From the NCBI GenBank assembly GCA_045863235.1, contig BTUM01000009.1, positions 1-64,000 of the forward strand: 64,000 bases of DNA. The letters run 5' to 3'. A model generated the notes under the pieces. That model was not told the origin of the DNA. It did no database searches and saw only the letters and a program-made list of their open reading frames with translations. This stretch comes from Candidatus Xenobia bacterium. Lineage in GTDB: Bacteria > Vulcanimicrobiota > Xenobia > Xenobiales > QWHO01. The position numbers and the translations under genes are program-made. Numbering within the stretch: position 1 is the first letter of the stretch; the number at the start of each line of letters is the position of its first letter. Below are positions 1-64,000 of this stretch, piece by piece.

Positions 1-1046
1 CTCGCGTGGTTACGGCCTCCGCAGTCTCTCTCTTGACACGCATCAGAAATGCCGTCTGCCAGAGGCTGCGGAGGACGCGCGGTCAACCGCAAGCGTTCGT
101 AGACCTTCCCCTTCCCTGGCTTTCTATCGATTTGGCTGTCGACCCTTGCGTAGGGCTTCAGATCCAGGCCCGACATAGAGAACTCGAGCTTGGAGAAGTC
201 GACTTGAGGCTGGAGGTAGTCCCCCGCAGTGATTTCCACCGAGATCTTGGGGCGACGGTTACCGGTCTTGTGGCCCGTCTTGGGTTCGCGACGCTCGATT
301 ACTGGGTCCAACACTGGCGCCGAGTTCCATTCCCCAGGCCCCAGGTGCTTTGCTACTAATGCATATTGAAGAAATCGAGACGCAAGCGGAGAGTATTCAG
401 AGAAAGCATCGGCCACGAAGGTCTGCCTGTTGAAGCTCCCCAGAGCAATGGCCTCATCATACCTACCAGTTTCGAACGCAAAGAGGACCTCGCAATGCGT
501 ATAAATGCTCATGACCCCAACTTGAATCTCAAGAGGTAAGGCGTGAACGCGCTCGGTCAGAGAGTCATGGTTAGCGGACCGGGTAATCTCGGTAATGGTT
601 GGCGCTCCATAGGAGCGGACGATCTCACTTTGACCCTGGAGCCACTGCTCCGGTTGACGCCGCCAACCGATAGTATGATCGAGAGTATAACGGCGAGCCC
701 GCACCTCGAAGCGAGAGCCCGGAAACTTGGCGATGACATCTTGATAGACCGCTAGCCCGCTTGCCTGGTCGTTGAATGCCAGGAAATGGATGAGTGCGAT
801 CTGAAACAAGCTCTCGGCGGCAATCGTCGTTCCAGGACTTCTAGTCACGATCCCAGAGAACTCGTCAAGAGCCTTTGAGAAATAGAGACTCCTTTTCAGT
901 CTCATCGCCTCATTAAACTCGGCTGTCCTGACCAATGGCTCATAAACCCTCGGTTCCTGACCACCGACTTTACGCGGATAAAACAGAGAAAGAAGGACAA
1001 CAAAAAGGGAGACTATCGCTAGCTTCGTGCAAATGGAAGGATTCAT
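1..1046 (-). CDS. Secreted/membrane-anchored TPR-like protein, 3' end runs off the window (not in the supplied ORF track)
   Basis: Manual translation from ATG 1046 (GGAGG upstream) stays open to the window edge: MNPSICTKLAIVSLFVVLLSLFYP (hydrophobic signal), then TPR-like helices 'KALDEFSGIVTRSPGTTIAAESLFQIALIHF...AVYQDVIAKFPGS'. Lower GC than the backbone. Confidence 0.7.
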   Translation of the reverse strand, partial: MNPSICTKLAIVSLFVVLLSLFYPRKVGGQEPRVYEPLVRTAEFNEAMRLKRSLYFSKALDEFSGIVTRSPGTTIAAESLFQIALIHFLAFNDQASGLAVYQDVIAKFPGSRFEVRARRYTLDHTIGWRRQPEQWLQGQSEIVRSYGAPTITEITRSANHDSLTERVHALPLEIQVGVMSIYTHCEVLFAFETGRYDEAIALGSFNRQTFVADAFSEYSPLASRFLQYALVAKHLGPGEWNSAPVLDPVIERREPKTGHKTGNRRPKISVEITAGDYLQPQVDFSKLEFSMSGLDLKPYARVDSQIDRKPGKGKVYERLRLTARPPQPLADGISDACQERDCGGRNHA

Positions 1047-1224
1047 GGGACCTCCGGAATGTCAAAACGGCTCAGCGATGTCGACGGGAGGTGGGATCCT
1101 TGACCAGTTAGGAAGTTCTGTATCCCACTTTGATACATGGACTCTTCGACTTTATGCCCTCCAAAGCTACACTAGCGTAATCTCGCCATCAAGAGAGCGG
1201 ATCGTGTTCTGCCGAGAATCGCGA

Positions 1225-1420
1225 CCGGGCGCAGGCCTGGCCCAGCGCCCGCCATACTTGCGACGCGCATCGCCGCACTCCTGTTGACAGCGATTCGATT
1301 CATGGCGCCCGGTGAGCTCGGCTTTCGGCTGATGGACTGGCGGCCCTCCAGGCCGTCAACGCCCGCATCCCGCATCGTGCCATTGGGCTCAAGAGCCTCG
1401 AGCCGCCAGGGCGCGCTTGA
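1225..1420 (+). pseudogene. Decayed, internally deleted copy of the 5' end of the gene at 2662
   Basis: 1225-1369 aligns with 2621-2793 and 1379-1420 aligns with 3076-3110. The start ATG is mutated to ATA (1254) and there are several indels. Confidence 0.85.
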
Positions 1421-1777
1421 ATCGTTCCGCTCCCCCCAGCGAAGGGTATGCGGGAGATACGCAAGCGATATCAGCGCCACCCGGACGACTCCTGGTTGTA
1501 CACCAAGCATGAGGGTCTGGATGCGTGCATCGAGCTTCCCTCTATCGGGGCTCGCCTGCGGCTGCGAGACCTCTACCGCAAAGACCATATCTAGTTCAGC
1601 CTGAAAGAGGACACTCAGGTGGTAAGGCTCCGGGTCTCGCCTGGCGATACAGCAGAGGCTCTCTCAAGAATCCAGGATCTTGCGATTGTGAGACGCTCAC
1701 TCGGGGCGAGCTTCAAATCTCTATGCTCCCGCGGTCCTCGCGGACCAAACCGGACAGTCCGAACCGATCCACAGGGC

Positions 1778-2167
1778 TCAATCCAAATTCGTCTGAAAGC
1801 CCAGAAGCTCGGCTACCTCGCGTTGGCGCTCGTCCAGGGTCAAGAACCAGATCCGAGCCGGCGCCTCTGCCACGTAGAGCGCGGCCGCCAGGTGCCACAG
1901 GTCGGCTCCCCTTATATAACCGGCGCCGAGAACTGAGGCAATCTCTCGGCCGAGAGAGCGATCCGGGAAGATCCAGCTGAGGCCAGCCAGAAAGCTCGGG
2001 TCGAACAGCACGGCCTCACGGGAGAACGCTGCTCGCAGCTCGGCCTCCAAGAGGTTGGCGGAAATCAGTTCGTCAAACTCTAGCAAGCGTTCCGCCATTT
2101 CATTCCATCCAGGCTCGCCGAAAGCGATGGCAACGTAGCACGAGGTGTCCACGTAGGCGAGCCTCAT
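1778..2167 (-). CDS. vapC: VapC-family PIN-domain toxin
   Basis: PIN acidic motifs YVDTS, LEAE, RGADLWHLAAA, FLTLDERQ; 129 aa; lies downstream of an antitoxin. Confidence 0.9.
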   Translation of the reverse strand: MRLAYVDTSCYVAIAFGEPGWNEMAERLLEFDELISANLLEAELRAAFSREAVLFDPSFLAGLSWIFPDRSLGREIASVLGAGYIRGADLWHLAAALYVAEAPARIWFLTLDERQREVAELLGFQTNLD

Positions 2168-2170
2168 TGT

Positions 2171-2446
2171 CTAATCCCTTTCAGCCAGGAAGCGTTTCAA
2201 AGCGCCTGGCTTCTTGACGACGCGCTCCAATCTCCTTGGGGGCGACTCGGCATGCTCCAAGATACGCTCCTCGGCCAAACGCCGAAGCCGGTTCTCCAGG
2301 GCGGAATCGGACCCCGCAACCGGCCTTACCTCCGCGATTGGCTCGCCGCGGTGCGTGATCGTGACAATCTGTCCCGCGCGTACTTTCCGCAGGAGTTCGG
2401 AAAGATGGGCCTTCGCCTCATAAGTGGAGTAGCTGGATTTGCTCAT
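2171..2446 (-). CDS. Phd/YefM-family antitoxin
   Basis: YSTYEAKAHLSELLRKVRAGQIVTITHRGEPIAEV is the Phd/YefM signature; directly upstream of vapC. Confidence 0.9.
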   Translation of the reverse strand: MSKSSYSTYEAKAHLSELLRKVRAGQIVTITHRGEPIAEVRPVAGSDSALENRLRRLAEERILEHAESPPRRLERVVKKPGALKRFLAERD

Positions 2447-2452
2447 TCTAAG

Positions 2453-2479
2453 ATTGTAATCGGACTAGTCAGACTGGTC
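2453..2479 (-). promoter_or_regulatory. TA promoter: -10 box and tandem operator palindromes
   Basis: TACAAT 6 nt before the antitoxin ATG (leaderless geometry); GACTAGTC (2463-2470) and GACTGGTC (2472-2479) are operator-like palindromes. Confidence 0.55.
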
Positions 2480-2661
2480 AAGTAGCTGGGAGTCATGCGC
2501 AGCCGGTGACCACCCATCTTATCTACGCACCGTTCGTCCCGGTCCTCGGGGAACTGGGAGCACGTTAAAGGGGTCGGAATCACCCGGTGCGATGGAGGCC
2601 CGTCCCCTCGGTTTGGATGTCCGGGCGCAGGCCCGGCTCAGCGCCCGTCGAAGCGCCCGCC

Positions 2662-4590
2662 ATGCTTGCGACGCGCATCGCCGCACTCTGGTTGACAGCG
2701 ATTCTCTTCATGGCGCCGGCCCGAGCGGTGGAGCTCGACTTTCAGCTGATGGACTGGCAGCCCTCCAAGGATGCCGCCGTCAACGCCCGCATCGCCCAGC
2801 GCTACCAGCTCGACCTGAGCAAGTTGCCCACCCTGCAGCGCACCTCCGACGGACTGGTGCTGACCAACCCGGGCGGCGCCCCCACGGCCCTGGCCTACGC
2901 CCCGGTGGGAATGGCGGCGGGCAGCTTCACGCTGCGCTTCGAGGCCCGCTCCGACGCGAGGAGGGCGGCCTCGGCCCGCTTCGGGCCGGCCCGCCTCGAT
3001 TTCACCGCCACCCCGGAGTGGACCCCGCACTCGCTCACCGCCGAGGCCCCCGGACCGCTGGGGCCGAGCGGGGTGGCCATGGCGCTCAAGAGCCGCCAGG
3101 GCACGCTCGAGATCCGCGGGCTGACCATCGTGCGCACCGCTTTCCGCATCCGGGTGCAAACCGTCCCCCAGCTGGTGGTGGCCGCCGGCGAGGGCCAGGG
3201 CACGCTGGTAGGGGTGCTGGTGCACGTGGCCGGGGAAGTGCCCAAAGGCCTGAAGATGGAGTTCCGCCTGGTGCCCACTCCTCGCTGGCAGGAGGCCGCC
3301 CTGGGACCCACCGAGCCGCTGGCCGTGGTCACCGAGCACCAGACCGAGCAGAGCCAGGTGGCCCTGACCTGGCTTCAGTACCTGCCCATGGGGCTCACGC
3401 CCCAGACCACGGTCTTCTTCCGCGAGCCTCTCCAGCCGGGGTTGCTGCGCTGGCGGGTGGTGGACGAGCAGGGCCAGGTCATCCACGCCGGCGGGGATAC
3501 CCGGTTGGGACCCGAGCCCGTCGTTCAGAACGGTCCCGCCCGCCGAACCATCACGATTCGCGAGGACGGCGTGCTGCAGAGCGAGGGCCGCACCTTCTTT
3601 CCAGTGGGAGTCGTGCTGCGCGAGGCAACTCCTGACAAGCTGCGCCAGGTGCAGTCGCTGGGCCTGAACCTGGTCCAGGCCCAGAAGCTGGCCGATCCGG
3701 CCGCCTTCGTGACCCAGGCGGGCAAGCTGGGCATCCAGGTGGTGCTGCCGGCCGGGCTGACCGCCGAGCAGAAAGACTTCCCGGCCGCCGCCGCGGCCCG
3801 GGCCGGACAGCTGGGCAGCCTGCCCTTCCTGGCCTGGAGCCTGGTGGAGCAGCCCGACCAGCGGCCCGAGTACATCCCCCTGGTCGACCGGATGTACGTG
3901 GCCCTGCACCAGGCCGACGCCCGTCCCGTCTTCCAATCCAACCACAACCCCGCCAGCCTGGGCCTGTTGGGCCAGAGCGCCGACATCGTGGCCCTGGACC
4001 CGTTCCCCCTCAGCGACCTGCCCTCTCCGGTCAGCACCGTGGCCACCTGGCTCGACCAGGCCCGGTTGACCCTGCCGGCCGGCCGCTCGCTCTGGTTCGT
4101 CAACCAGGCCTTCGTGCAGCCTCCCACCTGGAGCCGCCCGCCCTCCTTCGAGCAGCTGCGCTGCATGGACTGGCTGGCCCTCAACCACGGCGCCAAGGGG
4201 ATCCTCTACGCTTTCCTCGAGGAGGGCGATTGGAAGCTCTTGGACAGCCCCCTGGCCGAAGCGGTGCGCCGCCAGGCCACCGAGATCAGCGCCCTGGAGC
4301 CTTATCTCACGGGCGAGGGCCCGGTGGGAGTCGAGCTCGAGGGCCCGGTGGACGCGGCCATCTTCCGCGATCCCAAAGGACGGGCTCTGCTTTCGGTGGT
4401 GAACGTCTCCGACCGCAACACCACCGGCGAGCTCTCGCTGGGCAAGGTGGGCAGCGTGCGCGAGCTGCCCAACGGGCCTCCTCTGCCGGGCGGGGCCCTG
4501 AAGCTGCAGCTGTCTCCCTATCAGGTGCGGCTCTACCTGCTGGAAAAGGATCCGCCCCCTCCGCCCACCCTCGAGCCGGAAGTCCCCTAG
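2662..4590 (+). CDS. Secreted protein with C-terminal glycoside-hydrolase-like TIM barrel
   Basis: Signal peptide MLATRIAALWLTAILFMAPARA; motifs FFPVGV, LGLNLVQ, ADIVALDPFP, WFVNQAF, WLALNHGAKGILY are typical of uncharacterised GH-like proteins. Start chosen at ATG 2662. Confidence 0.6.
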   Translation: MLATRIAALWLTAILFMAPARAVELDFQLMDWQPSKDAAVNARIAQRYQLDLSKLPTLQRTSDGLVLTNPGGAPTALAYAPVGMAAGSFTLRFEARSDARRAASARFGPARLDFTATPEWTPHSLTAEAPGPLGPSGVAMALKSRQGTLEIRGLTIVRTAFRIRVQTVPQLVVAAGEGQGTLVGVLVHVAGEVPKGLKMEFRLVPTPRWQEAALGPTEPLAVVTEHQTEQSQVALTWLQYLPMGLTPQTTVFFREPLQPGLLRWRVVDEQGQVIHAGGDTRLGPEPVVQNGPARRTITIREDGVLQSEGRTFFPVGVVLREATPDKLRQVQSLGLNLVQAQKLADPAAFVTQAGKLGIQVVLPAGLTAEQKDFPAAAAARAGQLGSLPFLAWSLVEQPDQRPEYIPLVDRMYVALHQADARPVFQSNHNPASLGLLGQSADIVALDPFPLSDLPSPVSTVATWLDQARLTLPAGRSLWFVNQAFVQPPTWSRPPSFEQLRCMDWLALNHGAKGILYAFLEEGDWKLLDSPLAEAVRRQATEISALEPYLTGEGPVGVELEGPVDAAIFRDPKGRALLSVVNVSDRNTTGELSLGKVGSVRELPNGPPLPGGALKLQLSPYQVRLYLLEKDPPPPPTLEPEVP

Positions 4591-4702
4591 CAGAGTGATG
4601 CAAAAGTCCCCGAAGAGGGCTTTTGCATCATCCTGCGCCCCTCCATGATCTTGTGGTGGCGGAGCTTTGCTTCGACACCACAACCAGTTTTGCATCCGCC
4701 TG
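4587..4702. repeat. MITE/REP-like composite hairpin, copy 1
   Basis: CAGAGTGATGCAAAA...TTTTGCATCATCCTG (4591-4635), second hairpin TTGTGGTGGCGGAG...CTTCGACACCACAA (4651-4683) and an extra IR TTTTGCATCCGCCTG (4688-4702). Shared with 31064-31290. Confidence 0.75.
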
Positions 4703-4759
4703 CCACGACCTCAAAGGGTCCTCGAGCCAGCCCGGCGAAGCCCAACGCGGTTCAATAAT

Positions 4760-5623
4760 ATGGCCTTTCTGCTCCGTTACGTCACCACGACCGACCGCCG
4801 ACCGGTCGGTCTTCGCGAGGTTGAGCGAGCGCTCGAGTTGAGCGGCCCGCTGACCTCGCGCCCCTCCAAGACCCAGGGAGAGCGCAGCCACTACTACCAG
4901 AACCCGGACACCGGCGTGCACTGCCGCTTCGTCAGCTACGAGCCGCACGAGGCCGGCGACATCGGGCTCGATTTCGAGATGCTCCAGCCCACTCCGCGCT
5001 TTTTTGCCCTGGAAGCCCTGCCGCTGGCCGTCTCGGTCGCCCGCGAGCTGCGCGCCCACGTGCAGGTGCTCGAGCCGCGCCCCCCCACGCGTCCCTTCGT
5101 GCCCACCGTGGAGTCTTTGCTGGTGGCCTGGCAGGACGGCAACCGCCAGTCCATCGAGGAGCTGACCGAGGACGGCCATCCTCCCGCTTTCTGCTCGCCC
5201 GAGGCGCTGGAAGACTCCTGGGAGTACATGACGCTCTACCCCGAGATGCGGCGCCGCTACGCCAAGAACGGCATGCAGGTGCCCCCCATTCGCCTCTTGC
5301 TGCGCAAGAGCGATGGGCGAGTGCTGCGAGTGGCCACCTGGAAGGGTCTCGGTCCCATCGTTCTGCCCGAGACCGACCTGGTGGAGCTGGTGCGCCCTCC
5401 CGGCGGGCTCGAGGACGGCAAGCTGTTCGACTGCGAGGAGCTGGTGGAGGCCTGCCGACCCCACGTGCGCGAAATCTCTCAGCCCATCTTCCACTACATC
5501 TTCGACAAGGACCGCGCCCCCGAGTCCATGGTGGACGCGGTCGGGCATCTGGCGGGCCGCACCGCCCGCCAGTTCGAGCCGATCGACTTCGACCAGGTCA
5601 CCGACGAGCTGCCTCAGCGCTGA
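4760..5623 (+). CDS. Hypothetical protein
   Basis: Long ORF with GC3-biased codons; ATG 4760 preferred because the upstream in-frame part lies inside the repeat. Confidence 0.7.
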   Translation: MAFLLRYVTTTDRRPVGLREVERALELSGPLTSRPSKTQGERSHYYQNPDTGVHCRFVSYEPHEAGDIGLDFEMLQPTPRFFALEALPLAVSVARELRAHVQVLEPRPPTRPFVPTVESLLVAWQDGNRQSIEELTEDGHPPAFCSPEALEDSWEYMTLYPEMRRRYAKNGMQVPPIRLLLRKSDGRVLRVATWKGLGPIVLPETDLVELVRPPGGLEDGKLFDCEELVEACRPHVREISQPIFHYIFDKDRAPESMVDAVGHLAGRTARQFEPIDFDQVTDELPQR

Positions 5624-5641
5624 TTTCGGGGTTCTAGAGCT

Positions 5642-7162
5642 TCATTGCAGCCACAGCTCCTTGAGAGTGGCCGCGGCCCGGTTGGGCACCTCACGCACCA
5701 GCTCCTCCACGCGCCGGGTCTGGCGAATGCTGGTCTCGGGGAAAACCTGCGTCTGACCCAGCTCGTTGATGCCGCTCGGACCTTGTCGGCTCTCCATCCC
5801 GAGCTGCAGGCGAGGACGCGCGCCGCCCACGGCGCTGGCGGCCAGGGCCACCAGCCCGGCCAGTAGGAAACCAGCCGCTAGCGAGGCCAGCGAGAGCTGC
5901 GAGGTGGGCGCAGCCGCCACTGAGGGCGGCTCGGATCCGGACGCGACCACCGCCGGCGTAAGGGGCGCGGTGATGGTCTGCACGGTCAGAAAGTCGCCCC
6001 GGGTCTCGTCCAGACCGATGGCGCCTTTGACCAGCTCGCGCACTTGCGCCGCCTGGGCCTCGCGGTCCAAAGCTACGGCGCAGCTCAGGCGGGCGATACG
6101 CGGCAAGCGATCCACCTTCACGAAGTAGTTGAGGTCGTGCTCGCGCCTGGTGATCTCGCAGATCTTGCTGTACTTGCGGCCATCCCGGCCAGTAGTGAGC
6201 TGGGTGGCTTCCTCATCGTCCGAGGAAGCTCCATATTCCTCGCTCTCCTTGCGCGACTGCAGCACCACGTAGTGCTCGGGGCCGCCCACGTCCTGCTTGC
6301 GAATCTCGATCTCGGAGCTATCCAATTGGACCGTCACGCTGGTAAAGGCGTGACCCGGCCCCAGGCAACGGTCGAGCAGGCTCTGGGCGCGCTGATTGAG
6401 GCTCAGCTCCAGGCTGGCCTGCAGCGAGCCGAGCAACTCGTGCTCGGCATTGGCCGCGCTGGCCGTCAGCACCCGCCCGTTCTGGTCCACCACGGTCACG
6501 TTCTCGGGCTTGAGGTTGCTGACACTGGCAGCCACCACGGCCACCATGCCGTCCACCAGGGCGCGATTGAGCGTCTGGCCGAGTTGCATCTCCACCTTCA
6601 CGCAAGCGGTGGGGGGAGCGTGATCGCCCGGAAAGTAATCGCTGGGCGGCAGGGCCAGCTGCACCGAAGCGTCGGCCACGCCCGGGAACTGGCGCAGGTC
6701 GACCCGCAGACGCTCTTGCAGCCGGGCCAGACGATCTTCCTCAGATGGTTGCTCGAAGGGACCCGGAGGGATGTCCACCAGCTCGACCCGAGCCCGCGGC
6801 AAGCCGCACTGGCGCAGGTGCTGCAGGGCGCGCCGATGATCGGACGGCGCCACCAGAAGGTTGTCCTGCTCGGCGGTCAACTCGTGACTGATGCCCACCA
6901 GCGAAAGCTCGCGGGCCATGTCGCGCAGCTCGACCGGGGCGACTGCAAACGAGTAGAGCTCGCGGGGAGCGTTGGCAGCGCGGGCCTGACCCAGCAGCAA
7001 GACTCCGCTAACCAGCGCCAGCAAGCCGCCGACGAGAGCAAGTCGCCTGCGAGGGGTCAACGCCGTCCAGGCGCGGCGGGGCAGCTCGAGATACCAGGGA
7101 GATTGAGGGGGTTTGGGATTCGTCCGCCCGGTCTGCAGGCGGGAATGCACGCCAGTGGCCAT
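5642..7162 (-). CDS. fliF: FliF/YscJ-family M-ring-like protein (orphan)
   Basis: N-terminal TM, 'ADASVQLALP', 'VAASVSNLKPENVTVVDQNGRVL', 'QRAQSLLDRCLGPG', 'VRELVKGAIGLDETRGDFLTV', second TM, C-terminal 'PNRAAATLKELWL'; SD GGAGAGG before ATG 7162. Confidence 0.8.
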   Translation of the reverse strand: MATGVHSRLQTGRTNPKPPQSPWYLELPRRAWTALTPRRRLALVGGLLALVSGVLLLGQARAANAPRELYSFAVAPVELRDMARELSLVGISHELTAEQDNLLVAPSDHRRALQHLRQCGLPRARVELVDIPPGPFEQPSEEDRLARLQERLRVDLRQFPGVADASVQLALPPSDYFPGDHAPPTACVKVEMQLGQTLNRALVDGMVAVVAASVSNLKPENVTVVDQNGRVLTASAANAEHELLGSLQASLELSLNQRAQSLLDRCLGPGHAFTSVTVQLDSSEIEIRKQDVGGPEHYVVLQSRKESEEYGASSDDEEATQLTTGRDGRKYSKICEITRREHDLNYFVKVDRLPRIARLSCAVALDREAQAAQVRELVKGAIGLDETRGDFLTVQTITAPLTPAVVASGSEPPSVAAAPTSQLSLASLAAGFLLAGLVALAASAVGGARPRLQLGMESRQGPSGINELGQTQVFPETSIRQTRRVEELVREVPNRAAATLKELWLQ

Positions 7163-7460
7163 GGGTCCGATCACCTCTCCAGAACGTAATGACGCCGGGG
7201 CTTTCTCTGTGTGCAGCCTCGGAAAAGGGGACGGACCGGTCCGTTGACCATCATACCCGCCCCAGATGAACAAAAAGTTACCGAAGCGCTAAGAGTCTGT
7301 GAACTTGTTTCCGGGATATGAACAGTCGTGACCGAACTGCCCGGCCAGCTGGTCATTGTGCGACTTGTCGGCGCGATTTGTTGCCAGATCGTGAACGGGG
7401 CGGAGGATTTACCTTCCGGCAACCCTTTCCCGGCAACAACCGCGCTAGAATCACTCCGGA

Positions 7461-8864
7461 ATGGAAATCAAGCAGTATTATCTCGGCTGTCTCTCCCACG
7501 CCAGCTACATGGTGACCGACCAGGCCACCAGGAGCGCCATCGTGGTCGATCCCCAGCGAGACGTGGACGAGTATCTCCAGGACGCCGCGGCCATGGGCGT
7601 GACCATCAAAGAGGTCGTGCTGACCCACTTTCACGCCGACTTCGTCTCGGGTCACCTCGAGTTGCAGAAACGAACCGGGGCCCCCATCTCCCTGGGAGAG
7701 AAGGCAAGGGCCGAGTATGATTTCGTGCCTCGTCGCGAGGGGGATGTCATCACCTGCGGCAACACGCGCCTGGAGGTCCTGGAAACGCCCGGCCACACGA
7801 GTGAGGCCATTTCGCTGGTGGCTTATGAGGGCGATGTCCCGAAGGCCGTCCTGACAGGGGACACGCTCTTTGCGGGCGACGTGGGAAGGCCCGATCTGGC
7901 CGTCTCCGAGGGAATTCCTCCCGAAGAGCTGGCCGGTCAGCTCTTCGACTCGCTGCACGGCAAGCTGATGCGGTTGCCGGACGACACCCTGGTCTACCCC
8001 GCCCACGGACCCGGGTCGCTGTGCGGCTCGGGAAGCACGAGTGGGCGCTCCTCGACCATCGGTCGGGAACGGGCCGAGAACCCGATGCTGCAGCCTGCGG
8101 ATAAGGCCACCTTCGTCCGGGCCATCAGCCAGGACCTGCCGGAGCTGCCCCCCTACTTTGCCCGCGACGCCCGGCTCAACCGAAGTGAGCGCGCCGATCT
8201 GGGCGACACGGTACGCGATGCCAACGTGCCCCTCAGCTTCGCAAAGGTGCTCGAGCTGCAGCAGGCCGGCGCTCAAGTGCTGGACGCGCGCATGCCGGAC
8301 GACTTCGCCGAGCACCACCTCAAGAACGCCGTTAACGTGGGGCTGGACGGTCGCTTCGCCCAGTTTGCCGGCTCTCTGCTCGACCCGGAGCGTCCGCTGG
8401 TGGTGATCGCCCCCGTGGGACGCGAAGTCGAAACCATCACCCGGCTTGGCCGGGTTGGTTTCGAGAACGTGGCCGGCTACCTGGAGGGAGGGGCCTGCTT
8501 CGTCCCCCCGGAGCACCGCTCCAGCCAGGCCCGCACATCGCCTCAGCAACTGGCCGAGCAACTGGCCGGACCAGAGCCACCCTTCGTTCTGGACGTGCGC
8601 AGCAACGAGGAATGGCGCTCAGCCCACCTCGAGGGGGCACGCCACATTCCTCTGACCGAACTGAACCAGCGCCTCGACGAGATCCCCGCCGAGCAACCCG
8701 TGGTGGTGCATTGCGCCAGCGGGTATCGTAGCTCGATGGCGGCCTCGGTGCTGGCTCTGCACGGACGCGCCTGCGTCACCGACCTGATGGGCGGGATCGC
8801 GGCCTGGCAACAGGCCGGCCTTCCGGTTGTGCGGCCTCAGGCCGACTCGGCAGCCTCGACCTGA
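7461..8864 (+). CDS. MBL-fold hydrolase with tandem rhodanese domains (persulfide dioxygenase-sulfurtransferase type)
   Basis: THFHADF, TPGHT, TGDTLF, YPAHGPGSLCG; C-terminal rhodanese HCASGYRS. Confidence 0.9.
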   Translation: MEIKQYYLGCLSHASYMVTDQATRSAIVVDPQRDVDEYLQDAAAMGVTIKEVVLTHFHADFVSGHLELQKRTGAPISLGEKARAEYDFVPRREGDVITCGNTRLEVLETPGHTSEAISLVAYEGDVPKAVLTGDTLFAGDVGRPDLAVSEGIPPEELAGQLFDSLHGKLMRLPDDTLVYPAHGPGSLCGSGSTSGRSSTIGRERAENPMLQPADKATFVRAISQDLPELPPYFARDARLNRSERADLGDTVRDANVPLSFAKVLELQQAGAQVLDARMPDDFAEHHLKNAVNVGLDGRFAQFAGSLLDPERPLVVIAPVGREVETITRLGRVGFENVAGYLEGGACFVPPEHRSSQARTSPQQLAEQLAGPEPPFVLDVRSNEEWRSAHLEGARHIPLTELNQRLDEIPAEQPVVVHCASGYRSSMAASVLALHGRACVTDLMGGIAAWQQAGLPVVRPQADSAAST

Positions 8865-9151
8865 TCGGCTTTCTTGCGCCTGGGCTTGGCGGGAGCTTTG
8901 GCCGCGCTGGCCGCTTTGGTGGCGGCCGCCTTGGACGCCTTAGCTGCCTTTGCCTCGGCCTTTTCTGCCTTCTCCTTGGCTTTCGCCTTGGCCTTGGTCT
9001 TGGCCTTGGACTCCTCGGGCACGTTCTGTATGCCAAACTCCGTGCACAGCTTTGAGGCCAGCTGGTCGGAAACGATCAAGCGGTCTCGGTCGAGCCACTG
9101 CTCGCCAACCCGTAAAAAGGTTCTTCCTCGATATTCGAATTTGCGCTCCAT
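8837..9151 (-). CDS. Small basic protein with Lys/Ala-rich histone-H1-like tail
   Basis: MERKFEYRGRTFLRVGEQWLD... followed by KAKTKAKAKAKEKAEKAEAKAAKASKAAATKAASAAKAPAKPRRKK; purine-rich SD-like sequence upstream. Confidence 0.65.
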   Translation of the reverse strand: MERKFEYRGRTFLRVGEQWLDRDRLIVSDQLASKLCTEFGIQNVPEESKAKTKAKAKAKEKAEKAEAKAAKASKAAATKAASAAKAPAKPRRKKADQVEAAESA

Positions 9152-9268
9152 CTGGGCACCCCTTCCTGTTCGGCCGCTAAAGGGCCGGCGGGGAAGACGA
9201 GCCTGACCCGTCTTCCAGCCGAAGCGTATTCGATACACCCCCCCCGAAGGCCTGTCAGAGGGGAGGGG

Positions 9269-10270
9269 TCAATCGGCCAGAACTCGGTCGCGGCCGCTCG
9301 CCTTGGCGCGATACAACCGCTCGTCGGCCTTCTTGAGCACCTGGGCAGCCTGCTCACCGTCCTCCGGGAAGACCCCGACCCCCCCGCTGATGCTGATCTT
9401 GCCCAGAGGCTGGGAGTCCGAGTTGGCAAAGGTCTGGGCGGCGATGGCCGCCCGCAGTCGGTCAGCCACGCGCTCAGCGGCCTCGCGTCCGGCCCGGGGC
9501 AGGAGAATCACGAACTCCTCGCCGCCGTAGCGAGCCAGCACCAGGTCGTCGGAGCGGATCTGGCTCTGAGCCAGGCGGGCCAGGCCCTGCAGTAAGGCAT
9601 CTCCCAACTGGTGACCGTTGGAATCGTTATAATGCTTGAAATGGTCCACATCAAACAGAAAGATGCAATACCCCAGACCTTCGAGCGAGGCGCGCTGGTG
9701 GAGCTCGTCCAGTGACTCCTGGAAATAGCGCCGATTGTAGCAGCCGGTCAGGTAATCGCGCACGGCCAGGTCGGCCAGCCGCTCGTTGGCCTCCTGCAAT
9801 TCCTCGGTGCGCTCCTCGACCCGCTGCTCGAGTTGCATGTTGTACTGCTCGAGCTCTTCCATCTTGCGGGTGAGATCCTCCACCAGCGCTTCCTGCAAGC
9901 GCCGGAAGCGGCCCGCCAGCGTCTCCAGCAGCTCCAGCGCCAGGCGAGGCGAGCCCTCGAGCACCTGCTCGAACTGGCAGCGGTTGAGCCGATACGCCAG
10001 CACCTCAGTCTCTGCCGTCATGGTGGCGCTGCGCCGGGCGGGAACGAGTAGCGCCATCTCGCCCACCACGTCTCCCCGGCTGCGGGTGGCCAGCGCGTGC
10101 AGCTTGCCTCGGGTGGTCTTACTCACGGCCACTGAGCCCCGGCGAATCAGATAGACGCAGTCGCCCGGGGCTCCCTCACGGCACAAGAGCTCACCTGGAG
10201 AGAACCGCACCCGCGAGCATTCTCGCAAGAGCAGGCGGAGGTCGGCGAAAGTTGGCTCCCAGTCAGCCAC
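9269..10270 (-). CDS. cNMP-binding domain diguanylate cyclase
   Basis: cNMP motif GEMALL...RRSAT, coiled coil, DVDHFKHYND, RYGGEEF; GTG 10270 overlaps the upstream gene end. Confidence 0.9.
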   Translation of the reverse strand: MADWEPTFADLRLLLRECSRVRFSPGELLCREGAPGDCVYLIRRGSVAVSKTTRGKLHALATRSRGDVVGEMALLVPARRSATMTAETEVLAYRLNRCQFEQVLEGSPRLALELLETLAGRFRRLQEALVEDLTRKMEELEQYNMQLEQRVEERTEELQEANERLADLAVRDYLTGCYNRRYFQESLDELHQRASLEGLGYCIFLFDVDHFKHYNDSNGHQLGDALLQGLARLAQSQIRSDDLVLARYGGEEFVILLPRAGREAAERVADRLRAAIAAQTFANSDSQPLGKISISGGVGVFPEDGEQAAQVLKKADERLYRAKASGRDRVLAD

Positions 10271-13118
10271 GGAACCAATCGGGGTTGACTCTCGGGAAGA
10301 TGCAGTTGACCAGCTCCAGGTGGCGCACGAACTCAAGCTCGACTTCCTGGCCCTCGTGGGCCAGCCAGAACATCTCCGACAGGCGCCAGAAATCTGCCAG
10401 TGCCCCGAAGAACTGACCCTTCATGCGGTCCACGAAGTGGCCGTTGGAGATCACGAAAGGCAGGTCGCTGGACATCGCCACCATCAGTTGGCGGGCGGCC
10501 TGGCACAGGATGCGCCGGATTGGCCCATCGGGCGGCTGCAGGGCCGCCATCCGGCCCATCTCCTCGGCCGCCTCGTGAGCGTGGCGGTACATCCAGGAGG
10601 TGGCCCCCGACATCCACTTCTCGAAGGTGGCCTTGTCGCCCCAACTGGAAACGTTGGGATGGATCTCCTGAGCGGTGGGATTCTCGGCGAGATAGGCCGA
10701 GGGAGTGGTCAACTCGGTCTGGTTCTGGTCGTAGTGCAGCTTCTTGAAGAGGTTGTAAAGGAACTGGGGACCCTCATACCAGTGATGGCCGAACAGCTCG
10801 GCGTCGTAGGGAGCCACGATCAGAGGCTTCTTCCACATCTGGCCGCTGAGCCAGCGGAAGCGGGCATTGCGACAGGTGATGAAGTGCTCGGCCTGGCTGA
10901 AGGCCTTGCCGGAGGCCCATTCGGGATTATAGGGCTGCTTGGGGCCTCCTGCGCGGTCGGTGATCCGGTTGTACTTGAACGGGCCGCCCCGGATGTGGAA
11001 GTCGAGGTAGTCCGGATCGCCCGGATAGCCCATCTCTCCGCTCCACACCTGTTCGCTCGTCTCGGGGTCGCGCGGCAGCACGGCCACGCGCGAGCCGCGC
11101 ACGAAGACGGGGGCGTTGAGTCCGAACTCGACCGGCGAGTCCGCCCGAGTGACGGTGCTGCCCTCGCTGAAGAAGTAGGCAAAACCCGCCTCCTCCAGGA
11201 AGCGCTCCACGCCGGGCGCGTAAGCGCACTCAGGCAGCCAGACGCCCCGCGAGGCCCGCCCGAAGGTCTGCTCATGGAATTCGGCGGCCGCCAGGCAATG
11301 GCCTCGGATGGCGCTGGGCACCATCTGCCACAGGGGCAACATGGGATGGGTGCCCACGCAGGTGCAGATCTCCAGCTTGCCGCGCTCCTGGAAGTAACTG
11401 AAAGCACGGGTCAAATCGCATCCCCAGCCCAGGTAGACGTCCCGGCAGCGGGCCAGGTGCCGCCGGTGCATGCGGGCAGCGGTGGCGTAGTGGGGCTCTT
11501 CGCGGGTGGTTCGGGCTACCTCCAGGCGAGCCAGGCGCGAGAGTCGGTCCAACGTCTCGACCACGTCGGCCTGGTGGCGCGGACTCTTCATCATGGCCGC
11601 CAGCGGGGGCGAGATGTCGATGGAGAGCTTGAAGTCCACACCCTCATTGGTCAGGGCATCCATGATCTCGAGCAAAGGCAGGTACGTCTCGCGCACCGCC
11701 TCGGCATACCACTCTTGAGGATAGCCCTCGGGGCGCCACTTGTCGCCCTGGCCGAAGTTCACGGGGTCGGGAATGAAGGGCAGATGGGCGTGCAAATGCA
11801 GCAACAGGTAGCCCAGCGAGTAGTGCGAGGTTCCCCGCGGGCTTTCCAGAGGCCGGATGGTGGGGTGATCTCCACGCATCTCCACACGGGAGTAAGATAT
11901 GGGATTGGTTCCGTGGCTCAAGCGCCCGGTCTGAGCGGGGTTGGAGAGCTCGGTCAGCGGTTCTTCCTTCCAGCCGTCGATCCAGGCCACCAGCTGCACC
12001 CGATAGACGCGATCGGGCGGGAGCTGCAGGTAGTAATCGCGGGCCGCGTCGAGGTTGACCTCGCGGTCGTGCTCGGGCTGGTGGTGCATCCCTCCGCCCC
12101 ACTCGTGGAATACCTTGAGCTGGCAGCGCACCCGGCCGAGCAGGTCGCCGTGCTTGTCGGTCAGGGTCTGCCAGCTGGACGCCTCAACGTGCCAGTAGCA
12201 GTAAAGCCACTCCTCGGAGTTTGGCATCAACACCACCCGGTTGGGCCGCCAGGGCAGGGTCAGCGGGCGCGACACCAGCACCGTCTTCTTGCGAGCCACC
12301 AGGCGGGCCACGTAACGGCCCGGCTCCAGGCCCCAGAAGAACCAGTCGCCGGAAGCCTCGACGGGGCGGTCCTCGTGGTCTCGATAGGTCTGGCCGTCCT
12401 TTTCCAGTTGGAGCTTGAGCCCCCTGGGGGCCTCAGGCAGCGACCACACCGCCTTCAGCTGCAGGGTATCCGTCTCCACGATCTGGCGAATCAAGCTGAG
12501 CGAGGGCGCCGGGGGGCTGACGGTAAAGTCCACCGCGGCCAGCACCTCGAGCGGCTCGACCGGTGGGCGTCGAGCCAGGAAGAGCGTCTTGAGCGGCGCC
12601 GTCTCGTCGGGCCGGCGGACGCAAAGCTCCACGTGGCGGATGCGCCCCTCGAGGTAGAGGTGGTCGCGCTCGGGAACTTCGAACCAGGTGACCGTGCCGT
12701 CCACCCAGGTGACCCGCAGGGCCACCTGGGCCTGGGTGTCCCAGTGCAGGTGGTGGAGCGAGGAGACCTCGTGCTCGATGGCGGCCCAATCCAGCCCGGG
12801 CCATAGGATCACCTGGCTGCCTGGACTGTCTTGCAGCCAGACCACGCCCGGCACCTGGTCGTGGGTGGTGCGCACCTCGACCTCGGGGCGAAACGTCCGG
12901 GCCAGCTCGATTCGAAAGGAGCCTGGCTCCAGAAAAAGCTCCTTCTGGGTCAGGTAATTGACCCGGAAAGCGTGCTTGAGCTGGCTCTGCTCGAGTACTC
13001 GGAGGACCAGGTCCTCGTCGGCGTAATTGACCCGCTGGAGATAGCTGGGGTCCCAACTGGCGGCCACGTGGCCGGCGGCCACCTCGACCTGCATGTGATT
13101 GGCCTGGTAAACGGACAT
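10263..13118 (-). CDS. GH57 1,4-alpha-glucan branching enzyme with N-terminal DUF4912-like region
   Basis: HLHAHLPF, ETYLPLL, WLPECAY, APYDAELFGHHWYEGP, SSWG; DUF4912-like 'WLYCYW...ARDYYL...SNPAQT'. Confidence 0.85.
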   Translation of the reverse strand: MSVYQANHMQVEVAAGHVAASWDPSYLQRVNYADEDLVLRVLEQSQLKHAFRVNYLTQKELFLEPGSFRIELARTFRPEVEVRTTHDQVPGVVWLQDSPGSQVILWPGLDWAAIEHEVSSLHHLHWDTQAQVALRVTWVDGTVTWFEVPERDHLYLEGRIRHVELCVRRPDETAPLKTLFLARRPPVEPLEVLAAVDFTVSPPAPSLSLIRQIVETDTLQLKAVWSLPEAPRGLKLQLEKDGQTYRDHEDRPVEASGDWFFWGLEPGRYVARLVARKKTVLVSRPLTLPWRPNRVVLMPNSEEWLYCYWHVEASSWQTLTDKHGDLLGRVRCQLKVFHEWGGGMHHQPEHDREVNLDAARDYYLQLPPDRVYRVQLVAWIDGWKEEPLTELSNPAQTGRLSHGTNPISYSRVEMRGDHPTIRPLESPRGTSHYSLGYLLLHLHAHLPFIPDPVNFGQGDKWRPEGYPQEWYAEAVRETYLPLLEIMDALTNEGVDFKLSIDISPPLAAMMKSPRHQADVVETLDRLSRLARLEVARTTREEPHYATAARMHRRHLARCRDVYLGWGCDLTRAFSYFQERGKLEICTCVGTHPMLPLWQMVPSAIRGHCLAAAEFHEQTFGRASRGVWLPECAYAPGVERFLEEAGFAYFFSEGSTVTRADSPVEFGLNAPVFVRGSRVAVLPRDPETSEQVWSGEMGYPGDPDYLDFHIRGGPFKYNRITDRAGGPKQPYNPEWASGKAFSQAEHFITCRNARFRWLSGQMWKKPLIVAPYDAELFGHHWYEGPQFLYNLFKKLHYDQNQTELTTPSAYLAENPTAQEIHPNVSSWGDKATFEKWMSGATSWMYRHAHEAAEEMGRMAALQPPDGPIRRILCQAARQLMVAMSSDLPFVISNGHFVDRMKGQFFGALADFWRLSEMFWLAHEGQEVELEFVRHLELVNCIFPRVNPDWFRG

Positions 13119-13181
13119 GCCGCTTTGTGCGCCCGGAGCCGAAAGGAATCCTGCCCTGCCGAGGCGATAGCCTGACAGGCT

Positions 13182-14546
13182 ATGCTAGACTTTCCCGACC
13201 CCCTGGTGGCCCGCTACCTCGAGCCAGAGAAGCTGCTCGAGCCCGCCCGCCGCTTGCTCTCCGACCAGGCTCTCTATCTCGACTACTGCGTGCGGCTGGA
13301 GCTGAACTGGCTGCGAGTGCTCGCTCGCCACGGCCGCTTTGCCGAGAACCTGGTGGATGAAGCCGAGGAGCGCTGCGCCGACATCGGCATTCAGGAGATC
13401 GCCGAGGAGGAGGCCCGCGTCCACCACGACCTGAAAGCCGTGGTCAACGTGATGACCCGCTACTGCCCCGAGGAGCTGCGGCCCTACGTGCACCTGGGGG
13501 CAACCTCCTATGACATCCTCAGCAACGCCCATCTTCTGAGATTGCGTGACGGGTGCCGCGAGATCGCTTTGCCAGCTCTGGAGGCGGTGGCCCGCGAGCT
13601 GATCCGGCTGGCCCGCCAGGAAGCCGAGACCCACCAGGTGGGCCGCACTCACGGCCAGCATGCCGAGCCCGTGACCTTCGGGCACGCGATGGCGGTCTAC
13701 CTGGATCGTCTGGGCTTCTGCATCCAGTCGCTCAAGCGCTCGCTGAGCGAGCTTCGAGGCAAGTTCAGCGGAGCGGTGGGAGCTTACAACACGCTGGGGC
13801 TGCTCTTTGAGGATCCGCGCGAGGTCGAGAGAGAGGTGCTGGCCCTGGCCGACCTTGCGCCGGCTCGCAACTCCACCCAGATCACCCACCCCGAGCCGGC
13901 CCTGGCGGTCTTCCACCACCTGACGGCGGCCTTCGGGGTGCTGGCCAACCTGGCCGACGACCTGCGCCACCTGCAGCGCACCGAGCTGGCCGAGGTGGCC
14001 GAGGCCTATCGCGAGGGATCCCAGGTGGGCTCCTCGGCCATGCCCCACAAGCGCAACCCGATCACCTGGGAGAACGTCAAGAGCCTCTGGAAGGTCTTCA
14101 TGCCCCAGATCATGACCTGCTACCTGGATCAGATCTCCGAGCACCAGCGCGATCTTTCCAACTCAGCCTCGGCTCGCTTTCTGCCCCGGCTGGTATTGGG
14201 GCTCTCGGTGGCCGCCCGCCGCTCGGCCCGGGGCCTTGCGGGCCTCTATGTCGACCGCCAGCAGATGCAGCACAATCTTGGACTGACCGGCCAGATCATC
14301 TCAGGACCCGCCCAGACCCTGTTCAGCTGGCTGGGAATCGCCGACGCCCACGAGACGGTCCGCCGCCTCAGCCTGCAGGCCCAGAAGGAGCGCGTGCCCC
14401 TGCTCAGCTTGCTGGGACCCGAGCTGCTCGAGCCCCTGAGCCAGGCCCAACGCCAGGCTCTGGAAGATCCACTCCGGCTTACCCGACATGCCTCTCAAGC
14501 CGCTCGCGAGGTGGCCGACTTCTGGGAGAGGGATCTTGGGTGCTGA
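13182..14546 (+). CDS. purB: Adenylosuccinate lyase
   Basis: HHDLKA, HLGATSYDI, GRTHGQHAEP, GSSAMPHKRNPI, EHQRDLSNS. Confidence 0.92.
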   Translation: MLDFPDPLVARYLEPEKLLEPARRLLSDQALYLDYCVRLELNWLRVLARHGRFAENLVDEAEERCADIGIQEIAEEEARVHHDLKAVVNVMTRYCPEELRPYVHLGATSYDILSNAHLLRLRDGCREIALPALEAVARELIRLARQEAETHQVGRTHGQHAEPVTFGHAMAVYLDRLGFCIQSLKRSLSELRGKFSGAVGAYNTLGLLFEDPREVEREVLALADLAPARNSTQITHPEPALAVFHHLTAAFGVLANLADDLRHLQRTELAEVAEAYREGSQVGSSAMPHKRNPITWENVKSLWKVFMPQIMTCYLDQISEHQRDLSNSASARFLPRLVLGLSVAARRSARGLAGLYVDRQQMQHNLGLTGQIISGPAQTLFSWLGIADAHETVRRLSLQAQKERVPLLSLLGPELLEPLSQAQRQALEDPLRLTRHASQAAREVADFWERDLGC

Positions 14547-14581
14547 AGAGAATTCAATCTCTGGCACATTCTTGAGCCCTG

Positions 14582-14590
14582 TGCTATAGT
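14582..14590 (+). promoter_or_regulatory. Extended -10 promoter element
   Basis: TGcTATAGT; the same TGTGCTATAGT string occurs at 36428-36438. Confidence 0.45.
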
Positions 14591-14633
14591 GGGCCCGCCC
14601 CAGGGGCGAGCAGTTTGAGGCAGGTTTTGCGCG

Positions 14634-15323
14634 ATGTCGAGGAGAGAGCGTTCACAAGACGGATTCTGGCCCAAGGTGATGGTGGCCACCATCGTCGTCA
14701 TCTGGGTCTCACTGGTGGCCGGCAACTGGCTGGGTAACTATGCAATCGGCATGTTGTCGGGCAAAGAGACCGAGCCCACCGAGTTCAAGCAAGACTTGAT
14801 GCGTGGCGCCCGCCCTCGCCCCTGGCAGAAGGTCGACCCCAAATTGCAGGAAGAGGTTGAGCGCCAGCGGGCCCGCCTCACCGGCGAGAAGCCCCGCCCG
14901 CAGCCCCAGGAGGTCGTAACCGCCTCGCCGGTCCCCCCGGACGCCAAGGCCACCGCCACCTCCACACCCAAACCGGCCGCCACCGCCGAGCCTCCGGCTC
15001 CCGAGGCCACCCCGGCCGACGTGTCGGTTGCCCCCACTCCGGAGCAGAGCGAGACGCCGGCCGAGCCCACTCCGACTCCGGCCGCCCCCGCTTCGGACGC
15101 CGTCGAGCTGCAGTTTGGATCCTTCTCGAGCGAAGAGAACGCCAAGCAGCTGATCGACGAGTTGTCCAAACAGGGGCAGAACGCCCGCCTGGAAGCCGTT
15201 CCCACCGACAACGGCACGGTCTATCGCGTGCGCGGAGGTGGCTTCACGGGTGAGGAAGAGGCCAAATCGCAGCTTGAAAAGCTGCGTGAGCAGGGAATCG
15301 ACGCTTTCGTCGTCAACCCCTGA
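14634..15323 (+). CDS. SPOR-domain membrane protein (FtsN/DedD-like)
   Basis: N-terminal TM, Pro/Ala/Thr linker, LQFGSFSSEENA...YRVRGGGF...IDAFV. Confidence 0.85.
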   Translation: MSRRERSQDGFWPKVMVATIVVIWVSLVAGNWLGNYAIGMLSGKETEPTEFKQDLMRGARPRPWQKVDPKLQEEVERQRARLTGEKPRPQPQEVVTASPVPPDAKATATSTPKPAATAEPPAPEATPADVSVAPTPEQSETPAEPTPTPAAPASDAVELQFGSFSSEENAKQLIDELSKQGQNARLEAVPTDNGTVYRVRGGGFTGEEEAKSQLEKLREQGIDAFVVNP

Positions 15324-15328
15324 GGATT

Positions 15329-16312
15329 GTGTCGCTGAGCTCCGAACTACCCGAGACCGAACGCAGCTGGGCGCGTTCGGTCAAAATTCTGGTGGTGGAT
15401 GACGATCCCAGCCTGCTGCGGATGGTCAAGACCTTGCTGACTTGCTCCAACCGCGAGTACGAGGTGCTCACCGCCGGGTCGGGCGCGGAAGCCATCGAGG
15501 TGGCTCGAGCAGAGGTCCCCGACCTGATCCTGCTCGACCTGATGATGCCCGAGATGGACGGCATCGAGGTGTGCCGCCGCCTGCGCCAGAACCGCCTCAC
15601 CTACCTCATCCCGGTGGTGATGCTGACCGCTTCGGGCCAGGGCCACCGACTCGACGCCCTGCGCACCGGGGTAGACGACTATCTCCAGAAACCGTTCGAC
15701 CCGGTCGAGCTGGAGGCCCGCATCGAAGGCCTGGTGCTGCGCTTCCGCCAGACGCGCGCCTCCAACCCGCTGACCGGCCTGCCAGGCAACTTCTCGATCG
15801 AGCAGGAGATCACGCGGCGCATCTTGCGCAACGAGCGCATGGCCTGCTGCTACGTCGATCTGGACAACTTCAAGGCCTACAACGACAAGTACGGCTTCGA
15901 AAAAGGGGACGAATGCATCCAGCTGGTGGCCCGGGTGCTGGTGGGGGCCGCCGAGGAGGTGGGCCGCGCGGATGACTTCGTGGGCCACATCGGAGGCGAC
16001 GACTTCATCTACATCACCAATCCCGACCAGGTCGACGCCATCTGCACGCAGGTGATCGAGCGCTTCGACGGCCTGGTCCCTTCCCAGTATTCCGAAGAGG
16101 ACCGCCAGGCCGGATTCATCGAGGTCATCAACCGCCAGAACCAGGTCCAGAAGTTCCCCCTGATGTCCCTTTCCATCGGAGTGGCCACCAACGTGCGGCG
16201 AACCTTCACCAGCGCCCTGCAGGTATCTGAGATCGCGGCCGAGATGAAGCACGCCGCCAAGAGCCGCAACGCTGGCCGGAGCACCTTCATCGTCGACCGC
16301 CGCTCGTCGTGA
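15329..16312 (+). CDS. Response regulator with GGDEF domain
   Basis: Receiver ILVVDDD/DLMMP/KPF; NPLTGLPGN, DLDNFKAYNDKYG, GHIGGDDF. Confidence 0.9.
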   Translation: MSLSSELPETERSWARSVKILVVDDDPSLLRMVKTLLTCSNREYEVLTAGSGAEAIEVARAEVPDLILLDLMMPEMDGIEVCRRLRQNRLTYLIPVVMLTASGQGHRLDALRTGVDDYLQKPFDPVELEARIEGLVLRFRQTRASNPLTGLPGNFSIEQEITRRILRNERMACCYVDLDNFKAYNDKYGFEKGDECIQLVARVLVGAAEEVGRADDFVGHIGGDDFIYITNPDQVDAICTQVIERFDGLVPSQYSEEDRQAGFIEVINRQNQVQKFPLMSLSIGVATNVRRTFTSALQVSEIAAEMKHAAKSRNAGRSTFIVDRRSS

Positions 16313-17181
16313 TCGAGCTGGGGCAGTTCCAGCCCACCGGCCCGACTTCGGTGGCGCTGGGGTTCTTCGATGGGGTCCACCGGGGGCACCAGGCCCTGCT
16401 CTCGCGGGCCGAGGTGGCCTTCACCTTCTCCAACCACCCAGAGACGGTGCTCCGCCCCGATTCCGCCCCACCGCTCCTGACCACCTTCGCCGAGCGCGGC
16501 CAGATCATCGAGTCCATGGGCCGCACGGTCGTCTATCGCGAGTTCGACCGAGATTTTGCCTCGATGGCGCCCGATCGGTTCGCCCGCGAGGTGTTGCGAG
16601 GGCAGCTGCAAGCCGAACGCCTGGTGATGGGGCCCAATTACCGCTTCGGCCACCGCGCCGCCGGCACGCCCGAGCTGTTGCGCGAGCTCGGCTTCGAGAT
16701 CACCCTGGTGGATCCGGTCGAGCAGTGGGGCCAGGTCATCTCCAGCACCGGCATCCGCCAGCTGCTCACGCGCGGACGCGCCTCAGAAGCGGCCAACTGC
16801 ATGGGCCGCCCCTACAGCTGGCGCCAGACCGTGGCTCGCGGCCAGCAGCGGGGGCGAGAGCTGGGCACCCCCACGGCCAATCTGCCCCTCCCGGAGGGGA
16901 AAGTGGTGCCGGCCCTGGGCGTCTACGTGATGCAGGCCGAGCTGGAGGGGAGCGTCTACAACGCGGTGGCCAACCTGGGGATACGCCCTACTTTCGGCCA
17001 GAGCACGGCCCCCTTGCTGGAGGTGCACCTGCTGGACTTCGAGGGCGACCTCTACGACCGCGAGCTGACCGTGCGTTTCCTGGGCCGCCTGCGCGAAGAG
17101 CGGCGCTTCGACGGCCTGGAGTCCCTGCGCGAGCAGATCGCCCGCGATCGAGAGCAGGCCCTGCAGTTCTTCGGTGCCTGA
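16309..17181 (+). CDS. ribF: Bifunctional FAD synthetase/riboflavin kinase
   Basis: GFFDGVHRGHQ, ISSTGIR, GRELGTPTAN, NLGIRPTF, LEVHLLDF. Confidence 0.93.
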   Translation: MIELGQFQPTGPTSVALGFFDGVHRGHQALLSRAEVAFTFSNHPETVLRPDSAPPLLTTFAERGQIIESMGRTVVYREFDRDFASMAPDRFAREVLRGQLQAERLVMGPNYRFGHRAAGTPELLRELGFEITLVDPVEQWGQVISSTGIRQLLTRGRASEAANCMGRPYSWRQTVARGQQRGRELGTPTANLPLPEGKVVPALGVYVMQAELEGSVYNAVANLGIRPTFGQSTAPLLEVHLLDFEGDLYDRELTVRFLGRLREERRFDGLESLREQIARDREQALQFFGA

Positions 17182-17677
17182 GGAGAGTTGCCCCGACCCG
17201 CCCCGCAAGGGCGGTTGTCGCTTCGACCCCGCCAGCATCCTGACCGACCCGACCCGGCTCGAGCCGCCGGTGGAGGGCCTGACCATCGTCTTGCGCCAGC
17301 GACCGACTGCCGAGGTGCAGGCCTGGCTCGGGCTGGTCCGCCAGGTCGAGCTAAGCTGGCGGGCTCCCTGGGAGGATCTCGAGCTGGTCAGACCCTGGAC
17401 CCTGCGCCTGGAGGACCTGGTGGTGGGCCAGGAGGACGATCTTTTCGAGCTGGAAAGCTTGATCCGTCGGGCCCGGGAACGGGGGGCCACCCACCTGCTC
17501 GCTTCGCTCTCTTGGCAGGATACCGAGCCCTGCGAAGAGTATCAGCATCGCCTGCTGGGACTGATTCGCAGCCTCTGCGACCAGGCCGGCCTCACCTTCG
17601 CGGCTCAGGTTCCGGGAGCGAAGGTCAATCAGTACCTGGCCTCGGCGAACTGCTGCCGCTGGCCCAAGAAAGGCTGA
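17174..17677 (+). CDS. Hypothetical protein
   Basis: Fills the gap between ribF and gcvT, overlapping ribF by 8 nt; no recognisable motif. Confidence 0.6.
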   Translation: MPEESCPDPPRKGGCRFDPASILTDPTRLEPPVEGLTIVLRQRPTAEVQAWLGLVRQVELSWRAPWEDLELVRPWTLRLEDLVVGQEDDLFELESLIRRARERGATHLLASLSWQDTEPCEEYQHRLLGLIRSLCDQAGLTFAAQVPGAKVNQYLASANCCRWPKKG

Positions 17678-17681
17678 ATCG

Positions 17682-18785
17682 ATGTCGACCGCCACGCTCC
17701 GCACCCCGCTTTGTGAGGTTCACCGCCAGGAAGGCGCCAAGATGGTCGATTTTGCCGGCTGGGAGATGCCCATCGAATACACCGGCATCAAGCAAGAGCA
17801 CCTCTCGGTGCGCCAGGATGCGGGATTGTTCGATCTGTCCCACATGGGCGAGATCGAGGTGGTCGGTCCGGGCGCACTGGACTTCATCCAGGGGCTCATC
17901 ACCAACGACCTGACCCGCTGCGCTGCCATGCAGTGCCAGTACAGCACGATGTGCAACGAGAGCGGCCGGGTGCTCGATGACCTGATCACCTATCGCTTCT
18001 CGGACGAGCGCTTCATCCTGGTGGTGAACGCCTCCAACCGCGAGAAGATCGTCGGCTGGATGCAGGCTCATCGCCCTGCTCAGGGCGTGGAGCTCAAGGA
18101 CCTCTCCATGGCGACCGCTCTGATCGCCATCCAGGGCCCCCACGCCCAGGAGAAGCTTCAGCCCTTCTGCTCTCTCGACCTGGAGACGATCCGCTACTAC
18201 CACTTCCACCAGGGCGAGGCGGCCGTGGCCGGCAAGCTGGCGCTGGTATCGCGCACCGGCTACACGGGGGACGACGGCTTCGAGATCTACTGCCAGGCTG
18301 GCGACGCCGAGGCCATCTGGAAGGCCCTGCGAGGAGCGGGCGTTCCCCCCATCGGCCTGGGAGCGCGCGACACCCTGCGCCTGGAGTCGGGCTACTCGCT
18401 CTACGGCCACGAAATCGACGAACAGACCAGCCCCCTGGAAGCCGGGTTGGGGTGGGTGGTGAAGCTCGACAAGTCGGGGTTCGTGGGACGCGAGGCCCTG
18501 GTCGAGCAAAAGCAGGCGGGCGTCAAACGCACCGTAGTGGGGCTTTTGATGGAGGGGCGGGCCATCCCCCGCGAGGGCTATCGAGTTTTGCGCGACGGAC
18601 AGGACGTAGGCCGCGTCACCAGTGGAACCTACTCCCCTTCGCTGAGCAAAGGGATCGCCCTGGCGTCCGTGGAAAGCACCTGCCGCCCTGAGGGCACGAA
18701 TCTTCAGGTGGACGTGCGAGGACGTGCCGAAAACGCTCGCGTCGTCAAGCCTCCCTTCGTGGCCGGGAGCGTTCGCCGAAACTGA
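17682..18785 (+). CDS. gcvT: Glycine cleavage system aminomethyltransferase T
   Basis: FAGWEMPIEY, FDLSHMGEI, SRTGYTGDDGFEI, GLGARDTLRLE. Confidence 0.95.
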   Translation: MSTATLRTPLCEVHRQEGAKMVDFAGWEMPIEYTGIKQEHLSVRQDAGLFDLSHMGEIEVVGPGALDFIQGLITNDLTRCAAMQCQYSTMCNESGRVLDDLITYRFSDERFILVVNASNREKIVGWMQAHRPAQGVELKDLSMATALIAIQGPHAQEKLQPFCSLDLETIRYYHFHQGEAAVAGKLALVSRTGYTGDDGFEIYCQAGDAEAIWKALRGAGVPPIGLGARDTLRLESGYSLYGHEIDEQTSPLEAGLGWVVKLDKSGFVGREALVEQKQAGVKRTVVGLLMEGRAIPREGYRVLRDGQDVGRVTSGTYSPSLSKGIALASVESTCRPEGTNLQVDVRGRAENARVVKPPFVAGSVRRN

Positions 18786-18831
18786 GCGCAGCTACGAGGG
18801 GGGAACAGGTTAATAAGGAGAGAGCATCCGC

Positions 18832-19224
18832 ATGATTCCAGAGGATCTTCGCTACACCAAAGAGCACGAGTGGGTTCGGCTGTCCAACGGGGTGGGTGAA
18901 GTCGGGATCACGCACTTTGCTCAAGACCAGCTCGGCGACATCGTCTTCGTCGAGCTGCCCCCCGTGGGCACCCGGCTCGAGGCCAACAAGCGCTTCGGCA
19001 CGGTGGAGTCGGTCAAGACCGTCTCCGACCTCTTTGCCCCCTGCAACGGCGAGGTGGTCGCCATCAACACGCGCCTCAACTCCGATGGAGACGACTTCCA
19101 GCCCGAGCTGATCAATCAGGACCCTTACGGGGGGGGCTGGATGATCAAGGTCAAAGTGGACAACCCCGACGAGGTCACTGCCCTGCTCGATGCCCGAGCT
19201 TACGGCGAGCTCGCCAAGAGCTGA
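18832..19224 (+). CDS. gcvH: Glycine cleavage system H protein
   Basis: YTKEHEW, GITHFAQDQLGDIVFVELP, lipoyl-Lys VESVKT; SD AAGGAG. Confidence 0.95.
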   Translation: MIPEDLRYTKEHEWVRLSNGVGEVGITHFAQDQLGDIVFVELPPVGTRLEANKRFGTVESVKTVSDLFAPCNGEVVAINTRLNSDGDDFQPELINQDPYGGGWMIKVKVDNPDEVTALLDARAYGELAKS

Positions 19225-19228
19225 GTCG

Positions 19229-20581
19229 ATGAACTACATTCCACACACCGCCCAGGATCAGCAGAAGATGCTGCAGGCCGTCGGCCTCTCGACGCCGGCC
19301 GACCTGTTCAGCTACCTGCCGGACGCGGTCAAACTGGGGCGGCCCCTGGCGCTGGCCCCCGGGCTGAGCGAGCACGAGCTGATCCGCCACCTCGAGAACC
19401 TGGCCTCCAAGAACAAGCTGGCCACCCGGGGCTCGTTCCTGGGAGCCGGTGCCTACCATCACTACAGCCCCTCGGTGGTGGATACGGTCATCTCGCGCTC
19501 GGAGTTCCTCACGGCTTACACTCCCTATCAGCCCGAGGTGAGCCAGGGCACCCTGCAGGCCATCTTCGAGTTTCAGACCATGATCTGCGAGCTGACCGGG
19601 ATGGACGCGGCCAACGCCTCGGTCTACGATGGCTCCAACGCCACCGTGGAATCGGTTCTGATGGCCCTCAACACAACCAACCGCACTCGCGTGCTGGTTT
19701 CCCGGGGTGTCCACCCGCACACCCGCGAGGTGCTCAAGACCTACCTGGCGGCCCACGCCGTCACCGTGGAGGAGCTGCCCCTGGAAGATGGCCGCACCGT
19801 GCTGGCGAAGGTGGGGGATGATGCGGCCGCGGTGCTGATCCAGAACCCCAACTTCCTGGGCCTGGTGGAAGACACCCCGGCCCTGATGGAGAAGGCTCGC
19901 GCTGCCGGGGCGCTGGGCATCGTGAGCGTGGCCGATCCGGTCAGCCTGGCCCTGCTCAAGCCTCCGGGCGCCTGCGGAGCCGACATCGCGGCAGGCGAAG
20001 CGGCTCCGCTCGGATTGCCCCCCTCGTACGGAGGGCCCTACGTCGGGTTCATGGCCTGCAAGAAGCAGTATCTGCGTCGACTGCCCGGCCGACTGGCCGG
20101 CCTGACGGTGGACAGCGCCGGCCGGCGCGTTTTCTGCCTCACCTTACAGGCCCGCGAGCAGCACATCCGGCGCGAGAAGGCCGCCTCCAACATCTGCACC
20201 AACCAGGGCCTGTGTGCCCTGGCGGTCACATCCTACCTGGCCCTGGTGGGTCCCCAGGGGCTGCGCGAGGCGGCCCTGACCTGTCTGAGCCTGGCCGAGA
20301 GCTTTAAGCGGCGGGTGGCCGAGATCCCAGGTTACAGGGTGCTGTTCAGCTCGCCCAGCTTCCATGAGGTGGCGGTGGAGTGCCCGGTGGACCCGGTCGA
20401 GCTCAATCGCAAGCTGGCCGAGCGGGGCATTCTGGGGGGCTATCCCCTGGCGGGCGAGTTCCCCGAGCTCAAGAACGCCATGCTGCTTTGTTTTACCGAG
20501 GTGAACGGAGCCGCTGAGCTGGACAATCTGCTCTCCGACCTGGCCGCGCTGGGCCGCACCCTGGAGGCCGCCCGTGGATAG
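19229..20581 (+). CDS. gcvPA: Glycine dehydrogenase subunit 1
   Basis: MNYIPHT, EFLTAYTPYQPEVSQG, REQHIRREKAASNICTN. Confidence 0.95.
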   Translation: MNYIPHTAQDQQKMLQAVGLSTPADLFSYLPDAVKLGRPLALAPGLSEHELIRHLENLASKNKLATRGSFLGAGAYHHYSPSVVDTVISRSEFLTAYTPYQPEVSQGTLQAIFEFQTMICELTGMDAANASVYDGSNATVESVLMALNTTNRTRVLVSRGVHPHTREVLKTYLAAHAVTVEELPLEDGRTVLAKVGDDAAAVLIQNPNFLGLVEDTPALMEKARAAGALGIVSVADPVSLALLKPPGACGADIAAGEAAPLGLPPSYGGPYVGFMACKKQYLRRLPGRLAGLTVDSAGRRVFCLTLQAREQHIRREKAASNICTNQGLCALAVTSYLALVGPQGLREAALTCLSLAESFKRRVAEIPGYRVLFSSPSFHEVAVECPVDPVELNRKLAERGILGGYPLAGEFPELKNAMLLCFTEVNGAAELDNLLSDLAALGRTLEAARG

Positions 20582-22025
20582 ACTCGAGCCCACCCTGTTC
20601 GAAAAGAGCTCGCCCGGGCGGCGCGGCTGCCATCCTCCCTCGGGTGGCGTGGCCATGGTCGACCCGGTGGCCGTGCTGGGCGCCGAGCTGGTGCGCGAGG
20701 CCCCTCCTGGTCTGCCCGAGTTGGGCGAGCTGCAGGTCCTGCGCCACTTCATGCGGTTGTCGCAGCTGAACTTCTCCATCGACACCAACTTCTATCCGCT
20801 GGGCTCCTGTACGATGAAGTACAACCCGCGCGTGAACGAGGTCACTGCCCGGATGCCCGGCTTTGCCCGCCTTCACCCCATGCAGCCGGTGGAAGCCGTG
20901 CAGGGCGCCCTGGAGCTGATGCACGACCTGCAAAACGACCTGCAGGAGATCACCGGCATGGACGGCTTCACCCTCCAGCCGGCCGCCGGAGCCCACGGCG
21001 AGCTGACAGCCCTCTTCATGGCCGCGGCCTACTTCCGCGACCGGGGCGAGAAGCGCACCAAGGTGGTGGTGCCCGACTCCTCTCACGGTACCAACCCGGC
21101 CAGCGCGGCCCTGGCGGGCTTCGAGGTGATCACCATCCCCACCAACGCGGTGGGAGACGTGGACCTCGAGCAGCTCAAGCAGCACCTCAACGACGAGGTC
21201 GCTTGCCTGATGCTGACCAACCCCAGCACCCTGGGCCTTTTCGAGCAGCAGATCGTGGAAGTGGCCCACCTGGTGCACGAGGCCGGCGGCCTGCTCTACT
21301 ATGACGGGGCCAACATGAACGCCCTCCTGGGTGTGGCCCGTCCCGGGGACATGGGCTTTGACCTGGTGCACCTCAACCTGCACAAGACCATGAGCACCCC
21401 CCATGGCGGTGGCGGCCCGGGGGCCGGCCCGGTGGGCGCGCGCGGAGCCCTGGTGGATTACCTGCCGGGTCCGCGCTCAGCGCGCCAGGGGGAGGGGTTC
21501 GCCTTCGAGACCCCCTCCAAGAGCATCGGCCGGGTGCGCATGTTCTGGGGCAACTTCCTGGTGCTGGTGCGAGCCTATACCTACATCCGCCACCACGGCC
21601 CCGATGGGCTGCGAGAGGTGGCCGAGGGGGCGGTCATGGCCGCCAACTACCTGCGCGCGCGTGTGAAGGACGCCTTCGACATGCCCTACGACCGGCTCTG
21701 CATGCATGAGTTCGTGCTCTCAGCCAGGACCATGAAGGAGAAGAAAGGCGTGCGGGCCATGGACGTGGCCAAACGCTTGCTCGACTACGGCTTCCACGCT
21801 CCCACGGTCTACTTCCCGCTGTGCGTGGAAGAGGCTTTGATGATCGAGCCCACCGAGACCGAGGCTTTGGAAACCCTTGACTCCTTTGCCGAGGCGCTGC
21901 TGAAGATCGCACAGGAAGATGTGGCTCTGGTCACCACCGCGCCCCACAACACGCCCGTGGGTCGGGCCGATGAAGCTCGTGCGGCCCGTAAGCCGATTTT
22001 GCGCTGGGAGGGGGAAGGGCCGTAA
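20574..22025 (+). CDS. gcvPB: Glycine dehydrogenase subunit 2
   Basis: PLGSCTMKYNP, QPAAGAHGE, HLNLHKT (PLP Lys), PHGGGGPG, IEPTETE. Confidence 0.95.
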   Translation: MDRLEPTLFEKSSPGRRGCHPPSGGVAMVDPVAVLGAELVREAPPGLPELGELQVLRHFMRLSQLNFSIDTNFYPLGSCTMKYNPRVNEVTARMPGFARLHPMQPVEAVQGALELMHDLQNDLQEITGMDGFTLQPAAGAHGELTALFMAAAYFRDRGEKRTKVVVPDSSHGTNPASAALAGFEVITIPTNAVGDVDLEQLKQHLNDEVACLMLTNPSTLGLFEQQIVEVAHLVHEAGGLLYYDGANMNALLGVARPGDMGFDLVHLNLHKTMSTPHGGGGPGAGPVGARGALVDYLPGPRSARQGEGFAFETPSKSIGRVRMFWGNFLVLVRAYTYIRHHGPDGLREVAEGAVMAANYLRARVKDAFDMPYDRLCMHEFVLSARTMKEKKGVRAMDVAKRLLDYGFHAPTVYFPLCVEEALMIEPTETEALETLDSFAEALLKIAQEDVALVTTAPHNTPVGRADEARAARKPILRWEGEGP

Positions 22026-22954
22026 GTAGCGACGTCGACACGGGGACCATCTTCAGCCAGGCCGCCGCCGTTCTCGAGGAGAATCTGCAGAGCCTGGCCG
22101 AACGGGTTTCCGACCGCTGCTTTGCCGAGCTTCCCTCCTATAAGCCCGATGTGATGGCTCGCGAGGAGTCGCGGCGCACGGTCGAGCGACTGGTTAGCTT
22201 CATGATCGGGCATCTGCGCCAGACCAGCACCGCCTCCACCTCGGACGAAGCGGGCCGCTGGCACAACGAGCTGGTCAGCTTCGAGGAAGGCATCGCGGCC
22301 CGCCGGGTCAAGATGCAGATCGACTTCACCGACTTGATGTATGGCCTCTACTTTCTCAATGAGGAGACCTGGCGCACGCTGGCCCAGAAGCTCCCCCGCC
22401 CCGTGGTCTCAGAGGACCTCTTCCGACTCGAGCGCCGCCTCAACGGGCTGATGGACCAGTTTTTTGTGGAGGTCTCCTCGGCCTACGTCAAGAGCGCTCG
22501 AGACGTGATCGAAAGCCAGGAGAAGGCCCTTCTCAAGTGGGAGGAGGTGGTGCGCTCTGCCTCCGAGATCCGCCTCAAGATTCCGTGCGAGAACGAGTTC
22601 GCCGCCACCGTGCGGCTGCAGGCCGAGGCCATCGCTCGACGCAGCGGCTTTACTGACGAAGAGATCTATGACATCGTGACGGCCGTGGGCGAAGTGTGCG
22701 ACAACGCCATCGAGCACGGGGGCTCAGAGCGGGGCATCGACGTGATCTATCGCTTCGCTCCCACCGAGATCTCGGTGGAAGTGCAGGATTTCGGGGTCGG
22801 CTTCGAGCCGACCGGTCGGGGCGAGGAAGTCCCGGACCTGTTCTCCGAGCGCGGACGAGGGATCTTTTTGATGAAGAACCTGATGGATCGGGTCGAGATC
22901 GATTCCCGACCCGGTCAGGGCACCCGCGTCTTCCTGGCCAAGTCGCGCGATTGA
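22022..22954 (+). CDS. RsbW-like anti-sigma/Ser kinase (HATPase_c_2) with N-terminal helical RsbRD_N-like domain; start uncertain (22022 or 22151)
   Basis: TAVGEVCDNAIEHG, VQDFGVGF, ERGRGIFLM, GTRVFL. The frame is open from 21992 but the first canonical start is 22151. Confidence 0.75.
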   Translation, partial: VSSDVDTGTIFSQAAAVLEENLQSLAERVSDRCFAELPSYKPDVMAREESRRTVERLVSFMIGHLRQTSTASTSDEAGRWHNELVSFEEGIAARRVKMQIDFTDLMYGLYFLNEETWRTLAQKLPRPVVSEDLFRLERRLNGLMDQFFVEVSSAYVKSARDVIESQEKALLKWEEVVRSASEIRLKIPCENEFAATVRLQAEAIARRSGFTDEEIYDIVTAVGEVCDNAIEHGGSERGIDVIYRFAPTEISVEVQDFGVGFEPTGRGEEVPDLFSERGRGIFLMKNLMDRVEIDSRPGQGTRVFLAKSRD

Positions 22955-23664
22955 CCTTCGCCGACTATCTGGCCACTCGGCCCGAGCGCTGGGAGCTGGT
23001 GCTGGACCCCCCCTTGCCGGCCCGGACCAATATGGAGCGCGATGAAGCTCTGCTGGGAAGCCCGGTGCCAGTGCTTCGCCTCTATTCCTGGCAAGAGCCC
23101 ACCCTGTCGCTGGGCTGCTTCCAGAAGGACACCTTTCCCGGCTGGCCCTGCGTGCGCCGCCCCTCGGGCGGGCGCGCCCTCTGGCACGCCGACGAGATCA
23201 CCTACGCGCTGGTCCTGCCCGAAAGTGGCCGGCTCTCGGTGCGGGAGGCCTTCTGCGGAGTGACCCGCGGGCTGGCGGCGGCCCTGCGAGCGCTGGGAGC
23301 AAGCGAGGTGGAGACATGTGCAGCCGACAGCATCCCCCCGGGGCGTGAAAATCCCTCCTGCATGGCCGTCACCCGCCTGGGAGAGCTTTCGGCGCGAGGC
23401 CGCAAGCTGGCCGGCAGCGCCCAGGTACGGCGCGGGAACGCCCTGCTCCAGCACGGCTCCCTGCCACGCCGGCTGGACCGGGAAAGTCTCCGGCGGTTAT
23501 GGGGCGAGAGCCAGCAGGTCATCGACCTTGAGGCCCTGGGTCTGGCCGAGCTTCAACCCGAGCAACTGGCCCGGGAGCTGGGGCGAGTCTGGGGGGTCAC
23601 CTGGGAGGAGCCAGACCATGGCAGCGCAAACCCTGGATCATCGCTCGGGAGGTGTGGCCCGTGA
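22951..23664 (+). CDS. Lipoate-protein ligase A / octanoyltransferase (LipM-like)
   Basis: NMERDEALL, LRLYSW..PTLSLG, RRPSGGRALWH, RKLAGSAQ, LQHGS; TTG start overlaps the upstream TGA; fits lipoylation of GcvH. Confidence 0.88.
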   Translation: MTFADYLATRPERWELVLDPPLPARTNMERDEALLGSPVPVLRLYSWQEPTLSLGCFQKDTFPGWPCVRRPSGGRALWHADEITYALVLPESGRLSVREAFCGVTRGLAAALRALGASEVETCAADSIPPGRENPSCMAVTRLGELSARGRKLAGSAQVRRGNALLQHGSLPRRLDRESLRRLWGESQQVIDLEALGLAELQPEQLARELGRVWGVTWEEPDHGSANPGSSLGRCGP

Positions 23665-23772
23665 CTTGGTCGGTCGAAGGCTCGATCTTCTGTTTACTCT
23701 GCCAGGTTGCTGTGCACGGAGGCTGCGCCTGCCCTGGGTGCGGGGCTGAGCTGATCGTTGCGCTGACTCGAG

Positions 23773-24273
23773 ATGTCCCCGGCTCCCCGGCCTGAGATCG
23801 CCTTCCGGCTGCGTCCGGCCAGCGCCGACGATCTGCCGGACATCGTCGAACTGGCGGTGCAGATGGTGGTCCACTCTCTATCCCCCTATCGCGACTCCAC
23901 GCCCGAAATGGTGCGCGTCTACCGCCGCGAAGACCTGCGGACCCTGCAGGACGCCCTCCAACTCGACCGGGCCCGGGTGCTGGTCGCCGAAGCCCCTGAC
24001 GGCTCGCTGTTAGGACACATCGTGGTGCTGGCCGGCCAGATCGACTCCAGCACGGGGGAGGCTCAGGGCTGGATCTTCGACGTCTCCGTGCGCCACGACT
24101 GCTGGGGCAAAGGCGTCGGTCGCACGCTGGTGGCCGCCGCGGAGCATTTCGTGGCCGAACGCGGACTGAGCCGCATCGGTCTGGGGGTGACCAGCGCCAA
24201 CCAGCGGGCCGTGCGCTTCTACGAGGAGCTTGGTTACCTGGAGGAGCGCAAACAAATGATCAAGAAGCTCTGA
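23773..24273 (+). CDS. GNAT-family N-acetyltransferase
   Basis: VSVRHDCWGKGVGRTLV, NQRAVRFYEELGY. Confidence 0.88.
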   Translation: MSPAPRPEIAFRLRPASADDLPDIVELAVQMVVHSLSPYRDSTPEMVRVYRREDLRTLQDALQLDRARVLVAEAPDGSLLGHIVVLAGQIDSSTGEAQGWIFDVSVRHDCWGKGVGRTLVAAAEHFVAERGLSRIGLGVTSANQRAVRFYEELGYLEERKQMIKKL

Positions 24274-24281
24274 CGCCCTTT

Positions 24282-25829
24282 ATGACCACCGAAACCCGTT
24301 CTCGCCAAGTTGTCCTGGACGGACGCTCGCTCACCCTCACCGACCTGGAAGCCATGTCCCGGCCACAGGTCACCGTCCGACTCGATCCCGAAGTGGGCGA
24401 GCGGGTGCGCGCCTCGCGAGCCGTGGTGGACGATTTGGTAGCCCGGGGCGAGGTGGTCTACGGCCTGAACACCGGTTTCGGTCGCATGGTGACCCAGAGA
24501 ATCGACCGCTCCGACATCCAACAGTTGCAGCGCAATCTCGTGCGCAGCCACAGCGCCGGCGTGGGCGACCCTTTACCGGAAGCGGCTGTGCGAGTGATGA
24601 TCGGCCTGCGAGTCAATGCGCTGGCCCGAGGCTACAGCGGAGTGCGACTGCTGGTTCTGGAGCGACTGCTCGACTGGCTGGCCGCCGGACTGACGCCCGA
24701 GGTGCCCTCGCGCGGGTCGGTCGGCTCCTCGGGCGACCTGGCGCCCCTGTCGCACATCGCCCTGGGCTTGATGGGAGAGGGGTGGTGCCGTTATCAGGGG
24801 CGCCGCCTGCCTGCCCCCGAAGGCTTGGCCGCGGTCGGCCTGGAGCCGATCTGCCTGGAGGCCAAGGAAGGCCTGGCGCTGATCAACGGCACCCAGATGA
24901 TGACCGCGGTTGGCGGTCTGGCGCTGGCCCGCGCCGGAAGGCTGCTGCGCATCGCCGACATTCTGGGCGCGATGAGCCTGGAGGCGCTGATGGGCACCGA
25001 CACCGCCTTCTCGCCGGACATCCATCAAGTTCGCCCCCACCCGGGACAGAGCCAGTCGGCTCAGACCCTGCGCATCCTGCTGGCCGAATCGGCCCTGGTG
25101 GCCTCGCACAAGGATTGCACTCGAGTTCAAGACGCCTACTCCCTGCGCTGTATGCCCCAGGTGCACGGAGCCGCGCGCGACGGGCATGCCTTTGCGGTCG
25201 GCATCCTCGAGCGCGAGATCAACTCGGCCACCGACAACCCGCTGGTCTTTCCGGAAGGGAGCCAGGTGCTGAGCGGCGGCAACTTCCACGGCGCTCCGGT
25301 GGCCCTGGCTCTGGACTGCGCCAAGGTGGCCCTGGCCTACCTGGGAACCATCTCCGAGCGGCGCTCGGAACGGCTCCTCAATCCCGATACCAGCGGTCTG
25401 CCGCCCTTCTTGACCCGCCAGGGCGGCCTGCACTCGGGGCTCATGCTGGTCCAGTACGCAGCCGCCGCTCTGGCCAACGAGAACAAAGTTCTTGGCCACC
25501 CGGCCAGCCTCGACTCCATCCCCACCTCGGCCGGCCAGGAGGACCACAACAGCATGGGACCCACCGCGGCCTTCGCGCTGGAGCGCCTGGTCGATAACCT
25601 CGAGCAGATTCTGGCCTGTGAGTGGATCTGCGCCGCCCAGGCACTGGAATTCCACCGCCCCCTCACCTTTGGGCCAGGCACTGAGGCCGCCTTGAGCTGC
25701 CTGCGAGAACGCGTCCCCGCGCTCGAGAACGACCGGGTGCTGGCCGAGGACCTGGCAACCGCTCGCGACCTCATTCGCAACGGGGAACCGCTGGGTCGGG
25801 TGGAGGCCAAGGTCGGCCCCTTGCCCTGA
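24282..25829 (+). CDS. hutH: Histidine ammonia-lyase
   Basis: VYGLNTGFG, LVRSHSAGVG, GSVGSSGDLAPL, KEGLALINGTQ, QDAYSLRC.PQVHG, GGNFHG, QEDHNSMG. Confidence 0.92.
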   Translation: MTTETRSRQVVLDGRSLTLTDLEAMSRPQVTVRLDPEVGERVRASRAVVDDLVARGEVVYGLNTGFGRMVTQRIDRSDIQQLQRNLVRSHSAGVGDPLPEAAVRVMIGLRVNALARGYSGVRLLVLERLLDWLAAGLTPEVPSRGSVGSSGDLAPLSHIALGLMGEGWCRYQGRRLPAPEGLAAVGLEPICLEAKEGLALINGTQMMTAVGGLALARAGRLLRIADILGAMSLEALMGTDTAFSPDIHQVRPHPGQSQSAQTLRILLAESALVASHKDCTRVQDAYSLRCMPQVHGAARDGHAFAVGILEREINSATDNPLVFPEGSQVLSGGNFHGAPVALALDCAKVALAYLGTISERRSERLLNPDTSGLPPFLTRQGGLHSGLMLVQYAAAALANENKVLGHPASLDSIPTSAGQEDHNSMGPTAAFALERLVDNLEQILACEWICAAQALEFHRPLTFGPGTEAALSCLRERVPALENDRVLAEDLATARDLIRNGEPLGRVEAKVGPLP

Positions 25830-25939
25830 CAGGAGTAGGAACCCGTTTATGACGCGCCGAAGAGCGCGCCAAATCAAGCCCTGGGATGTTTTGCGCGGGC
25901 AGCGGACGGACGAAGGGGCCGACAAGGAGAGTCACGCAT

Positions 25940-28255
25940 TTGGCCAGACGGCGCAGGCGCACGAGGATCGGGGAAAGCCAGGAGAACCTCCTCGACGGTG
26001 GCGATGAGCTCGGGTCCGACGAGGACGACGAGCTGGATAACGTGCTCTCCAGCCTGGAAGCACGAGTCCGCGAGGTGGAACTGCTGGCCGAGGTCCAGTC
26101 CAAGGACACCCAGGGCATGCGGGCCCGCATGGAGCAGTTTCATCGTGAGCTCAAAGACCTGTCCCTGGAGACGCCGGAAGACGATGAGCTGGTCGAGGAC
26201 GTCGAGAAGCTCGAGCGTCAGATGGCCGCTCTGGCCCAGACCCAGGCCCACGTTTCCCAACAGCTGGGCCAGCTGGCTGTCCGCCTCGAGTCGGGCGAGT
26301 TCCTGGGGTCGGTAGGGGCGCAGGTCGAGTCAGCTCACCTGAAAGTCGAAGAGCTGCGAGCCGAAGCAGCCCTGGCCCTGGAGCAGCTGATGACCCGGGT
26401 GGGCGAGGAGCTCGACTCTCGCTTTGGCGTATATGACGCCCGTCTGAGCGAGCTGATGGCCCACGCCGGGGCCATGCGCGACGAGCTTTCCTCGGGCCGA
26501 GTGGCTCCGGCCGAGATCAACGACCTGGTAGGCCGGTCGGTCAGCCAGATGGAGTCGCGCCTCGAGGGCGCGCGAGCCGAGCTGGGCGGGCGCTTTGACG
26601 AAATGCACGCGGCCGTGGCCCAGGAGTTCGAGGAGTTGACCGAGCGGCTGGGCCAGGAGCTGGGCCAGATGGCCCGCCTGACCGATGTCGACCAACGCCT
26701 GCAGTCGCTGACCAGTGAGCTCGAGGTGGCTATCACCGAGCTGCGCACCATGATTGAGGCGGGCCCATCCGAAGCGGTGGTTTCCGAGATGCGTCGCGCC
26801 CTCGAGCAAGAGCGCGAGCACACGGCCCGCAGCCTGGACGAGGTGCGCCGGGCCATGAGCGACCTGCAGTCGAGCGTGGGCGACGCGGATGGTCTGGCTC
26901 AACGAGCTCGCGCCGCACTGGATGCGGTCGGTAGCCTGGAAAGCCGTTACAACGCCATCTCCGAACGAGTCAGCCAGGCCGCCTCGGTGGCCGAGAAGCA
27001 GATGCAGACCGTCAACCTGGCCATCCGCCTGGTGGAAGAGCTCGACCAGAAGGCCCGGGGCGCCCATGCCCGAGTCGGCGGCGCAAGTGGGGGCGGCGGC
27101 GAAGACGTCTTTGATCCCGCCGAGGCCGGTGGCACGGAAGACCTGGGCTTTGAGGTGGGGGACCTGCTTCAGGTCATGATCAAGCACAACGCCACCGACC
27201 TGCACCTCAAGGTGGGCATGCCGCCCATGGTGCGCCTCGACGGCGAGCTCATCCCGGTGGGCGAACGGGTGCTCAACGAGGTCGACTGCCGACGCCTGGT
27301 CTACTCCAGCATGACCCAGAACCAGCGCAGCCGGCTGGTGGAGTCCCGCCAGATCGATTATCCCTTCTCGCTGTCCGGAATTCGCTTCCGCATCAATGCC
27401 TTCTTCGAGCGCGGCAACGTGAGCGCCGCCCTGCGCGCCCTGCGAGGAGAGATGCCCAGCCTGGACGAGCTCGGCCTGCCGGCGGTGGCCAAGCGCCTGG
27501 CGACCCTGGCGAACGGGCTGGTGCTCGTCGCCGGGCCCACCGGCTCGGGCAAGTCGACCACGCTGACGGCCCTGGTGGACTACATCAACAACAACCGCAA
27601 GGTGCATGTGCTCACCATCGAGGAGACGGTCGAGTTCTACCACACCGACAAGCTGTCCATGGTGACCCAGCGCGAGGTGGGCAGCGACGTGCCCAGCTTC
27701 GCCGAGGGCGTTTGGCAGGCCCTGCGCCAGGATCCCAACGTCATCGTTGTAGGCGATTTGCGCGACAGCGAGTCGGTGCGGGCCGCGATCGTGGCCGCCT
27801 CCACCGGAAGGCTGGTGCTGGCAGGGATGTCCTCCTTCAGCGCGGTCAGCGCCGTAGACCGGATTCTCAATGCCTTTGCCGCCGGCGAGGCCCAGCGCCA
27901 GGTTCGCCAGATGCTGGCGACCTCTCTGCGGGGCGTGCTCGGCCAGCGGCTCCTGAATCGAGCCGACGGTCAGGGGCGCGTGCTGGCGGTAGAGGTCCTG
28001 ATCGGAACCAGCATGGTCGCCTCCCACATCCTCGAGGGTCAGACCCACCAGATTGGCCAATTCCAGGCTCAGGGCGCGGCCGATGGAATGCAGACCCTGA
28101 CCCAGGCCCTGGGTCGGCTCTACGAGGCCGGACTGATCAGCAAGGAAGAAGCTGCCTATCACGCCGAGCAACCGGCTGATACCCGGCCGTCCGAGTCTGG
28201 AATCCCGGTGCCGGCCGCCTCCATGACCGAAGACACATTGATGAACTGGCTCTGA
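25940..28255 (+). CDS. PilT/PilU-family ATPase with long N-terminal coiled coil and degenerate catalytic motifs
   Basis: ATDLHLKVGMPP, RFRINAF, GPTGSGKSTT, QREVG, ALRQDPN; TTG 25940 with AAGGAG upstream. Confidence 0.85.
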   Translation: MARRRRRTRIGESQENLLDGGDELGSDEDDELDNVLSSLEARVREVELLAEVQSKDTQGMRARMEQFHRELKDLSLETPEDDELVEDVEKLERQMAALAQTQAHVSQQLGQLAVRLESGEFLGSVGAQVESAHLKVEELRAEAALALEQLMTRVGEELDSRFGVYDARLSELMAHAGAMRDELSSGRVAPAEINDLVGRSVSQMESRLEGARAELGGRFDEMHAAVAQEFEELTERLGQELGQMARLTDVDQRLQSLTSELEVAITELRTMIEAGPSEAVVSEMRRALEQEREHTARSLDEVRRAMSDLQSSVGDADGLAQRARAALDAVGSLESRYNAISERVSQAASVAEKQMQTVNLAIRLVEELDQKARGAHARVGGASGGGGEDVFDPAEAGGTEDLGFEVGDLLQVMIKHNATDLHLKVGMPPMVRLDGELIPVGERVLNEVDCRRLVYSSMTQNQRSRLVESRQIDYPFSLSGIRFRINAFFERGNVSAALRALRGEMPSLDELGLPAVAKRLATLANGLVLVAGPTGSGKSTTLTALVDYINNNRKVHVLTIEETVEFYHTDKLSMVTQREVGSDVPSFAEGVWQALRQDPNVIVVGDLRDSESVRAAIVAASTGRLVLAGMSSFSAVSAVDRILNAFAAGEAQRQVRQMLATSLRGVLGQRLLNRADGQGRVLAVEVLIGTSMVASHILEGQTHQIGQFQAQGAADGMQTLTQALGRLYEAGLISKEEAAYHAEQPADTRPSESGIPVPAASMTEDTLMNWL

Positions 28256-28303
28256 GTCTTGAACCAGATCGGCATCGATCCGAAGTGGGGTAGGCACTAG
28301 CGC

Positions 28304-29053
28304 GTGGCCTTCGGTTTTGCCAGCTTTGGCGACCCCTTCGCCGAGCCGGAGCCGGTGGTGGCCCCGGTGGATGGCGTGCGTGGGCGCCTGGCCGAGATCA
28401 AGGAGACCATCGCCCGCACCTGTGTGAAAGTGGGGCGCGATCCCCGGTCGGTGCGCCTGATCGGCGTGACCAAACTGCACACCGCCCAGGAGATCAAACC
28501 TGCCGTGGAAGCCGGGTTGGAGGACCTGGGCGAGAACTATGTGCAGGAAGCTCGCCAGAAAGCCACCCAGATACCCGGCGCCAAGTGGCACCTGATCGGC
28601 CATCTGCAAAAGAACAAGGTGCATCTTGCGGTCCAACTCTTCCAGATGATCCACACGCTGGACTCCATCGAGCTGATCCGCCGGGTGGAAGAGCGCTGCC
28701 ACGAGCGCGGCCAGAGCCTCTCCGGACTGATCCAGATTCGACTCGGCGGCGAGGTGAGCAAAAATGGCATCGAGCCCGAGCAGCTCGCGCCCCTGCTCGC
28801 CAGAGTGGCCGAGAACCCGCCCACCCGCTTGAAGCTGGTCGGCCTGATGACCGTTCCTCCTCCACCTGACAACCCTGAGCAGAGTCGACCGCACTTTCGA
28901 CGCCTGCGCGAGCTGCTCGAGCAAAACCAGGCTTCTTTCAACGGGTCGGAGCTCTCCATGGGGATGAGCGCCGATTATGTGACCGCCATCGAGGAAGGGG
29001 CCACCCTGTTGCGATTGGGTACCGCCATCTTCGGACCCCGCACAGTGCCCTGA
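28304..29053 (+). CDS. yggS: PLP homeostasis protein YggS
   Basis: LIGVTK, GENYVQE, WHLIGHLQKNK, GLMT, LSMGMSADY..AIEEGAT..RLGTAIFG. Confidence 0.93.
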   Translation: MAFGFASFGDPFAEPEPVVAPVDGVRGRLAEIKETIARTCVKVGRDPRSVRLIGVTKLHTAQEIKPAVEAGLEDLGENYVQEARQKATQIPGAKWHLIGHLQKNKVHLAVQLFQMIHTLDSIELIRRVEERCHERGQSLSGLIQIRLGGEVSKNGIEPEQLAPLLARVAENPPTRLKLVGLMTVPPPPDNPEQSRPHFRRLRELLEQNQASFNGSELSMGMSADYVTAIEEGATLLRLGTAIFGPRTVP

Positions 29054-29170
29054 AGGCTCCTCAGTCCGGCCAGAAAGATTTTTCCTCACAAAGAGGGGAC
29101 CTCCCCGGCTTGTTGAATACTTCTCAATCAGGTATTGGTCGGAGGTGGGCCCGTCGTGGGAGCTCGCATC

Positions 29171-29665
29171 ATGGAAAGCATCCGCAGATTCTTCACCCTG
29201 GAGGAGGACAGCTTCTCCTCGGATGTATTGAACTCCGAGTCGGTCTCGACTTCCGGCTCGGCAGCCTCGGCCCAGCCGGCGGCGAGAGCCAACCCCGCCC
29301 CCCCCGCCGGCGCCCTGGCCCAGCCGCGGCGTAACAACAACGTGGTGGGACTACCCTCGACGCGCAAGGAAGAGATCGTGGTGCTCGAGCCGGCCTCCTT
29401 TGCCGATGCGCGCGAGATCGCCGAGGCGCTCAAAGTCAAGAAGAGCATTCTGCTCAATATGCGCAAGACCGACAAGGAATTGGCCCGCCGCATCATCGAC
29501 TTCCTGTCGGGCATCTCCTACGCCATCGGCGGCCACAGCCAGAAGGTGGCCGACCAGATCTTCCTGTTCACGCCCGGTCACATCGAGATCCTGGTGCCCG
29601 ACCCCAACAGCTACCAGGCCGCCGGCGGCGGCGATCCGGAGTCAGTGTCGCTCGACGGCCTGTAA
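29171..29665 (+). CDS. sepF: Cell division protein SepF
   Basis: EPASFADAREIAEAL, ARRIIDFLSG..YAIGG, IFLFTP; the usual yggS-sepF order. Confidence 0.92.
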   Translation: MESIRRFFTLEEDSFSSDVLNSESVSTSGSAASAQPAARANPAPPAGALAQPRRNNNVVGLPSTRKEEIVVLEPASFADAREIAEALKVKKSILLNMRKTDKELARRIIDFLSGISYAIGGHSQKVADQIFLFTPGHIEILVPDPNSYQAAGGGDPESVSLDGL

Positions 29666-29753
29666 GCCTGCTCGGTCAGGTCGTACGAAGTCCCGTGCCT
29701 TGACGTTCGCCGCCGGGGGAGGTTGCGGGCGAAACCCTTCGAACTTCCGCCAG

Positions 29754-31007
29754 ATGCTCTCTCGACGGACCTTTCTAACGGTTACGGCGGGCCTTCTCGC
29801 AGCAAGCTGCGGGGGCAATGACCCCCCCGCCGAGCTGCCGGCGACCGCGCCCGCGCTTCCCAGCCCCCTCGCGACCACCCTCACAGGACGCGTGGAGCTC
29901 TCGCAGCTCGGGAACAGCCCGTTCCAGGTCTGGTCGCCATTCGGAGCAGCCGCCCGGGTCCGGGACGGGCTCTTCACGACGACAACATCAGGAATTGCGC
30001 GCCAACTCCAGGTGCTCCTGGACAGCCTTGGAAACATCCGAGCCCTCAGCATCGCCGAGCCCGGCCAGAGCCTTCTCTTCGACGCGCAGAACACCGCGAA
30101 GGGCCTCATGTCACTGGTCCCGGGCATCCTGAGGACCCGGCTCGACGATCCCCTTCCGCCGGTCGATACCAGCGCCCTCGTCAGCCTTCTAGCTCCGCGG
30201 CTCGCAACCTGGACCATCGGAGAGCTGCTCGAGGATGAAGCCGTGCAGGAAGCCATCAACACGGCTGCGGAGCCCTTCTTTGCGCCCGCTCAGGCCAGAC
30301 TGGACCCGGCTCCCCCTACAGGCTTGACGCTGGCCGACGGCGTTCTCCTGAACCAGGTTTACCGTGTGGTCCAGGTGACACGCGAGCTGCGCGATACGCA
30401 GGGGCAGCTCGTCCGGGAAGAGGAGCTCGGATTTCTTCTCCCGGCGCAGGCCCTTCACCCGGGGTCGCTCTTTCTCACCCAGGAGGGTAAGCCCACGCAA
30501 CTTGCGGCCGCGTTACCGCCCCCGGGTCTGACCCAGAGCTTCCGAGTCCGGGGACCGTCACTGACCGGGCCGCCCCCGCCTGGCGCTCCTCGCATCGAAC
30601 CTCCCTCCAGCAGCATCAGCATTTGCGAGATGATTTACCTGCTGGGGGAGTTAAGCGCCGCATCTCAGACAAGCGCGACCGATGCCGAGCTAGCCTTTGT
30701 CAAGCTGATGAGTGAGGTAGGCCAGCAACAGGCCCAGGCGGCGCTCAATCAGCTCCTCCAGGCAGCTGAGCAGCAGCAGCAAGCGAACCACTTGAGTGGG
30801 ATCGCCAAGCTCGAAGACCTTCTTCTGACTGCTCTGCGTCTGTTCATGGACCACATTGCGTCCAGCCTCGAGCTGGGCAACTTCGCAAGGAACGCTCTGG
30901 AATTCATGCTGGAGCACCCGGAAGTATTCTTTCGAATCCGAGCGCTGATGCGGGCGATGCTCCGTTACCTGGAGCCTTACGCGGAGGAGGCATTGCTGTC
31001 GGGCTGA
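29754..31007 (+). CDS. Tat-exported lipoprotein, unknown function
   Basis: MLSRRTFLTVTAGLLAASCGG: twin-arginine motif and lipobox. Confidence 0.75.
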   Translation: MLSRRTFLTVTAGLLAASCGGNDPPAELPATAPALPSPLATTLTGRVELSQLGNSPFQVWSPFGAAARVRDGLFTTTTSGIARQLQVLLDSLGNIRALSIAEPGQSLLFDAQNTAKGLMSLVPGILRTRLDDPLPPVDTSALVSLLAPRLATWTIGELLEDEAVQEAINTAAEPFFAPAQARLDPAPPTGLTLADGVLLNQVYRVVQVTRELRDTQGQLVREEELGFLLPAQALHPGSLFLTQEGKPTQLAAALPPPGLTQSFRVRGPSLTGPPPPGAPRIEPPSSSISICEMIYLLGELSAASQTSATDAELAFVKLMSEVGQQQAQAALNQLLQAAEQQQQANHLSGIAKLEDLLLTALRLFMDHIASSLELGNFARNALEFMLEHPEVFFRIRALMRAMLRYLEPYAEEALLSG

Positions 31008-31042
31008 GGTCCGGTCGCAAACCTTCCATGGGAAAACAGGGA

Positions 31043-31290
31043 CAGGATGATGCCCATGGGGGGCAGGATGATGCAAAACAGATTGTGTAGAGCATCAGCC
31101 TGCTACACAATCTGCTGAGCGCAAGATGATGCAAAAGCCCTCTTCGAGGACTTTTGCATCACTCTGCTAGGAGCGCAGCCGGAAACCCCCTTGACACGGT
31201 TTTCCGGCTGCGCGACGCCCAACATGTTGTGCTAGAAGTTCGGCCGCCCACAATATCTTGTGGTGGCGGAGGTTCCCTCCGACACCACAG
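31043..31290. repeat. Nested MITE/REP-like hairpin cluster, copy 2
   Basis: 31119-31170 is the reverse complement of 4587-4638 (2 mismatches). Also CAGGATGATGCAAAA (31064-31078), CAGATTGTGTAG...CTACACAATCTG (31079-31114), and ATCTTGTGGTGGCGGAG...CGACACCACA shared with 4648-4682. Confidence 0.8.
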
Positions 31291-31309
31291 GGGGTTTGCG
31301 GCTGGACCT

Positions 31310-33142
31310 CTAGCCCCGACTGGTGTTGCGCCGCTGCACCTGGGCCGTCAGGCCGGTCGCGAGGGCACCACTGGTGTCGCTCTGAATGTCGGCCAGCATG
31401 TCGCGGCCATACATCCGCTGGTAGGCGGCCGCGATGGCGTCGATCTGGGGCTTGGAGCGAGTGGCCAGGATGTCGATCAGGACCTGCTCGTCGGTGCCCG
31501 TCTGGTTGTAAGCGGCATCGTAGATTCGCTGGGCGTCCTGGGTGGCGGCCAGCGGGTCGACCTGGCCACTCTCGTCGCGCCCACCTTGAGCCAACTTGAC
31601 CGCCAGGGTGCCGGCCCAGCCCGAGGTGCTGTCCTGCATGGCTTGCTCGAGAGTCTTCCCGAAGCGGCGCTGGTAGGCGGCGCTGATCTCGGCTATCTCG
31701 GCATTGCTGCGGTTGGAGAGCACCTCGAAGATGGCCGAGTAGTCGTTGCTGAAGGTGCCCAGGGAAGAGTTGATGCGCACCGCATCCTGGTCGCAAGCAA
31801 CCCGGTCCACCGCGGGCTGAGTGGGCTGCGTCGGTTGAGTGGGTTGCGTCGGCTGGGTGGGTTGCGTGGGCTGGGTAGGCTGCGTCGGCTGGGTGGGCTG
31901 CGTCGGCTGAGTGGGCTGGTCGCGGGGGCCCACCGCATCGGCGGGGTTCTGCGCAATGGCGGCGTCCAGGTCGACCATCGCGATCAGACCGTCCCGGTTT
32001 CCTCCGTGAGCCGCCGTGTCGACAGCGTCGAGCATGGCCGGGTTCTGGAGCAGGAACTCGATCGCTTTTTTCAGATCGGGCGGGCAGGCCGGATTGCCGA
32101 GCATCGCCTCCAGGTCATTCTTGCCGATCAAGCCGTCCTTGCCGCCCCGGCCGGCAGCCGTGTCCAGGAAGTCGAAGTAACGCTTGAGGATGACAGAGGC
32201 TCGACCGAGCGTCATCTGGCCCTCGGGGTCAGGAGTGGCATCCAGACCCGAGTACTTCTGAACCGCCGAGGTCAGGTCGTTACGACCGATCTTGCCGTCA
32301 CAGTCGCCCTGGCCAGCGGCCGTCTCCAGCGCGTTGAACATCGCTGGATTGTCGAGCAGATACTTGCAGGCCTCCTTGAGCTCTTCGGAAGCGTTAGGCG
32401 CTCGCCCGGAGACGATAGCTTCCAGATCAGGCTTGCCGATGATGCCGTCGCGCGAGCCAATTCCAGCGGCGGTATCCATCAGGTCGAAGTTGGCCTGCAG
32501 CAAGGAGGCAGCCCGCGCCACGGTCATCGGCTGGCGCTGGGTGGGCGGCTGGGGAGGCTGGGGCGGGGCTGGGGGCTGGGGAGGCTGAGGGGGGGGCGGG
32601 CATCCGCCTCCACCGTGCTGAGGAGGCTGCTGTTGGCGCTGCAGCTGCTGGAGCAGCCACATCAGTTGCTGCATCTGCTGCTGCTGTTGCTGCTGCTGCA
32701 TCATCATCATCATCATGAATCCGAACTGATTCTGACTCTGCTGCATCTGCATCATCATCATCATCAACATCGGGTCCATCCCGAAGCCGCCGCCCGGGAA
32801 CCCCATCTGGCCCATCGGGAAGCCCATCTGCATCCCGCCCGGGAATCCGAACAGGCTGGCCATCATATTGGGTCCAGGAGGGCCCTGCCAGGAGTACTCG
32901 GCGCCCGGAATGATCCCCGGCATCTGCGGGAAGGGGCAGCAGTAGCGCACGGCCTGAATGTCACTGGTGCACTGACCGTAGTAGGCGCGGTGGGCGTGAA
33001 CCTGCTCGGCCGACATCCCCTGAACCGGGACCAGGCCCGACTCCAGCGCCTGATGAACCGCGGCCATCCGGAGAGCCTGCGCCTCGCGCATCTGGGGACT
33101 GATAACTACGCGCTGGGGTCCGAGTCCGGTGATGTCGCTCAC
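31310..33142 (-). CDS. Protein with Met/Gln-rich harpin-like region, two HrpF/NolX-like repeats, (PTQ)11 linker and two annexin repeats
   Basis: PPDLKKAIEFLLQNPAML and DGxIGxxDL repeats; GTDEQVLIDILATRSKPQIDAIAAAYQRMYGRDMLADIQSDTSG fits the annexin consensus; SD AAAGGAG before GTG. Confidence 0.8.
   Translation of the reverse strand: MSDITGLGPQRVVISPQMREAQALRMAAVHQALESGLVPVQGMSAEQVHAHRAYYGQCTSDIQAVRYCCPFPQMPGIIPGAEYSWQGPPGPNMMASLFGFPGGMQMGFPMGQMGFPGGGFGMDPMLMMMMMQMQQSQNQFGFMMMMMMQQQQQQQQMQQLMWLLQQLQRQQQPPQHGGGGCPPPPQPPQPPAPPQPPQPPTQRQPMTVARAASLLQANFDLMDTAAGIGSRDGIIGKPDLEAIVSGRAPNASEELKEACKYLLDNPAMFNALETAAGQGDCDGKIGRNDLTSAVQKYSGLDATPDPEGQMTLGRASVILKRYFDFLDTAAGRGGKDGLIGKNDLEAMLGNPACPPDLKKAIEFLLQNPAMLDAVDTAAHGGNRDGLIAMVDLDAAIAQNPADAVGPRDQPTQPTQPTQPTQPTQPTQPTQPTQPTQPTQPTQPAVDRVACDQDAVRINSSLGTFSNDYSAIFEVLSNRSNAEIAEISAAYQRRFGKTLEQAMQDSTSGWAGTLAVKLAQGGRDESGQVDPLAATQDAQRIYDAAYNQTGTDEQVLIDILATRSKPQIDAIAAAYQRMYGRDMLADIQSDTSGALATGLTAQVQRRNTSRG
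31817..31915 (-). repeat. 11 x 9-bp coding tandem repeat (Pro-Thr-Gln)
   Basis: Eleven units counted, with synonymous third-position variation. Confidence 0.95.
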
Positions 33143-33182
33143 AGCTGAAGTCTCCTTTGAACCACGATTTTCTTCTGGACCT

Positions 33183-33211
33183 ATTATGCCCGACCGCTCC
33201 TTAGAAGTAAA
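33183..33211 (-). promoter_or_regulatory. Putative sigma70-type promoter of the annexin-repeat gene
   Basis: TTTACT-N17-CATAAT at the edge of an AT-rich intergenic stretch (about 33180-33320). Confidence 0.5.
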
Positions 33212-33408
33212 TAGGCAAAAGTAAACACTTTATGAACGAAAACAAAAGGAATGAAAAGGTGCACCAAATAACCCATTTAAACATAGCTTTCACAGCTAAA
33301 TATAGACATCAAAAAATGTCCATACCGACACCCGACAAGGTGCCCCGAGACAGGAATGGAACGGTCATGTTCGCCAGGGCAGGTCCGCGCTCGACCTGCT
33401 TATGAGGC

Positions 33409-34404
33409 TCAGGGCGCGGCAGTGCCCACGCAATTGCGGCCTTTCTCCTTGGCCCCGTAGAGAGCTTCGTCGGCCGCCTTCAAGAGCAGGTCGGCCCGCT
33501 CCATGCCCGGATCGGACTGGGCGACACCGAACGAGGCCGTGATCGAGCGATTGAAGCCGGGATACTCGATCGCCTCGCCTTCCAGGCCGGTGCGCAACCG
33601 CTCGGCCAGCAGCCGGCCGCCCTCCAGATCGGTGGCCGGAGAGATCACCAGAAACTCCTCGCCACCGAAGCGGCATACCTGGTCACAGCCCCGGGCCAGG
33701 CTGCGCAAGCGGGCCGCCACCTGCACCAGGACCTGGTCCCCGCATTCGTGACCGAAGCCGTCGTTGATCTGCTTGAAGTGATCCACATCGCAGATGGTGC
33801 AGGCGAAGACCTGCTCGCTGCGACGAAACAGCTCCCACAACTGGGTCACGTGCTCGAGCGCAAACCGGCGATTGGGCAGGCCGGTCAGAGCGTCGGTAAA
33901 GGCCATCTTCTCAAACTTCTTGCTCATGGCCTGAAGCTCTCGGTTGCGGATCTCGAGATCGTGGCGCAGCTCGGTCAACTCCCTCAGGTGACGCTTCTCG
34001 GCATCGCGCAGACGCTTCTTCTCCAGGCAGGCGTTCACCCGAGCGCGCAGGAGACGAGGATCGAACGGCTTGCTCAGGTAGTCCTCGGCTCCCAGCTCGA
34101 TACAGGAAGCCGCCACCGACACCTCTTCATGGCTCGAGATCACCACCACCGGAAGAGCTCCCAGCAGAGCCTTGTGACGCAGCACCTGCAGCACCTCGTG
34201 ACCATCCATCTCGGGCATGGTCAGATCGAGCAGCACCAGGTCGAACTGAGCCGCCTCGATCATCTCCAGCGCCTGACGACCATTCTCGGCCTCGTCCACC
34301 AGATGTCCCATCTCCCCCAGATGGTGCCGCAGAAGGGTCCGATTCATCAAACCGTCGTCCACTACCAGCACCTTGCCAGGCTCGAGGCTGATCTCATACT
34401 CCAC
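33409..34404 (-). CDS. Response-regulator diguanylate cyclase (WspR/PleD-like)
   Basis: VLVVDD, DLTMPEMDG, TDALTGLPNRR, DVDHFKQIND, RFGGEEF; start uncertain. Confidence 0.9.
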   Translation of the reverse strand: MEYEISLEPGKVLVVDDGLMNRTLLRHHLGEMGHLVDEAENGRQALEMIEAAQFDLVLLDLTMPEMDGHEVLQVLRHKALLGALPVVVISSHEEVSVAASCIELGAEDYLSKPFDPRLLRARVNACLEKKRLRDAEKRHLRELTELRHDLEIRNRELQAMSKKFEKMAFTDALTGLPNRRFALEHVTQLWELFRRSEQVFACTICDVDHFKQINDGFGHECGDQVLVQVAARLRSLARGCDQVCRFGGEEFLVISPATDLEGGRLLAERLRTGLEGEAIEYPGFNRSITASFGVAQSDPGMERADLLLKAADEALYGAKEKGRNCVGTAAP

Positions 34405-34477
34405 CTGGGGAGCTTTGCAGCCTGACAAGCCGGCTCCTCCCGGCAAGAGTCCTCGGCCCGGCGACGAACTCCTCCGC

Positions 34478-34648
34478 ATGCCCTGGTGCCCGTTCAAAGA
34501 CTGCGAGTGCTACCGCGAGTGCCCCCTTTTCGTGGCCTCGGTGGAGCGATGCCAGTTCGTGGTCAAAACCATGCAGCTCGAAGACCTGCACAAGATTGCC
34601 CTGATCGCCCTCGATCGCATGACCGAGGAGGAGGCCAGGCTCGATTGA
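34478..34648 (+). CDS. Small Cys-rich protein (56 aa)
   Basis: MPWCPFKDCECYRECPLFVASVERCQF; its stop overlaps the TTG of the next gene. Confidence 0.55.
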   Translation: MPWCPFKDCECYRECPLFVASVERCQFVVKTMQLEDLHKIALIALDRMTEEEARLD

Positions 34649-34992
34649 ACGAGGAAGCGCTGGCATTCTACCGCCAGCTCGAAAACGAGATCCAGACCGC
34701 CCTGCAGGATTTGACCGTGGTCCCGCCGCGCAAGTCCAGGCCGAGCGCCGTGCTGCGCCAGAGGCTCGAGGAGCGGCTCCAAAACCAGCGCGAGATCCTG
34801 CAGCGACTCGAGGCCGGCCAGATTCAATCCGAGCAGGCGCTGCAAATGATCGTGGAAGAGCAGGCTCGAGAAGCGACTCAACCCGGAGTCTACGGAGACT
34901 ACCTCAGCCGCCTCTCCGGACACCTCAAGAAGCTCTCCGGCAAGGTTCCAGGAACGGAACCGAAAGCCGCCGAAGGGCCCGCCGATGACTGA
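34645..34992 (+). CDS. Hypothetical helical protein
   Basis: TTGA overlap with the upstream ORF and 8-nt overlap with the downstream ORF. Confidence 0.6.
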   Translation: MNEEALAFYRQLENEIQTALQDLTVVPPRKSRPSAVLRQRLEERLQNQREILQRLEAGQIQSEQALQMIVEEQAREATQPGVYGDYLSRLSGHLKKLSGKVPGTEPKAAEGPADD

Positions 34993-35356
34993 GGTGGCTT
35001 CCGATCTTCTCACGTTTCTGCGCAATCTGGCCGACCATCTGGCTCTGGGGACTCCCCTGCCGATGGAGGAGATCCGCAACTCTCTCAACCTGGTCAAGAA
35101 CACCCTCGAGCAACTCTATGCCCAGTATGAAGCCCCCGCACCAGCCGGAGCCGAGGTCATCCGCGAGTTCATGCTGGAAGCGCTGCAGCTCTTCTACGAC
35201 GCGGTGGAGGGCATCGAGGCCTACGTCGAGACCGGGGAGCGCGACCGACTGGCCGAGTCGGTTCTCAAAGCCGAAGAGGCCAACGATATCCTCAGCTCGA
35301 TCGAGTATGTGATCGAGCAGAACAAGCAGTGGTTGAGCCAGTTCTCGGCCGGTTAA
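34985..35356 (+). CDS. Hypothetical acidic helical protein
   Basis: Coding-like codon usage; third gene of a coupled trio. Confidence 0.7.
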   Translation: MTEVASDLLTFLRNLADHLALGTPLPMEEIRNSLNLVKNTLEQLYAQYEAPAPAGAEVIREFMLEALQLFYDAVEGIEAYVETGERDRLAESVLKAEEANDILSSIEYVIEQNKQWLSQFSAG

Positions 35357-35472
35357 TGCGCGCGTGCTCTGGTCTTGCACATTGACACAATCTGACGAAC
35401 GCGCCGGAACTTCGTTCCAGTGCGCTGTAAAGTGCAAGACCAAGGGCCTTGCACTCTAGCCGGCTCCCCTGA

Positions 35473-36423
35473 ATGGCCCGCGACTATCTGAGCCAGGACG
35501 AGCTGCTCGAGCAGGCGCGCGAGCTGGGCCTCGATCTGACAGAGCGCACTCTGAAGTTCTATACCGCTCGGGGCCTGGTGCCCCGCCCGGAGAAGAAGCC
35601 GTTCCCGGCGGCCGATGGACGGGTGGCCTACTTCCATCGCGACGTCTTGCGTCGCTTGCGCCGCATCGAGCAGCTGAAGGCCCAGGGCTTCAAGCTCGAG
35701 CAGATCCGAAAACTGCTCGAGCAAAAGGGCGGAGAGAGCCTGCGCTCCCTCGGCCCGGCCGAAGAAGACTGGCGCCGCCAGGTCGCCTTCCGCTACCTTC
35801 ACCAGCAGGCGGGGGAGGAGGGCCGCCGAGCTCGGGTCGAGTTCCTGGCCAGCGTGCTCGGCACCGACCAGGAGGAGACCCTGCAGCGGGCGGCACGCCG
35901 CTATATGACCCGCTTGTTGACCCCGCTCATCGGGGAAACCGAAGCCACCCGATATGTCGAGGAGTACTTCCTCGGACTCCCCCCTCGCGAGCTCAATCGC
36001 CGAATGGAGCTCTTTCGGCACTGGAGAGACGAAGAGAAGAAGAAGGACCGGCAGGCCTCTCCTCTGGAGCTGCTCAGGCGCATGACCTCCGACTTTCTGA
36101 TGGGACTGGTGCAGGCCCCCGCCTTCGCGGGCGAGCTGGCCAGAGTGCGCGAGAGGCTCTCGGTCCGGCGCCAGGCCGTGGCTGCCCTGACCGACGCTCC
36201 CTGGCACGAGCCCATGCTGTTGAGCATGGCCCTGGAGTCCCTCGAGCATGCCGATCAGGGCCTGAAAGCCCTGGAGCAGGCGAGCCTGGAGAAAGATTCA
36301 AAGAGCGTGGGGGCAGGATTGGAGACTTTTCAAAGAGCCACCGACCAGCTGAGCCTCATCCTGACGCTGGCTCACGACCACGCGACCCTGCTAGAGAGAG
36401 GTCAGGGGCTATACCTGCCATGA
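35473..36423 (+). CDS. MerR-family HTH regulator
   Basis: LTERTLKFYTARGLVPRP...LRRLRRIEQLKAQGFKLEQIRKLL. Confidence 0.8.
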   Translation: MARDYLSQDELLEQARELGLDLTERTLKFYTARGLVPRPEKKPFPAADGRVAYFHRDVLRRLRRIEQLKAQGFKLEQIRKLLEQKGGESLRSLGPAEEDWRRQVAFRYLHQQAGEEGRRARVEFLASVLGTDQEETLQRAARRYMTRLLTPLIGETEATRYVEEYFLGLPPRELNRRMELFRHWRDEEKKKDRQASPLELLRRMTSDFLMGLVQAPAFAGELARVRERLSVRRQAVAALTDAPWHEPMLLSMALESLEHADQGLKALEQASLEKDSKSVGAGLETFQRATDQLSLILTLAHDHATLLERGQGLYLP

Positions 36424-36446
36424 ACGGTGTGCTATAGTAGAGCTAG

Positions 36447-36731
36447 ATGTTTTCAGTGGAAATCCTCATTCATTTTCACTGCCCGCATTGCAGCTATCAG
36501 CTCAAGCGCCGTTTCCTCGACTATCTCTCCTCACGCACCACGCGCTGCCCGAGTTGCCAGGTCAAACTGGTCCACCTGGCCCGCGGCGAGACTCCCTCGC
36601 GGCACAACGTGGACATGGAAGAGATACGCCGAGCCATCGAGCGTCTTGAAGGCGACTGGGGATGCCTGATCAACGAATATCTCACGCACCAGTCGCGCGA
36701 GTGGGGCAAGGACGAGCCGGGTCTGGCCTGA
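36447..36731 (+). CDS. Small zinc-ribbon protein
   Basis: CPHC...CPSC; TGcTATAGT 8 nt upstream of the ATG. Confidence 0.65.
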   Translation: MFSVEILIHFHCPHCSYQLKRRFLDYLSSRTTRCPSCQVKLVHLARGETPSRHNVDMEEIRRAIERLEGDWGCLINEYLTHQSREWGKDEPGLA

Positions 36732-36742
36732 CCCGGCTCGCG

Positions 36743-37411
36743 TTATTCAGGGGGCCTGGCCGGGCGATGGTTCCAGACCTCGGTATCGTCCTCATCCGCG
36801 CTTGAGCCCAGACCTGCCGCCAGGCTTCCTCCCAGGTCGCCCACCAGGTGGGAAACGCTTTCGGGCTGGCCGGTCAGAGTCACGGCCCGCCTGGGAGCCT
36901 CGAAGATGAACACGATGTCTCCGATGGCCACTTTGTCTCCATCGCTCAACACGTACTCCTGCACACGCTGACCGTTGACAAAGGTGCCGTTGCGGCTGCC
37001 CAGGTCACGCAACAGGTAGCCCTCGGCCAGGCGCACGACTTCGGCATGACGGCGCGAGACGGACTCGTTGTTGAGCATCAGGTCGCACTTGACCTCACGC
37101 CCGATGACGATCTGGTCTTTGTTCATGGGGAAGGAGGGCTTCAGACCCTCGCCGTGCGGCTTGAGCCAGGCCCAGGGCTGCCTGGGGATCTCCGGGCGGA
37201 TCAACTGCTCCTCCAGGGTCACGGGAAAGAGCGACTGTCCAACGTGATAGGAGATGGCCACAAAAACGGCCATGAAGATCAGCACGATGAAGATGCCGCC
37301 CACGGGAGGCAGCTCCATGCGCGACTCGAGAAACTGAACCGTCCACAGACCGCAGGCTCCCCCCAGGAGAAAGGAAGCCACATTGAACAGCCAGCGGCGC
37401 AAGATGGTCAC
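36743..37411 (-). CDS. Membrane protein with FHA domain
   Basis: Two TM segments; IGR, SVSRRHA, DLGSRNGTFVNG. Confidence 0.9.
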   Translation of the reverse strand: MTILRRWLFNVASFLLGGACGLWTVQFLESRMELPPVGGIFIVLIFMAVFVAISYHVGQSLFPVTLEEQLIRPEIPRQPWAWLKPHGEGLKPSFPMNKDQIVIGREVKCDLMLNNESVSRRHAEVVRLAEGYLLRDLGSRNGTFVNGQRVQEYVLSDGDKVAIGDIVFIFEAPRRAVTLTGQPESVSHLVGDLGGSLAAGLGSSADEDDTEVWNHRPARPPE

Positions 37412-39555
37412 GGGGCGACCTCCTCACCGCCCTGAGCCACCCACCGGCCAGCAACCGCTCGAACCATCGTCCAGGGCAAAGGAGAGGGTTTCCCGGAGCG
37501 AGTCCAGCCCAGCGTCGCTCCCCGCAGGGCGTGCAGCTTGTAATGAGAGGCGACGACCCAGAATAGAGCATCCAGGTTGCGCGCCCGAGCCAGGTCGGGG
37601 ATGTCCCGGGCCAGGCTGGCTGACAGCCACTCGCCCTGGCAGGGAGAGAAGCGAACCAGCCCCCGCGCCCCGGGATAGTTGGCGGCGGGCGGAAGAGCGG
37701 CCTCATCGCTCGCCAGGATGACCAGCGACTCGGGCGGAGCCTGCAGCGAGCCCAGATCCTGTGGACGGGCCAGCACCAGGCCACTGGCCCCGCTGAACTC
37801 GGGAGCATCCAGCCCCAGCGACTTGAGCTCGCGCTCTAGCTCAGCGCTGGCAGAGAAAACGGGACGGCTGGCCGCCAGGCGAGCGAGCTGCTCCACCGGC
37901 CAGGCCCGGTCAGGGGGCATCTGACGTGGATCCTCCTGCTCGGAGGCCTGGGCCAGGAAGAGCGGAAGCTCGCTCTTCAGTTGACCGGCATCCAGCTTGC
38001 CGGCCGGGAAGACGAGCAACACCTCGGGCGGAGGGCCGGGAGTGCGAGCGTTCACTTTGCGCGATTCGGCGCCGGCCTCCATGGAGCTCAGGCGGCGCTG
38101 GAGTTCTCCCGGCCGATAGCTGGAGAGAATCAGCACCACCGGTCGACCGCCCACACCGCCAACCCGATTGAGCTCCTCCTGGCCCTGGGCCAGGGACGCC
38201 AGGACCTCGTCGGTGCGCTCGACGGGATAGAGCACGCCGATTCGGGCGGGCTTCTTGGGGGGCGGCACGGCCAGTCCGAGGGCATTGGAATGATAGATTC
38301 TGGTCAGCGGGTCTTTCGCGTTCGACCGGGCAGCCAGGCGAAGCTGCTCGGTGGCCTGCACCAGGGAGTGACCTTCCTGGTAGAGTTGAATTCCGGCATC
38401 GCGGGGATTGCTGGGAGCCTGGCGAGGCATCAGGCTCTGCAACCAGGCCGCCAGCGACTGACGCCCCTCCTCCAGCAGAGCTGGATTGAAGCGAGCCACG
38501 GCTGCCAGGCTGCCCAGCAAGACAAGCAAGAAGAGCCACTTGAAGAGCCCGGCGGGGGAACGGCGGACCGCCGGCGGGACAGGGGGAGCAGCAGCGGGTG
38601 GAGCGCTGGCCGCGGCAAGAGCGGCAGGAGTGGCTGCGGCGACTGCCGGAGCGGCCGTCGCGGCCGCCACTGCCCGAGCTGCGTCCACAGCCGACACAGG
38701 CGAGGTCGCCTCGCCCGAGCGCACCACGCGCGTACCCCCCGCCAGCGCTCGGGCCAGAGCCTGCAGGTCGCGCTTCATGTCGATCATGGATTGGTAGCGC
38801 TGATCGGGGTCAAGCTGGGTGGAGCGCTCGATGATGCGCACCAGGTCTTCCGAAACGGATGGGTTCAGGTCGCGCACGGGGGGCAGGATGAAGGGGGTCT
38901 GGGTGGTGGTCGGGTCGCGGCCTGTGATGGCGTGGTGCAGGGTCACGCCGAGGGCGTAGACGTCGGAGCGCGGGTCGGTCTGGCCGCTGTACTGCTCGGG
39001 CGGAGCGTAGCCGGGCGAGCCGATGCGCATGGTGTCGCCCTTCTTGCTGGGATTGAAGTGACGGGCGATGCCGAAGTCGATCAGCTTGACCAGGTTGCCA
39101 GTCATCATGATGTTGGACGGCTTGACATCCCGGAAGATGATGGGATGGGGCTTACGACAGTGCAGGTAATAGAGCACGGTAGCCATCTGCTCGCCCAGCT
39201 CGGCCACCTGGCGCTCCGGCAGGGGGCCCTTGATGCGGTTGAGCATGCGACCCAGATCTTCTCCGTCCACGAACTCCATCACCAGATAGGAACGACCCTG
39301 AAAGACGAAAAAATCGTTGACTTTGGGAAGGTTGCGATGATCCAGGCTGGCCAGCAGGTGGGCCTCGCGCTCGAACAACTCGACCGCCATCCGCTGCTCG
39401 TTGGGGTCGGAATAGCGGGCCACCATCTCCTTGACCACCCAGCGGCGACCGCGAAGGTTCAGGTCGTCGCACAGGTAGATGTTGCTCATGCCTCCCTGGC
39501 CGAGCAATCGCACCACCTGATAGCGCGTCCCGATCATCGTCCCGGGCGCCAGCAT
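37408..39555 (-). CDS. Hanks-type Ser/Thr kinase with TM and degenerate periplasmic-binding-protein-like C-terminus
   Basis: LGQGGMS, VVKEM, IIFRDVKPSN, LIDFGIAR, GSPGYAPPEQ, SDVYALG; 'EELNRVGGVGGRPV' is PBP1-like. Confidence 0.9.
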   Translation of the reverse strand: MLAPGTMIGTRYQVVRLLGQGGMSNIYLCDDLNLRGRRWVVKEMVARYSDPNEQRMAVELFEREAHLLASLDHRNLPKVNDFFVFQGRSYLVMEFVDGEDLGRMLNRIKGPLPERQVAELGEQMATVLYYLHCRKPHPIIFRDVKPSNIMMTGNLVKLIDFGIARHFNPSKKGDTMRIGSPGYAPPEQYSGQTDPRSDVYALGVTLHHAITGRDPTTTQTPFILPPVRDLNPSVSEDLVRIIERSTQLDPDQRYQSMIDMKRDLQALARALAGGTRVVRSGEATSPVSAVDAARAVAAATAAPAVAAATPAALAAASAPPAAAPPVPPAVRRSPAGLFKWLFLLVLLGSLAAVARFNPALLEEGRQSLAAWLQSLMPRQAPSNPRDAGIQLYQEGHSLVQATEQLRLAARSNAKDPLTRIYHSNALGLAVPPPKKPARIGVLYPVERTDEVLASLAQGQEELNRVGGVGGRPVVLILSSYRPGELQRRLSSMEAGAESRKVNARTPGPPPEVLLVFPAGKLDAGQLKSELPLFLAQASEQEDPRQMPPDRAWPVEQLARLAASRPVFSASAELERELKSLGLDAPEFSGASGLVLARPQDLGSLQAPPESLVILASDEAALPPAANYPGARGLVRFSPCQGEWLSASLARDIPDLARARNLDALFWVVASHYKLHALRGATLGWTRSGKPSPLPWTMVRAVAGRWVAQGGEEVAP

Positions 39556-39576
39556 CCGGTCAAGCCTCCTTCTGGT

Positions 39577-40578
39577 TCAGAGCGTACTGGACTGAAGCAT
39601 ATAGCGATAGATGGCCACCAGACCGCCCCCCATCAAGACGGTCAGCAGCGCACCCAGCAACCACGCCTTCAGTCGCGGAGATATTCTCTTTGTTCTCCGA
39701 ACGCCCCCCCCTGCCCCTACGAGCGGAGGGGATTTCTCCGAACGAGGGACCGGGCGCGGGGTCTTTCCCTTCTGAGACAGCGCGCCCTCCAGGGCTTTCT
39801 TGAGGTCGGCCAGGTTGGCGGGTCGATCGCGAGGCTCATTGCGTGTGCACTTCTCGATCAGGGTGCGAGTGGACTCGGAGACGCGGGGATTGAGATGGCT
39901 GATCGGAACGAGGTTAAAGGGCGACGAGCCCGGGTTGACCCCGGTCACCAGGTGATAGGTCAGCGCGCCCAGGTTGTAGACCAGAGTGCGGGCATCATAG
40001 TTCCCTTCTCCGGTGAACTGCTCGGGAGCGGCGTAGTCGGGGGGGCCAGTGCGTGCTTCCCGCTGGAACAACCGGGAGAAACCCAGGTCCACCAGCAGAA
40101 CCCGTCCCTCGGGGGTCAAGATGAGGTTGGGCAGGCTCATGTCACGCAGGACGATGGGGGCAAGTTTCTTCTTGAACAGGAAAACCATCAGCTCGCAAAG
40201 CTGCAGGGAGATGCGCAGGGCTTCATCTTCGCCGAAGGGGGCCTGGCGCTGATTGAGGATGCTCTGCAGGTCGTTCCCGGGCACGAACTCGCGGATCACG
40301 AACAGGGAGGAATCCTGGGCGAAAAAGTCCACCAGCTTGGGCAGACAGACGTGCTCGAGCTGGGACAAAAGCATGGCTTCCGCCTGGAACTGGGTGAGCA
40401 AGCGACTGCGTTCGCCGGCATCGACGCCCAGCGGTTGCATTTGCTTGATCACCCATAGCTTGCCGCGCAGGTGCTGATCTTCGGCGACGTAGACGTTGCG
40501 CAGCCGCGACTGATCCAGCACCCTGGCTATCTTGTATCGGGCCCGCAGGCTGGTCCCTACGGGCAGCACGTAAGGCAA
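39577..40578 (-). CDS. Ser/Thr kinase-like protein (probable pseudokinase) with C-terminal TM
   Basis: Kinase fold with the Gly loop lost (LDQSRLRN), RDMSLPN, DLG, YAAPEQ, and subdomain IX Asp replaced (RTLVYNLG). Confidence 0.8.
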   Translation of the reverse strand: MPYVLPVGTSLRARYKIARVLDQSRLRNVYVAEDQHLRGKLWVIKQMQPLGVDAGERSRLLTQFQAEAMLLSQLEHVCLPKLVDFFAQDSSLFVIREFVPGNDLQSILNQRQAPFGEDEALRISLQLCELMVFLFKKKLAPIVLRDMSLPNLILTPEGRVLLVDLGFSRLFQREARTGPPDYAAPEQFTGEGNYDARTLVYNLGALTYHLVTGVNPGSSPFNLVPISHLNPRVSESTRTLIEKCTRNEPRDRPANLADLKKALEGALSQKGKTPRPVPRSEKSPPLVGAGGGVRRTKRISPRLKAWLLGALLTVLMGGGLVAIYRYMLQSSTL

Positions 40579-40965
40579 ACCGGCCAGGCTCCTTCCCGAA
40601 TGCCAAAAAAGACCGCCGTGGCGTCAGAACGCCCCTTTGGCCCTCAACCCCATCCACGCCCTGTCCAAACGCGATCGCAACCACGCGACCGCGATCTCCA
40701 GTTTACCGTCGGAAACCACGCTTTCCGAGCAGTTCCCAGCGCTTCGCCCGCCCTTCTGGCTACGCTCGCAGATTTCTAGAACCTGGCTTAGAACCCTCTC
40801 CTGGCGACCCTGGAGGGCTCCTGTCCGGGGAGGATTTTCAAGCCCGGCAACAGAATCGCCCGCACGCCCTGGCCGGGAACTTCTCATGCCCGGTCAGCGT
40901 CATCAAAAAGTCCGCGGACCACCAGGGCCCGCGTCAGATGCTTTGCCACCAGGAGAGCTCAAGTC

Positions 40966-41955
40966 ATGATCACCGCAACAGGTCTGTGCAAACGATTTGG
41001 AGACAAACTGGCGGTCGACAACCTCAATTTCGGCATCGAGAAGGGGGAGATTGTCGGCTTCCTGGGTCCTAATGCCGCCGGGAAGACCACCACCATGCGC
41101 ATGCTGACGTGCTACTTCCCTCCCAGCGAGGGGTCGGCCAGCGTGGCCGGCTTCGACGTCTACACCCAGAGTCTTCAGGTGCGCAAGAATGTGGGCTACC
41201 TGCCCGAGCACGTCCCCCTCTATCTCGACATGAGCGTGCGCGAGTACCTCGAGTTCGCTGCCGCTGCCAAGGGCGTTCCCCACGCTGACCGCAAGAAGGC
41301 TGTCGCCACCGCGGTCGAGCGCTGCAGTCTGGAATCGGTCGTAGACCAGCTGATCGGCACCATATCGCGAGGCTACCGACAGCGTGTCGGCCTCGGCCAG
41401 GCCATCATCTCCGAGCCTCCGGTGCTCATCCTGGACGAGCCCACCGTGGGCCTGGACCCGGCCCAGATTCGCGAGATCCGCGAGCTGATCAAGGAGCTAG
41501 GCAAGAAATCTACCGTTATTTTGTCGACCCACATCCTGCCCGAGGTCTCCATGACCTGCAGTCGGGTCATCATCATCGCCAACGGCCGCATCCAGGCCCA
41601 GGACACGCCCCAGAACCTGGCCGCCCGCCAGCTTTCGCTGGTGCCCATCACACTGGGGGTGGCCGGCGCCCCGGCGGGCGAGATCCTGGAGTTCCTGCGC
41701 GGCCTCCAGGGGGTCAAGAAGGCCGAATCGGAGGGAGACCTGTTCCGCGTGGAGGCGGACAACGACCGACAGGTGCGGCCCCAAATTGCCCGGGCTGTGA
41801 TTGAGAAGGGCTGGGAACTGCTCGAGCTGCACGCCCGCCAGGCCACCCTGGAGGACGTTTTTCTGGAGATCGTTTCCAAGAGCGACGCCGAGGAAGCAGC
41901 CTCCCAACCGGACAAGGCTGCCGAACCGGTCGCAGTCGGAGGTGAAAGCGCATGA
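40966..41955 (+). CDS. ABC transporter ATP-binding protein (GldA-like)
   Basis: GPNAAGKTT, ISRGYRQRVGL, ILDEPTVGLDP, STHIL. Confidence 0.92.
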   Translation: MITATGLCKRFGDKLAVDNLNFGIEKGEIVGFLGPNAAGKTTTMRMLTCYFPPSEGSASVAGFDVYTQSLQVRKNVGYLPEHVPLYLDMSVREYLEFAAAAKGVPHADRKKAVATAVERCSLESVVDQLIGTISRGYRQRVGLGQAIISEPPVLILDEPTVGLDPAQIREIRELIKELGKKSTVILSTHILPEVSMTCSRVIIIANGRIQAQDTPQNLAARQLSLVPITLGVAGAPAGEILEFLRGLQGVKKAESEGDLFRVEADNDRQVRPQIARAVIEKGWELLELHARQATLEDVFLEIVSKSDAEEAASQPDKAAEPVAVGGESA

Positions 41956-42710
41956 TAGCCCTGATGAGCAAAGAGCTTCGCACTTACTACAACTCGTCCA
42001 TGGCCTGGATTCTCACCGCCTGCTACCTGCTGGTGATCGGTCTGGTCTTCGTCATTTTGCTGCTCGAGTTCGGCTCGGCCAGCACCCGAGCCAGCGCCAA
42101 CCCCATGGGAATGGGCGAGGTGAAGGTGATGGAGCAACTGGTCTACCCGGTGATGTGGTGGATGGCATTCCTGCTGATCTTCCTGGTTCCGCTTCTGACC
42201 ATGCGGCTCTTCTCGGAAGAGAAGCGCTCGGGCACGCTCGAGCTGCTGTTCACCTACCCTCTGACCGAGTTCCAGATCGTGGGAGCCAAGTTCTTCTCGG
42301 CCCTGCTGGTGGTCACCATGATGGTGCTCTGCTCGGGCAGCACGATCTTACTGCTGTCTCGACTGGTCAAGATCGAGTGGCCCACGATCGGGGTGGCCTA
42401 TCTGGGCCTGATCCTGCTGGCTGCGAGCTTCGTCGCGTATGGGGTGTGGGCTTCCAGCCTCAGCAGCAACCAGCTGGTGGCGGCCGTGGTCACCTTTGGC
42501 GGGCTGTTCGGCATGTGGCTGGTGGGCATCTTCCGCGACGCCATCGCGGTGGTCAAAGAGCACATCGGCGATCCCTCCAACCTGGCCCACTTCGAGACCA
42601 TGGCCCGGGGCGAGCTCAACTCGCACGACGTGGTCTACTACCTGGCCTGGACCATCCTCTTCTTCTTCCTGACGATGCGCATTCTCGAAAGTCGGAAATG
42701 GAGCACCTGA
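41952..42710 (+). CDS. ABC-2 permease (GldF-like)
   Basis: KELRTYY, PLLTMRLFSEEKRSGTLELLFTYP, multiple TMs. Confidence 0.9.
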   Translation: MIALMSKELRTYYNSSMAWILTACYLLVIGLVFVILLLEFGSASTRASANPMGMGEVKVMEQLVYPVMWWMAFLLIFLVPLLTMRLFSEEKRSGTLELLFTYPLTEFQIVGAKFFSALLVVTMMVLCSGSTILLLSRLVKIEWPTIGVAYLGLILLAASFVAYGVWASSLSSNQLVAAVVTFGGLFGMWLVGIFRDAIAVVKEHIGDPSNLAHFETMARGELNSHDVVYYLAWTILFFFLTMRILESRKWST

Positions 42711-42713
42711 GCG

Positions 42714-44135
42714 ATGTCGATCCATACCAAAGCGGCTCTCAACACCGTCCTCTCCTTCTTTCTGGCCATGCTGTTGTTCGGCATCATCCTGGCCATCTCA
42801 AACAAGCACAACAAGACCTATGACGCCACCCAGAACAAGCGCCTGTCACTATCGGAGCAGTCGGCCAAGCTCGTTGGCGAGCTGAAGAAGCCGGTGCGGG
42901 TCGTGGCCTTCACCAACGAGCACGAGCGCAAGAACGTGGAACGGGTCCTGAAGAACTACCGCAACGCCAATCCGGCCATGTTCCACTTCGAGGTGCTCGA
43001 CCTGTTGAAGAACCCTGCCCGCGCCAAAGCCTACGACATCGTCTACAGCGGACAGGGCGTACTCGAGCTCTTGCCCGAGGGGGGAGCCAACGAGCCCTCC
43101 AAGCGTCAGGAGCGCCTCAACGACTTCGAAGAGCAAACCATCACCAACGCCCTGGTCAAGCTCTCCGACCGAGACTCGCTCAAGCTGGGCTTTCTGACAG
43201 GTCATGGAGAAGCCTCCATTACCGAGAACCAGCCCTTCGGCATCTCGGGTCTGAAGATGGCCCTGGAGCCGGAAGCTTACAAAGCCGAGGAGATCAACCT
43301 GGCCAAGCAGCCCCAGTTGCCCACCGACCTGGCCGCCCTGATCGTGGCCGGGCCCAAGGCTCCCCTGCTCGACGGCGAGCGCGACATCCTCAAGAAATAC
43401 ATCGACGACGGGGGGCGCCTGCTCTTCTGGTTCGACGCCCAGACCGACCGCAGCTACGCCGACTTCTTGCTGCAGTATGGCTTCGAGATCCCCGACGAGA
43501 TCATCCTTACCCCCGACCAGGTGGGCCGCATCACCCAGGACTCCGCGGCCGTGGTCGGCATGGTCTTCGACGCCGGGCATCCGGTGACCAAGGATCAAAA
43601 GGAGTTCATCCTCTCGCTGCTGTCTCACCCCATCAAGGCCGTCGCCGATCCCGCCAGGACCAACGGCTATACCGTCAAGCCCCTGGTCTCCTCGACCGAC
43701 ATGACGGTGGTGGTACCGGCCGCCGAGGTGCTGGGCAAGAAGAAGATGACCCCGCCCAGAGGGAAGGGCGCTTCCTTCCCGCTGGTGACCCTGGCCAGCA
43801 AGAGTCTCTCTGAGGCCCTGCCGAGCTCCTCCCCCTCCCCTTCGGCCAGCCCGTCTCCCTCCAGCAACAAGCGCGAGGCACGCCTGGCCGTGATGGGCGG
43901 CGAGGTCTTCACCAACCAGCTCCTGCGGGTGGTGGGCAACCGCGACTTCTCGGTCAACCTGATCAACTGGCTGGTCCAGGAAGAGAGCCGCATCACCATT
44001 CGCCCCGTGGAGGAAGAGTCCAAACCGCTCTTTCTGGCCCCGGGCCAGGTGCGCAACATCGTGGGCGTCCAGCTCCTGTTGATCCCGATGATCTTCCTGC
44101 TGCTGGGCATCCTGTCGGCCGTCAAGAGGCGCTGA
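42714..44135 (+). CDS. GldG-family ABC auxiliary component
   Basis: YDATQNKRLSLS, EQTITNAL, FLTGHGE, LIVAGPK, YIDDGG.LL, GNRDF..N..NWL. Confidence 0.88.
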   Translation: MSIHTKAALNTVLSFFLAMLLFGIILAISNKHNKTYDATQNKRLSLSEQSAKLVGELKKPVRVVAFTNEHERKNVERVLKNYRNANPAMFHFEVLDLLKNPARAKAYDIVYSGQGVLELLPEGGANEPSKRQERLNDFEEQTITNALVKLSDRDSLKLGFLTGHGEASITENQPFGISGLKMALEPEAYKAEEINLAKQPQLPTDLAALIVAGPKAPLLDGERDILKKYIDDGGRLLFWFDAQTDRSYADFLLQYGFEIPDEIILTPDQVGRITQDSAAVVGMVFDAGHPVTKDQKEFILSLLSHPIKAVADPARTNGYTVKPLVSSTDMTVVVPAAEVLGKKKMTPPRGKGASFPLVTLASKSLSEALPSSSPSPSASPSPSSNKREARLAVMGGEVFTNQLLRVVGNRDFSVNLINWLVQEESRITIRPVEEESKPLFLAPGQVRNIVGVQLLLIPMIFLLLGILSAVKRR

Positions 44136-44139
44136 GACC

Positions 44140-45585
44140 GTGAATCGCAGCACGCTCGTCCTCTTGATCCTGGTGCTGGGACTGGGGGGGTTCTACTACT
44201 TCTACGACGTGCGGGGGGGCAAGACGCGCGAGGAGGCGGAGAAGCAGGAAAAGCGCGTCTTTCCAGGACTGAAGGCGGACAGCCTGATGGGGCTCGAGCT
44301 CAAGCCCGGCAAGAGCGATCAGGCCCCGCTGGTGCTCGAGAAACGTGACGGGCGCTGGATCCGCAAGGGTCCTCCCGAAGAGATGGTCTCGGTGGCCGAG
44401 GTGGGCCGCATGGCCGACGGTCTGGTCGATCTGCAGCGCAACGAGGTCATCCTCGAGAGCCCCAAGCCCGAGGAGCTCAAGCAGTTCGGCCTGGAGAAGC
44501 CGGCTTTCGAGCTGAGCCTGAAGTCGGGGGGCGCCAGCTCGGCTCTGCTGGTGGGCGACAAACTGCCTGACGGCAACGGCTACTACGCCCGGGTGGCTCC
44601 CAGTGGCCCGGTGGTAACGGTGCCGGGGACCTTCTCGGCCATCATCGACAAGACTCCCGCCGCGCTGCGCGAGACCAGCCCCCTGCCCGGCGACCCGGGC
44701 AAGGCCGTACGCGTGAAGATGGTCCGGGGCGGCCAGGAGACCGAGTTGGTGCTCAACGTCACCAAGCGCGAGGAAGAGAAGTCGGACGAGGAAGAGTTCA
44801 GCATGCTGGAAGGCGACTGGAAGGTGGAGAAGCCCTTCCAGGCCGGTGCCGACTCGAGCAAAGTGAGCGCCTTTCTGTGGGATTGGAACCGCATGCGGGC
44901 GGGGCGTTTCATGCAGCCGGGCGAGAAGGTGGACTTCAGTAAGCCCGAGCTGCGCCTGGAGGTGTGGGAGGATAAGCGCACCACCCCCCAGGTGCTGGAG
45001 ATCGGCCCCCCGGTGGCGGTGCAGCCCACCATGCGCTACGCCCGCCGCCTGAACCCCGAAGAGGTGATGGTGCTGGACTTCTCCAAGACCGAGGCCCTCA
45101 CAAGGGATGGGGAGTTTTTCCGCGACCGGCACCTGCTCGCGTTCCAGGTCGACGAGGTGGAGAAGGTGGAAGGCCAGATCGGCTCGCACGAGCTGGTCGC
45201 CCAGCGCTCGGGCGAGAACTGGAAGCTCTCCAAGCCCGACAAGCCCGAAGGAGACTTGGCCACGCAGAGCTCGGCGCTCTCCAACCTGCTCTGGGAGCTG
45301 ACCGAGGAGCAGTGGAGCGCGGTGGCCCCGGCCGGCGCGGCCACCGGCCTGGACAAGCCCCGGGCCCGGCTCACCCTCTACAAGGACAAGAAAGAGAAGC
45401 TGGGCACCATCTTGCTCGGAGCCCAGACTCCGGATAAGAAGGGCTGCTACGTGCAGTTGGAGGGCAAACCCGAGGTGTGGACCAGCGAGAGCGACTATCT
45501 CACCCGCTGGGAGGACAGCCTGCGCACGCTCTGGCCAGCCCCGGCCTCACCCTCCCCCTCGCCTTCGGCCAGCCCCGCTCCTTAG
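44140..45585 (+). CDS. DUF4340-domain protein
   Basis: N-terminal TM, repeated FGLEKP/TGLDKP...LLVG/ILLG...YY modules; usual partner downstream of GldG. Confidence 0.82.
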   Translation: MNRSTLVLLILVLGLGGFYYFYDVRGGKTREEAEKQEKRVFPGLKADSLMGLELKPGKSDQAPLVLEKRDGRWIRKGPPEEMVSVAEVGRMADGLVDLQRNEVILESPKPEELKQFGLEKPAFELSLKSGGASSALLVGDKLPDGNGYYARVAPSGPVVTVPGTFSAIIDKTPAALRETSPLPGDPGKAVRVKMVRGGQETELVLNVTKREEEKSDEEEFSMLEGDWKVEKPFQAGADSSKVSAFLWDWNRMRAGRFMQPGEKVDFSKPELRLEVWEDKRTTPQVLEIGPPVAVQPTMRYARRLNPEEVMVLDFSKTEALTRDGEFFRDRHLLAFQVDEVEKVEGQIGSHELVAQRSGENWKLSKPDKPEGDLATQSSALSNLLWELTEEQWSAVAPAGAATGLDKPRARLTLYKDKKEKLGTILLGAQTPDKKGCYVQLEGKPEVWTSESDYLTRWEDSLRTLWPAPASPSPSPSASPAP

Positions 45586-46541
45586 CTTGCAAGCTCCTCG
45601 ACCCGGCGCCAGGCCAGCACCCGCTCCAGCCCTTCGGCCAGCGGAGTGCTGGCCCGAAAGCCCAGCAGCCGCTCCGCCAGCTCGGTGCTGCCCACCCGCT
45701 GGGTGACCAGGCTCTGGGTCTGGGGCTGGTACTGCGGCTCGAGCGGTGAGCCGGTCAGCTCGAGCAGACGAGCCACCAGCTCGTTGAGGCTGGTGCCCTG
45801 GCCGCTGCCCACGTTCAGGAACACATCGCTGCACTCAGCCTGCATGGCCAGCAGGTTGGCCCGGGCGGCATCCTCCACGTAGATGAAGTCGTAGGTCTGG
45901 CTGCCATCTCCATGAATCAGGGGGGGCTGGCCGGCGAAGATGCGGTCGAGCACACGCATGATGACGCTGACGTAAGCTCCCCGGTAGTCCATGCGGGGGC
46001 CGTAGACGTTCATGTAGCGCAGGCCCACGTAGGCCAGACCGTGCTGGTCGTGGATGGCGCGCAGCATCTGCTCGCAGGCGATCTTGGTGGCCCCGTAGGT
46101 ATTGCGATTGTTGAAGGGGTGCTGCTCGGTCATGGGGGTAACCAGGGCGTCGCCGTAAACCGAGGCCGACGAGCTGTAAACCAGGCGCTCGACCCCCAGC
46201 TTCTGGCAGGCCTCCACCACGTTCCAGCTACCCAGCACGTTGGTCTCCCAGGCTGCCCGGGGCTCGTCCAGGCACTCCCCCAGCCAGAGCGAGGCCAGCA
46301 GAAAGACGCCGTGGGCTCCTTCGAGGGCCTTCTGAACGGCATCGGAATCGGTCATGCTCTGCTCGATGATGGTCAGCTTCGGGCTCTGACTCGCGCGGGC
46401 CAGATTCTCGCGCCGGCCGCGCACGAAGTTGTCCAGCACCACCACCTCGCGCACCGGCTCTTCGACCAGCAGGTCGCAAAGGTGCGAGCCGATCAGGCCG
46501 GCCCCTCCGATCAGGACGATTCGCTTGTCTTTCAGGTCCAT
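45582..46541 (-). CDS. NAD-dependent epimerase/dehydratase
   Basis: GGAGLIGSH, YSSSASVYG, YGATK, LRYMNVYGPR, GDGSQTYDFIYV. Confidence 0.92.
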   Translation of the reverse strand: MDLKDKRIVLIGGAGLIGSHLCDLLVEEPVREVVVLDNFVRGRRENLARASQSPKLTIIEQSMTDSDAVQKALEGAHGVFLLASLWLGECLDEPRAAWETNVLGSWNVVEACQKLGVERLVYSSSASVYGDALVTPMTEQHPFNNRNTYGATKIACEQMLRAIHDQHGLAYVGLRYMNVYGPRMDYRGAYVSVIMRVLDRIFAGQPPLIHGDGSQTYDFIYVEDAARANLLAMQAECSDVFLNVGSGQGTSLNELVARLLELTGSPLEPQYQPQTQSLVTQRVGSTELAERLLGFRASTPLAEGLERVLAWRRVEELAS

Positions 46542-46709
46542 GGGCGCTTGCCGCCCATGGTTGGCCGGGAGGTTGGATTCTCCTGGCGAGGAGTGCCGGC
46601 CCGGGTGCTCGACATCGATCTGGACGATGAGGTCGAAATCCTGCGTCGAGCGCGGCTTGCCGTGATGGCTCTAATGTGCTCGCACTTTAGAATTGGAACG
46701 CGCGGCGCC

Positions 46710-49700
46710 TTAGCGTTTGCGAACCCGCACTCCGCCCACCAGCACCGCTTCGCTCTCCTCGCGCAGACGGGGGCCGAGCGACTCCAGCAATCGATCCATG
46801 GCCGCCTCAGGGGCCGAATCGAGCACCACCTCGGGCAGGCGCTCGACCAGTGCCAGCGCCCGCTCCGGCTCCTGATTCTCGAAGAACGAGCTGAGCGCGC
46901 GCAGAGCCGGAGCGGCCAGCGGGGCCGGCACGCGGCTCAAGATCTGTAGCGCTCTCGAGCGCTCGGCGAGCTGCAACTCGGGGGTGCAGGCCAGCTCGAG
47001 CAGGCCGTCGACCGAGCGCTGGCCCAGCTCGTCCAGGCAGTAGGACTCCCCCCCGGCGTCGGTCATCTTGAGGTCCCAGAAGTCCAGTCCCGGATACTCC
47101 GAGCTCGAATCAGTGCGCAGCAGGAAACGCAGGCGCACCGTCTGCCCGCCGTAGGCTGATAGATCCACCTCCTGGCGACCCGAGCCGTTTCCGGTGTAGA
47201 GCGCCTTCTCTTCCCAATCCTTCTTGCCCTCGGGCAGCACCTGCAGATGCACCCGGTCAGGTCCCTTCTCGAACTGGTAGCGAGCCTCGAACGAGAGTTT
47301 TGCTCCCGGCGGAATCCAGGTAGGAGGTGATTCCAGGGCGGCATTCTGGTTCGACCTGTAGTTGCCCGCCGGGCTGTCGCTCCAGCCCCGCAGGGTGCGT
47401 CCCCAGTCGCCGGACGGCTTCCAGCCGGCCTGGCCGAGGCCATCGCGAAGCTTGCCCAGGGCTTCCGTTCCGGCCTTGTCCAGGCTGGCCTCGCGCAGCG
47501 CCTCCAACAGCCGCTCGGGCTCCACCCCCAGAGACCGAAACCGGGCACACTCGCTGCGCAGGTCGACCTCAGCCTGCAGCGCCTCCAGAGGCATTGAACC
47601 GATCTCTTCCCAGGCCTGCAGCGACCTGCTCACACCGCTGATGGCTACCAGGCGCTCCAGCTCCTTGTGCCGCTCGGGCTCATCGGTCAGGGTCGTGATG
47701 GCCAGAGCGGCGCACAGGCCGTGCGCCTTGACAAGCTCGGTCAGAGGCTCGAGAGGACGGTCCATGCGCGATATCAGCTCGTCGCGCAGGGGGGCGAGAT
47801 CCTCGGGCCTGTCGCTGAAGAAGATCTGCCCTGTGGAATCCTCCACCCTCAGGTTGCGCAGCTTGAATCCCTGTCCCTCACTGCTCGAGTCGGAGGTCAT
47901 CCGCCAGCGAAGCTCCACGCGTCCCTCGCCCAGGTCGCTCAAGTCGAGGTCGTCTGTTCCCTGGGGAACCTGACCGGTGTAGTGCTGCAGCGGCTGCCAC
48001 TTGCCCCCTTCGGGACGCACCTCCAGCCGCACGAAGTCGCTGTTCTTCTCCAGGTCGCACTGGTAGTCGAACCTCACTCGCGCCCCCTGCTGGCCGGCCA
48101 GCGAGATCACCGGGCTGGTGAGGCTGTTGTTGGCGTTAGAGCGATAACGCCCAATGCGGTTGTCGGCCCACACGCCTGGCTCGCTGCGCACCCACCCCTC
48201 GGTCTGCCACGGGTGCAGCGACTCGAGCAGACCTTCCGGGAAGCTGGTGCCGCGCAAGGCACGGCTGTCGGCCAGGCAGCGATCGAGCAACTCGGGCTGC
48301 TGCAGGCGGTTGGCGATCTGGGTGGCGAGCTGGAAGGCCTGCACCGAGTCGCTCTGAACCTCGGGGAAGAGGGCGGCGGTGGCCTCCACGCCCACGGCCA
48401 CGGCTGCCTGGCTCAAAGACTCGGCGGGAGCCTGCAGCCGGAAAAGCCGCAGGGCCTGGTCGGGCCTGAGGTCCTGGCTGAGGCGATCGACCCGCTCCAG
48501 CCCCTCCAGGTCGCGCTGGCGGGCCAGCTCGAGGATCTGGTCCAGAGTGGCTCGCTGGCTCCGGGCCTGGTCGCTGAAGACCAGTTCGGGGGGCGCCTCG
48601 GGTTGAAGGGTCGGACGGGCCTCGACCCGGAAATCGGCCAGCTCGAGCCCCTCGCCGTTATTGGAGCTGTCCGTCTTGAGGCGAAAACGCAGCTGCAGCA
48701 TGCCCTGACCGAAGGGAGCCAGGGACAGCTTGTGCTCGGCCCAATCGCTCTGGCCCGTGAAGGCTGCAATGCCCTCCCACTGCTGGCCGTCGCGCGAGGC
48801 TTCGAGCAAGACGTTGTCGGCATTGCGCTCGAGATCGTGGCGAGCGCGGAAGCTAACCGTGGGAGCGCTGTGATGGCGCAAGTCCAGCACCGAAGTGGTG
48901 AGGGATGCGTTCTGACCGTGGCGATAGAGTCCCGGGCTATCGGCCCAGGCGCCATCTCCAATCGAGTGCCAGCCGCCTTCCTTGCTCCAGGTCGGGCAGG
49001 TGCGCTGCACCAGCCGGGCCACGTGCTCCTGGCTCTCGGGGGGGAGCTGGGCCAGCTCGCGATAGACGGCCATGACGGAAGACAGGTCGTCGGGGGTGGG
49101 GGTCAGCCTGCCGGCTGCCTGGAAGCTGGCCACCATCCGGTCTACCTCGCCAGGGAAGGGGGCCAGGGCGGCGGCCGCCTGGTTGCCCAGGCGCTCGGCC
49201 AGGTGGGCCACGCGTTCAACGCTCTCGGGGGGAATTGGACCCAGGCGCAGGGCCTCGGCCACCGAGCCGGTGCCCGCCACCAGCTGTTGCAGGGGCTCGA
49301 TGGGCAAGCCGCCGGCCACCAGTCTGGCCACTTCCGCAGCCAGGGCCGCCCGCTCCTGGGAGCGATCCTGCTGAAACAGCGAGCGGGGGGCAGCCTCGAA
49401 GCGGGGGCGTCCCTCGAGCGAGATATGGCTCAGACTGACCCCTTCCTGGGTCACCGAGCTATCCGAGCTGAGGCGGAAGCGCACATGCACGGGAGCGCCC
49501 TGGTAGGCAACCAGCGAAACCTGGTGCTCGGTCCAGTTGGACTTGTCGGTGATCTGCCTGAGGGCTTCCCAGCTCTTGCCGTCGGCCGAGGCCTCGACCA
49601 CCAGCCAGTCCCGGCCCTTCTCCAGCTGGGTCTGGCAGCGAAAAGAGAGCGTGCACTCGCTGGCGTGGCGAAGGTCGACGACCGGCAGGCTGAGCGAGCT

Positions 49701-50789
49701 CTGCTGGTTGTCCTTGTAAGGTGCGCCGGGGCTGTCGTCCCAGACTCCATCTTTTTCAGCCCAGGTGTGCTGAGCAACGATTCGCGGCACGGCGGCGTCC
49801 AGCCACTTGCGCAGGGCGTCCTGAGCGGCCGGCTCCTGGCGGGCCAGGCGGGCGGCCGCGGCCGGGTGCTCCAACCGCCCCAGCCAGTCGAGGTAGGCCG
49901 GGTGAGTCGCCAGGGGAAGCGCGTCCAGCTCCCTGGCGGCCGCATCGAGCAGCTCGGGCCGGAGCACGACCGGAGCCACCTGCTCGCGCGCCTGGCAAAG
50001 ACGCTTCTCTTTCATGGCCTTGCAGACCGCTTCGGGGTCCTGGCCGACCTGCCAGCTGCCCAGCTCGCGCTCGTGCCAGCTCAGGGGCACCTCGGAGGCG
50101 CGGGCACGGTAGAGCTCCAGGGCGTCGCTGCGGTAGCCTTCCTCCTGCAGCATCCGCAGGCCGCGGGCCAGCTCGGGCTGCTCCAGCGCCTCGGGGCCCA
50201 CCTGACCCAGCAGATAGGCGAGCATGGCGACGTCCTGGCCGCTCTCGAGCGACCTGCCGGCTGAGGTCACGCTGACCCCGGAGGTCAGCCTCAGGTAAGC
50301 CCCCCAGGAGCCCACGGGCTGCCCTTCGTGCTCGAAGACCTGGCCCGAGCGCTCGAGCTGCTCGAGCTGCCGTGCCAGCTCGGGGCTGGGCAGGCGGCTC
50401 ACCTCGCCGGCGTGGAAGGCGGTCAGCACGGCCAGGTCGTCGGGTCCGCGCAGGGGCAGCCAGGCGCCTTCGGGCGCTCGCACCCTGAGATCATCGGGGT
50501 CCTTGTTGAGCAGTGCCTGACCGGCCTGCAGGGGGGTGGAGGGCGTCCAGCCCAGCGAGCCTACCAGGCGCTTGCGCTGGAACTCGAACCCACGGCTCTT
50601 GAGCCCTTCCAGGGCGGCCACCGCTCCGGCCAGTCCACCCAGCGCCCCTTCGCTGGCGCTGGCGCCTGGCAGACCGGGACGCCTGCCGCTCAGCTCGACC
50701 TGGTCGGTCGGGCCGGCAGCCGCTCGCGGCACGATGCCGGACGCGGGCATGAAGGAGGCTCTGAGTGGCTCCACTCGCATGGAGGCCAT
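46710..50789 (-). CDS. Large protein with four InhA/MAM-like beta-sandwich repeats separated by helical spacers; no Sec signal
   Basis: Four copies of W.DSPG..Y..N.N.SL..P..DL...F.....LE...D...LE....G..W......TG......L....G..V.LRFRL..DSS...G at about 49406-49763, 48615-48988, 47835-48209 and 47055-47423; start may be ATG 50780. Confidence 0.8.
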   Translation of the reverse strand: MASMRVEPLRASFMPASGIVPRAAAGPTDQVELSGRRPGLPGASASEGALGGLAGAVAALEGLKSRGFEFQRKRLVGSLGWTPSTPLQAGQALLNKDPDDLRVRAPEGAWLPLRGPDDLAVLTAFHAGEVSRLPSPELARQLEQLERSGQVFEHEGQPVGSWGAYLRLTSGVSVTSAGRSLESGQDVAMLAYLLGQVGPEALEQPELARGLRMLQEEGYRSDALELYRARASEVPLSWHERELGSWQVGQDPEAVCKAMKEKRLCQAREQVAPVVLRPELLDAAARELDALPLATHPAYLDWLGRLEHPAAAARLARQEPAAQDALRKWLDAAVPRIVAQHTWAEKDGVWDDSPGAPYKDNQQSSLSLPVVDLRHASECTLSFRCQTQLEKGRDWLVVEASADGKSWEALRQITDKSNWTEHQVSLVAYQGAPVHVRFRLSSDSSVTQEGVSLSHISLEGRPRFEAAPRSLFQQDRSQERAALAAEVARLVAGGLPIEPLQQLVAGTGSVAEALRLGPIPPESVERVAHLAERLGNQAAAALAPFPGEVDRMVASFQAAGRLTPTPDDLSSVMAVYRELAQLPPESQEHVARLVQRTCPTWSKEGGWHSIGDGAWADSPGLYRHGQNASLTTSVLDLRHHSAPTVSFRARHDLERNADNVLLEASRDGQQWEGIAAFTGQSDWAEHKLSLAPFGQGMLQLRFRLKTDSSNNGEGLELADFRVEARPTLQPEAPPELVFSDQARSQRATLDQILELARQRDLEGLERVDRLSQDLRPDQALRLFRLQAPAESLSQAAVAVGVEATAALFPEVQSDSVQAFQLATQIANRLQQPELLDRCLADSRALRGTSFPEGLLESLHPWQTEGWVRSEPGVWADNRIGRYRSNANNSLTSPVISLAGQQGARVRFDYQCDLEKNSDFVRLEVRPEGGKWQPLQHYTGQVPQGTDDLDLSDLGEGRVELRWRMTSDSSSEGQGFKLRNLRVEDSTGQIFFSDRPEDLAPLRDELISRMDRPLEPLTELVKAHGLCAALAITTLTDEPERHKELERLVAISGVSRSLQAWEEIGSMPLEALQAEVDLRSECARFRSLGVEPERLLEALREASLDKAGTEALGKLRDGLGQAGWKPSGDWGRTLRGWSDSPAGNYRSNQNAALESPPTWIPPGAKLSFEARYQFEKGPDRVHLQVLPEGKKDWEEKALYTGNGSGRQEVDLSAYGGQTVRLRFLLRTDSSSEYPGLDFWDLKMTDAGGESYCLDELGQRSVDGLLELACTPELQLAERSRALQILSRVPAPLAAPALRALSSFFENQEPERALALVERLPEVVLDSAPEAAMDRLLESLGPRLREESEAVLVGGVRVRKR

Positions 50790-50823
50790 GATGCCCGGGA
50801 GGGCTCAAAGAAGCGTGAAAAGG

Positions 50824-51558
50824 TCAGGCCGGGTCGTCGGGAGACCAGCCCAGCTCGCGGAGCTTGCGTTCGAGCTCCTCTCGCTTGCGCTGCTCGGCTT
50901 CGGCCCGCTCACGCTCGGAGTCGGCCCGCTCACGCTCGCGCAGCGAACGCTCCAGGCCGGTTTCTAGCAACTGCCCTTCGCGATTCGTCCAGCGCAGCCA
51001 CAGCTCTTCAAGTCCATCGAACTCACCCTTCCAGATGGCCAGGCCCAGCCCGATCTCCGGAAAGAAGCGGTCCACCTTGTCCACGTAGCTGGCCCCAGTG
51101 AGCTGGTAGATGCGCAGCTCGCGCTGGCCCAGCAGATGGTCGGGATCGTAGATCACATAGTAGGGAACTCGCATGAAAGCATAGCGCTCGAGCTTGTGCG
51201 TATCCTCCCCGCCGGACCGGTTGGACACGATTTCGATGACCACGTCGGGCGGCTTGCCGAAGACCCAAACGAAGTAGCTGCGCTTGTTCTTCTCGCGAAA
51301 ATTCGGGGGAGCCTCGACGCCGGTGCTGAGCAGCACGTCGGGAACGATGGCCTCCTTGACCTCGTTGAAGATGCCCACGTCGGTGGCGCACAGGAAGGGC
51401 CGGCCCTCCTCCCAGGAAACCCGCAGAGTCTCGCTCAAGAGGTCCTGCTGCTTGTCCTGAAAGAAGTTGTCCACGGGTGTGTCGTCCTCCGTGACCAGGT
51501 GAGAGACGTCTGGCTCCGGGATCTCGTAAAGAGGCGTGACGGGCTCGCTCATGAGCAA
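50824..51558 (-). CDS. Uma2 (DUF820) family endonuclease-like protein
   Basis: TEDDTPVDN, IVPDVLL, SYFVWVFGKPPDVVIEIVS, VPYYVIYDP, WLRW, ERERA tail. Confidence 0.92.
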   Translation of the reverse strand: MLMSEPVTPLYEIPEPDVSHLVTEDDTPVDNFFQDKQQDLLSETLRVSWEEGRPFLCATDVGIFNEVKEAIVPDVLLSTGVEAPPNFREKNKRSYFVWVFGKPPDVVIEIVSNRSGGEDTHKLERYAFMRVPYYVIYDPDHLLGQRELRIYQLTGASYVDKVDRFFPEIGLGLAIWKGEFDGLEELWLRWTNREGQLLETGLERSLRERERADSERERAEAEQRKREELERKLRELGWSPDDPA

Positions 51559-51650
51559 GCATTTCTCCTCCGTTGGGAGAAATTCCCGGTCAAGGAATTC
51601 TCAAGGCCCGTCCCAGGTCGATTCAAGCCGTCCAGGCTAGACTTGCGACG

Positions 51651-51764
51651 ATGAGTATTGCAGCCGTTGCCCACCCCCGCACCGAGCGGTCGCAAGGAGA
51701 GGGTCCCATCCCTCAGGCCAGCAAGGCGGTTCCTTCATCGCGCAAGGAGCGAACAGCTCGATGA
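51651..51764 (+). other. 37-aa ORF or paralog relic that duplicates the N-terminus of the next gene
   Basis: MSIAAVAHPRT versus MNIAAVASTSA; TAGACT 7 nt before its ATG; ATGA overlap with 51761. Confidence 0.45.
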
Positions 51765-52276
51765 ACATTGCAGCGGTCGCCTCCACCTCCGCCCCCACCC
51801 GGCCGCCCCAGGCCGTGGCCGACCAGCTCGAGAGCCTCGATCTCACTCTGCGCCACAGCATCGAGCGTTACGAAGGCTCGATTCCCGAGCTGGAGACGAC
51901 GGCCAGCCAGGGCCGCCAGCGGGCTGGCCTCTGGCTGGGCGGAGCCGGATTTGCGCTGGCTCTGGGGGCGGCCGGTGGCCCGCTGGGGATGCTGGCCTCG
52001 GGCCTGGTGGTGGTGCCGGCCGCGGCCTTCGGGCTGCTCTCACTGGCCCGCTCCTCGGCGGCCCGCGAGCGGCTCGAGATCGCCCGTGAGGCAAGCCAGA
52101 CCTTCTCCGAGCTGCACGCCCAGGTGGGCAAGCTGCGCCAGGAGGCCGACGAGGTGGTGCGCCGCCACCAGGTGGAGTCTCTGGCGCAGGCCTTCGAGCA
52201 GCAGCAGAAAGCCGTCGAGGAAAGAGAAAGTCACATTCGGATCGGAGGCGTACGCCTCAAACGGAGGGAGCCATGA
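51761..52276 (+). CDS. Hypothetical protein: Gly-rich hydrophobic hairpin, coiled coil and C-terminal IGGVRLKRR motif
   Basis: AAGGAG SD; hydrophobic GLWLGGAGFALALGAAGGPLGMLASGLVVVPAAAFGLLSL. Confidence 0.8.
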   Translation: MNIAAVASTSAPTRPPQAVADQLESLDLTLRHSIERYEGSIPELETTASQGRQRAGLWLGGAGFALALGAAGGPLGMLASGLVVVPAAAFGLLSLARSSAARERLEIAREASQTFSELHAQVGKLRQEADEVVRRHQVESLAQAFEQQQKAVEERESHIRIGGVRLKRREP

Positions 52277-53301
52277 TCAACTCGATTACACCCCGTGTCG
52301 TCGTTCTGGGCGGCGGCTACGCCGGCGTGGAGCTGGTGGAATCGCTGGAAGACGCCCCGGTGGACGTGGTGCTGGTGGACCAGAAGCCCGAGCACACCAA
52401 GAAGACCAAGCTCTGGAAGATGGCCGTGGGCCGTGAGTCGGACGCCGTCGAGCCGCTCTCCAAGGTGGCCCGCAAGGCGGGCGCTGAGCTGCGCCTGGGC
52501 CAGGTTCAGGCCATTGACACCGAGTCGCGCCAGGTGAAGCTGGAAGGCGGCCCTACCCTGAGCTACGACTACCTGGTGGTGGCTCTGGGCTCGCGTCCCG
52601 CCACCCCGGAAGGGGCCGAGCACGTGCTCACGATCGACCAGCCCGAGGACGCCCAGCGCATTCGCGAGACCGTCCGCGCTCGGGCGCTGGAGGCCATGCA
52701 GACCGGCCAGAACCTGCCCATCGTGGTGGTGGGCGGCGGCGCCACCGGCATCGAGCTAGCCGGGGTGGCCCACGAGGTGGTTCGCCAGGTCAGCCCCCAG
52801 CTACTGGAGCGGCTGGAGCTGACCCTGGTGCACTCGCAGAGCCGCATCCTGAACGGTCAGAGCGACGAGCTCGCGGCCCGAACCACGGCTGCCCTGGCCG
52901 ACCTGGGCGTGCGCCTGCAACTCGGGCAGCGCGTGGCCGCCGTGCGCGAGGGCCAGGTCGAGCTGGCCTCGGGCCAGATCCTGCCCTCGGTCTGCACCCT
53001 CTGGGCCACCGGTACCCGCGCTCCCGAGCTTCTGGCCAGCCTGGGCCCCACCGACCGTGCGGGCCGCCTGGAGGTCAGCAAGCACCTCAACCTGCCCGAG
53101 CACCCCGAGGTCTTCATCATCGGCGACGCCGCCCTGGCGCGCTGCGCCGGCCAGAGCGTGCCGCCCAACAAGCGCGCCGCCAAGCAAGAAGCAGAGCAGA
53201 CCGCCCAGAACCTGCGCAACGCGGTGGCCGGCAAACCACTGGAGCCGTTCTCCTACCGCGACAACAAGGACTGGCACCACATCGGGCCGGTGGAGCTGTG
53301 A
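52273..53301 (+). CDS. FAD/NAD(P)-dependent oxidoreductase (NDH-2/AIFM2-like)
   Basis: VVVLGGGYAG, YDYLVVALGS, VVGGGATGIELAG, LWATG, VFIIGD. Confidence 0.9.
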   Translation: MINSITPRVVVLGGGYAGVELVESLEDAPVDVVLVDQKPEHTKKTKLWKMAVGRESDAVEPLSKVARKAGAELRLGQVQAIDTESRQVKLEGGPTLSYDYLVVALGSRPATPEGAEHVLTIDQPEDAQRIRETVRARALEAMQTGQNLPIVVVGGGATGIELAGVAHEVVRQVSPQLLERLELTLVHSQSRILNGQSDELAARTTAALADLGVRLQLGQRVAAVREGQVELASGQILPSVCTLWATGTRAPELLASLGPTDRAGRLEVSKHLNLPEHPEVFIIGDAALARCAGQSVPPNKRAAKQEAEQTAQNLRNAVAGKPLEPFSYRDNKDWHHIGPVEL

Positions 53302-53716
53302 AACGCAAGAATCGTCGCTCTGACCCGAAGAACTTACATGGGGTCTTCGATGGCGCCCTGACGGGGTTTGTGGGGCGGCTGGTGGCTGAAATGATCACCG
53401 TTGGATCACCGTTTCCGGGATCGCGTGGTTGACCATTCTAGATTATCGAGCCTTGGCTTGAGCGCCAAGAGAACGGGCCCCCTCTAGCAAGCGAGTTGCC
53501 GGCCAGGGAGGCGCGTACGGGCTCTTGGCCAACTGCGCCAGAGAAACTTTGCGAAACCTGCTGCGCTCTGCGCCTCGGGGAGGCACTCGGCCATGAACTC
53601 ACGTGATAGCTCCGGATGGCCAGTGTAGAGCAGGTCGAGAAGCGTACGATCCCCTAACGCTCGGCGGTCTCCCTCGTAGCTCATACCAGCACCGTATTCA
53701 AGAGTGTCTCCTTCGG

Positions 53717-54310
53717 CTACGGTTGGTTCTGAATGTACTTTAATCCGTGCTCAAAGCTATGGATCAGCTTGCAACCAAGCGCCTGTAACTGCGTCTCCAC
53801 GTTTGGAACCCCGAAGTCCTTGCTGTTCCGGTTGATGTGACAGCTCTGTGCAACCTTATTGTTTTGCAGATCTGTCAGGATACTGGCCAGCACAATGGCG
53901 TCGCCCGGGGAGAGGTAACTCTCGTGGATCCTGGCGTCCTGCAGAGTTCCCAATTCCAGCGGTAAGATGCGCGCCGCTTTGAGCAGCCGATCCCTACTTT
54001 GATCAAACTGAGTTTCCGCGTCCTGGATACTCCTGGTTAGCAAGTCGACAGAATGGTCGAGTGCCCGAAGACCCTCCGAGTATGAATCATTCCTGGCGAG
54101 TTCGGACCGCTGGCGCCTCAGATCCAGTTGTAGGTCTTGCCGCTTGATCTTTAGCCGAACCAAGGTGTTGAAGGGCTCGACCAGAGAAAAAGCTGGAATG
54201 GCCAGTTCTATCGATCGACCCGGGAGTGCCAGAATGTCTTGGCAGGCCTGAGACTGTTCCTGCCCGAGCACAAGTTCCAGCACAAAATTCGTCTCGCAGT
54301 AAACTCTCAC
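53717..54310 (-). CDS. PIN-domain protein (DUF4935-like)
   Basis: VYCETNFVLE, FSLVEP, LSPGDAIVLAS, NRNSKDF; GTGA overlap with the upstream gene. Confidence 0.8.
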   Translation of the reverse strand: MRVYCETNFVLELVLGQEQSQACQDILALPGRSIELAIPAFSLVEPFNTLVRLKIKRQDLQLDLRRQRSELARNDSYSEGLRALDHSVDLLTRSIQDAETQFDQSRDRLLKAARILPLELGTLQDARIHESYLSPGDAIVLASILTDLQNNKVAQSCHINRNSKDFGVPNVETQLQALGCKLIHSFEHGLKYIQNQP

Positions 54311-54753
54311 CGAGATTGGAGAACGCTTCCGCCATGAATGGCCGAAGGAAGTCCCGACTCATGCAATTCGCCTTGTTCCGTGGGCGAGTCGACTAAGTCC
54401 TGAAGCCATTGGCCCACGATGAGCTCATAGGCAAGGGGGTGCACTTCCGAGGGCTTAATTTGCGCGCGCTCGAAGTAGGGAGCAAGAATTGGACTAGCAT
54501 TCACCACAAAGTCCGGCTCGGTCGAACGACTCTCTGGCCTCCAGATGAAAAACTGTTCGGGAGTTGCGAGTAAGAAGTAAGAGCCCTTTACGGCCCACCC
54601 AGACTTCAGCAAATTGTCTCGAAAGCGGCTGGCCCAGGCCGAAGAGGCTCCCTTCAAGCTCTTCGCTTCCACAATCAGAGCCTGGTTTCCCAAGGCATCC
54701 AGGAGGAAAAAATCAAACTTATCGTCTCTGTCGGATCGCATCTTACTTTGCAT
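54307..54753 (-). CDS. Hypothetical protein with PD-(D/E)XK-like motif
   Basis: FDFFLLDALGNQALIVEAK; YFLLATPEQFFIW. Confidence 0.7.
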   Translation of the reverse strand: MQSKMRSDRDDKFDFFLLDALGNQALIVEAKSLKGASSAWASRFRDNLLKSGWAVKGSYFLLATPEQFFIWRPESRSTEPDFVVNASPILAPYFERAQIKPSEVHPLAYELIVGQWLQDLVDSPTEQGELHESGLPSAIHGGSVLQSR

Positions 54754-54969
54754 TCTACACCCGGACGCTCGTAGAGGGAAGGATTCGGGTGCTTGGCAGC
54801 AATGCTCGGTTTGGCCACAATGTTCCGTTCAGCGCAGTGCATCCCGGCACGCCGACGCGGACGAACGTCGCTCCCACGCAGAGAACCTACGCGGGAACCG
54901 CAGAATTCGGCTCAGTTCTGGTTCCGGGCACTGAGAGGAGGTCACGTTGATCACCGTTTGATCACCTAA

Positions 54970-55344
54970 CCTACTGATTGGGTAACGTATGATACGACCA
55001 CCAAATTCGAGCCTGACATGTTCGTCGCGCGGGTGGAGGGGGACTCTATGGAGCCACTCATCCCCAATGGCGCCTACTGCCTCTTCCGTTATATTCGAGA
55101 CATGCCTCGGGAAGGCAGGCCCGCTCTCGTCTGGCACGACGGGCTCAGCGATCCTCACACAGGCGGAAAGTATACCCTCAAGTATTTCACGGTTGAACCC
55201 CCAGTTGCGTGGCGCAAGCCTGGTCGGGTCGTGTTGAAGCCTGCAAACAAGAATTACGAGCCGATTATTCTTCCATTGGAGGGAGAAGGAGTATTCCGTG
55301 TAATTGCAGAGTTTCTGGAAGTCCTGAAGGGCGCAGGCACCTAA
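54970..55344 (+). pseudogene. 5'-truncated S24 (LexA-like) peptidase domain
   Basis: WV...PDMFVARVEGDSMEPLIPNGAYCLFR...GGKYTLK...LKPANKNYEPI; the frame begins right after TAA 54967 and has no HTH. Confidence 0.7.
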
Positions 55345-55383
55345 TTAGGCGCACTGGTGACTTAACCATATCAATCCGCGACA

Positions 55384-57672
55384 TCATTCTTGGAACTGCT
55401 CTGCGAGCGCCCAAAAGGCATCAATCCTCACGTCGCCCACGTCCCCCGTCTGGGCCTGAAGGAATCTCTCCTTGTCAACCTGGAACCGCACGAAGTTCTT
55501 GGCTTTCCCGCTGGTTTGTCGATGGACGTCCCGCAATACACCCGAGTCGATGCCAGCCTTAACAACTTCTTCGGCTAGGTCGCCAAAATCTGATTCGAGA
55601 TCTTCGACTGCTACATCAGAGGTTTTATTTGACTGCCGGACGAGCCTTGTAACGCACTTGATGAGCTTTGGCTGTACCTGCCGAACAGTTTCCCGTGCTG
55701 CAACTATGTCCTCAGTAAAATCTGTGGTCGCTCCGCGCGCCTGAATAGCCTCTAGTATCTGTACTGGGTTGAACAGTGTTTCCGTGTTCTGCTCACTTTC
55801 TCCACCTCGCGAATTGTCCAGCACTTCCAGTCGCCTAAATTCACAGTCCAGGAACCGTGATGAAATAACTGTAGATGAATCGACTTTAAAGCCATCGAAG
55901 AGGCACCTGATAAACTCGCATCCAATGAACTGCGTTCCACCAAGGTCTACGTTGACAAACTTGCAGCCGTGAAATGTCACCCTATCATACTTGTTCTTCA
56001 TTAGGCACTCATCAGCGAAGTTCAGGTCATGCAAGGAGATACCGTCCTCGCGCGAGTCATTTAGAAGGCCCGCGCATACTGCAGACGCGTTCGTGGACGC
56101 CGTGTAATCGTGATGGCTTTTGCCGATGGTTGATAAGACCTTAGTTACATTTCTTAGGCTGCCTCCTTCGCGCCGAAAAAACCAAACAGTCCAGTCAGTT
56201 AACTCTGGACTCAACTCGCGTTCGGATAGTAGAATCGAGAGAGAGTCGGTATCTTCGGACATCATTATTACGGCGAGCCGAGCGCCTAAGAAATACGCAA
56301 AAAAACTCTCATGCAGGAATCCAAAGGTAGCTGTAGCCCCCTCCTTTGGGACAAGGGCAGCGTGCGTAGGCACCTTCTCAATAATCTGGGTCTTAACTGC
56401 TGCTTCGAGCTGGAGGTGCATCAATCCGAGTTCTGCGGCTATTCGGAGTTCGTCGGCTGCAAGCCGAAATGCTCCGGATCGCCACATTTCCTCGGCAACT
56501 GCACCTAGCATTGCGATGTGCCCCGCGGTATCAAGTAAGGGCTTTCGCGTCTGGGTCTCTATCCATTTTTCCCATTCCTCTCGTTCGAGCAAAATGCGGA
56601 AAACGTAGTCGCTGCGCTCGAGGTGACTACCGCCAACGTCTATGTTCTTGAATCGTTCCTTCTCAACTACCCAGAGTTTGGCTAGACGTGTGAGGAAGAT
56701 CGGGTGGAAAATCAGTTGCTGGTCATTCTCGAAGGTGTTCAGGAGTTCACGCAGGTCCCGCTCGGCGTCCTCGGACCCCAGCGACTTAAATACCTCGATA
56801 GCCTGGTTGACCTTCCATCCCAAGAGTTGAATGCCGACGGTCGAATACGCGCCACGTTTGGGTTGGAGATGTGTCCTGATACTTGCCGAAACTTGGTAGA
56901 GGTCGAAGAAGCCTTCTCGAGCCGACAAAATCACGGACCCTGCAGTATCCATTTGGTCAACCAGTTCGGTTATTTTGATGAATGCGTCCCGACTGCCCAC
57001 CCGTGCCACCAACTCGTCGAATCCATCGAGCGCCAGGACTATCCAGCCCCATTTCATGCAGGCCACAACCTCCCGTTGCGTCAGAGGAAAGTCGTAGGTG
57101 TTGTTCAATGAGCCTGCTACAGCATCATCAATATTTCCCACATAGCGACCCAACAGGTCGACAGGAATCAAGATTGGAGTTGGATGCTCTTGGGCGCGAT
57201 ACTCATTGGCACACTGAATAGCCAGCCACTCCAGGAGGGCGGTCTTGCCTTGTCCAGCCGGCGCCATTAGTTGGATAAGTTGAGTATTAGCTACTGGAGG
57301 TGCCGCGATAATGCTACGAAGCCTGTTAAGAACACTATCTTCTTCAGTGCCACTTCCTGTTGCATATGCGCGAAAACGGGCATGGCCATCGATAAATTTC
57401 GCCGGGCGCTTCTCCCAGTTTCGCTGAAGAACGCGCGATATCTGTTGCGCCAACCTCGGCAAGCCGAGCACCTCGGACTGGACGTATTGCGTCACAGGAA
57501 CGACTTTCTCACCATCCACCACTCCAAAGCCGATCCCCGCGATCTGTGTCAACTCAAAGAGAGTCTCGCTTCCGTGGCGGAAAAGGCTCACGACGGAGCC
57601 CTCTCGATGGTAGTTTGCCGGGTCGGAGATCAGTTCTTGAAATCTCAGGTCTATATCTTCAATGCGAAGCAC
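55384..57672 (-). CDS. NACHT/STAND-type NTPase with pentapeptide repeats
   Basis: Walker A APAGQGKT, Walker B LALDGFDEL, VILSAR, HPIF, winged-helix FGFLHESFFAYF; pentapeptide FHGCKFVNVDLGGTQFIGCEFIRCLF; SD AGGAGG. Confidence 0.85.
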   Translation of the reverse strand: MLRIEDIDLRFQELISDPANYHREGSVVSLFRHGSETLFELTQIAGIGFGVVDGEKVVPVTQYVQSEVLGLPRLAQQISRVLQRNWEKRPAKFIDGHARFRAYATGSGTEEDSVLNRLRSIIAAPPVANTQLIQLMAPAGQGKTALLEWLAIQCANEYRAQEHPTPILIPVDLLGRYVGNIDDAVAGSLNNTYDFPLTQREVVACMKWGWIVLALDGFDELVARVGSRDAFIKITELVDQMDTAGSVILSAREGFFDLYQVSASIRTHLQPKRGAYSTVGIQLLGWKVNQAIEVFKSLGSEDAERDLRELLNTFENDQQLIFHPIFLTRLAKLWVVEKERFKNIDVGGSHLERSDYVFRILLEREEWEKWIETQTRKPLLDTAGHIAMLGAVAEEMWRSGAFRLAADELRIAAELGLMHLQLEAAVKTQIIEKVPTHAALVPKEGATATFGFLHESFFAYFLGARLAVIMMSEDTDSLSILLSERELSPELTDWTVWFFRREGGSLRNVTKVLSTIGKSHHDYTASTNASAVCAGLLNDSREDGISLHDLNFADECLMKNKYDRVTFHGCKFVNVDLGGTQFIGCEFIRCLFDGFKVDSSTVISSRFLDCEFRRLEVLDNSRGGESEQNTETLFNPVQILEAIQARGATTDFTEDIVAARETVRQVQPKLIKCVTRLVRQSNKTSDVAVEDLESDFGDLAEEVVKAGIDSGVLRDVHRQTSGKAKNFVRFQVDKERFLQAQTGDVGDVRIDAFWALAEQFQE

Positions 57673-58375
57673 ACTGGCCTCCTATCGAGGTTATTAGGAC
57701 CCCACGATTCTCAAGTGAAGTGTCGCAGTAATACGTTTTGGTGTGGGACCGAATAACAGACAAATTTGCGCCGTTGTGGATACTGGCGGCCAGCAATGCG
57801 GGTGAAAAGTCTACGTCATCGGAAACTAGGCAGATACACGAATCGGAAGAGGATGAGGCTAACGAAAGGAGGTCAGTTGCGATGTGGACGTCAACCTGCT
57901 TCTGCTCGTTTCTTTCAAAGTAATCGATATATCGATGTGCGCAGCTTGCTTCTGTGCAAGCGCGACTGTTTCCCATCCATCGCTGAACGTCCTTTAACTG
58001 ACAGCGCGCATTCTGGCAGTCGAGTTTACTAGAGGCACGCGGTTTGGAGCGCCTGATGGAGACGGTATGAGTAATGTGAGGGTCGGCGTGCGAGGCAAGG
58101 ATTAGACGGTCGGCAAACTCAAAGTGAACCCGGACCAGGAGACCGTAAGCTTTCAGCAACGCGGGGCACTGTTGTTGATAATAATTGGCCGCCGCATAGC
58201 GGGCCTCCGTGGCGAACTGGTCTCGAAACCAGCCACCATAAGCGCGGAAAACCACGTTAGCTATTCGGCCGCTTCGCGTCAGGAGGGTTTCGCGGCAGCT
58301 GTGCACCCACGATGTGATTACTTCGGCCGGCGGGACGTCCGAGAAATTGTCGTGGTCGACAAGAATATAGTTCAC
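57659..58375 (-). CDS. NYN-domain (LabA/DUF88 PIN-like) nuclease with Cys-rich insertion
   Basis: ILVDHDN, RAYGGW, EQKQVDVHIATD, LVSDDVDFSPAL; CQNARC...CTEASC insert; 14-nt overlap with the NTPase gene. Confidence 0.85.
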   Translation of the reverse strand: MNYILVDHDNFSDVPPAEVITSWVHSCRETLLTRSGRIANVVFRAYGGWFRDQFATEARYAAANYYQQQCPALLKAYGLLVRVHFEFADRLILASHADPHITHTVSIRRSKPRASSKLDCQNARCQLKDVQRWMGNSRACTEASCAHRYIDYFERNEQKQVDVHIATDLLSLASSSSDSCICLVSDDVDFSPALLAASIHNGANLSVIRSHTKTYYCDTSLENRGVLITSIGGQCASH

Positions 58376-58726
58376 ATCAGGTCCTGCGCCACTCGATGCT
58401 CAAGTCCCTTTGAGTCTGAAGCGACCGCCAACAGAGCCACCTCACACCCGACCAGCATTTGATCACTTTTTGATCACCGGACTCAAAATCACGCCCGATC
58501 ACCACGCCCTCCCAGAAACACCAAAACTCACCAAAACCAGCGCCACCTCTAATCTCCAGCACACCCAACATAATGCCAGATCACCCAAGATCACGCCCCT
58601 GCTTATCTACCCGGGGAACCTACATGGGGCCTCTTCGATGGCGCCGCCGACTGGGTTTGCGGGGCGGGTGGGGGCACCGTTTCCGAGCCGGCATGGCTGC
58701 GCGATCTGCGGAGCGATCTCGAGACC

Positions 58727-59209
58727 TTACTCTTGTCCGGGGTCCAGGATGGTCAGGTCGGGAAAGTACTTCCCATAATATCCTCGATCACGCGTCACAA
58801 GCTGATCACTTTGCACGCTGGCGTGACCCCCGACCAGAAAATCAGTAATCAGGTGCTGCCTCCAAGGAATTGCCCTCTGACAGGACGAGCACGTAATCCT
58901 CTGGCCATGCCCGCATTGAGGGCAGGCTGGATGATCCGGACGTCGGCGCCGATACTCCCGCCAGGCAAGCCCTGCTCGGCTAAGCCCCTCGCGGGAGGTC
59001 GGAACCACCTGAATGCCGGTATCCATCAGGAACGTGTCCAGGGATCCCTGATTCGGGAAATGCGCCGCAAGCTCGGAATACACAACCTCACCCATGATCA
59101 GGGTGCCGTTGCGAAGGCTATCGTCGAGCGCATTCTGAGAAGCGAGTTGAAAGGGAGAGCCTGGCACCAGAACATCCAAAATTACATTGGTATCTAGCGC
59201 GGAGGTCAT
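58727..59209 (-). CDS. vapC: VapC-family PIN toxin with zinc-ribbon insertion
   Basis: LDTNVILD, VYSEL, CPQC..CSSC, ITDFLVGGHA, LVTRDRGYY. Confidence 0.9.
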   Translation of the reverse strand: MTSALDTNVILDVLVPGSPFQLASQNALDDSLRNGTLIMGEVVYSELAAHFPNQGSLDTFLMDTGIQVVPTSREGLSRAGLAWREYRRRRPDHPACPQCGHGQRITCSSCQRAIPWRQHLITDFLVGGHASVQSDQLVTRDRGYYGKYFPDLTILDPGQE

Positions 59210-59442
59210 GGGTCCGGTTCGCCTCGGAGTTCGTCCAGAAGGGAATCCGGATCTTGTCCGGCCAGTGCGCGCAAGTAGCCCAGGTAAGGAGCAAACGGCG
59301 AACTCTCAACTCGCTTGCAGACGCGGATGATATGGTCCTCTTCCAGGAACTCAACCTGATCGCCAGGGTGGAGATCAAGTCGCTCCCGAATCTCCTTTGG
59401 GATCGTCACCTGACCCTTGATTGTCATCCGACTTGCGGGCAT
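59206..59442 (-). CDS. AbrB/MazE/SpoVT-family antitoxin
   Basis: MTIKGQVTIPKEIRERLDLHPGDQVEF; ATGA overlap with the toxin gene. Confidence 0.92.
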   Translation of the reverse strand: MPASRMTIKGQVTIPKEIRERLDLHPGDQVEFLEEDHIIRVCKRVESSPFAPYLGYLRALAGQDPDSLLDELRGEPDP

Positions 59443-59453
59443 CTGGCCTCCAA

Positions 59454-59481
59454 GTATTACTAGTTGACACTATCGTAATAC
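59454..59481. promoter_or_regulatory. Inverted-repeat operator upstream of the TA pair
   Basis: GTATTAC-tagt...acta-tc-GTAATAC immediately upstream of the antitoxin start. Confidence 0.55.
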
Positions 59482-59638
59482 CTGGTTTCGAAGTTTGTCA
59501 ACGCCGGGCCAAGGGCTTCGAGCGTGCAAGCGCTTCGGCGTCCCCATCATTCCTGCGCGGAGAACCAACATGGACTGCCCCATTGGCTTTGGCACCGGGG
59601 GCAGGGCGCTCTGGGAACGTCCTCGCTACCGGACTCGG

Positions 59639-60055
59639 TCAGCGCCGCGAGGGCAGAGGGACGTAAATCTCCCGGCACCTGAGGTGCCACAGCTCGACAC
59701 GGCAGAGGTCCACCCGCCGCTGAACCCGCTCCAGGGCCTCCTCCCAGCTCTGGCGCCAGAGGGAGATCCCCAGCGCAGCCGCGGAGCAGCCTGAGATGAC
59801 CCAGAGGGTGACCGGCCACAGGCCAGCCACGCCGGCGGCCAGGGCCAGGAGGCAGGCCATCCTCAGCTGGTCGAGCCAGCGCGAGGCGCGCTGCAGGCGG
59901 GCCTGGAGGCGGGCTTTGCGGCGCTCGAGCACGGCCTCGCTGGCCAGCACCTCGCGGGTGCGCTCGGCCAGGAAACGCAGGTCCGAAGTGGACTCGACCA
60001 GGCCTCCGTTCACGATCCTCAACTCCTCCATCACCCACTCCTCTCTGGTCATCAC
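59639..60055 (-). CDS. Hypothetical membrane protein
   Basis: Coiled coil, two hydrophobic segments, coiled coil; start at 60055 or 60031. Confidence 0.6.
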   Translation of the reverse strand: MMTREEWVMEELRIVNGGLVESTSDLRFLAERTREVLASEAVLERRKARLQARLQRASRWLDQLRMACLLALAAGVAGLWPVTLWVISGCSAAALGISLWRQSWEEALERVQRRVDLCRVELWHLRCREIYVPLPSRR

Positions 60056-60083
60056 GATCAGAGTAAGCTGTCTGGCTTGGAGA

Positions 60084-62216
60084 CTACTGAGAGGATCCTT
60101 GGGAAATCCTTGACTGGGCGGTCAGCTCCTGAAACAGCCGGGTGGTCTCGGCGCTGGGAGCCAGCTGCAGCTCCTCGGCCAGGGCTTCCTGGCAGGCCCA
60201 GTAGAGGCGGGCCACCCGCTCGGGCTGGCCGGCCCGGCCCCAGAGGCGCATCAGCTCCTGATAGGCCCCCTGGTGACAGCGGTCCACCGAGAGAAGCTGC
60301 TCGGCCAGCGAGAGCAGGCGGTCGTCCTTGCCCGCGGCCTCGGCCAGCAAGCCCTCCAGGGCCCGCACGGCCAGTTCGCGCAGGCGGCGGCGGTAGGGGC
60401 GGATCCAGTCTTCCTGGAGGTTCTCCAGCAGATCGCCCCGGTACAGGTCCAGCGCCTGCTGGAGGCGACCGGCCTTGACCTCGCGCTCGAAGTCGAGGAA
60501 GTCGACCCGGTGGGACAGATCGGTGTTGAAGCGGCAACGCCCGCGCCGGTGCTGCACCAGATCCCCTTCGCCCAGGGCCCGGCGGATGTAGGTCAGGGCC
60601 GAGTACAGGTTGGCCTGGGCGCGGTCCCCCTCCAACTCCGACCAGAAGAGATCGGTCAGGCGCTCGTCCGGCACCTCGGTTCCGCCGTGCAGCAGCAGCA
60701 CCAGGAAGAGGGCCCGGCTTTTGGAGGTCTTCCAATCCTGCTCCTTGATCTCGCGGCCCTGAAAGCGGATGCGCAGTGGGCCCAGGCCCTCCACCTCCAG
60801 GGCGGCGGGTGGCTCGGCCGGCGGACAGAGGCGCAGCCGGGCCAGCATCTCGGCGGCCCGGGGCGAGCCGGACGCTCCCAGCACCCGCTGGGTCAGCCAG
60901 CGCTCGCGAGAAAGGGCCCACTCCAGCCCCTCGGCTTTGTCCAACAGCTCCTGGACCGCCGAGGGCGCTTGCTTGGAGCCTGCCAGCTGGTAGCCCCAGG
61001 CCCGCAGCAGGCGCACCCGCACGGCTCCCCGGGCCGCTCCCTCATAAAGCCGGGTGGCCTGCTCCAGGTCGGCCTCGCCCGAAGCGACCTCCCCGACCGC
61101 CAGCCGGGCCGTGCCCAGCAGAGCCAGGATATCAGCCCGGGCCAGCCGCGAGCCCACCCTCTCCAGGGCCAGACGGGCCTGCTCGATGGCTCCCGCGGCA
61201 TCGCCGCAGGCCAGCCTGGCCGTGCCGAGGCAGAGCCGGGCCAGGGCGGACGGGTTGGGGATCGCCTCCAGCGTCTGGCGAGCCAGCTCGGGCTGGCCCG
61301 CGGCCAGGTAGGTCAGGGCAAGCCCCGCGGCCCCGCTGGGAGGCTCCCCGGCCGGGCTCTCCACGGTCCCCCCGCTGAGGGCCTGCTCGAGGCGCTCGCG
61401 CAACTCGGGCGGAGCTTCCAGCATCTGGAGACACTCCTGACGCGACAGTCCCAGGGAGGCGTCGGCGGGGTGGGCCAGGGCGTCGTAGCGAGCCACGGCC
61501 GCCAGGATCGGCTCGGCCTCGGTAAGCTGCAGGGCTCGCTCGGCCAGCTTCAAGGTGGAGCGATGCTCCCATCCCTGACGGTCGGCCGGGTCCTGCGAAA
61601 GCAGCTCTCGGCAACGCTCCAGACCCTGCAGCAAGGTGGCTCCGCCGGCCACGGCCGTGAGCAGGGCGGCCCAGGAGAGCGCCTCCAGCTCCTCGCCCTG
61701 AAGGCCGGAGAGGCTGCCCACCCGGCGGGCCAACTCGCGACGACGCAGAGCCGCCTCGCGTTCGGGGGCCAGGGAAAGCAGGCTCCACTCCCACAGGGCC
61801 AGGCTGTCGCGGTAGCTGCGCTCCTGGCTGGCCCGCCACCAGGCCTGGCGGTCGAGCCACTCCAGGGCGCGCCCCACCGCTTTCAAGAAGGTCTCCTCGT
61901 CGAAGGGCTTGGTGAGGAAGTCGTCGACTTGCAGGCGGAAGGCCTCCACCGGGGTCTCGAAGTCGGCAAAGCCGGTGATCACCACGGCCCGGGTCTCGGG
62001 GGCGGTCTGGCGCATCTGGCGCAGCATGGAGATGCCGCTCATGCCGGGCATGCGCACATCGGTGATGACCAGGTCGAAGGCGCAATCGCTGGCCGCCTCC
62101 AGGGCCCGAGCGGCCGACTCGGCGGCCGTGACCTGGTACCCCTCCTCCTCGAGCAGCAGGCTCAAGCTGCCGCGCAACAGGTCATCATCTTCTACCAGCA
62201 GGATACGTCGGGCCAC
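60084..62216 (-). CDS. Response regulator with degenerate HD-GYP-like, TPR and SARP/BTAD output domains
   Basis: Receiver ILLVEDD/DVRMPGMSG/KPF; 'ILAAVARYDAL'; LGPLRI...WKTSKSRALF...LYRGDLLE...AYQELMRL...ELQLAPSAET. Confidence 0.82.
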   Translation of the reverse strand: MARRILLVEDDDLLRGSLSLLLEEEGYQVTAAESAARALEAASDCAFDLVITDVRMPGMSGISMLRQMRQTAPETRAVVITGFADFETPVEAFRLQVDDFLTKPFDEETFLKAVGRALEWLDRQAWWRASQERSYRDSLALWEWSLLSLAPEREAALRRRELARRVGSLSGLQGEELEALSWAALLTAVAGGATLLQGLERCRELLSQDPADRQGWEHRSTLKLAERALQLTEAEPILAAVARYDALAHPADASLGLSRQECLQMLEAPPELRERLEQALSGGTVESPAGEPPSGAAGLALTYLAAGQPELARQTLEAIPNPSALARLCLGTARLACGDAAGAIEQARLALERVGSRLARADILALLGTARLAVGEVASGEADLEQATRLYEGAARGAVRVRLLRAWGYQLAGSKQAPSAVQELLDKAEGLEWALSRERWLTQRVLGASGSPRAAEMLARLRLCPPAEPPAALEVEGLGPLRIRFQGREIKEQDWKTSKSRALFLVLLLHGGTEVPDERLTDLFWSELEGDRAQANLYSALTYIRRALGEGDLVQHRRGRCRFNTDLSHRVDFLDFEREVKAGRLQQALDLYRGDLLENLQEDWIRPYRRRLRELAVRALEGLLAEAAGKDDRLLSLAEQLLSVDRCHQGAYQELMRLWGRAGQPERVARLYWACQEALAEELQLAPSAETTRLFQELTAQSRISQGSSQ

Positions 62217-62227
62217 GCAGCCAGGCT

Positions 62228-64000
62228 TCAGGGATTCGTGGGAGGTTCCTCCCGGAGCAGCTGCTCGTGGCCCGAGCTGACCTCGAGCAGGTAGACCGGC
62301 AGCTCCTTCGGGATGCGCCCGGTGGAGAGCGAGGCGGAGACTCCCGGATAGGCCGGCCGGGTGACCCCCAGCTGGCTCAGGTGCTGTCGCAAGGACTCGC
62401 GAGCGAGCGGGCCGTTGACCACCAGCCGCACGGCGTCGTAGGCCTGAGCCGAGGAACGGCCTGGCTCCACGCCCGGAAAGAGCTTCCGAAAGCCCTCTAC
62501 GAAGGCCTGCACTGTCGGGTCCTCCGAGCCGGGGAAGAAGGTCTCACTCAGGCGCAGGCCCTCCAGGGCGGGGCCGCCGGCCTTGCGCAGGCCCTCGGTG
62601 TAGCCGGAGACATTGGAATACAGCGCGGCCTGGCTGCCGGCGGCCCGCAGCTGCACGGCGAACTCGCCCAGATAGCTGCCCGGGGCGGCCACGAAGAAGA
62701 CGGCGTCGGCCCGATCCTGCACCAAAGCTCGCACCAGCTCGCGAAAGTCTTGCGAGGCGGTGGAGTAGACCTGCTCGCGCACCGGTCCGAGCTGGCTCTT
62801 GATGGCGAAGGCCAGGTCGCGGGCCATCACCTGCTGGGGGTCATACAGCAGCCAGGGGCGCTCAAAGCCGCGCGAGCGGAACTCGCGGGCCAGCGGAGCC
62901 ACCCGCGCCTCATAGGGCACGCCCACGGTGAAGAGCCAACCGGCGTTGTCCCAGGCCCGGGGATGGCTGGCTCCCAGCGAGAGCGCGGGCAGCTCCAGGC
63001 GGGCGGCCACCAGGTCCACGGCCAGGCTGCGCTCGGAGCTGGTGGGCCCGAGCACGCAGAAAACCTGGTCGTCGCGGCTCAGCTCTTCCACCCAGCTCAT
63101 GGCGCGGTCCACCTGACCGCCATCGTCGCAGACGCGCAGGAAGACCGGGCGGGGGCTGGTTTGCTGAGCCAGGGCGGCACCCTGCAAAAAGGCGCGCCCT
63201 TCGCGCCACTCGGGGCCTGTGACGGGCACGACCAGCGGAACAATGACGGCGTTGGGGCCGAGAGTGGCGTTGCGGGCCAGGATGTGGCCTTCGGGATCGG
63301 AGGGATCTTGCTCCAGGATCCGGGCCGCCAGCACTCCTGTGCGGGTCCGCTCGCCTGCCAGCAGGGCCGCCCAGGCCTGTACGGCCAGGCGCTCGGGGGG
63401 CGGGCGCCAGGCCAGAAGGCCGGCCGTGAGGCTGGAGAGGGAGGCGATCAGCAGCAGGGCGGCCACCAGGACGGCGGCGCGGGGCACGCTCTCGGTGCTG
63501 GCCGCCGCGGGGTCGGCCTGCAGCGCCTGGCGCAGCTCGGTCAGGGAGGGGCGCCGGGTGGGGTCGCCGTCCAGGCAACGCTCGAGCAGGGACCGCAGGC
63601 GGGGGGTGCCGCGCCGGCCCAGGCTGGCCTTGAGCAGCGCGCCCAGGGCGTAGACGTCGGAAGCGGCGGTCTGGTGGGGCTCGGGAGCCGTGAATCCGGG
63701 CGTGCCCCCGGCCGCCGGGCCGGGCCCGCGACGGGCCAGGCCCAGATCCACCAGCCGGGGCCGTCCGTCGGGAGCAAGCAGGACGTTGGAGGGACTGAGG
63801 TCGACCAGCAGGATGTCCTGGCGGTGCAGCTCGCCGAGCAGGTCGACCAGTTCACGGCCCACCCGCACGGTCTCGGCCTGGCTCAGGAGCCCACGTTGGG
63901 CCAGGGTCGGGCCAGGAACCAGCTCCAGGACCAGGGCGGGCTGGCCCTCGTGGGTGAACCGGTCCACCAGCCGGGGCAGCAGGGGATGCGACAGACGGGC
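62228..64000 (-). CDS. Ser/Thr kinase fused to a type-1 periplasmic (LivJ-like) binding domain; 5' end outside the window
   Basis: HPLLPRLVD, DLSPSN, DLGLA, GTPGFTAPE, SDVYALG; TM; LGPTSS, FVEGFRKLF, AQAYDAV; frame is open to the edge. Confidence 0.85.
   Translation of the reverse strand, partial: ARLSHPLLPRLVDRFTHEGQPALVLELVPGPTLAQRGLLSQAETVRVGRELVDLLGELHRQDILLVDLSPSNVLLAPDGRPRLVDLGLARRGPGPAAGGTPGFTAPEPHQTAASDVYALGALLKASLGRRGTPRLRSLLERCLDGDPTRRPSLTELRQALQADPAAASTESVPRAAVLVAALLLIASLSSLTAGLLAWRPPPERLAVQAWAALLAGERTRTGVLAARILEQDPSDPEGHILARNATLGPNAVIVPLVVPVTGPEWREGRAFLQGAALAQQTSPRPVFLRVCDDGGQVDRAMSWVEELSRDDQVFCVLGPTSSERSLAVDLVAARLELPALSLGASHPRAWDNAGWLFTVGVPYEARVAPLAREFRSRGFERPWLLYDPQQVMARDLAFAIKSQLGPVREQVYSTASQDFRELVRALVQDRADAVFFVAAPGSYLGEFAVQLRAAGSQAALYSNVSGYTEGLRKAGGPALEGLRLSETFFPGSEDPTVQAFVEGFRKLFPGVEPGRSSAQAYDAVRLVVNGPLARESLRQHLSQLGVTRPAYPGVSASLSTGRIPKELPVYLLEVSSGHEQLLREEPPTNP

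Follow-up and report, generated by a model that had tools for sequence, protein, structure and literature searches.

The locus described here raises the question of why an uncultured bacterium should encode, in a single polypeptide, repeats resembling those of type III translocators and a pair of annexin repeats. It lies within a stretch of 64,000 nucleotides of contig BTUM01000009.1 (hereafter the window), and the habitat names given for four runs indicate a bacterium of wastewater or soil. The initial annotation had read the product as a translocator- or harpin-like protein built with a half-annexin captured from a eukaryote. The reading toward which we lean, with a little short of even chances of being right, is that of an exported, Ca2+-dependent membrane-docking protein leaving the cell by a non-Sec route. 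The gene and its parts are the following.

31310..33142, minus strand: whole gene, 610 codons plus stop (stop 31310-31312), from the ORF list and translation
33183..33211, minus strand: promoter-like site TTTACT-17-CATAAT with an AT-rich upstream region, from a consensus scan
33152..33157, minus strand: Shine-Dalgarno sequence AAGGAG, 9 nt upstream of the GTG, read from the sequence
32939..33142, minus strand: residues 1-68, polar N-terminus and conserved helical hairpin (helices 16-35 and 45-68), from alignment A4 (15 sequences) and AlphaFold (pLDDT about 70-80)
32777..32938, minus strand: residues 69-122, Gly/Pro/Met/Phe-rich, predicted disordered (pLDDT <50 over most of it)
32633..32776, minus strand: residues 123-170, long Met/Gln-rich helix (predicted over 124-170, pLDDT up to 88)
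32531..32632, minus strand: residues 171-204, Pro/Gln-rich linker, from the translation
32243..32530, minus strand: residues 205-300, EF-hand-pair-like module 1 of the HrpF/NolX repeat type, loops DTAAGIGSRDGIIGKPDL and ETAAGQGDCDGKIGRNDL (Pfam NolX/HrpK1, pLDDT 93.5, fold searches)
31928..32242, minus strand: residues 301-405, EF-hand-pair-like module 2, loops DTAAGRGGKDGLIGKNDL and DTAAHGGNRDGLIAMVDL, helix PPDLKKAIEFLLQNPAML (Pfam, pLDDT 93.5, fold searches, BLASTP to HrpF repeats)
31796..31927, minus strand: residues 406-449, AVGPRDQ-(PTQ)11 linker, from the translation
31613..31795, minus strand: residues 450-510, annexin repeat A with both Ca2+-site elements degenerate (SSLGTFSN, QDSTSG), from Pfam, the genome search, the repeat HMM envelope and loop comparison with relatives
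31547..31612, minus strand: residues 511-532, 22-residue inter-repeat linker (GGRDESGQVDPLAATQDAQRIY) of the repeat 2-3 type, from gap lengths and the di-repeat HMM
31346..31546, minus strand: residues 533-599, annexin repeat B, repeat-3-like, with a near-canonical Ca2+ loop (NQTGTDEQ, SDTSG), from Pfam (best stretch 535-599) and the R3 HMM

The gene is real and under strong purifying selection. Its reading frame (31310-33142, minus strand, 610 amino acids) begins with GTG, a start backed by the Shine-Dalgarno sequence and by the AT-rich upstream region with its promoter-like site; the consensus scan found 3 such sites where 0.4 were expected, which is no proof of function. The GC content by codon position (0.67/0.47/0.83) is typical of real genes in the window, and dN/dS relative to two orthologues (L030 and L031) is 0.02-0.03 overall and 0.00-0.06 in each domain. 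The annexin half is the most constrained part, its differences from L030 being 36 synonymous and 0 nonsynonymous. All segments named in the initial annotation (the G/P/M/F-rich and poly-Met/poly-Gln stretches, the repeats, (PTQ)11 and the annexin pair) are present in the translation, and the Pfam matches, codon-position GC and dN/dS place them beyond chance. The number of PTQ copies differs among orthologues. Contigs from the RNA libraries of three studies match the gene with 0-1 differences; they span the gene and its neighbours, are uninformative on strand, ends and level, and do not prove transcription.

The C-terminal half matches Pfam Annexin in two stretches (116.8 bits, 4.3e-34), and the individual repeats scored 78.3 and 47.8 bits in the genome search. 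Pfam and the repeat HMM found only these two of the four repeats of an annexin core. Which two they are is best told from the pair: a di-repeat HMM that classified 45/45 held-out controls correctly gave 143.3 bits for R2-R3, against 101.9 for R1-R2 and 99.9 for R3-R4, and the pair aligns contiguously with repeats 2-3 of solved annexins (residues about 90-250, E 1.2e-44). This bears out the suggestion that the QGGRDESGQVDPLAATQDAQRIYDA junction corresponds to the one between repeats 2 and 3. Those two repeats make up a single structural module in solved tetrads, and the two repeats and 22-residue linker found here match that module, with 38-44% identity to solved and metagenomic annexins. Taken singly, repeat B is closest to R3 (84.9 bits against 69.1, 66.6 and 46.7). 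A clean order of repeat 2 followed by repeat 3 was rejected at the level of single-repeat HMMs, as repeat A ties between R1 and R2 and repeat B is R3 in only 4/11 family members. A homologue search limited to residues 445-610 returned 3 matches with uninformative names.

A type II Ca2+ site consists of a G-x-G-T loop and an acidic residue about 38 residues downstream. Besides the degenerate elements of repeat A, the first G of the loop is replaced by Q in repeat B. Relatives keep the canonical G-x-G-T-[DN]-E and [DE]-T-S-G in both repeats, a sign that the family binds Ca2+ and lipid in the classical way.

In a quick IQ-TREE run with midpoint root, the pair joins other bacterial annexins of the pair type in a clade with an SH-aLRT of 97, whose members are Eremiobacterota and one Deltaproteobacteria MAG, set apart from the R2-R3 units of the tree's 45 tetrads and 49 octad units. 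Hence, a recent capture from a eukaryote is unsupported; a quick tree rooted in this way gives no direction of transfer. Eukaryotic annexins of the A7/A11 type also have a long low-complexity N-terminal region, but the protein differs from eukaryotic annexins in having two repeats, a degenerate Ca2+ site in repeat A, EF-hand-like modules in the same chain and a separate place in the tree. A bacterial clade of two-repeat annexins bears on the origin of the annexin tetrad. The bacterial annexins surveyed by Kodavali et al. 2014 (PMC3894181) are likewise sporadic, including in myxobacteria-like lineages, and fused to unrelated domains (DUF4157, M90, lipase, colicin D). In that survey they are described as only remotely similar to eukaryotic annexins, whereas the pair-type clade is much closer to them, and the terms NolX, HrpF and EF-hand are absent from its text.

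The two repeats of ~100 amino acids that precede the annexin pair (residues 205-405, 31928-32530) concern the other half of the question. The searches against Pfam NolX and Annexin that the initial annotation had proposed both gave scores above the cut-offs. For NolX the score is 40.8 bits (2.2e-10, cut-off 26.1) and for T3SS_HrpK1 39.7 bits (5.5e-10, cut-off 30.9), with the best stretches at residues 341-400 and 355-398. Together with a BLASTP match to a genuine HrpF-family protein (E 4e-9) and an hhalign probability of 97.5% to genuine HrpF, these scores establish a real kinship of the middle repeats with HrpF/NolX/HrpK1. The kinship is confined to the repeat. The profiles are covered at positions 19-77 of 436 for NolX and 16-59 of 251 for HrpK1, in other words the N-terminal repeat only, and the hhalign alignment spans HrpF residues 150-548 of 959, the repeat region, with the C-terminal Gly/Ala-rich hydrophobic part outside it. 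For comparison, a genuine HrpF-family gene (G022) has three repeat copies and matches the NolX profile over 1-435. A tblastn search of the EF region against plasmids returned no NolX or PopF, its single match being one Acaryochloris protein, so the translocator link consists of the profile matches and one BLASTP match.

What is common to this protein and HrpF/NolX (NopX)/PopF/HrpK1 of plant-associated Proteobacteria (PF05819, PF16937) is the ~100-aa repeat, with a helix P-x-[DE]-L-K-x-A-x-x-x-L-x-x-[DN]-P and a loop G-x-x-D-G-x-I-x-x-x-D-L, and the lack of a Sec signal. Relative to those proteins, it has an EF-like loop in both halves of each repeat, the annexin pair and a different N-terminal domain. 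The other ~350 positions of the NolX profile have no counterpart in it, and neither does the hydrophobic, Gly/Ala-rich C-terminus. The repeat is present in 2-3 copies in HrpF and one in NolX (PMC5483457).

The predicted model of the EF region (pLDDT 93.5, pTM 0.88) comprises four helix-loop-helix units arranged in two pairs. EF-hand proteins account for all 50 Foldseek matches listed, the best with E 3.7e-3 and probabilities reaching 1.00, and VIA-align gave moderate Z-scores for calcineurin B (6.1) and polcalcin (5.5). As in EF-hand Ca2+ sensors such as calcineurin B, NCS-1 and polcalcin, the units are predicted to be paired, with a short beta bridge between the loops and a D-G-x-I-x-x-x-D core. 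They differ from these sensors in their loops of ~18 residues instead of the canonical 12, in the invariant D-T-A-A-G upstream, in Z-scores of up to 6.1 and in giving no match to Pfam EF-hand models at E up to 1. In some relatives, the corresponding loops score 27.0, 34.7 and 31.0 bits with Pfam EF-hand_6, above its cut-off of 25. A sequence search of the region against solved structures gave nothing significant (best E 0.19). The middle of the protein is thus made of two pairs of EF-hand-like units, homologous to the ~110-aa N-terminal repeat of HrpF/NolX, and each HrpF/NolX-type repeat is predicted with high confidence to fold as one such pair. Both kinds of module have a connection with calcium, in line with the initial annotation. 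To our knowledge, the N-terminal repeat of HrpF/NolX/PopF has no assigned fold or function, and a literature search excluding subscription journals found no link of HrpF, NolX or HrpK1 to EF-hands or calcium binding. The predicted EF-hand-like pair provides a testable Ca2+-sensing idea for this structurally uncharacterised translocator family.

Could the protein nevertheless be a true type III translocator or a helper of the harpin kind, one that a type III machine exports and that inserts into, or helps to open, a target membrane? The Pfam scores above speak for it, as do the polar, S/T/N/Q-rich N-termini found across the superfamily and the FHIPEP gate present in full length in 5/5 of the distant module-bearing genomes tested. 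However, FHIPEP occurs in 236/251 genomes of the phylum, and such a nearly universal gene says little by co-occurring with the module. We searched the genome for type III export genes, as the initial annotation had advised, and found one full FHIPEP (FlhA) and one full FlhB, adjacent in a FlgE/FliM/FliN/FliO/FliP/FliQ operon. There is neither an injectisome nor a second type III cluster in this genome, which is 97.6% complete, an assembly gap being conceivable; the second gate of a relative of the same genus is also flagellar and is absent here. No hrp/hrc genes were found near this gene or near 8 distant homologues, and no neighbour is conserved across these 8 loci. With the translocon body absent and the only type III gate of the genome flagellar, the protein is not a HrpF/NolX translocator: membership of HrpF/NolX is largely refuted, and we regard the broader translocator or helper role as very unlikely.

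The N-terminal third bears on the same matter. Met-rich helices reach a transmembrane-like hydropathy of 1.6-2.5 in 4/15 relatives, which speaks for such a role, but the peak over 19 residues is 0.84 in this protein, which is not transmembrane-like. Harpins are Gly-rich, cysteine-free and type III-secreted. Here there are 8 cysteines, the Gly-rich stretch is confined to residues ~69-122, the genome has no injectisome, and a single long helix without a specific match is predicted for the Met/Gln segment; the harpin label is therefore unsupported. A complex prediction with three copies of this helix (residues 118-176) scored 0.02 against a mark of 0.42 and gave no verdict. Searches with the N-terminal model returned only generic single-helix or coiled-coil folds (Z up to 5.6), and ESM Atlas gave no usable match for residues 1-175. 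The N-terminal hairpin itself is a signature of the family, also present in an annexin-less paralogue, with R25 invariant and L33 and Y54 nearly invariant across the 15 sequences of alignment A4. The absence of a Sec signal, previously noted, stands: the highest 12-residue Kyte-Doolittle mean within the first ~35 residues is 0.78.

At least 10 other proteins, with identities as low as about 30%, combine this N-terminus with the Met-rich helix, the EF module and the annexin pair. The family is found in 22/251 genomes of the phylum and is confined to large-genome lineages of Eremiobacterota/Vulcanimicrobiota. The EF-like repeat, in turn, is a widespread module in bacteria without injectisomes. 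Its number varies from 1 to 8 among relatives, and paralogues combine it with quite different C-termini. These two features, the long Pro-rich and PTQ linkers, and the lost Ca2+ site of annexin repeat A would suit a structural protein of the surface or matrix, or an adhesin, in which the EF-like modules serve as Ca2+-stabilised spacers or protein-docking units, as in dockerins, and the degenerate annexin pair binds protein or glycan instead of lipid. We find this quite unlikely given that the annexin half is the most constrained domain and that relatives retain canonical Ca2+ elements in both repeats.

Among proteins with at least two of the loops, 0/39 have a signal-peptide-like N-terminus. 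This is as expected for a non-Sec route, and a cytoplasmic location fits equally. In the main alternative, which we think less likely than export, the protein would be a cytoplasmic, annexin-like scaffold or repair factor of membranes: the EF-like modules would sense rises in Ca2+, the annexin pair would bind the inner face of the cytoplasmic membrane and the low-complexity Gly/Met/Gln region would drive self-association, a behaviour that would resemble that of annexins A7 and A11 of eukaryotes and the EF-hand proteins that partner them. Besides the count just given, this is consistent with a well-defined start codon followed by neither a Sec nor a Tat-like N-terminus, with a low-complexity N-terminus followed by an annexin core, as in cytosolic eukaryotic annexins (P0011), and with the gene being a separate unit amid housekeeping and signalling genes (SepF, YggS and a GGDEF response regulator). 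It is also consistent with the dedicated non-flagellar secretion systems looked for in the genome not being found: T6SS sheath and WXG100 families are absent, as are T4-gp19 tube and eCIS_core families, the latter two absences being weak since the control genomes lack them too. On the other hand, annexin-type sites usually need far more Ca2+ than the bacterial cytoplasm holds, and Pro/Thr-rich linkers like those seen here are commoner in extracellular bacterial proteins. A 2151-aa protein of Acaryochloris joins the module to peptidoglycan-binding and cell-wall hydrolase domains (PG_binding_1 x3, M15 peptidase/VanY, LysM and PPC). Finally, every characterised carrier of the module (HrpF, NolX and PopF) is type III-secreted, according to the published accounts.

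Under the export reading that we favour, the protein would exit the cytoplasm without the Sec pathway, and its conserved polar N-terminal region may be the part in charge of export, assembly or both. It may take the flagellar type III gate, which is the sole gate of that type in the genome, or an ABC/HlyD/OEP system. An OEP-HlyD-ABC operon immediately precedes the annexin-less paralogue; this operon is of the ABC-2 type and is not beside the gene studied here; ABC-2 systems are usually for efflux. Outer-membrane components, secretins and OEP, are present in the organism. Once outside, the EF-like modules would bind Ca2+, and the annexin pair would then dock on anionic phospholipid surfaces through Ca2+ bridges, mainly those of repeat B. 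The docking surface may be the membrane of a foreign cell or the producer's own outer surface. The protein probably docks onto membranes when calcium is present, and it would form no translocon pore, because the HrpF/NolX body is lacking. Counting against this reading are the lost Ca2+ elements of repeat A, the Q in the loop of repeat B, the length of the EF-like loops, the lack of a Pfam EF-hand match, the moderate fold scores, and the outcome of the searches described above, which brought to light no export signal and no dedicated non-flagellar secretion system.

A bolder version of export, which we consider unlikely, makes the protein a free-living relative of HrpF/NolX that leaves through the flagellar gate. 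The EF-like repeat and the polar N-terminal export region would then predate injectisome translocators, and the annexin pair would be a bacterial sister lineage of the eukaryotic repeat 2-3 module. If this were true, the job of the HrpF repeat would be Ca2+ sensing at the target membrane, in plant pathogens too. The protein comes from an uncultured phylum, is strongly conserved and occurs in RNA libraries, and we know of nothing reported on how Eremiobacterota/Vulcanimicrobiota interact with other cells.

Two spikes in depth lie at 31010-31310 and 35224-35524. Neither matches a tRNA or an Rfam family, and the first is a dispersed repeat.

The 610-codon ORF recovered by ORF listing and translation of the window is a real gene, and the AT-rich intergenic DNA in front of it contains a promoter-like site. 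Its features are as follows:

31310-33142, minus strand: coding sequence of the window protein, 610 aa
9 nt upstream of the GTG start, minus strand: Shine-Dalgarno sequence AAGGAG, from sequence reading

The GC content by codon position (0.67/0.47/0.83) matches that of the other credible genes of the window, whose overall GC is 65%. Orthologues in other metagenome-assembled genomes show 95-98% protein identity, dN/dS against two of them is 0.02-0.03 overall and does not exceed 0.06 in any domain, and the annexin half differs from that of the close orthologue L030 by 36 synonymous and 0 nonsynonymous changes. Contigs from the RNA libraries of three studies (wastewater, sludge, bioreactor) have 0-1 differences to the gene. 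They are consistent with its transcription but are no proof of it, since the neighbours are covered too and the contigs are strandless. The gene is surrounded by genes of housekeeping or signalling type (YggS-like, SepF, a lipoprotein-like ORF convergent with it, and, upstream, a response regulator-GGDEF gene), and it looks like a separate transcription unit.

The genome (G000) has 8.36 Mb in 166 contigs and is 97.6% complete, with the window on contig C9. Candidatus Xenobia belongs to Vulcanimicrobiota, a phylum of Bacillati, and the near-identical or closest named records are labelled Candidatus Eremiobacterota/Eremiobacteraeota or Vulcanimicrobiota. The public labels of the related loci L029, L030, L033, L038, and L035 are at odds with their content. 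Records 97-98% identical to this Eremiobacterota-type gene are automatically titled 'uncultured Burkholderiales', and a relative labelled 'Selenomonadaceae' has the FHIPEP coordinates of G133, a genome in the sample of the window's phylum; both labels look wrong.

The middle repeats of the protein are related to those of HrpF and NolX. The Pfam profiles NolX (40.8 bits, cut-off 26.1) and T3SS_HrpK1 (39.7 bits, cut-off 30.9) both match, over only positions 19-77 of 436 and 16-59 of 251, respectively. A genuine HrpF-family gene (959-978 aa) of G022, a Xanthomonas-relative genome, has three NolX matches (1-109, 1-88, and 1-435), in agreement with the imperfect repeats of ~110 aa described in the accessible text of PMC5483457, two or three in HrpF and one in NolX. 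The window repeat region aligns with residues 159-309 of this HrpF by BLASTP (E 4e-9, 27% identity) and with residues 150-548 by hhalign (probability 97.5%). This is exactly the repeat region of HrpF, whereas its C-terminal half, with a Gly/Ala-rich hydrophobic stretch, gave no alignment from the window protein.

The predicted fold of these repeats points to EF-hands. AlphaFold, given an alignment of 35 sequences, models residues 200-410 as four helix-loop-(short strand)-helix units (pLDDT 93.5, pTM 0.88). All 50 Foldseek matches listed are EF-hand proteins (best E 3.7e-3, probabilities up to 1.00), and an independent structure aligner placed calcineurin B (Z 6.1, 138 residues aligned), polcalcin (Z 5.5), and other EF-hand proteins at the top. 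As these Z values are moderate, we use the term EF-hand-like for the module. The window protein has no match to Pfam EF-hand models; the equivalent loops of some relatives exceed the cut-off. In the loops, D-G and the D residues of D-T-A-A-G and D-L are near-invariant among 35 relatives.

The initial annotation had proposed a translocator/harpin-like protein. Every sequence element it listed is present in the translation at its place, and the HrpF/NolX motifs it named are borne out by Pfam, BLASTP, and hhalign. However, from sequence and model these motifs mark a Ca2+-type EF-hand-like module that is also present in translocators, and not the translocator itself. Membership of the HrpF/NolX translocator family was rejected: two defining features were sought and are lacking, namely the full NolX/HrpK1 body (Pfam covers only the repeat) and a non-flagellar type III system (no injectisome was found in the genome). 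The protein is not a harpin either.

The C-terminal half matches Pfam Annexin with two repeats (116.8 bits). Residues 441-610 match solved structures with E 1.2e-44 to 6e-60, the best stretch being contiguous over residues ~90-250 of four-repeat annexins (e.g., 6tu2_A, 100-248, 96.7 bits). We assigned repeat identities (R1-R4) with HMMs built from 45 classical tetrads among the matches. Single-repeat HMMs, which classified 60 of 60 held-out repeats correctly, give a tie for repeat A (R1 44.9 bits, R2 44.4 bits) and R3 for repeat B (84.9 bits vs 69.1, 66.6, and 46.7); of the 11 family members, only 4 have an R3-like repeat B, against 7 in which it is R2-like. Di-repeat HMMs include the inter-repeat linker and classified 45 of 45 held-out units correctly. 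They return R2-R3 for 10 of the 11 members, with 143.3 bits vs 101.9 and 99.9 for the window protein, so that the repeat 2-3-type junction noted initially holds, owing largely to the linker of 21-22 residues. Both Ca2+-site elements are degenerate in repeat A and near-canonical in repeat B, and in most relatives they are canonical in both repeats.

Certain bacterial annexins consist of two R2-R3-type pairs in tandem (P0036, P0176, P0045, P0046, P0065), in which successive repeats are spaced by 21, 29-104, and 21 residues. One of them, P0036, is a named annexin on an 11.5-Mb contig of a Deltaproteobacteria MAG; Candidatus Eremiobacterota is the source of P0070, the closest annexin fragment. In a quick IQ-TREE analysis of 116 R2-R3-type units, the 12 fusion units cluster with the 10 pair-pair units (SH-aLRT 97), apart from every one of the 45 tetrad and 49 octad units. 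Given the quick search and the midpoint root, no direction of transfer can be read from this tree. The pair is 38-44% identical to eukaryotic annexins, which is unusually close for a bacterial module. Since it groups with bacterial pair-pair annexins, apart from the tetrads, the proposed capture of a eukaryotic half-annexin is not demonstrated, and the pair is an established bacterial module. Overall, the initial observation is confirmed and its interpretation partly supported: the protein, which combines EF-hand-like modules with an annexin pair, most likely serves for Ca2+-dependent docking to membranes.

This architecture is undescribed in the literature searched, which excluded subscription journals. 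The same search returned no paper treating Eremiobacterota and annexins together and, in the accessible text, none linking HrpF/NolX/HrpK1 to EF-hands or calcium binding, a link also absent from the accessible part of PMC12942743. The available text of the 2014 survey of bacterial annexins (PMC3894181) contains no occurrence of NolX, HrpF, or EF-hand.

The protein begins with a polar stretch and a conserved helical hairpin (together residues 1-68), the hairpin having an invariant R25 and almost invariant L33 and Y54. Disorder is predicted for residues 69-122 and a single long Met/Gln helix for residues 124-170; fold and atlas searches with the N-terminal part gave nothing specific. The same type of N-terminal region heads a 689-aa annexin-less paralogue with four module pairs on contig C4, and relatives (identity down to ~30%) that have an annexin pair and a single module. 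Exactly two annexin repeats occur in 9 of the 72 representatives scanned (a subset of the best 150 of 2592 matches). Pfam detects NolX or HrpK1 in 4 of these 9, and most of the remaining ones show the module by alignment. Of 251 sampled genomes of the phylum, 22 carry the family or its modules, all of them from large-genome lineages; the largest family, f15, has no carrier among its 161 genomes. The 251-genome tallies, here and for FHIPEP, include six genomes flagged unpublished (G311, G328, G293, G326, G258, G313).

Other proteins of the genome share parts of this layout. A 1089-aa paralogue (C47:58403-61672, plus strand) combines a region of tandem ERQRAGLPLELDQVT-type repeats with three pairs of EF-like modules and a long C-terminal part whose end consists of hydrophobic Gly/Ala-rich stretches. 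In layout it is reminiscent of HrpF, although Pfam matches only the repeat. A protein running off a contig end (C143:7344-10969, plus strand; at least 1207 aa) has 3-5 annexin repeats, a LysM-like stretch (by eye only), PKAEPEPVAP repeats, and Gly/Ala-rich hydrophobic stretches resembling those of the C47 protein. A further ORF, on C149, has a single annexin repeat.

Weighing the arguments for and against action outside the cytoplasm, we lean towards export of the window protein and consider a cytoplasmic location less likely. The characterised carriers of the module are secreted, and a 2151-aa Acaryochloris plasmid protein combines it with three PG_binding_1 domains, an M15/VanY peptidase, LysM, and PPC, without a signal peptide. 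Among 39 diverse proteins with at least two such loops none has a signal-peptide-like N-terminus, their starts being polar and S/T/N/Q/K-rich, but a missing signal peptide fits a cytoplasmic protein equally well. The full FHIPEP gate is present in all five distant module-bearing genomes tested; yet FHIPEP occurs in 236 of the 251 phylum genomes, which makes its presence little informative. The C4 paralogue (C4:13083-15152, minus strand) lies directly behind, and co-oriented with, an operon of OEP, HlyD-family, two ABC ATPase, and ABC-2 permease genes reaching upstream to ~20800, an arrangement not seen beside the more distant homologue L033. In contrast, no export system is tied to the window gene itself, and 8 distant loci share no conserved neighbour (77 of 89 candidate ORFs scanned, leaving out 12 ORFs of the orthologous locus L031).

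A genome profile search found one full-length FHIPEP and one full-length FlhB in G000, adjacent and in an operon with FlgE/F/G-, FliM-, FliN-, FliO-, FliP-, and FliQ-type genes. The same-genus relative G135 has two full FHIPEP genes, both in flagellar clusters (30 of 42 candidate ORFs scanned), the second of which is absent from G000. Searches of G000 found no T6SS sheath or WXG100 families, nor T4-gp19 tube or eCIS_core (the latter two without a positive control). The genome encodes secretins and an OEP, which shows the presence of an outer membrane in this organism.

Several observations concern related machinery. A lone FliF-like gene of the window (5642-7273, minus strand; YscJ_FliF 90.5 bits, YscJ_FliF_C 54.5 bits) stands without any further flagellar gene next to it and shares just 30% identity with FliF from the C27 flagellar operon. 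Cytoplasmic proteins at C106:14867-16855 (L043:8867-10855) and C107:13662-15911 (L044:7662-9911) are fusions of FliG_N with the C-terminal domain of FlhA, matching FHIPEP only over positions ~310-655; such FlhA material is also found on C80, C3, and C1, several ORFs of the genome are this domain alone, and phylum relatives have up to 8 FHIPEP matches per genome. In a Cystobacterineae MAG, a protein with an eCIS_core (former DUF4157) domain and a calpain-type peptidase (L036:3858-5663) lies directly upstream of an EF-module protein; the accessible text of PMC3894181 reports DUF4157 fused to annexins in Haliangium.

In the window, GC falls to 0.52-0.54 at 54001-58000 (~0.65 elsewhere), where no ORF shows the codon bias of the genome. 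A dispersed repeat of ~140 nt lies at 31166-31307, intergenic and 3' of the gene, and again at 35357-35472, without tRNA or Rfam matches. It has dozens of copies in the genome at 91-97% identity (156 blastn match segments for the first intergenic stretch, 66 for the second), which accounts for the depth spikes and many loose contig ends in the RNA libraries. Finally, a 123-aa ORF followed by a MerR_1-domain protein of ~320 aa is found close to the family gene in the window (34985-36423) as well as in a distant Vulcanimicrobiota relative (L037:3284-4672), in differing orientation.

Follow-up and report, generated by a model that had tools for sequence, protein, structure and literature searches.

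NACHT NTPases are proven antiphage proteins in bacteria, for which Walker A is needed. PARIS (AriA/AriB), Septu and AbiL are two-gene systems composed of an ATPase and a nuclease, and the PARIS nuclease stays bound by its ATPase up to the point where a phage protein releases it; among the Avs systems, Avs1 has effector genes in trans. According to the available part of the bNACHT report by Kibby et al. (10.1101/2022.07.19.500537), D[GAS]hDE is the NACHT Walker B signature, the C-terminal repeat sensors include pentapeptides, and wHTH domains are listed among the adaptors; NYN is mentioned 0 times in its main text. HEC-09, according to the available part of the report by Payne et al. (10.1101/2024.01.29.577857), is a single protein that combines an HTH-like region at its N terminus with a MARF1-like NYN domain carrying three conserved aspartates; it is found in a defence context and gave no protection against the phages tested. 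The same part of that report mentions NACHT 0 times and describes HEC-03 as a two-gene system of an ATPase and a PIN protein.

Here we describe a cassette pairing an NYN gene with a NACHT NTPase gene in the window, i.e., the whole analysed stretch of 64,000 nucleotides from a Candidatus Xenobia bacterium. The first-pass annotation of this DNA did not recognize the pairing as a named system and, indeed, the pair was matched by no system in PADLOC (2023 profiles) or NCBIfam (June 2026), nor did we find a description of it in the literature searched.

The NYN and NACHT proteins

According to the open reading frame list, the cassette is encoded on the minus strand and consists of the NYN gene (57659..58375, 238 aa), followed by the NTPase gene (55384..57672, 762 aa). 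At the junction (57659..57683) the NTPase gene overlaps the NYN stop by 14 nt, and the AGGAGG motif at 57678-57683 lies 5 nt ahead of the GTG start at 57672, which agrees with the first-pass annotation; translational coupling is probable at this junction. The GC content of the cassette is 0.52-0.53 versus 0.65-0.72 for the backbone, so that the lower GC noted earlier was borne out. The search for promoters and terminators at the cassette gave nothing above chance, and the two proteins show no homology to each other. In two further RNA runs of one study, next to none of the searched sequence words were present.

The 238-aa protein is a predicted NYN (PIN-like) endoRNase, as judged from its open reading frame, Pfam match, AlphaFold model and conservation. 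It matches the Pfam NYN family with an E value of 1.1e-8 (36.2 bits versus a cut-off of 24.2), and its model (pLDDT 93.7) displays a PIN-like alpha/beta fold which aligns to mouse MARF1 NYN with a Z score of 11.1 (rmsd 3.3, 139 residues aligned) and to VPA0982 with a Z score of 10.9, the next match, an unrelated one, reaching 7.5. Foldseek alone left the protein unplaced (best E 0.02), no solved chain was matched by sequence, and NCBIfam (June 2026) assigned a family to 0/40 NYN members. All motifs quoted in the first-pass annotation were retrieved, namely, VDHDN at residue 6, QKQVD at 158 and SDDVDF at 185 in this protein and the three NTPase motifs discussed below. The acidic residues are D7, D162, D168, D187 and D189; among close relatives, D7 is conserved in 92/95 (the other 3 being gaps), D187 in 94/95, and D162 and D189 in 95/95, while across clades the acidic residues are invariant in 40/40. 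They are thus conserved as expected for metal binding, the correspondence with MARF1 being drawn by motif and not by residue superposition. Also conserved is a lid region with R-x-YGGW and T-x-x-x-R. A basic insertion (57941..58018, minus strand) carries four Cys residues (C120-x4-C125-x14-C140-x4-C145) which are invariant in 95/95 close relatives and probably form a zinc module. We considered and dropped the possibility that this insertion is required for pairing, since three distant members lacking it (L006, L117 and L119) remain paired. The search for relatives gave 601 NYN clusters at E <= 1e-10, i.e., hundreds of divergent members.

The 762-aa protein, assigned from its open reading frame, relatives, AlphaFold model and fold matches, has 112 relatives at E <= 1.4e-83 and comprises a small N-terminal domain, a NACHT module, about 15 pentapeptides and a C-terminal winged helix. 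Its model (pLDDT 93.7, pTM 0.91) finds its best folds in NLRC4, NOD2, NLRP3 and NLRP9 (Foldseek E 2e-12), with alignments to NLRC4, NOD2 and NLRP proteins over about 370-470 residues at Z scores of 13-14 and rmsd of 4-5. Pfam NACHT (PF05729) scores the window protein at E 7e-4 and 19.9 bits, below the cut-off of 26.7, whereas 13/23 family members reach E <= 0.001 and several relatives score above the cut-off. The Walker A motif APAGQGKT (residue 137; 57241..57264, minus strand) has A139, G140, G142 and K143 invariant in 105/105, and GxGK[ST] is present in 105/105 as well as in 23/23 sequences across clades. The Walker B motif LALDGFDE (residue 213; 57013..57036, minus strand), with D216, D219 and E220 invariant in 105/105, carries in the window protein and its clade the sequence DGFDE, which conforms to the NACHT signature; one distant clade has DGFEE instead. 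The order of AAA+ core, helical domain and winged-helix domain is that of a NACHT module, which ends with FLHESFFAYF (residue 452; 56290..56319, minus strand), where the F-x-H motif spans residues 452-454 and H454 is found in 102/105. The Walker signatures and the NLR-like fold support the assignment of this protein as a NACHT NTPase, as first proposed.

The NTPase had also been described as effector-less, which holds insofar as no known enzyme domain was detected in it. Its residues 4-60 (57493..57663, minus strand) nevertheless form a conserved domain with one helix and a five-stranded sheet, acidic and with 36% mean identity, which matched no known family. Since it occupies the place where NLRs have their effector, this domain is a candidate for the site at which the NYN protein docks. 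The Atlas search gave no usable match for it (feature scores <= 0.80, structure TM <= 0.45), the sole exception being a 761-aa NACHT/pentapeptide cluster, probably of the same family; since folding was carried out on the full chain only, this result does not speak for a new fold. The pentapeptide repeats reported earlier amount to about 15 at residues 543-620 (55813..56046, minus strand), forming a beta-helix that we regard as a candidate sensor. They match Pfam Pentapeptide_4 at E 9e-7, below the cut-off, and align to MfpA with a Z score of 10.4 over 90 residues. The pentapeptides and HD2 are the most variable folded parts (29% and 23% identity versus 62% for the nucleotide-binding domain). 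The C-terminal domain (residues 662-757; 55402..55689, minus strand), previously suspected to be a winged helix, has the corresponding helix-helix-helix-hairpin topology in the AlphaFold model, with TM values of 0.46-0.57 to MarR/TFE-type wHTH domains and 0.66 to the C terminus of a 1015-aa NACHT cluster, all below the Atlas bar for family naming.

Pairing, spread and genomic neighborhood

The neighborhood survey suggested in the first-pass annotation revealed nearly obligate coupling of the two genes. NYN lies directly upstream in 30/30 NTPase loci with upstream DNA, and NTPase lies directly downstream in 12/12 new full-length NYN loci, with an intergenic gap of -14 to +27 nt in all 42 pairs measured, using starts chosen by heuristic. 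Across 33 loci and the window, no third gene family was shared by more than 3. Fused NYN-NACHT proteins were found neither among the 112 NTPase relatives (419-1334 aa searched; all <= 766 aa) nor in the best 150 NYN matches (<= 454 aa). Comparison of 36 NYN-NTPase pairs showed that the two trees agree (Mantel r 0.91, reached by 0/2000 shuffles; 0.79 and 0.82 within clades). Such congruence is expected for any linked genes. In one sample of 401 genomes, the NYN gene preceding 2/12 intact NTPases was reduced to a deletion remnant, and every intact NYN gene had an intact NTPase; this asymmetry comprises two loci, and gene lengths by themselves would give it a chance of about 0.06.

The cassette has a sporadic distribution over at least six phyla, two of the loci being in Pseudomonadota, and occurs in 0-3% of genomes per phylum; its GC is below that of the flanks in 27/27 loci; a full-length NYN match was present in 0/60 relatives. 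No family member was detected in IMG/VR contigs, in GenBank phages (searched with one distant NYN as the query) or in 72,556 plasmid records. The one partial NACHT match among the plasmids belongs to an unrelated 1850-aa protein of NACHT-pentapeptide-WD40 type, according to the domains read from its sequence.

Many cassettes adjoin RM, DISARM or Abi genes: one sits between DISARM drmMI and drmA, and others are next to type I/IIG RM, AbiEii, GajB-like, GmrSD or TIR genes. Other neighbors are vapBC, ccdAB and IS elements, and several cassettes (L001, L050-L053 and L067) lie between housekeeping genes. The defence-island enrichment, a check suggested in the first-pass annotation, holds per ORF, where PADLOC matches 18/83 flanking versus 7/107 control ORFs, a significant difference, but not per locus, either with any PADLOC match (8/12 versus 6/12 controls, p 0.68) or without generic matches (5/12 versus 1/12, p 0.15). 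A defence-like context is present but moderate. IntI-like integrases were found near 3 loci. An integron cassette was rejected as a general feature, an attC candidate being found beside the cassette in 1/34 regions and none in the window.

As for the repeat-bounded islet of the first-pass annotation, the repeats are real, with 84% identity over 67 nt between 53323-53386 and 58609-58675, but they belong to a family scattered over about ten contigs of the same genome. The left copy (53301..53440) resembles the region that immediately follows a tyrosine integrase gene of contig C13, while the right-hand copies (58459..58675, just upstream of the NYN gene) comprise a TGATCAC pair at 58460 and the 67-nt box at 58609; TGATCAC-N4-TGATCAC recurs at 54948, downstream of the cassette. 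No Rfam family matched the repeat and no tRNA in the genome has a matching end. The repeats do not belong to the system; they indicate a hotspot for insertion.

Interpretation of the pair

The anatomy of the domains, the intact motifs, the obligate pairing and shared descent of the two genes, their low GC and their sporadic spread lead us to read the cassette as a self-contained, horizontally moved defence module whose NYN RNase, encoded by a gene of its own, is gated by an NLR-type NACHT, a joint reading to which we give a probability of roughly 45%. The two proteins would be made together via translational coupling and would form a complex through the small N-terminal domain of the NACHT, where the resting NTPase, probably ADP-bound and closed, would hold the RNase silent. 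Its variable half, composed of HD2, pentapeptides and winged helix, may sense a product of the invader or the disturbance of a host factor, whereupon nucleotide exchange and probably oligomerization would free or switch on the NYN protein; this would cut cellular and phage RNA and stop the infected cell, i.e., cause abortive infection. In two loci undergoing decay the NTPase was retained and NYN lost, and none showed the reverse, which hints at a toxic RNase kept in check by the resting NLR. Control may thus run opposite to the activation by NACHT assumed in the first-pass annotation, as the decay pattern (n = 2) fits restraint better, although the characterized STAND proteins (Avs, bNACHT and animal NLRs) activate their effectors and do not restrain them, which counts against restraint. 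We put forward only tentatively, and consider rather doubtful, the wider proposal that a widespread family of prokaryotic NLRs, spanning several clades, acts as nucleotide-gated antitoxins, holding a free-standing NYN via a new N-terminal adaptor fold and releasing it when the pentapeptide/winged-helix sensor perceives an invader. The stand-alone NYN candidate HEC-09 showed no protection when tested, according to the part of the source available, and this counts against the defence module.

Activation by recruitment, in which an NYN protein that is inactive by itself, perhaps because its long lid insertion closes it, would be clustered through the N-terminal domain of a triggered NACHT oligomer, as Avs and bNACHT cluster their fused effectors, is conceivable, if on the unlikely side. 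The pairing, context and fold evidence fits it equally well, as do the invariant Walker motifs and an N-terminal domain occupying the NLR effector position, and "adaptor" N termini recruiting other effectors were proposed earlier for bacterial NACHTs. However, under recruitment either gene should be found as an orphan, and the NTPase, being three times longer, should in most cases break first, whereas the two clean cases lost NYN; the frequent activity of isolated PIN/NYN RNases whose acidic site is complete also counts against it. Two-gene coupling, NYN-first decay, low GC, the C-terminal wHTH, the vapBC, ccdAB and IS neighbors and the many loci outside defence islands would suit a selfish or stress toxin-antitoxin pair, or a guard directed not at phage but at plasmids and other mobile DNA, with NYN as the toxin, NACHT as the ATP-gated antitoxin and the winged helix binding DNA or regulating the operon. 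Nevertheless, an NLR-like protein of 750 aa that includes a variable repeat domain would be a costly antitoxin, no family member turned up in the plasmid records and IMG/VR contigs, where addiction modules are common, and the cassette is repeatedly embedded in RM and DISARM loci, so that we deem this explanation improbable.

Far less probable still is the decoy put forward in the first-pass annotation, according to which the pentapeptide helix imitates DNA like MfpA/Qnr and traps a phage DNA-binding protein as the trigger. Its sequence and fold likeness to MfpA/Qnr and the slight negative charge in most members speak for it, but the helix measures about 78 residues versus 186-217 for MfpA/Qnr chains, is flanked by domains on both sides in a multidomain protein, unlike a long, acidic, stand-alone rod, and has a net charge of -4 here (median -0.05 per residue versus -0.10 in the N-terminal domain); NCBIfam scores are 14-20 bits against cut-offs of 240-500. 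Because the helix is this short and mildly acidic and pentapeptides are already a listed, general class of NACHT sensor, the decoy is unsupported. A regulatory or RNA-processing role outside conflict, for instance as a LabA/DUF88-like regulator under nucleotide control, appears just as remote: NYN domains also act in RNA processing and the source annotation of one relative reads "LabA/DUF88 family," yet the patchy distribution, the low GC in every locus compared, the variable insertion sites and the decay argue against it.

Animal NLRs recruit separate effectors via adaptor domains, and the bacterial NLR relatives that we found described carry the effector on the same chain; the NYN-NACHT family provides a compact example, found in nature, of an NLR design without fusion. 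If the antitoxin-type reading were true, NLR signalling would be joined to toxin-antitoxin logic, NYN would become a proven immune effector in bacteria, and the cassette would be the smallest two-protein model of NLR signalling to an unfused effector. Since it fits in 3 kb and offers clear point mutants, three points are directly testable: whether a NACHT can restrain, and not only activate, an effector; what the pentapeptide sensor recognizes; and whether NYN RNases serve antiphage defence.

Comparison with described systems

In its core fold, strand-1 Asp, K-x-x-D helix and S-D-D-x-D loop, the NYN protein resembles MARF1 NYN and VPA0982 (LabA-DUF88), from which it differs by an insertion that is about 90 residues long and includes YGGW and Cys4. 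The HEC-09 profile matches it weakly (E 1.8e-4, 19.2 bits, only 65 residues), with neither a full-length match nor the N-terminal HTH-like region, the model being devoid of an HTH. With bNACHT, judging from the part of 10.1101/2022.07.19.500537 available, the NTPase shares the NACHT module with its Walker B signature, a variable C-terminal half and sporadic spread, whereas none of the 112 relatives (<= 766 aa) has a fused enzyme and NYN is almost invariably encoded alongside by a gene of its own. The STAND switch, repeat sensor and nuclease-type output are reminiscent of AVAST/Avs (Avs1-5). However, neither the window NTPase (at E <= 0.1) nor any of 5 distant members (at 1e-5) matched a family among the PADLOC profiles, Avs included, the fold of Avs4/Avs5 aligns with Z scores of 9.2-9.8, below the 13-14 of animal NLR NACHTs, the sensor is pentapeptide plus wHTH with no TPR, and the output is NYN rather than Cap4, Mrr, SIR2 or protease. 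An ATPase sensor with a separate nuclease is common to HEC-03, PARIS, Septu, AbiL and NYN-NACHT; the pair has no profile match to these four systems, whose ATPases are of ABC type, not STAND/NACHT, and whose nucleases are different, and the PARIS-type holding of the nuclease is our working model for NYN-NACHT.

A conserved NYN-NACHT gene pair

The two genes that the first-pass annotation had singled out as a candidate defence system are present as it described them: an NYN gene (57659-58375, minus strand, 238 aa) is followed by a NACHT NTPase gene (55384-57672, minus strand, 762 aa), the two ORFs overlap by 14 nt, AGGAGG lies 5 nt ahead of the second start, and all the motifs reported for both proteins are found. 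Each gene is single-copy in its genome. The low GC of the pair was also borne out, at 0.52-0.53 (GC3 0.57-0.59) against 0.65-0.72 for the backbone (GC3 0.85-0.89, from two backbone genes).

The first product belongs to the NYN fold. Its Pfam NYN score exceeds the cut-off, and its model (pLDDT 93.7) matches the MARF1 NYN domain (Z 11.1) and VPA0982 (Z 10.9), the next match reaching 7.5. D7, D162, D168, D187, and D189 are unchanged in 40/40 sequences of a broad alignment, and four Cys residues are kept in 95/95 close relatives. A profile search of 1.84 billion representatives returned 105 matches at 1e-30 and 601 at 1e-10; a large second clade that shares these motifs is among them. Three partners missing the entire Cys4 insert are still paired (L006:6838-7449, L117:9483-10052, and L119:9444-10094); since the L117 NTPase is nearer to an insert-bearing clade, this suggests that the insert was lost more than once.

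The second product is a member of the NACHT clade, with 112 relatives at E <= 1.4e-83 (identity 28-47%), nearly all of 730-766 aa and none longer among the 7999 candidates of 419-1334 aa that were scored. In 105/105 aligned NTPases, Walker A is unchanged, as is the Walker B form D[GAS]hDE that section 6 of bioRxiv 10.1101/2022.07.19.500537 gives as the NACHT signature. The folds closest to its AlphaFold model (pLDDT 93.7, pTM 0.91) are animal NLR NACHT modules, with NLRC4 at E 2e-12 and Z of 13-14 to NLRC4, NLRP3, NOD2, and NLRP9, whereas Avs4 and Avs5 reach 9.2-9.8. In the model, an N-terminal domain of helix plus sheet (residues 4-60) precedes the NACHT and its helical and winged-helix domains (about 60-540); about 15 pentapeptide repeats come next (543-620), and a further winged helix (662-757; TM 0.46-0.57 to wHTH regulators) forms the C-terminus. 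Mean identity falls from 62% in the nucleotide-binding domain to 36% in the N-terminal domain, 35% in the last winged helix, 29% in the pentapeptides, and 23% in HD2. The earlier description of the NTPase as effector-less holds as far as known enzyme heads are concerned, but its N-terminus does form a domain, conserved and acidic, for which a search for a family match found none. In the ESM Atlas, a 1015-aa NACHT cluster from Actinomycetota has the same C-terminal winged helix (TM 0.66) and may represent a related scaffold to which an effector is fused at the N-terminus.

Pairing and joint descent

NTPase-anchored scans yielded at least 33 loci. Apart from L007, which lies outside the family, and two that start at a contig edge, NYN is directly upstream on the same strand in 30/30 among the matches listed, two of these being cut by a contig end and L010 and L022 being near-identical. 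No further gene family recurs around the cassette in more than three loci among the matches listed. In the reverse test, a broad NYN profile (E <= 1e-12) was run against 400-401 Acidobacteriota, 400 Pseudomonadota, 300 Cyanobacteriota, and 300 Gemmatimonadota genomes and gave 7, 2, 0, and 4 new matches, respectively. One of these 13 is a fragment. The other twelve are full-length proteins, each only distantly similar to that of the window, and a 747-770-aa NTPase homologue (A1 profile E 1e-69 to 1e-102) is directly downstream in 12/12 of their loci. The co-occurrence that the first-pass annotation had proposed to survey is found from both sides, with an intergenic gap of -14 to +27 nt in 42/42 pairs.

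NYN and NTPase tree distances correlate with r of 0.91 (36 pairs) and, within clades, of 0.79 (n=23) and 0.82 (n=12), values matched by 0/2000 shuffles; this shows joint descent of the two genes, not interaction. In one RNA-library run, 5/7 contigs on a 9-kb stretch fall within the pair and one crosses the junction (57305-58002), a weak hint of both genes in one unit, the run being single, of low depth, found using the pair's own gene, and possibly containing DNA.

A mobile cassette and its surroundings

The cassette is mobile. Wherever about 4 kb of flank or more is available, its GC is lower than that of the flanks (27/27 loci, by a median of 10 points), and a full-length match was found in 0/60 relatives of the window's genome, which gave four weak partial matches. 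Among the named hosts are Gemmatimonadetes, Acidobacteriota, Desulfobacula, Lysobacter, Nitrospiraceae, a cyanobacterium, and Fibrobacteraceae. Integrons may carry some copies; IntI-like integrases are close to three cassettes (L003, L022, and L026), and an attC-like hairpin directly precedes the NYN gene at L017:878-939. Directly behind the NTPase lie a Thg1-like guanylyltransferase gene in one locus (L002:10390-11541) and an SDH-type ClpP-like protease gene in another (L017:3976-5088).

About half of the cassettes stand alone amid housekeeping genes. Hand-picked examples of defence neighbours are DISARM drmMI and drmA, one on each side (L054, G296:C1), type I RM with PDC-M23 (L056), type IIG RM (L055 and L033), GmrSD (L066), AbiEii (L014), a GajB-like helicase (L028), TIR (L018 and L057), and HNH (L010). 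HEC-01- and PDC-M11-like genes accompany the L054 cassette between drmMI and drmA. ORFs were called alike in the 5-kb flanks of 12 NYN-anchored loci and in 12 of 16 control 10-kb regions (11 of the same genomes). PADLOC matches at 1e-10 number 18/83 flank and 7/107 control ORFs (p 0.004, the ORFs not being independent), but 8/12 and 6/12 loci have any match (p 0.68). With generic matches taken out (ABC-transporter ATPases, DEAD helicase, reverse transcriptase, ankyrin, homing endonuclease), the values are 15/83 against 2/107 ORFs and 5/12 against 1/12 loci (p 0.15). Defence-island enrichment thus reaches significance per ORF but not per locus, and the link is suggestive, not proven.

In the window, the cassette neighbours a PIN gene, a 148-aa gene, an S24 peptidase fragment, and an abrB-vapC pair, at a site that is a cargo hotspot: about 480 bp replace the stretch equivalent to 52310-59647 in one same-genus genome, and a second has the repeat and vapBC with NYN absent. 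The earlier idea of a repeat-bounded islet stands in that repeats flank the cassette (copies at 53301-53440, 54948-54965, and 58459-58675), but the same repeats are scattered over about ten contigs (C5, C13, C14, C18, C21, C53, C60, C78, and C110 elsewhere in the genome). The repeat carries a TGATCAC pair with an 11-nt period (9 exact copies vs 0.1 expected) and a 67-nt box whose minus strand resembles a tRNA 3' end; neither Rfam nor tRNA searches matched it. Given this scatter and one copy behind a tyrosine integrase gene on C13, the repeats are probably attachment-region relics; other copies flank AAA-ATPase or toxin-like cargo genes.

The 148-aa gene (54307-54753, minus strand) overlaps the PIN gene (53717-54310, minus strand) by 4 nt, and the two may make up another pair of toxin-antitoxin type; the 148-aa gene has no match in Pfam, PADLOC, NCBIfam, or PHROG, and one of its motifs is reminiscent of PD-(D/E)XK nucleases. 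The lone S24 fragment (55018-55344, plus strand) is possibly what remains of a larger defence gene, since a type I restriction subunit close to another cassette (L020:12892-16491) has a similar S24 domain at its end. At 58727-59442 (minus strand) lie an abrB/mazE-type antitoxin and a VapC PIN toxin with a zinc-ribbon insert; a 78-82% identical copy adjoins the dispersed repeat in another genome of the genus (L100). Farther off, 46710-50789 (minus strand) encodes a 1359-aa protein with four or five beta-rich domain copies (W.DSP...Y..N.N.SL motif); another genome of the genus (L099) has this protein conserved.

Decay, putative mode of working, and known systems

A broad NTPase profile found 13 loci in the same 400-401 Acidobacteriota genomes. 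NYN with Cys4 is present in eight; two, missed by the NYN profile search, carry a shorter NYN without the insert, as in cyanobacterial L006; two retain the NTPase intact, preceded by a remnant of a deleted NYN (the first ~48 codons in L115, ~80 middle codons in L116); and in one the NTPase is cut by insertion sequences, NYN not being found in that genome. None of the 13 has an intact NYN without an intact NTPase. Both losses were NYN-first (chance about 0.06 by gene lengths alone), which, at n=2, leans toward NYN being harmful in the absence of its partner.

NACHT proteins switch through nucleotide exchange and oligomerisation; their sensor is at the C-terminus and their effector or adaptor at the N-terminus. 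Bacterial NACHT proteins protect against phage in a Walker A-dependent manner. For the cassette we favor, at a probability of roughly 0.45, a NACHT protein that restrains the predicted NYN RNase at rest and then releases it. The N-terminal domain would bind the NYN protein, the variable C-terminal half would sense, and the RNase would stop the cell. The first-pass annotation had the NTPase detect a phage protein, perhaps via a DNA-mimic decoy, and activate NYN in trans. That a triggered NACHT recruits NYN and switches it on is possible, if doubtful, while a toxin-antitoxin or anti-plasmid role of the pair seems unlikely to us. DNA mimicry by the pentapeptides is very improbable, as their region is too short (about 78 residues vs 186-217) and has a net charge of just -4, and as the profile scores speak against it; we give equally little credence to a role outside conflict.

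No named system matched the pair, in keeping with the earlier impression, across PADLOC 2.0, NCBIfam (June 2026), and the full-text literature searched. PADLOC 2.0 has no family for the NTPase and gives only weak partial matches for NYN. In NCBIfam the NTPase draws only pentapeptide cross-matches, of which the best, Hailong HalA, scores 29.6 bits against a cut-off of 250; there is nothing for the NYN protein or 40/40 of its relatives. The literature without a description of the pair includes the text consulted of PMC8195603, PMC10853773, 10.1101/2024.01.29.577857, 10.1101/270033, and 10.64898/2026.10.19.760177, and NYN occurs 0 times in the main text of the preprint 10.1101/2022.07.19.500537; a listing of the NTPase as a NACHT-pentapeptide protein may already exist in that paper's Table S1 or journal version, in the subscription literature, or in DefenseFinder. 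The cassette belongs to none of Avs, HEC-09, and Qnr/MfpA, and it resembles bacterial NLR defence systems in its putative mode of working.
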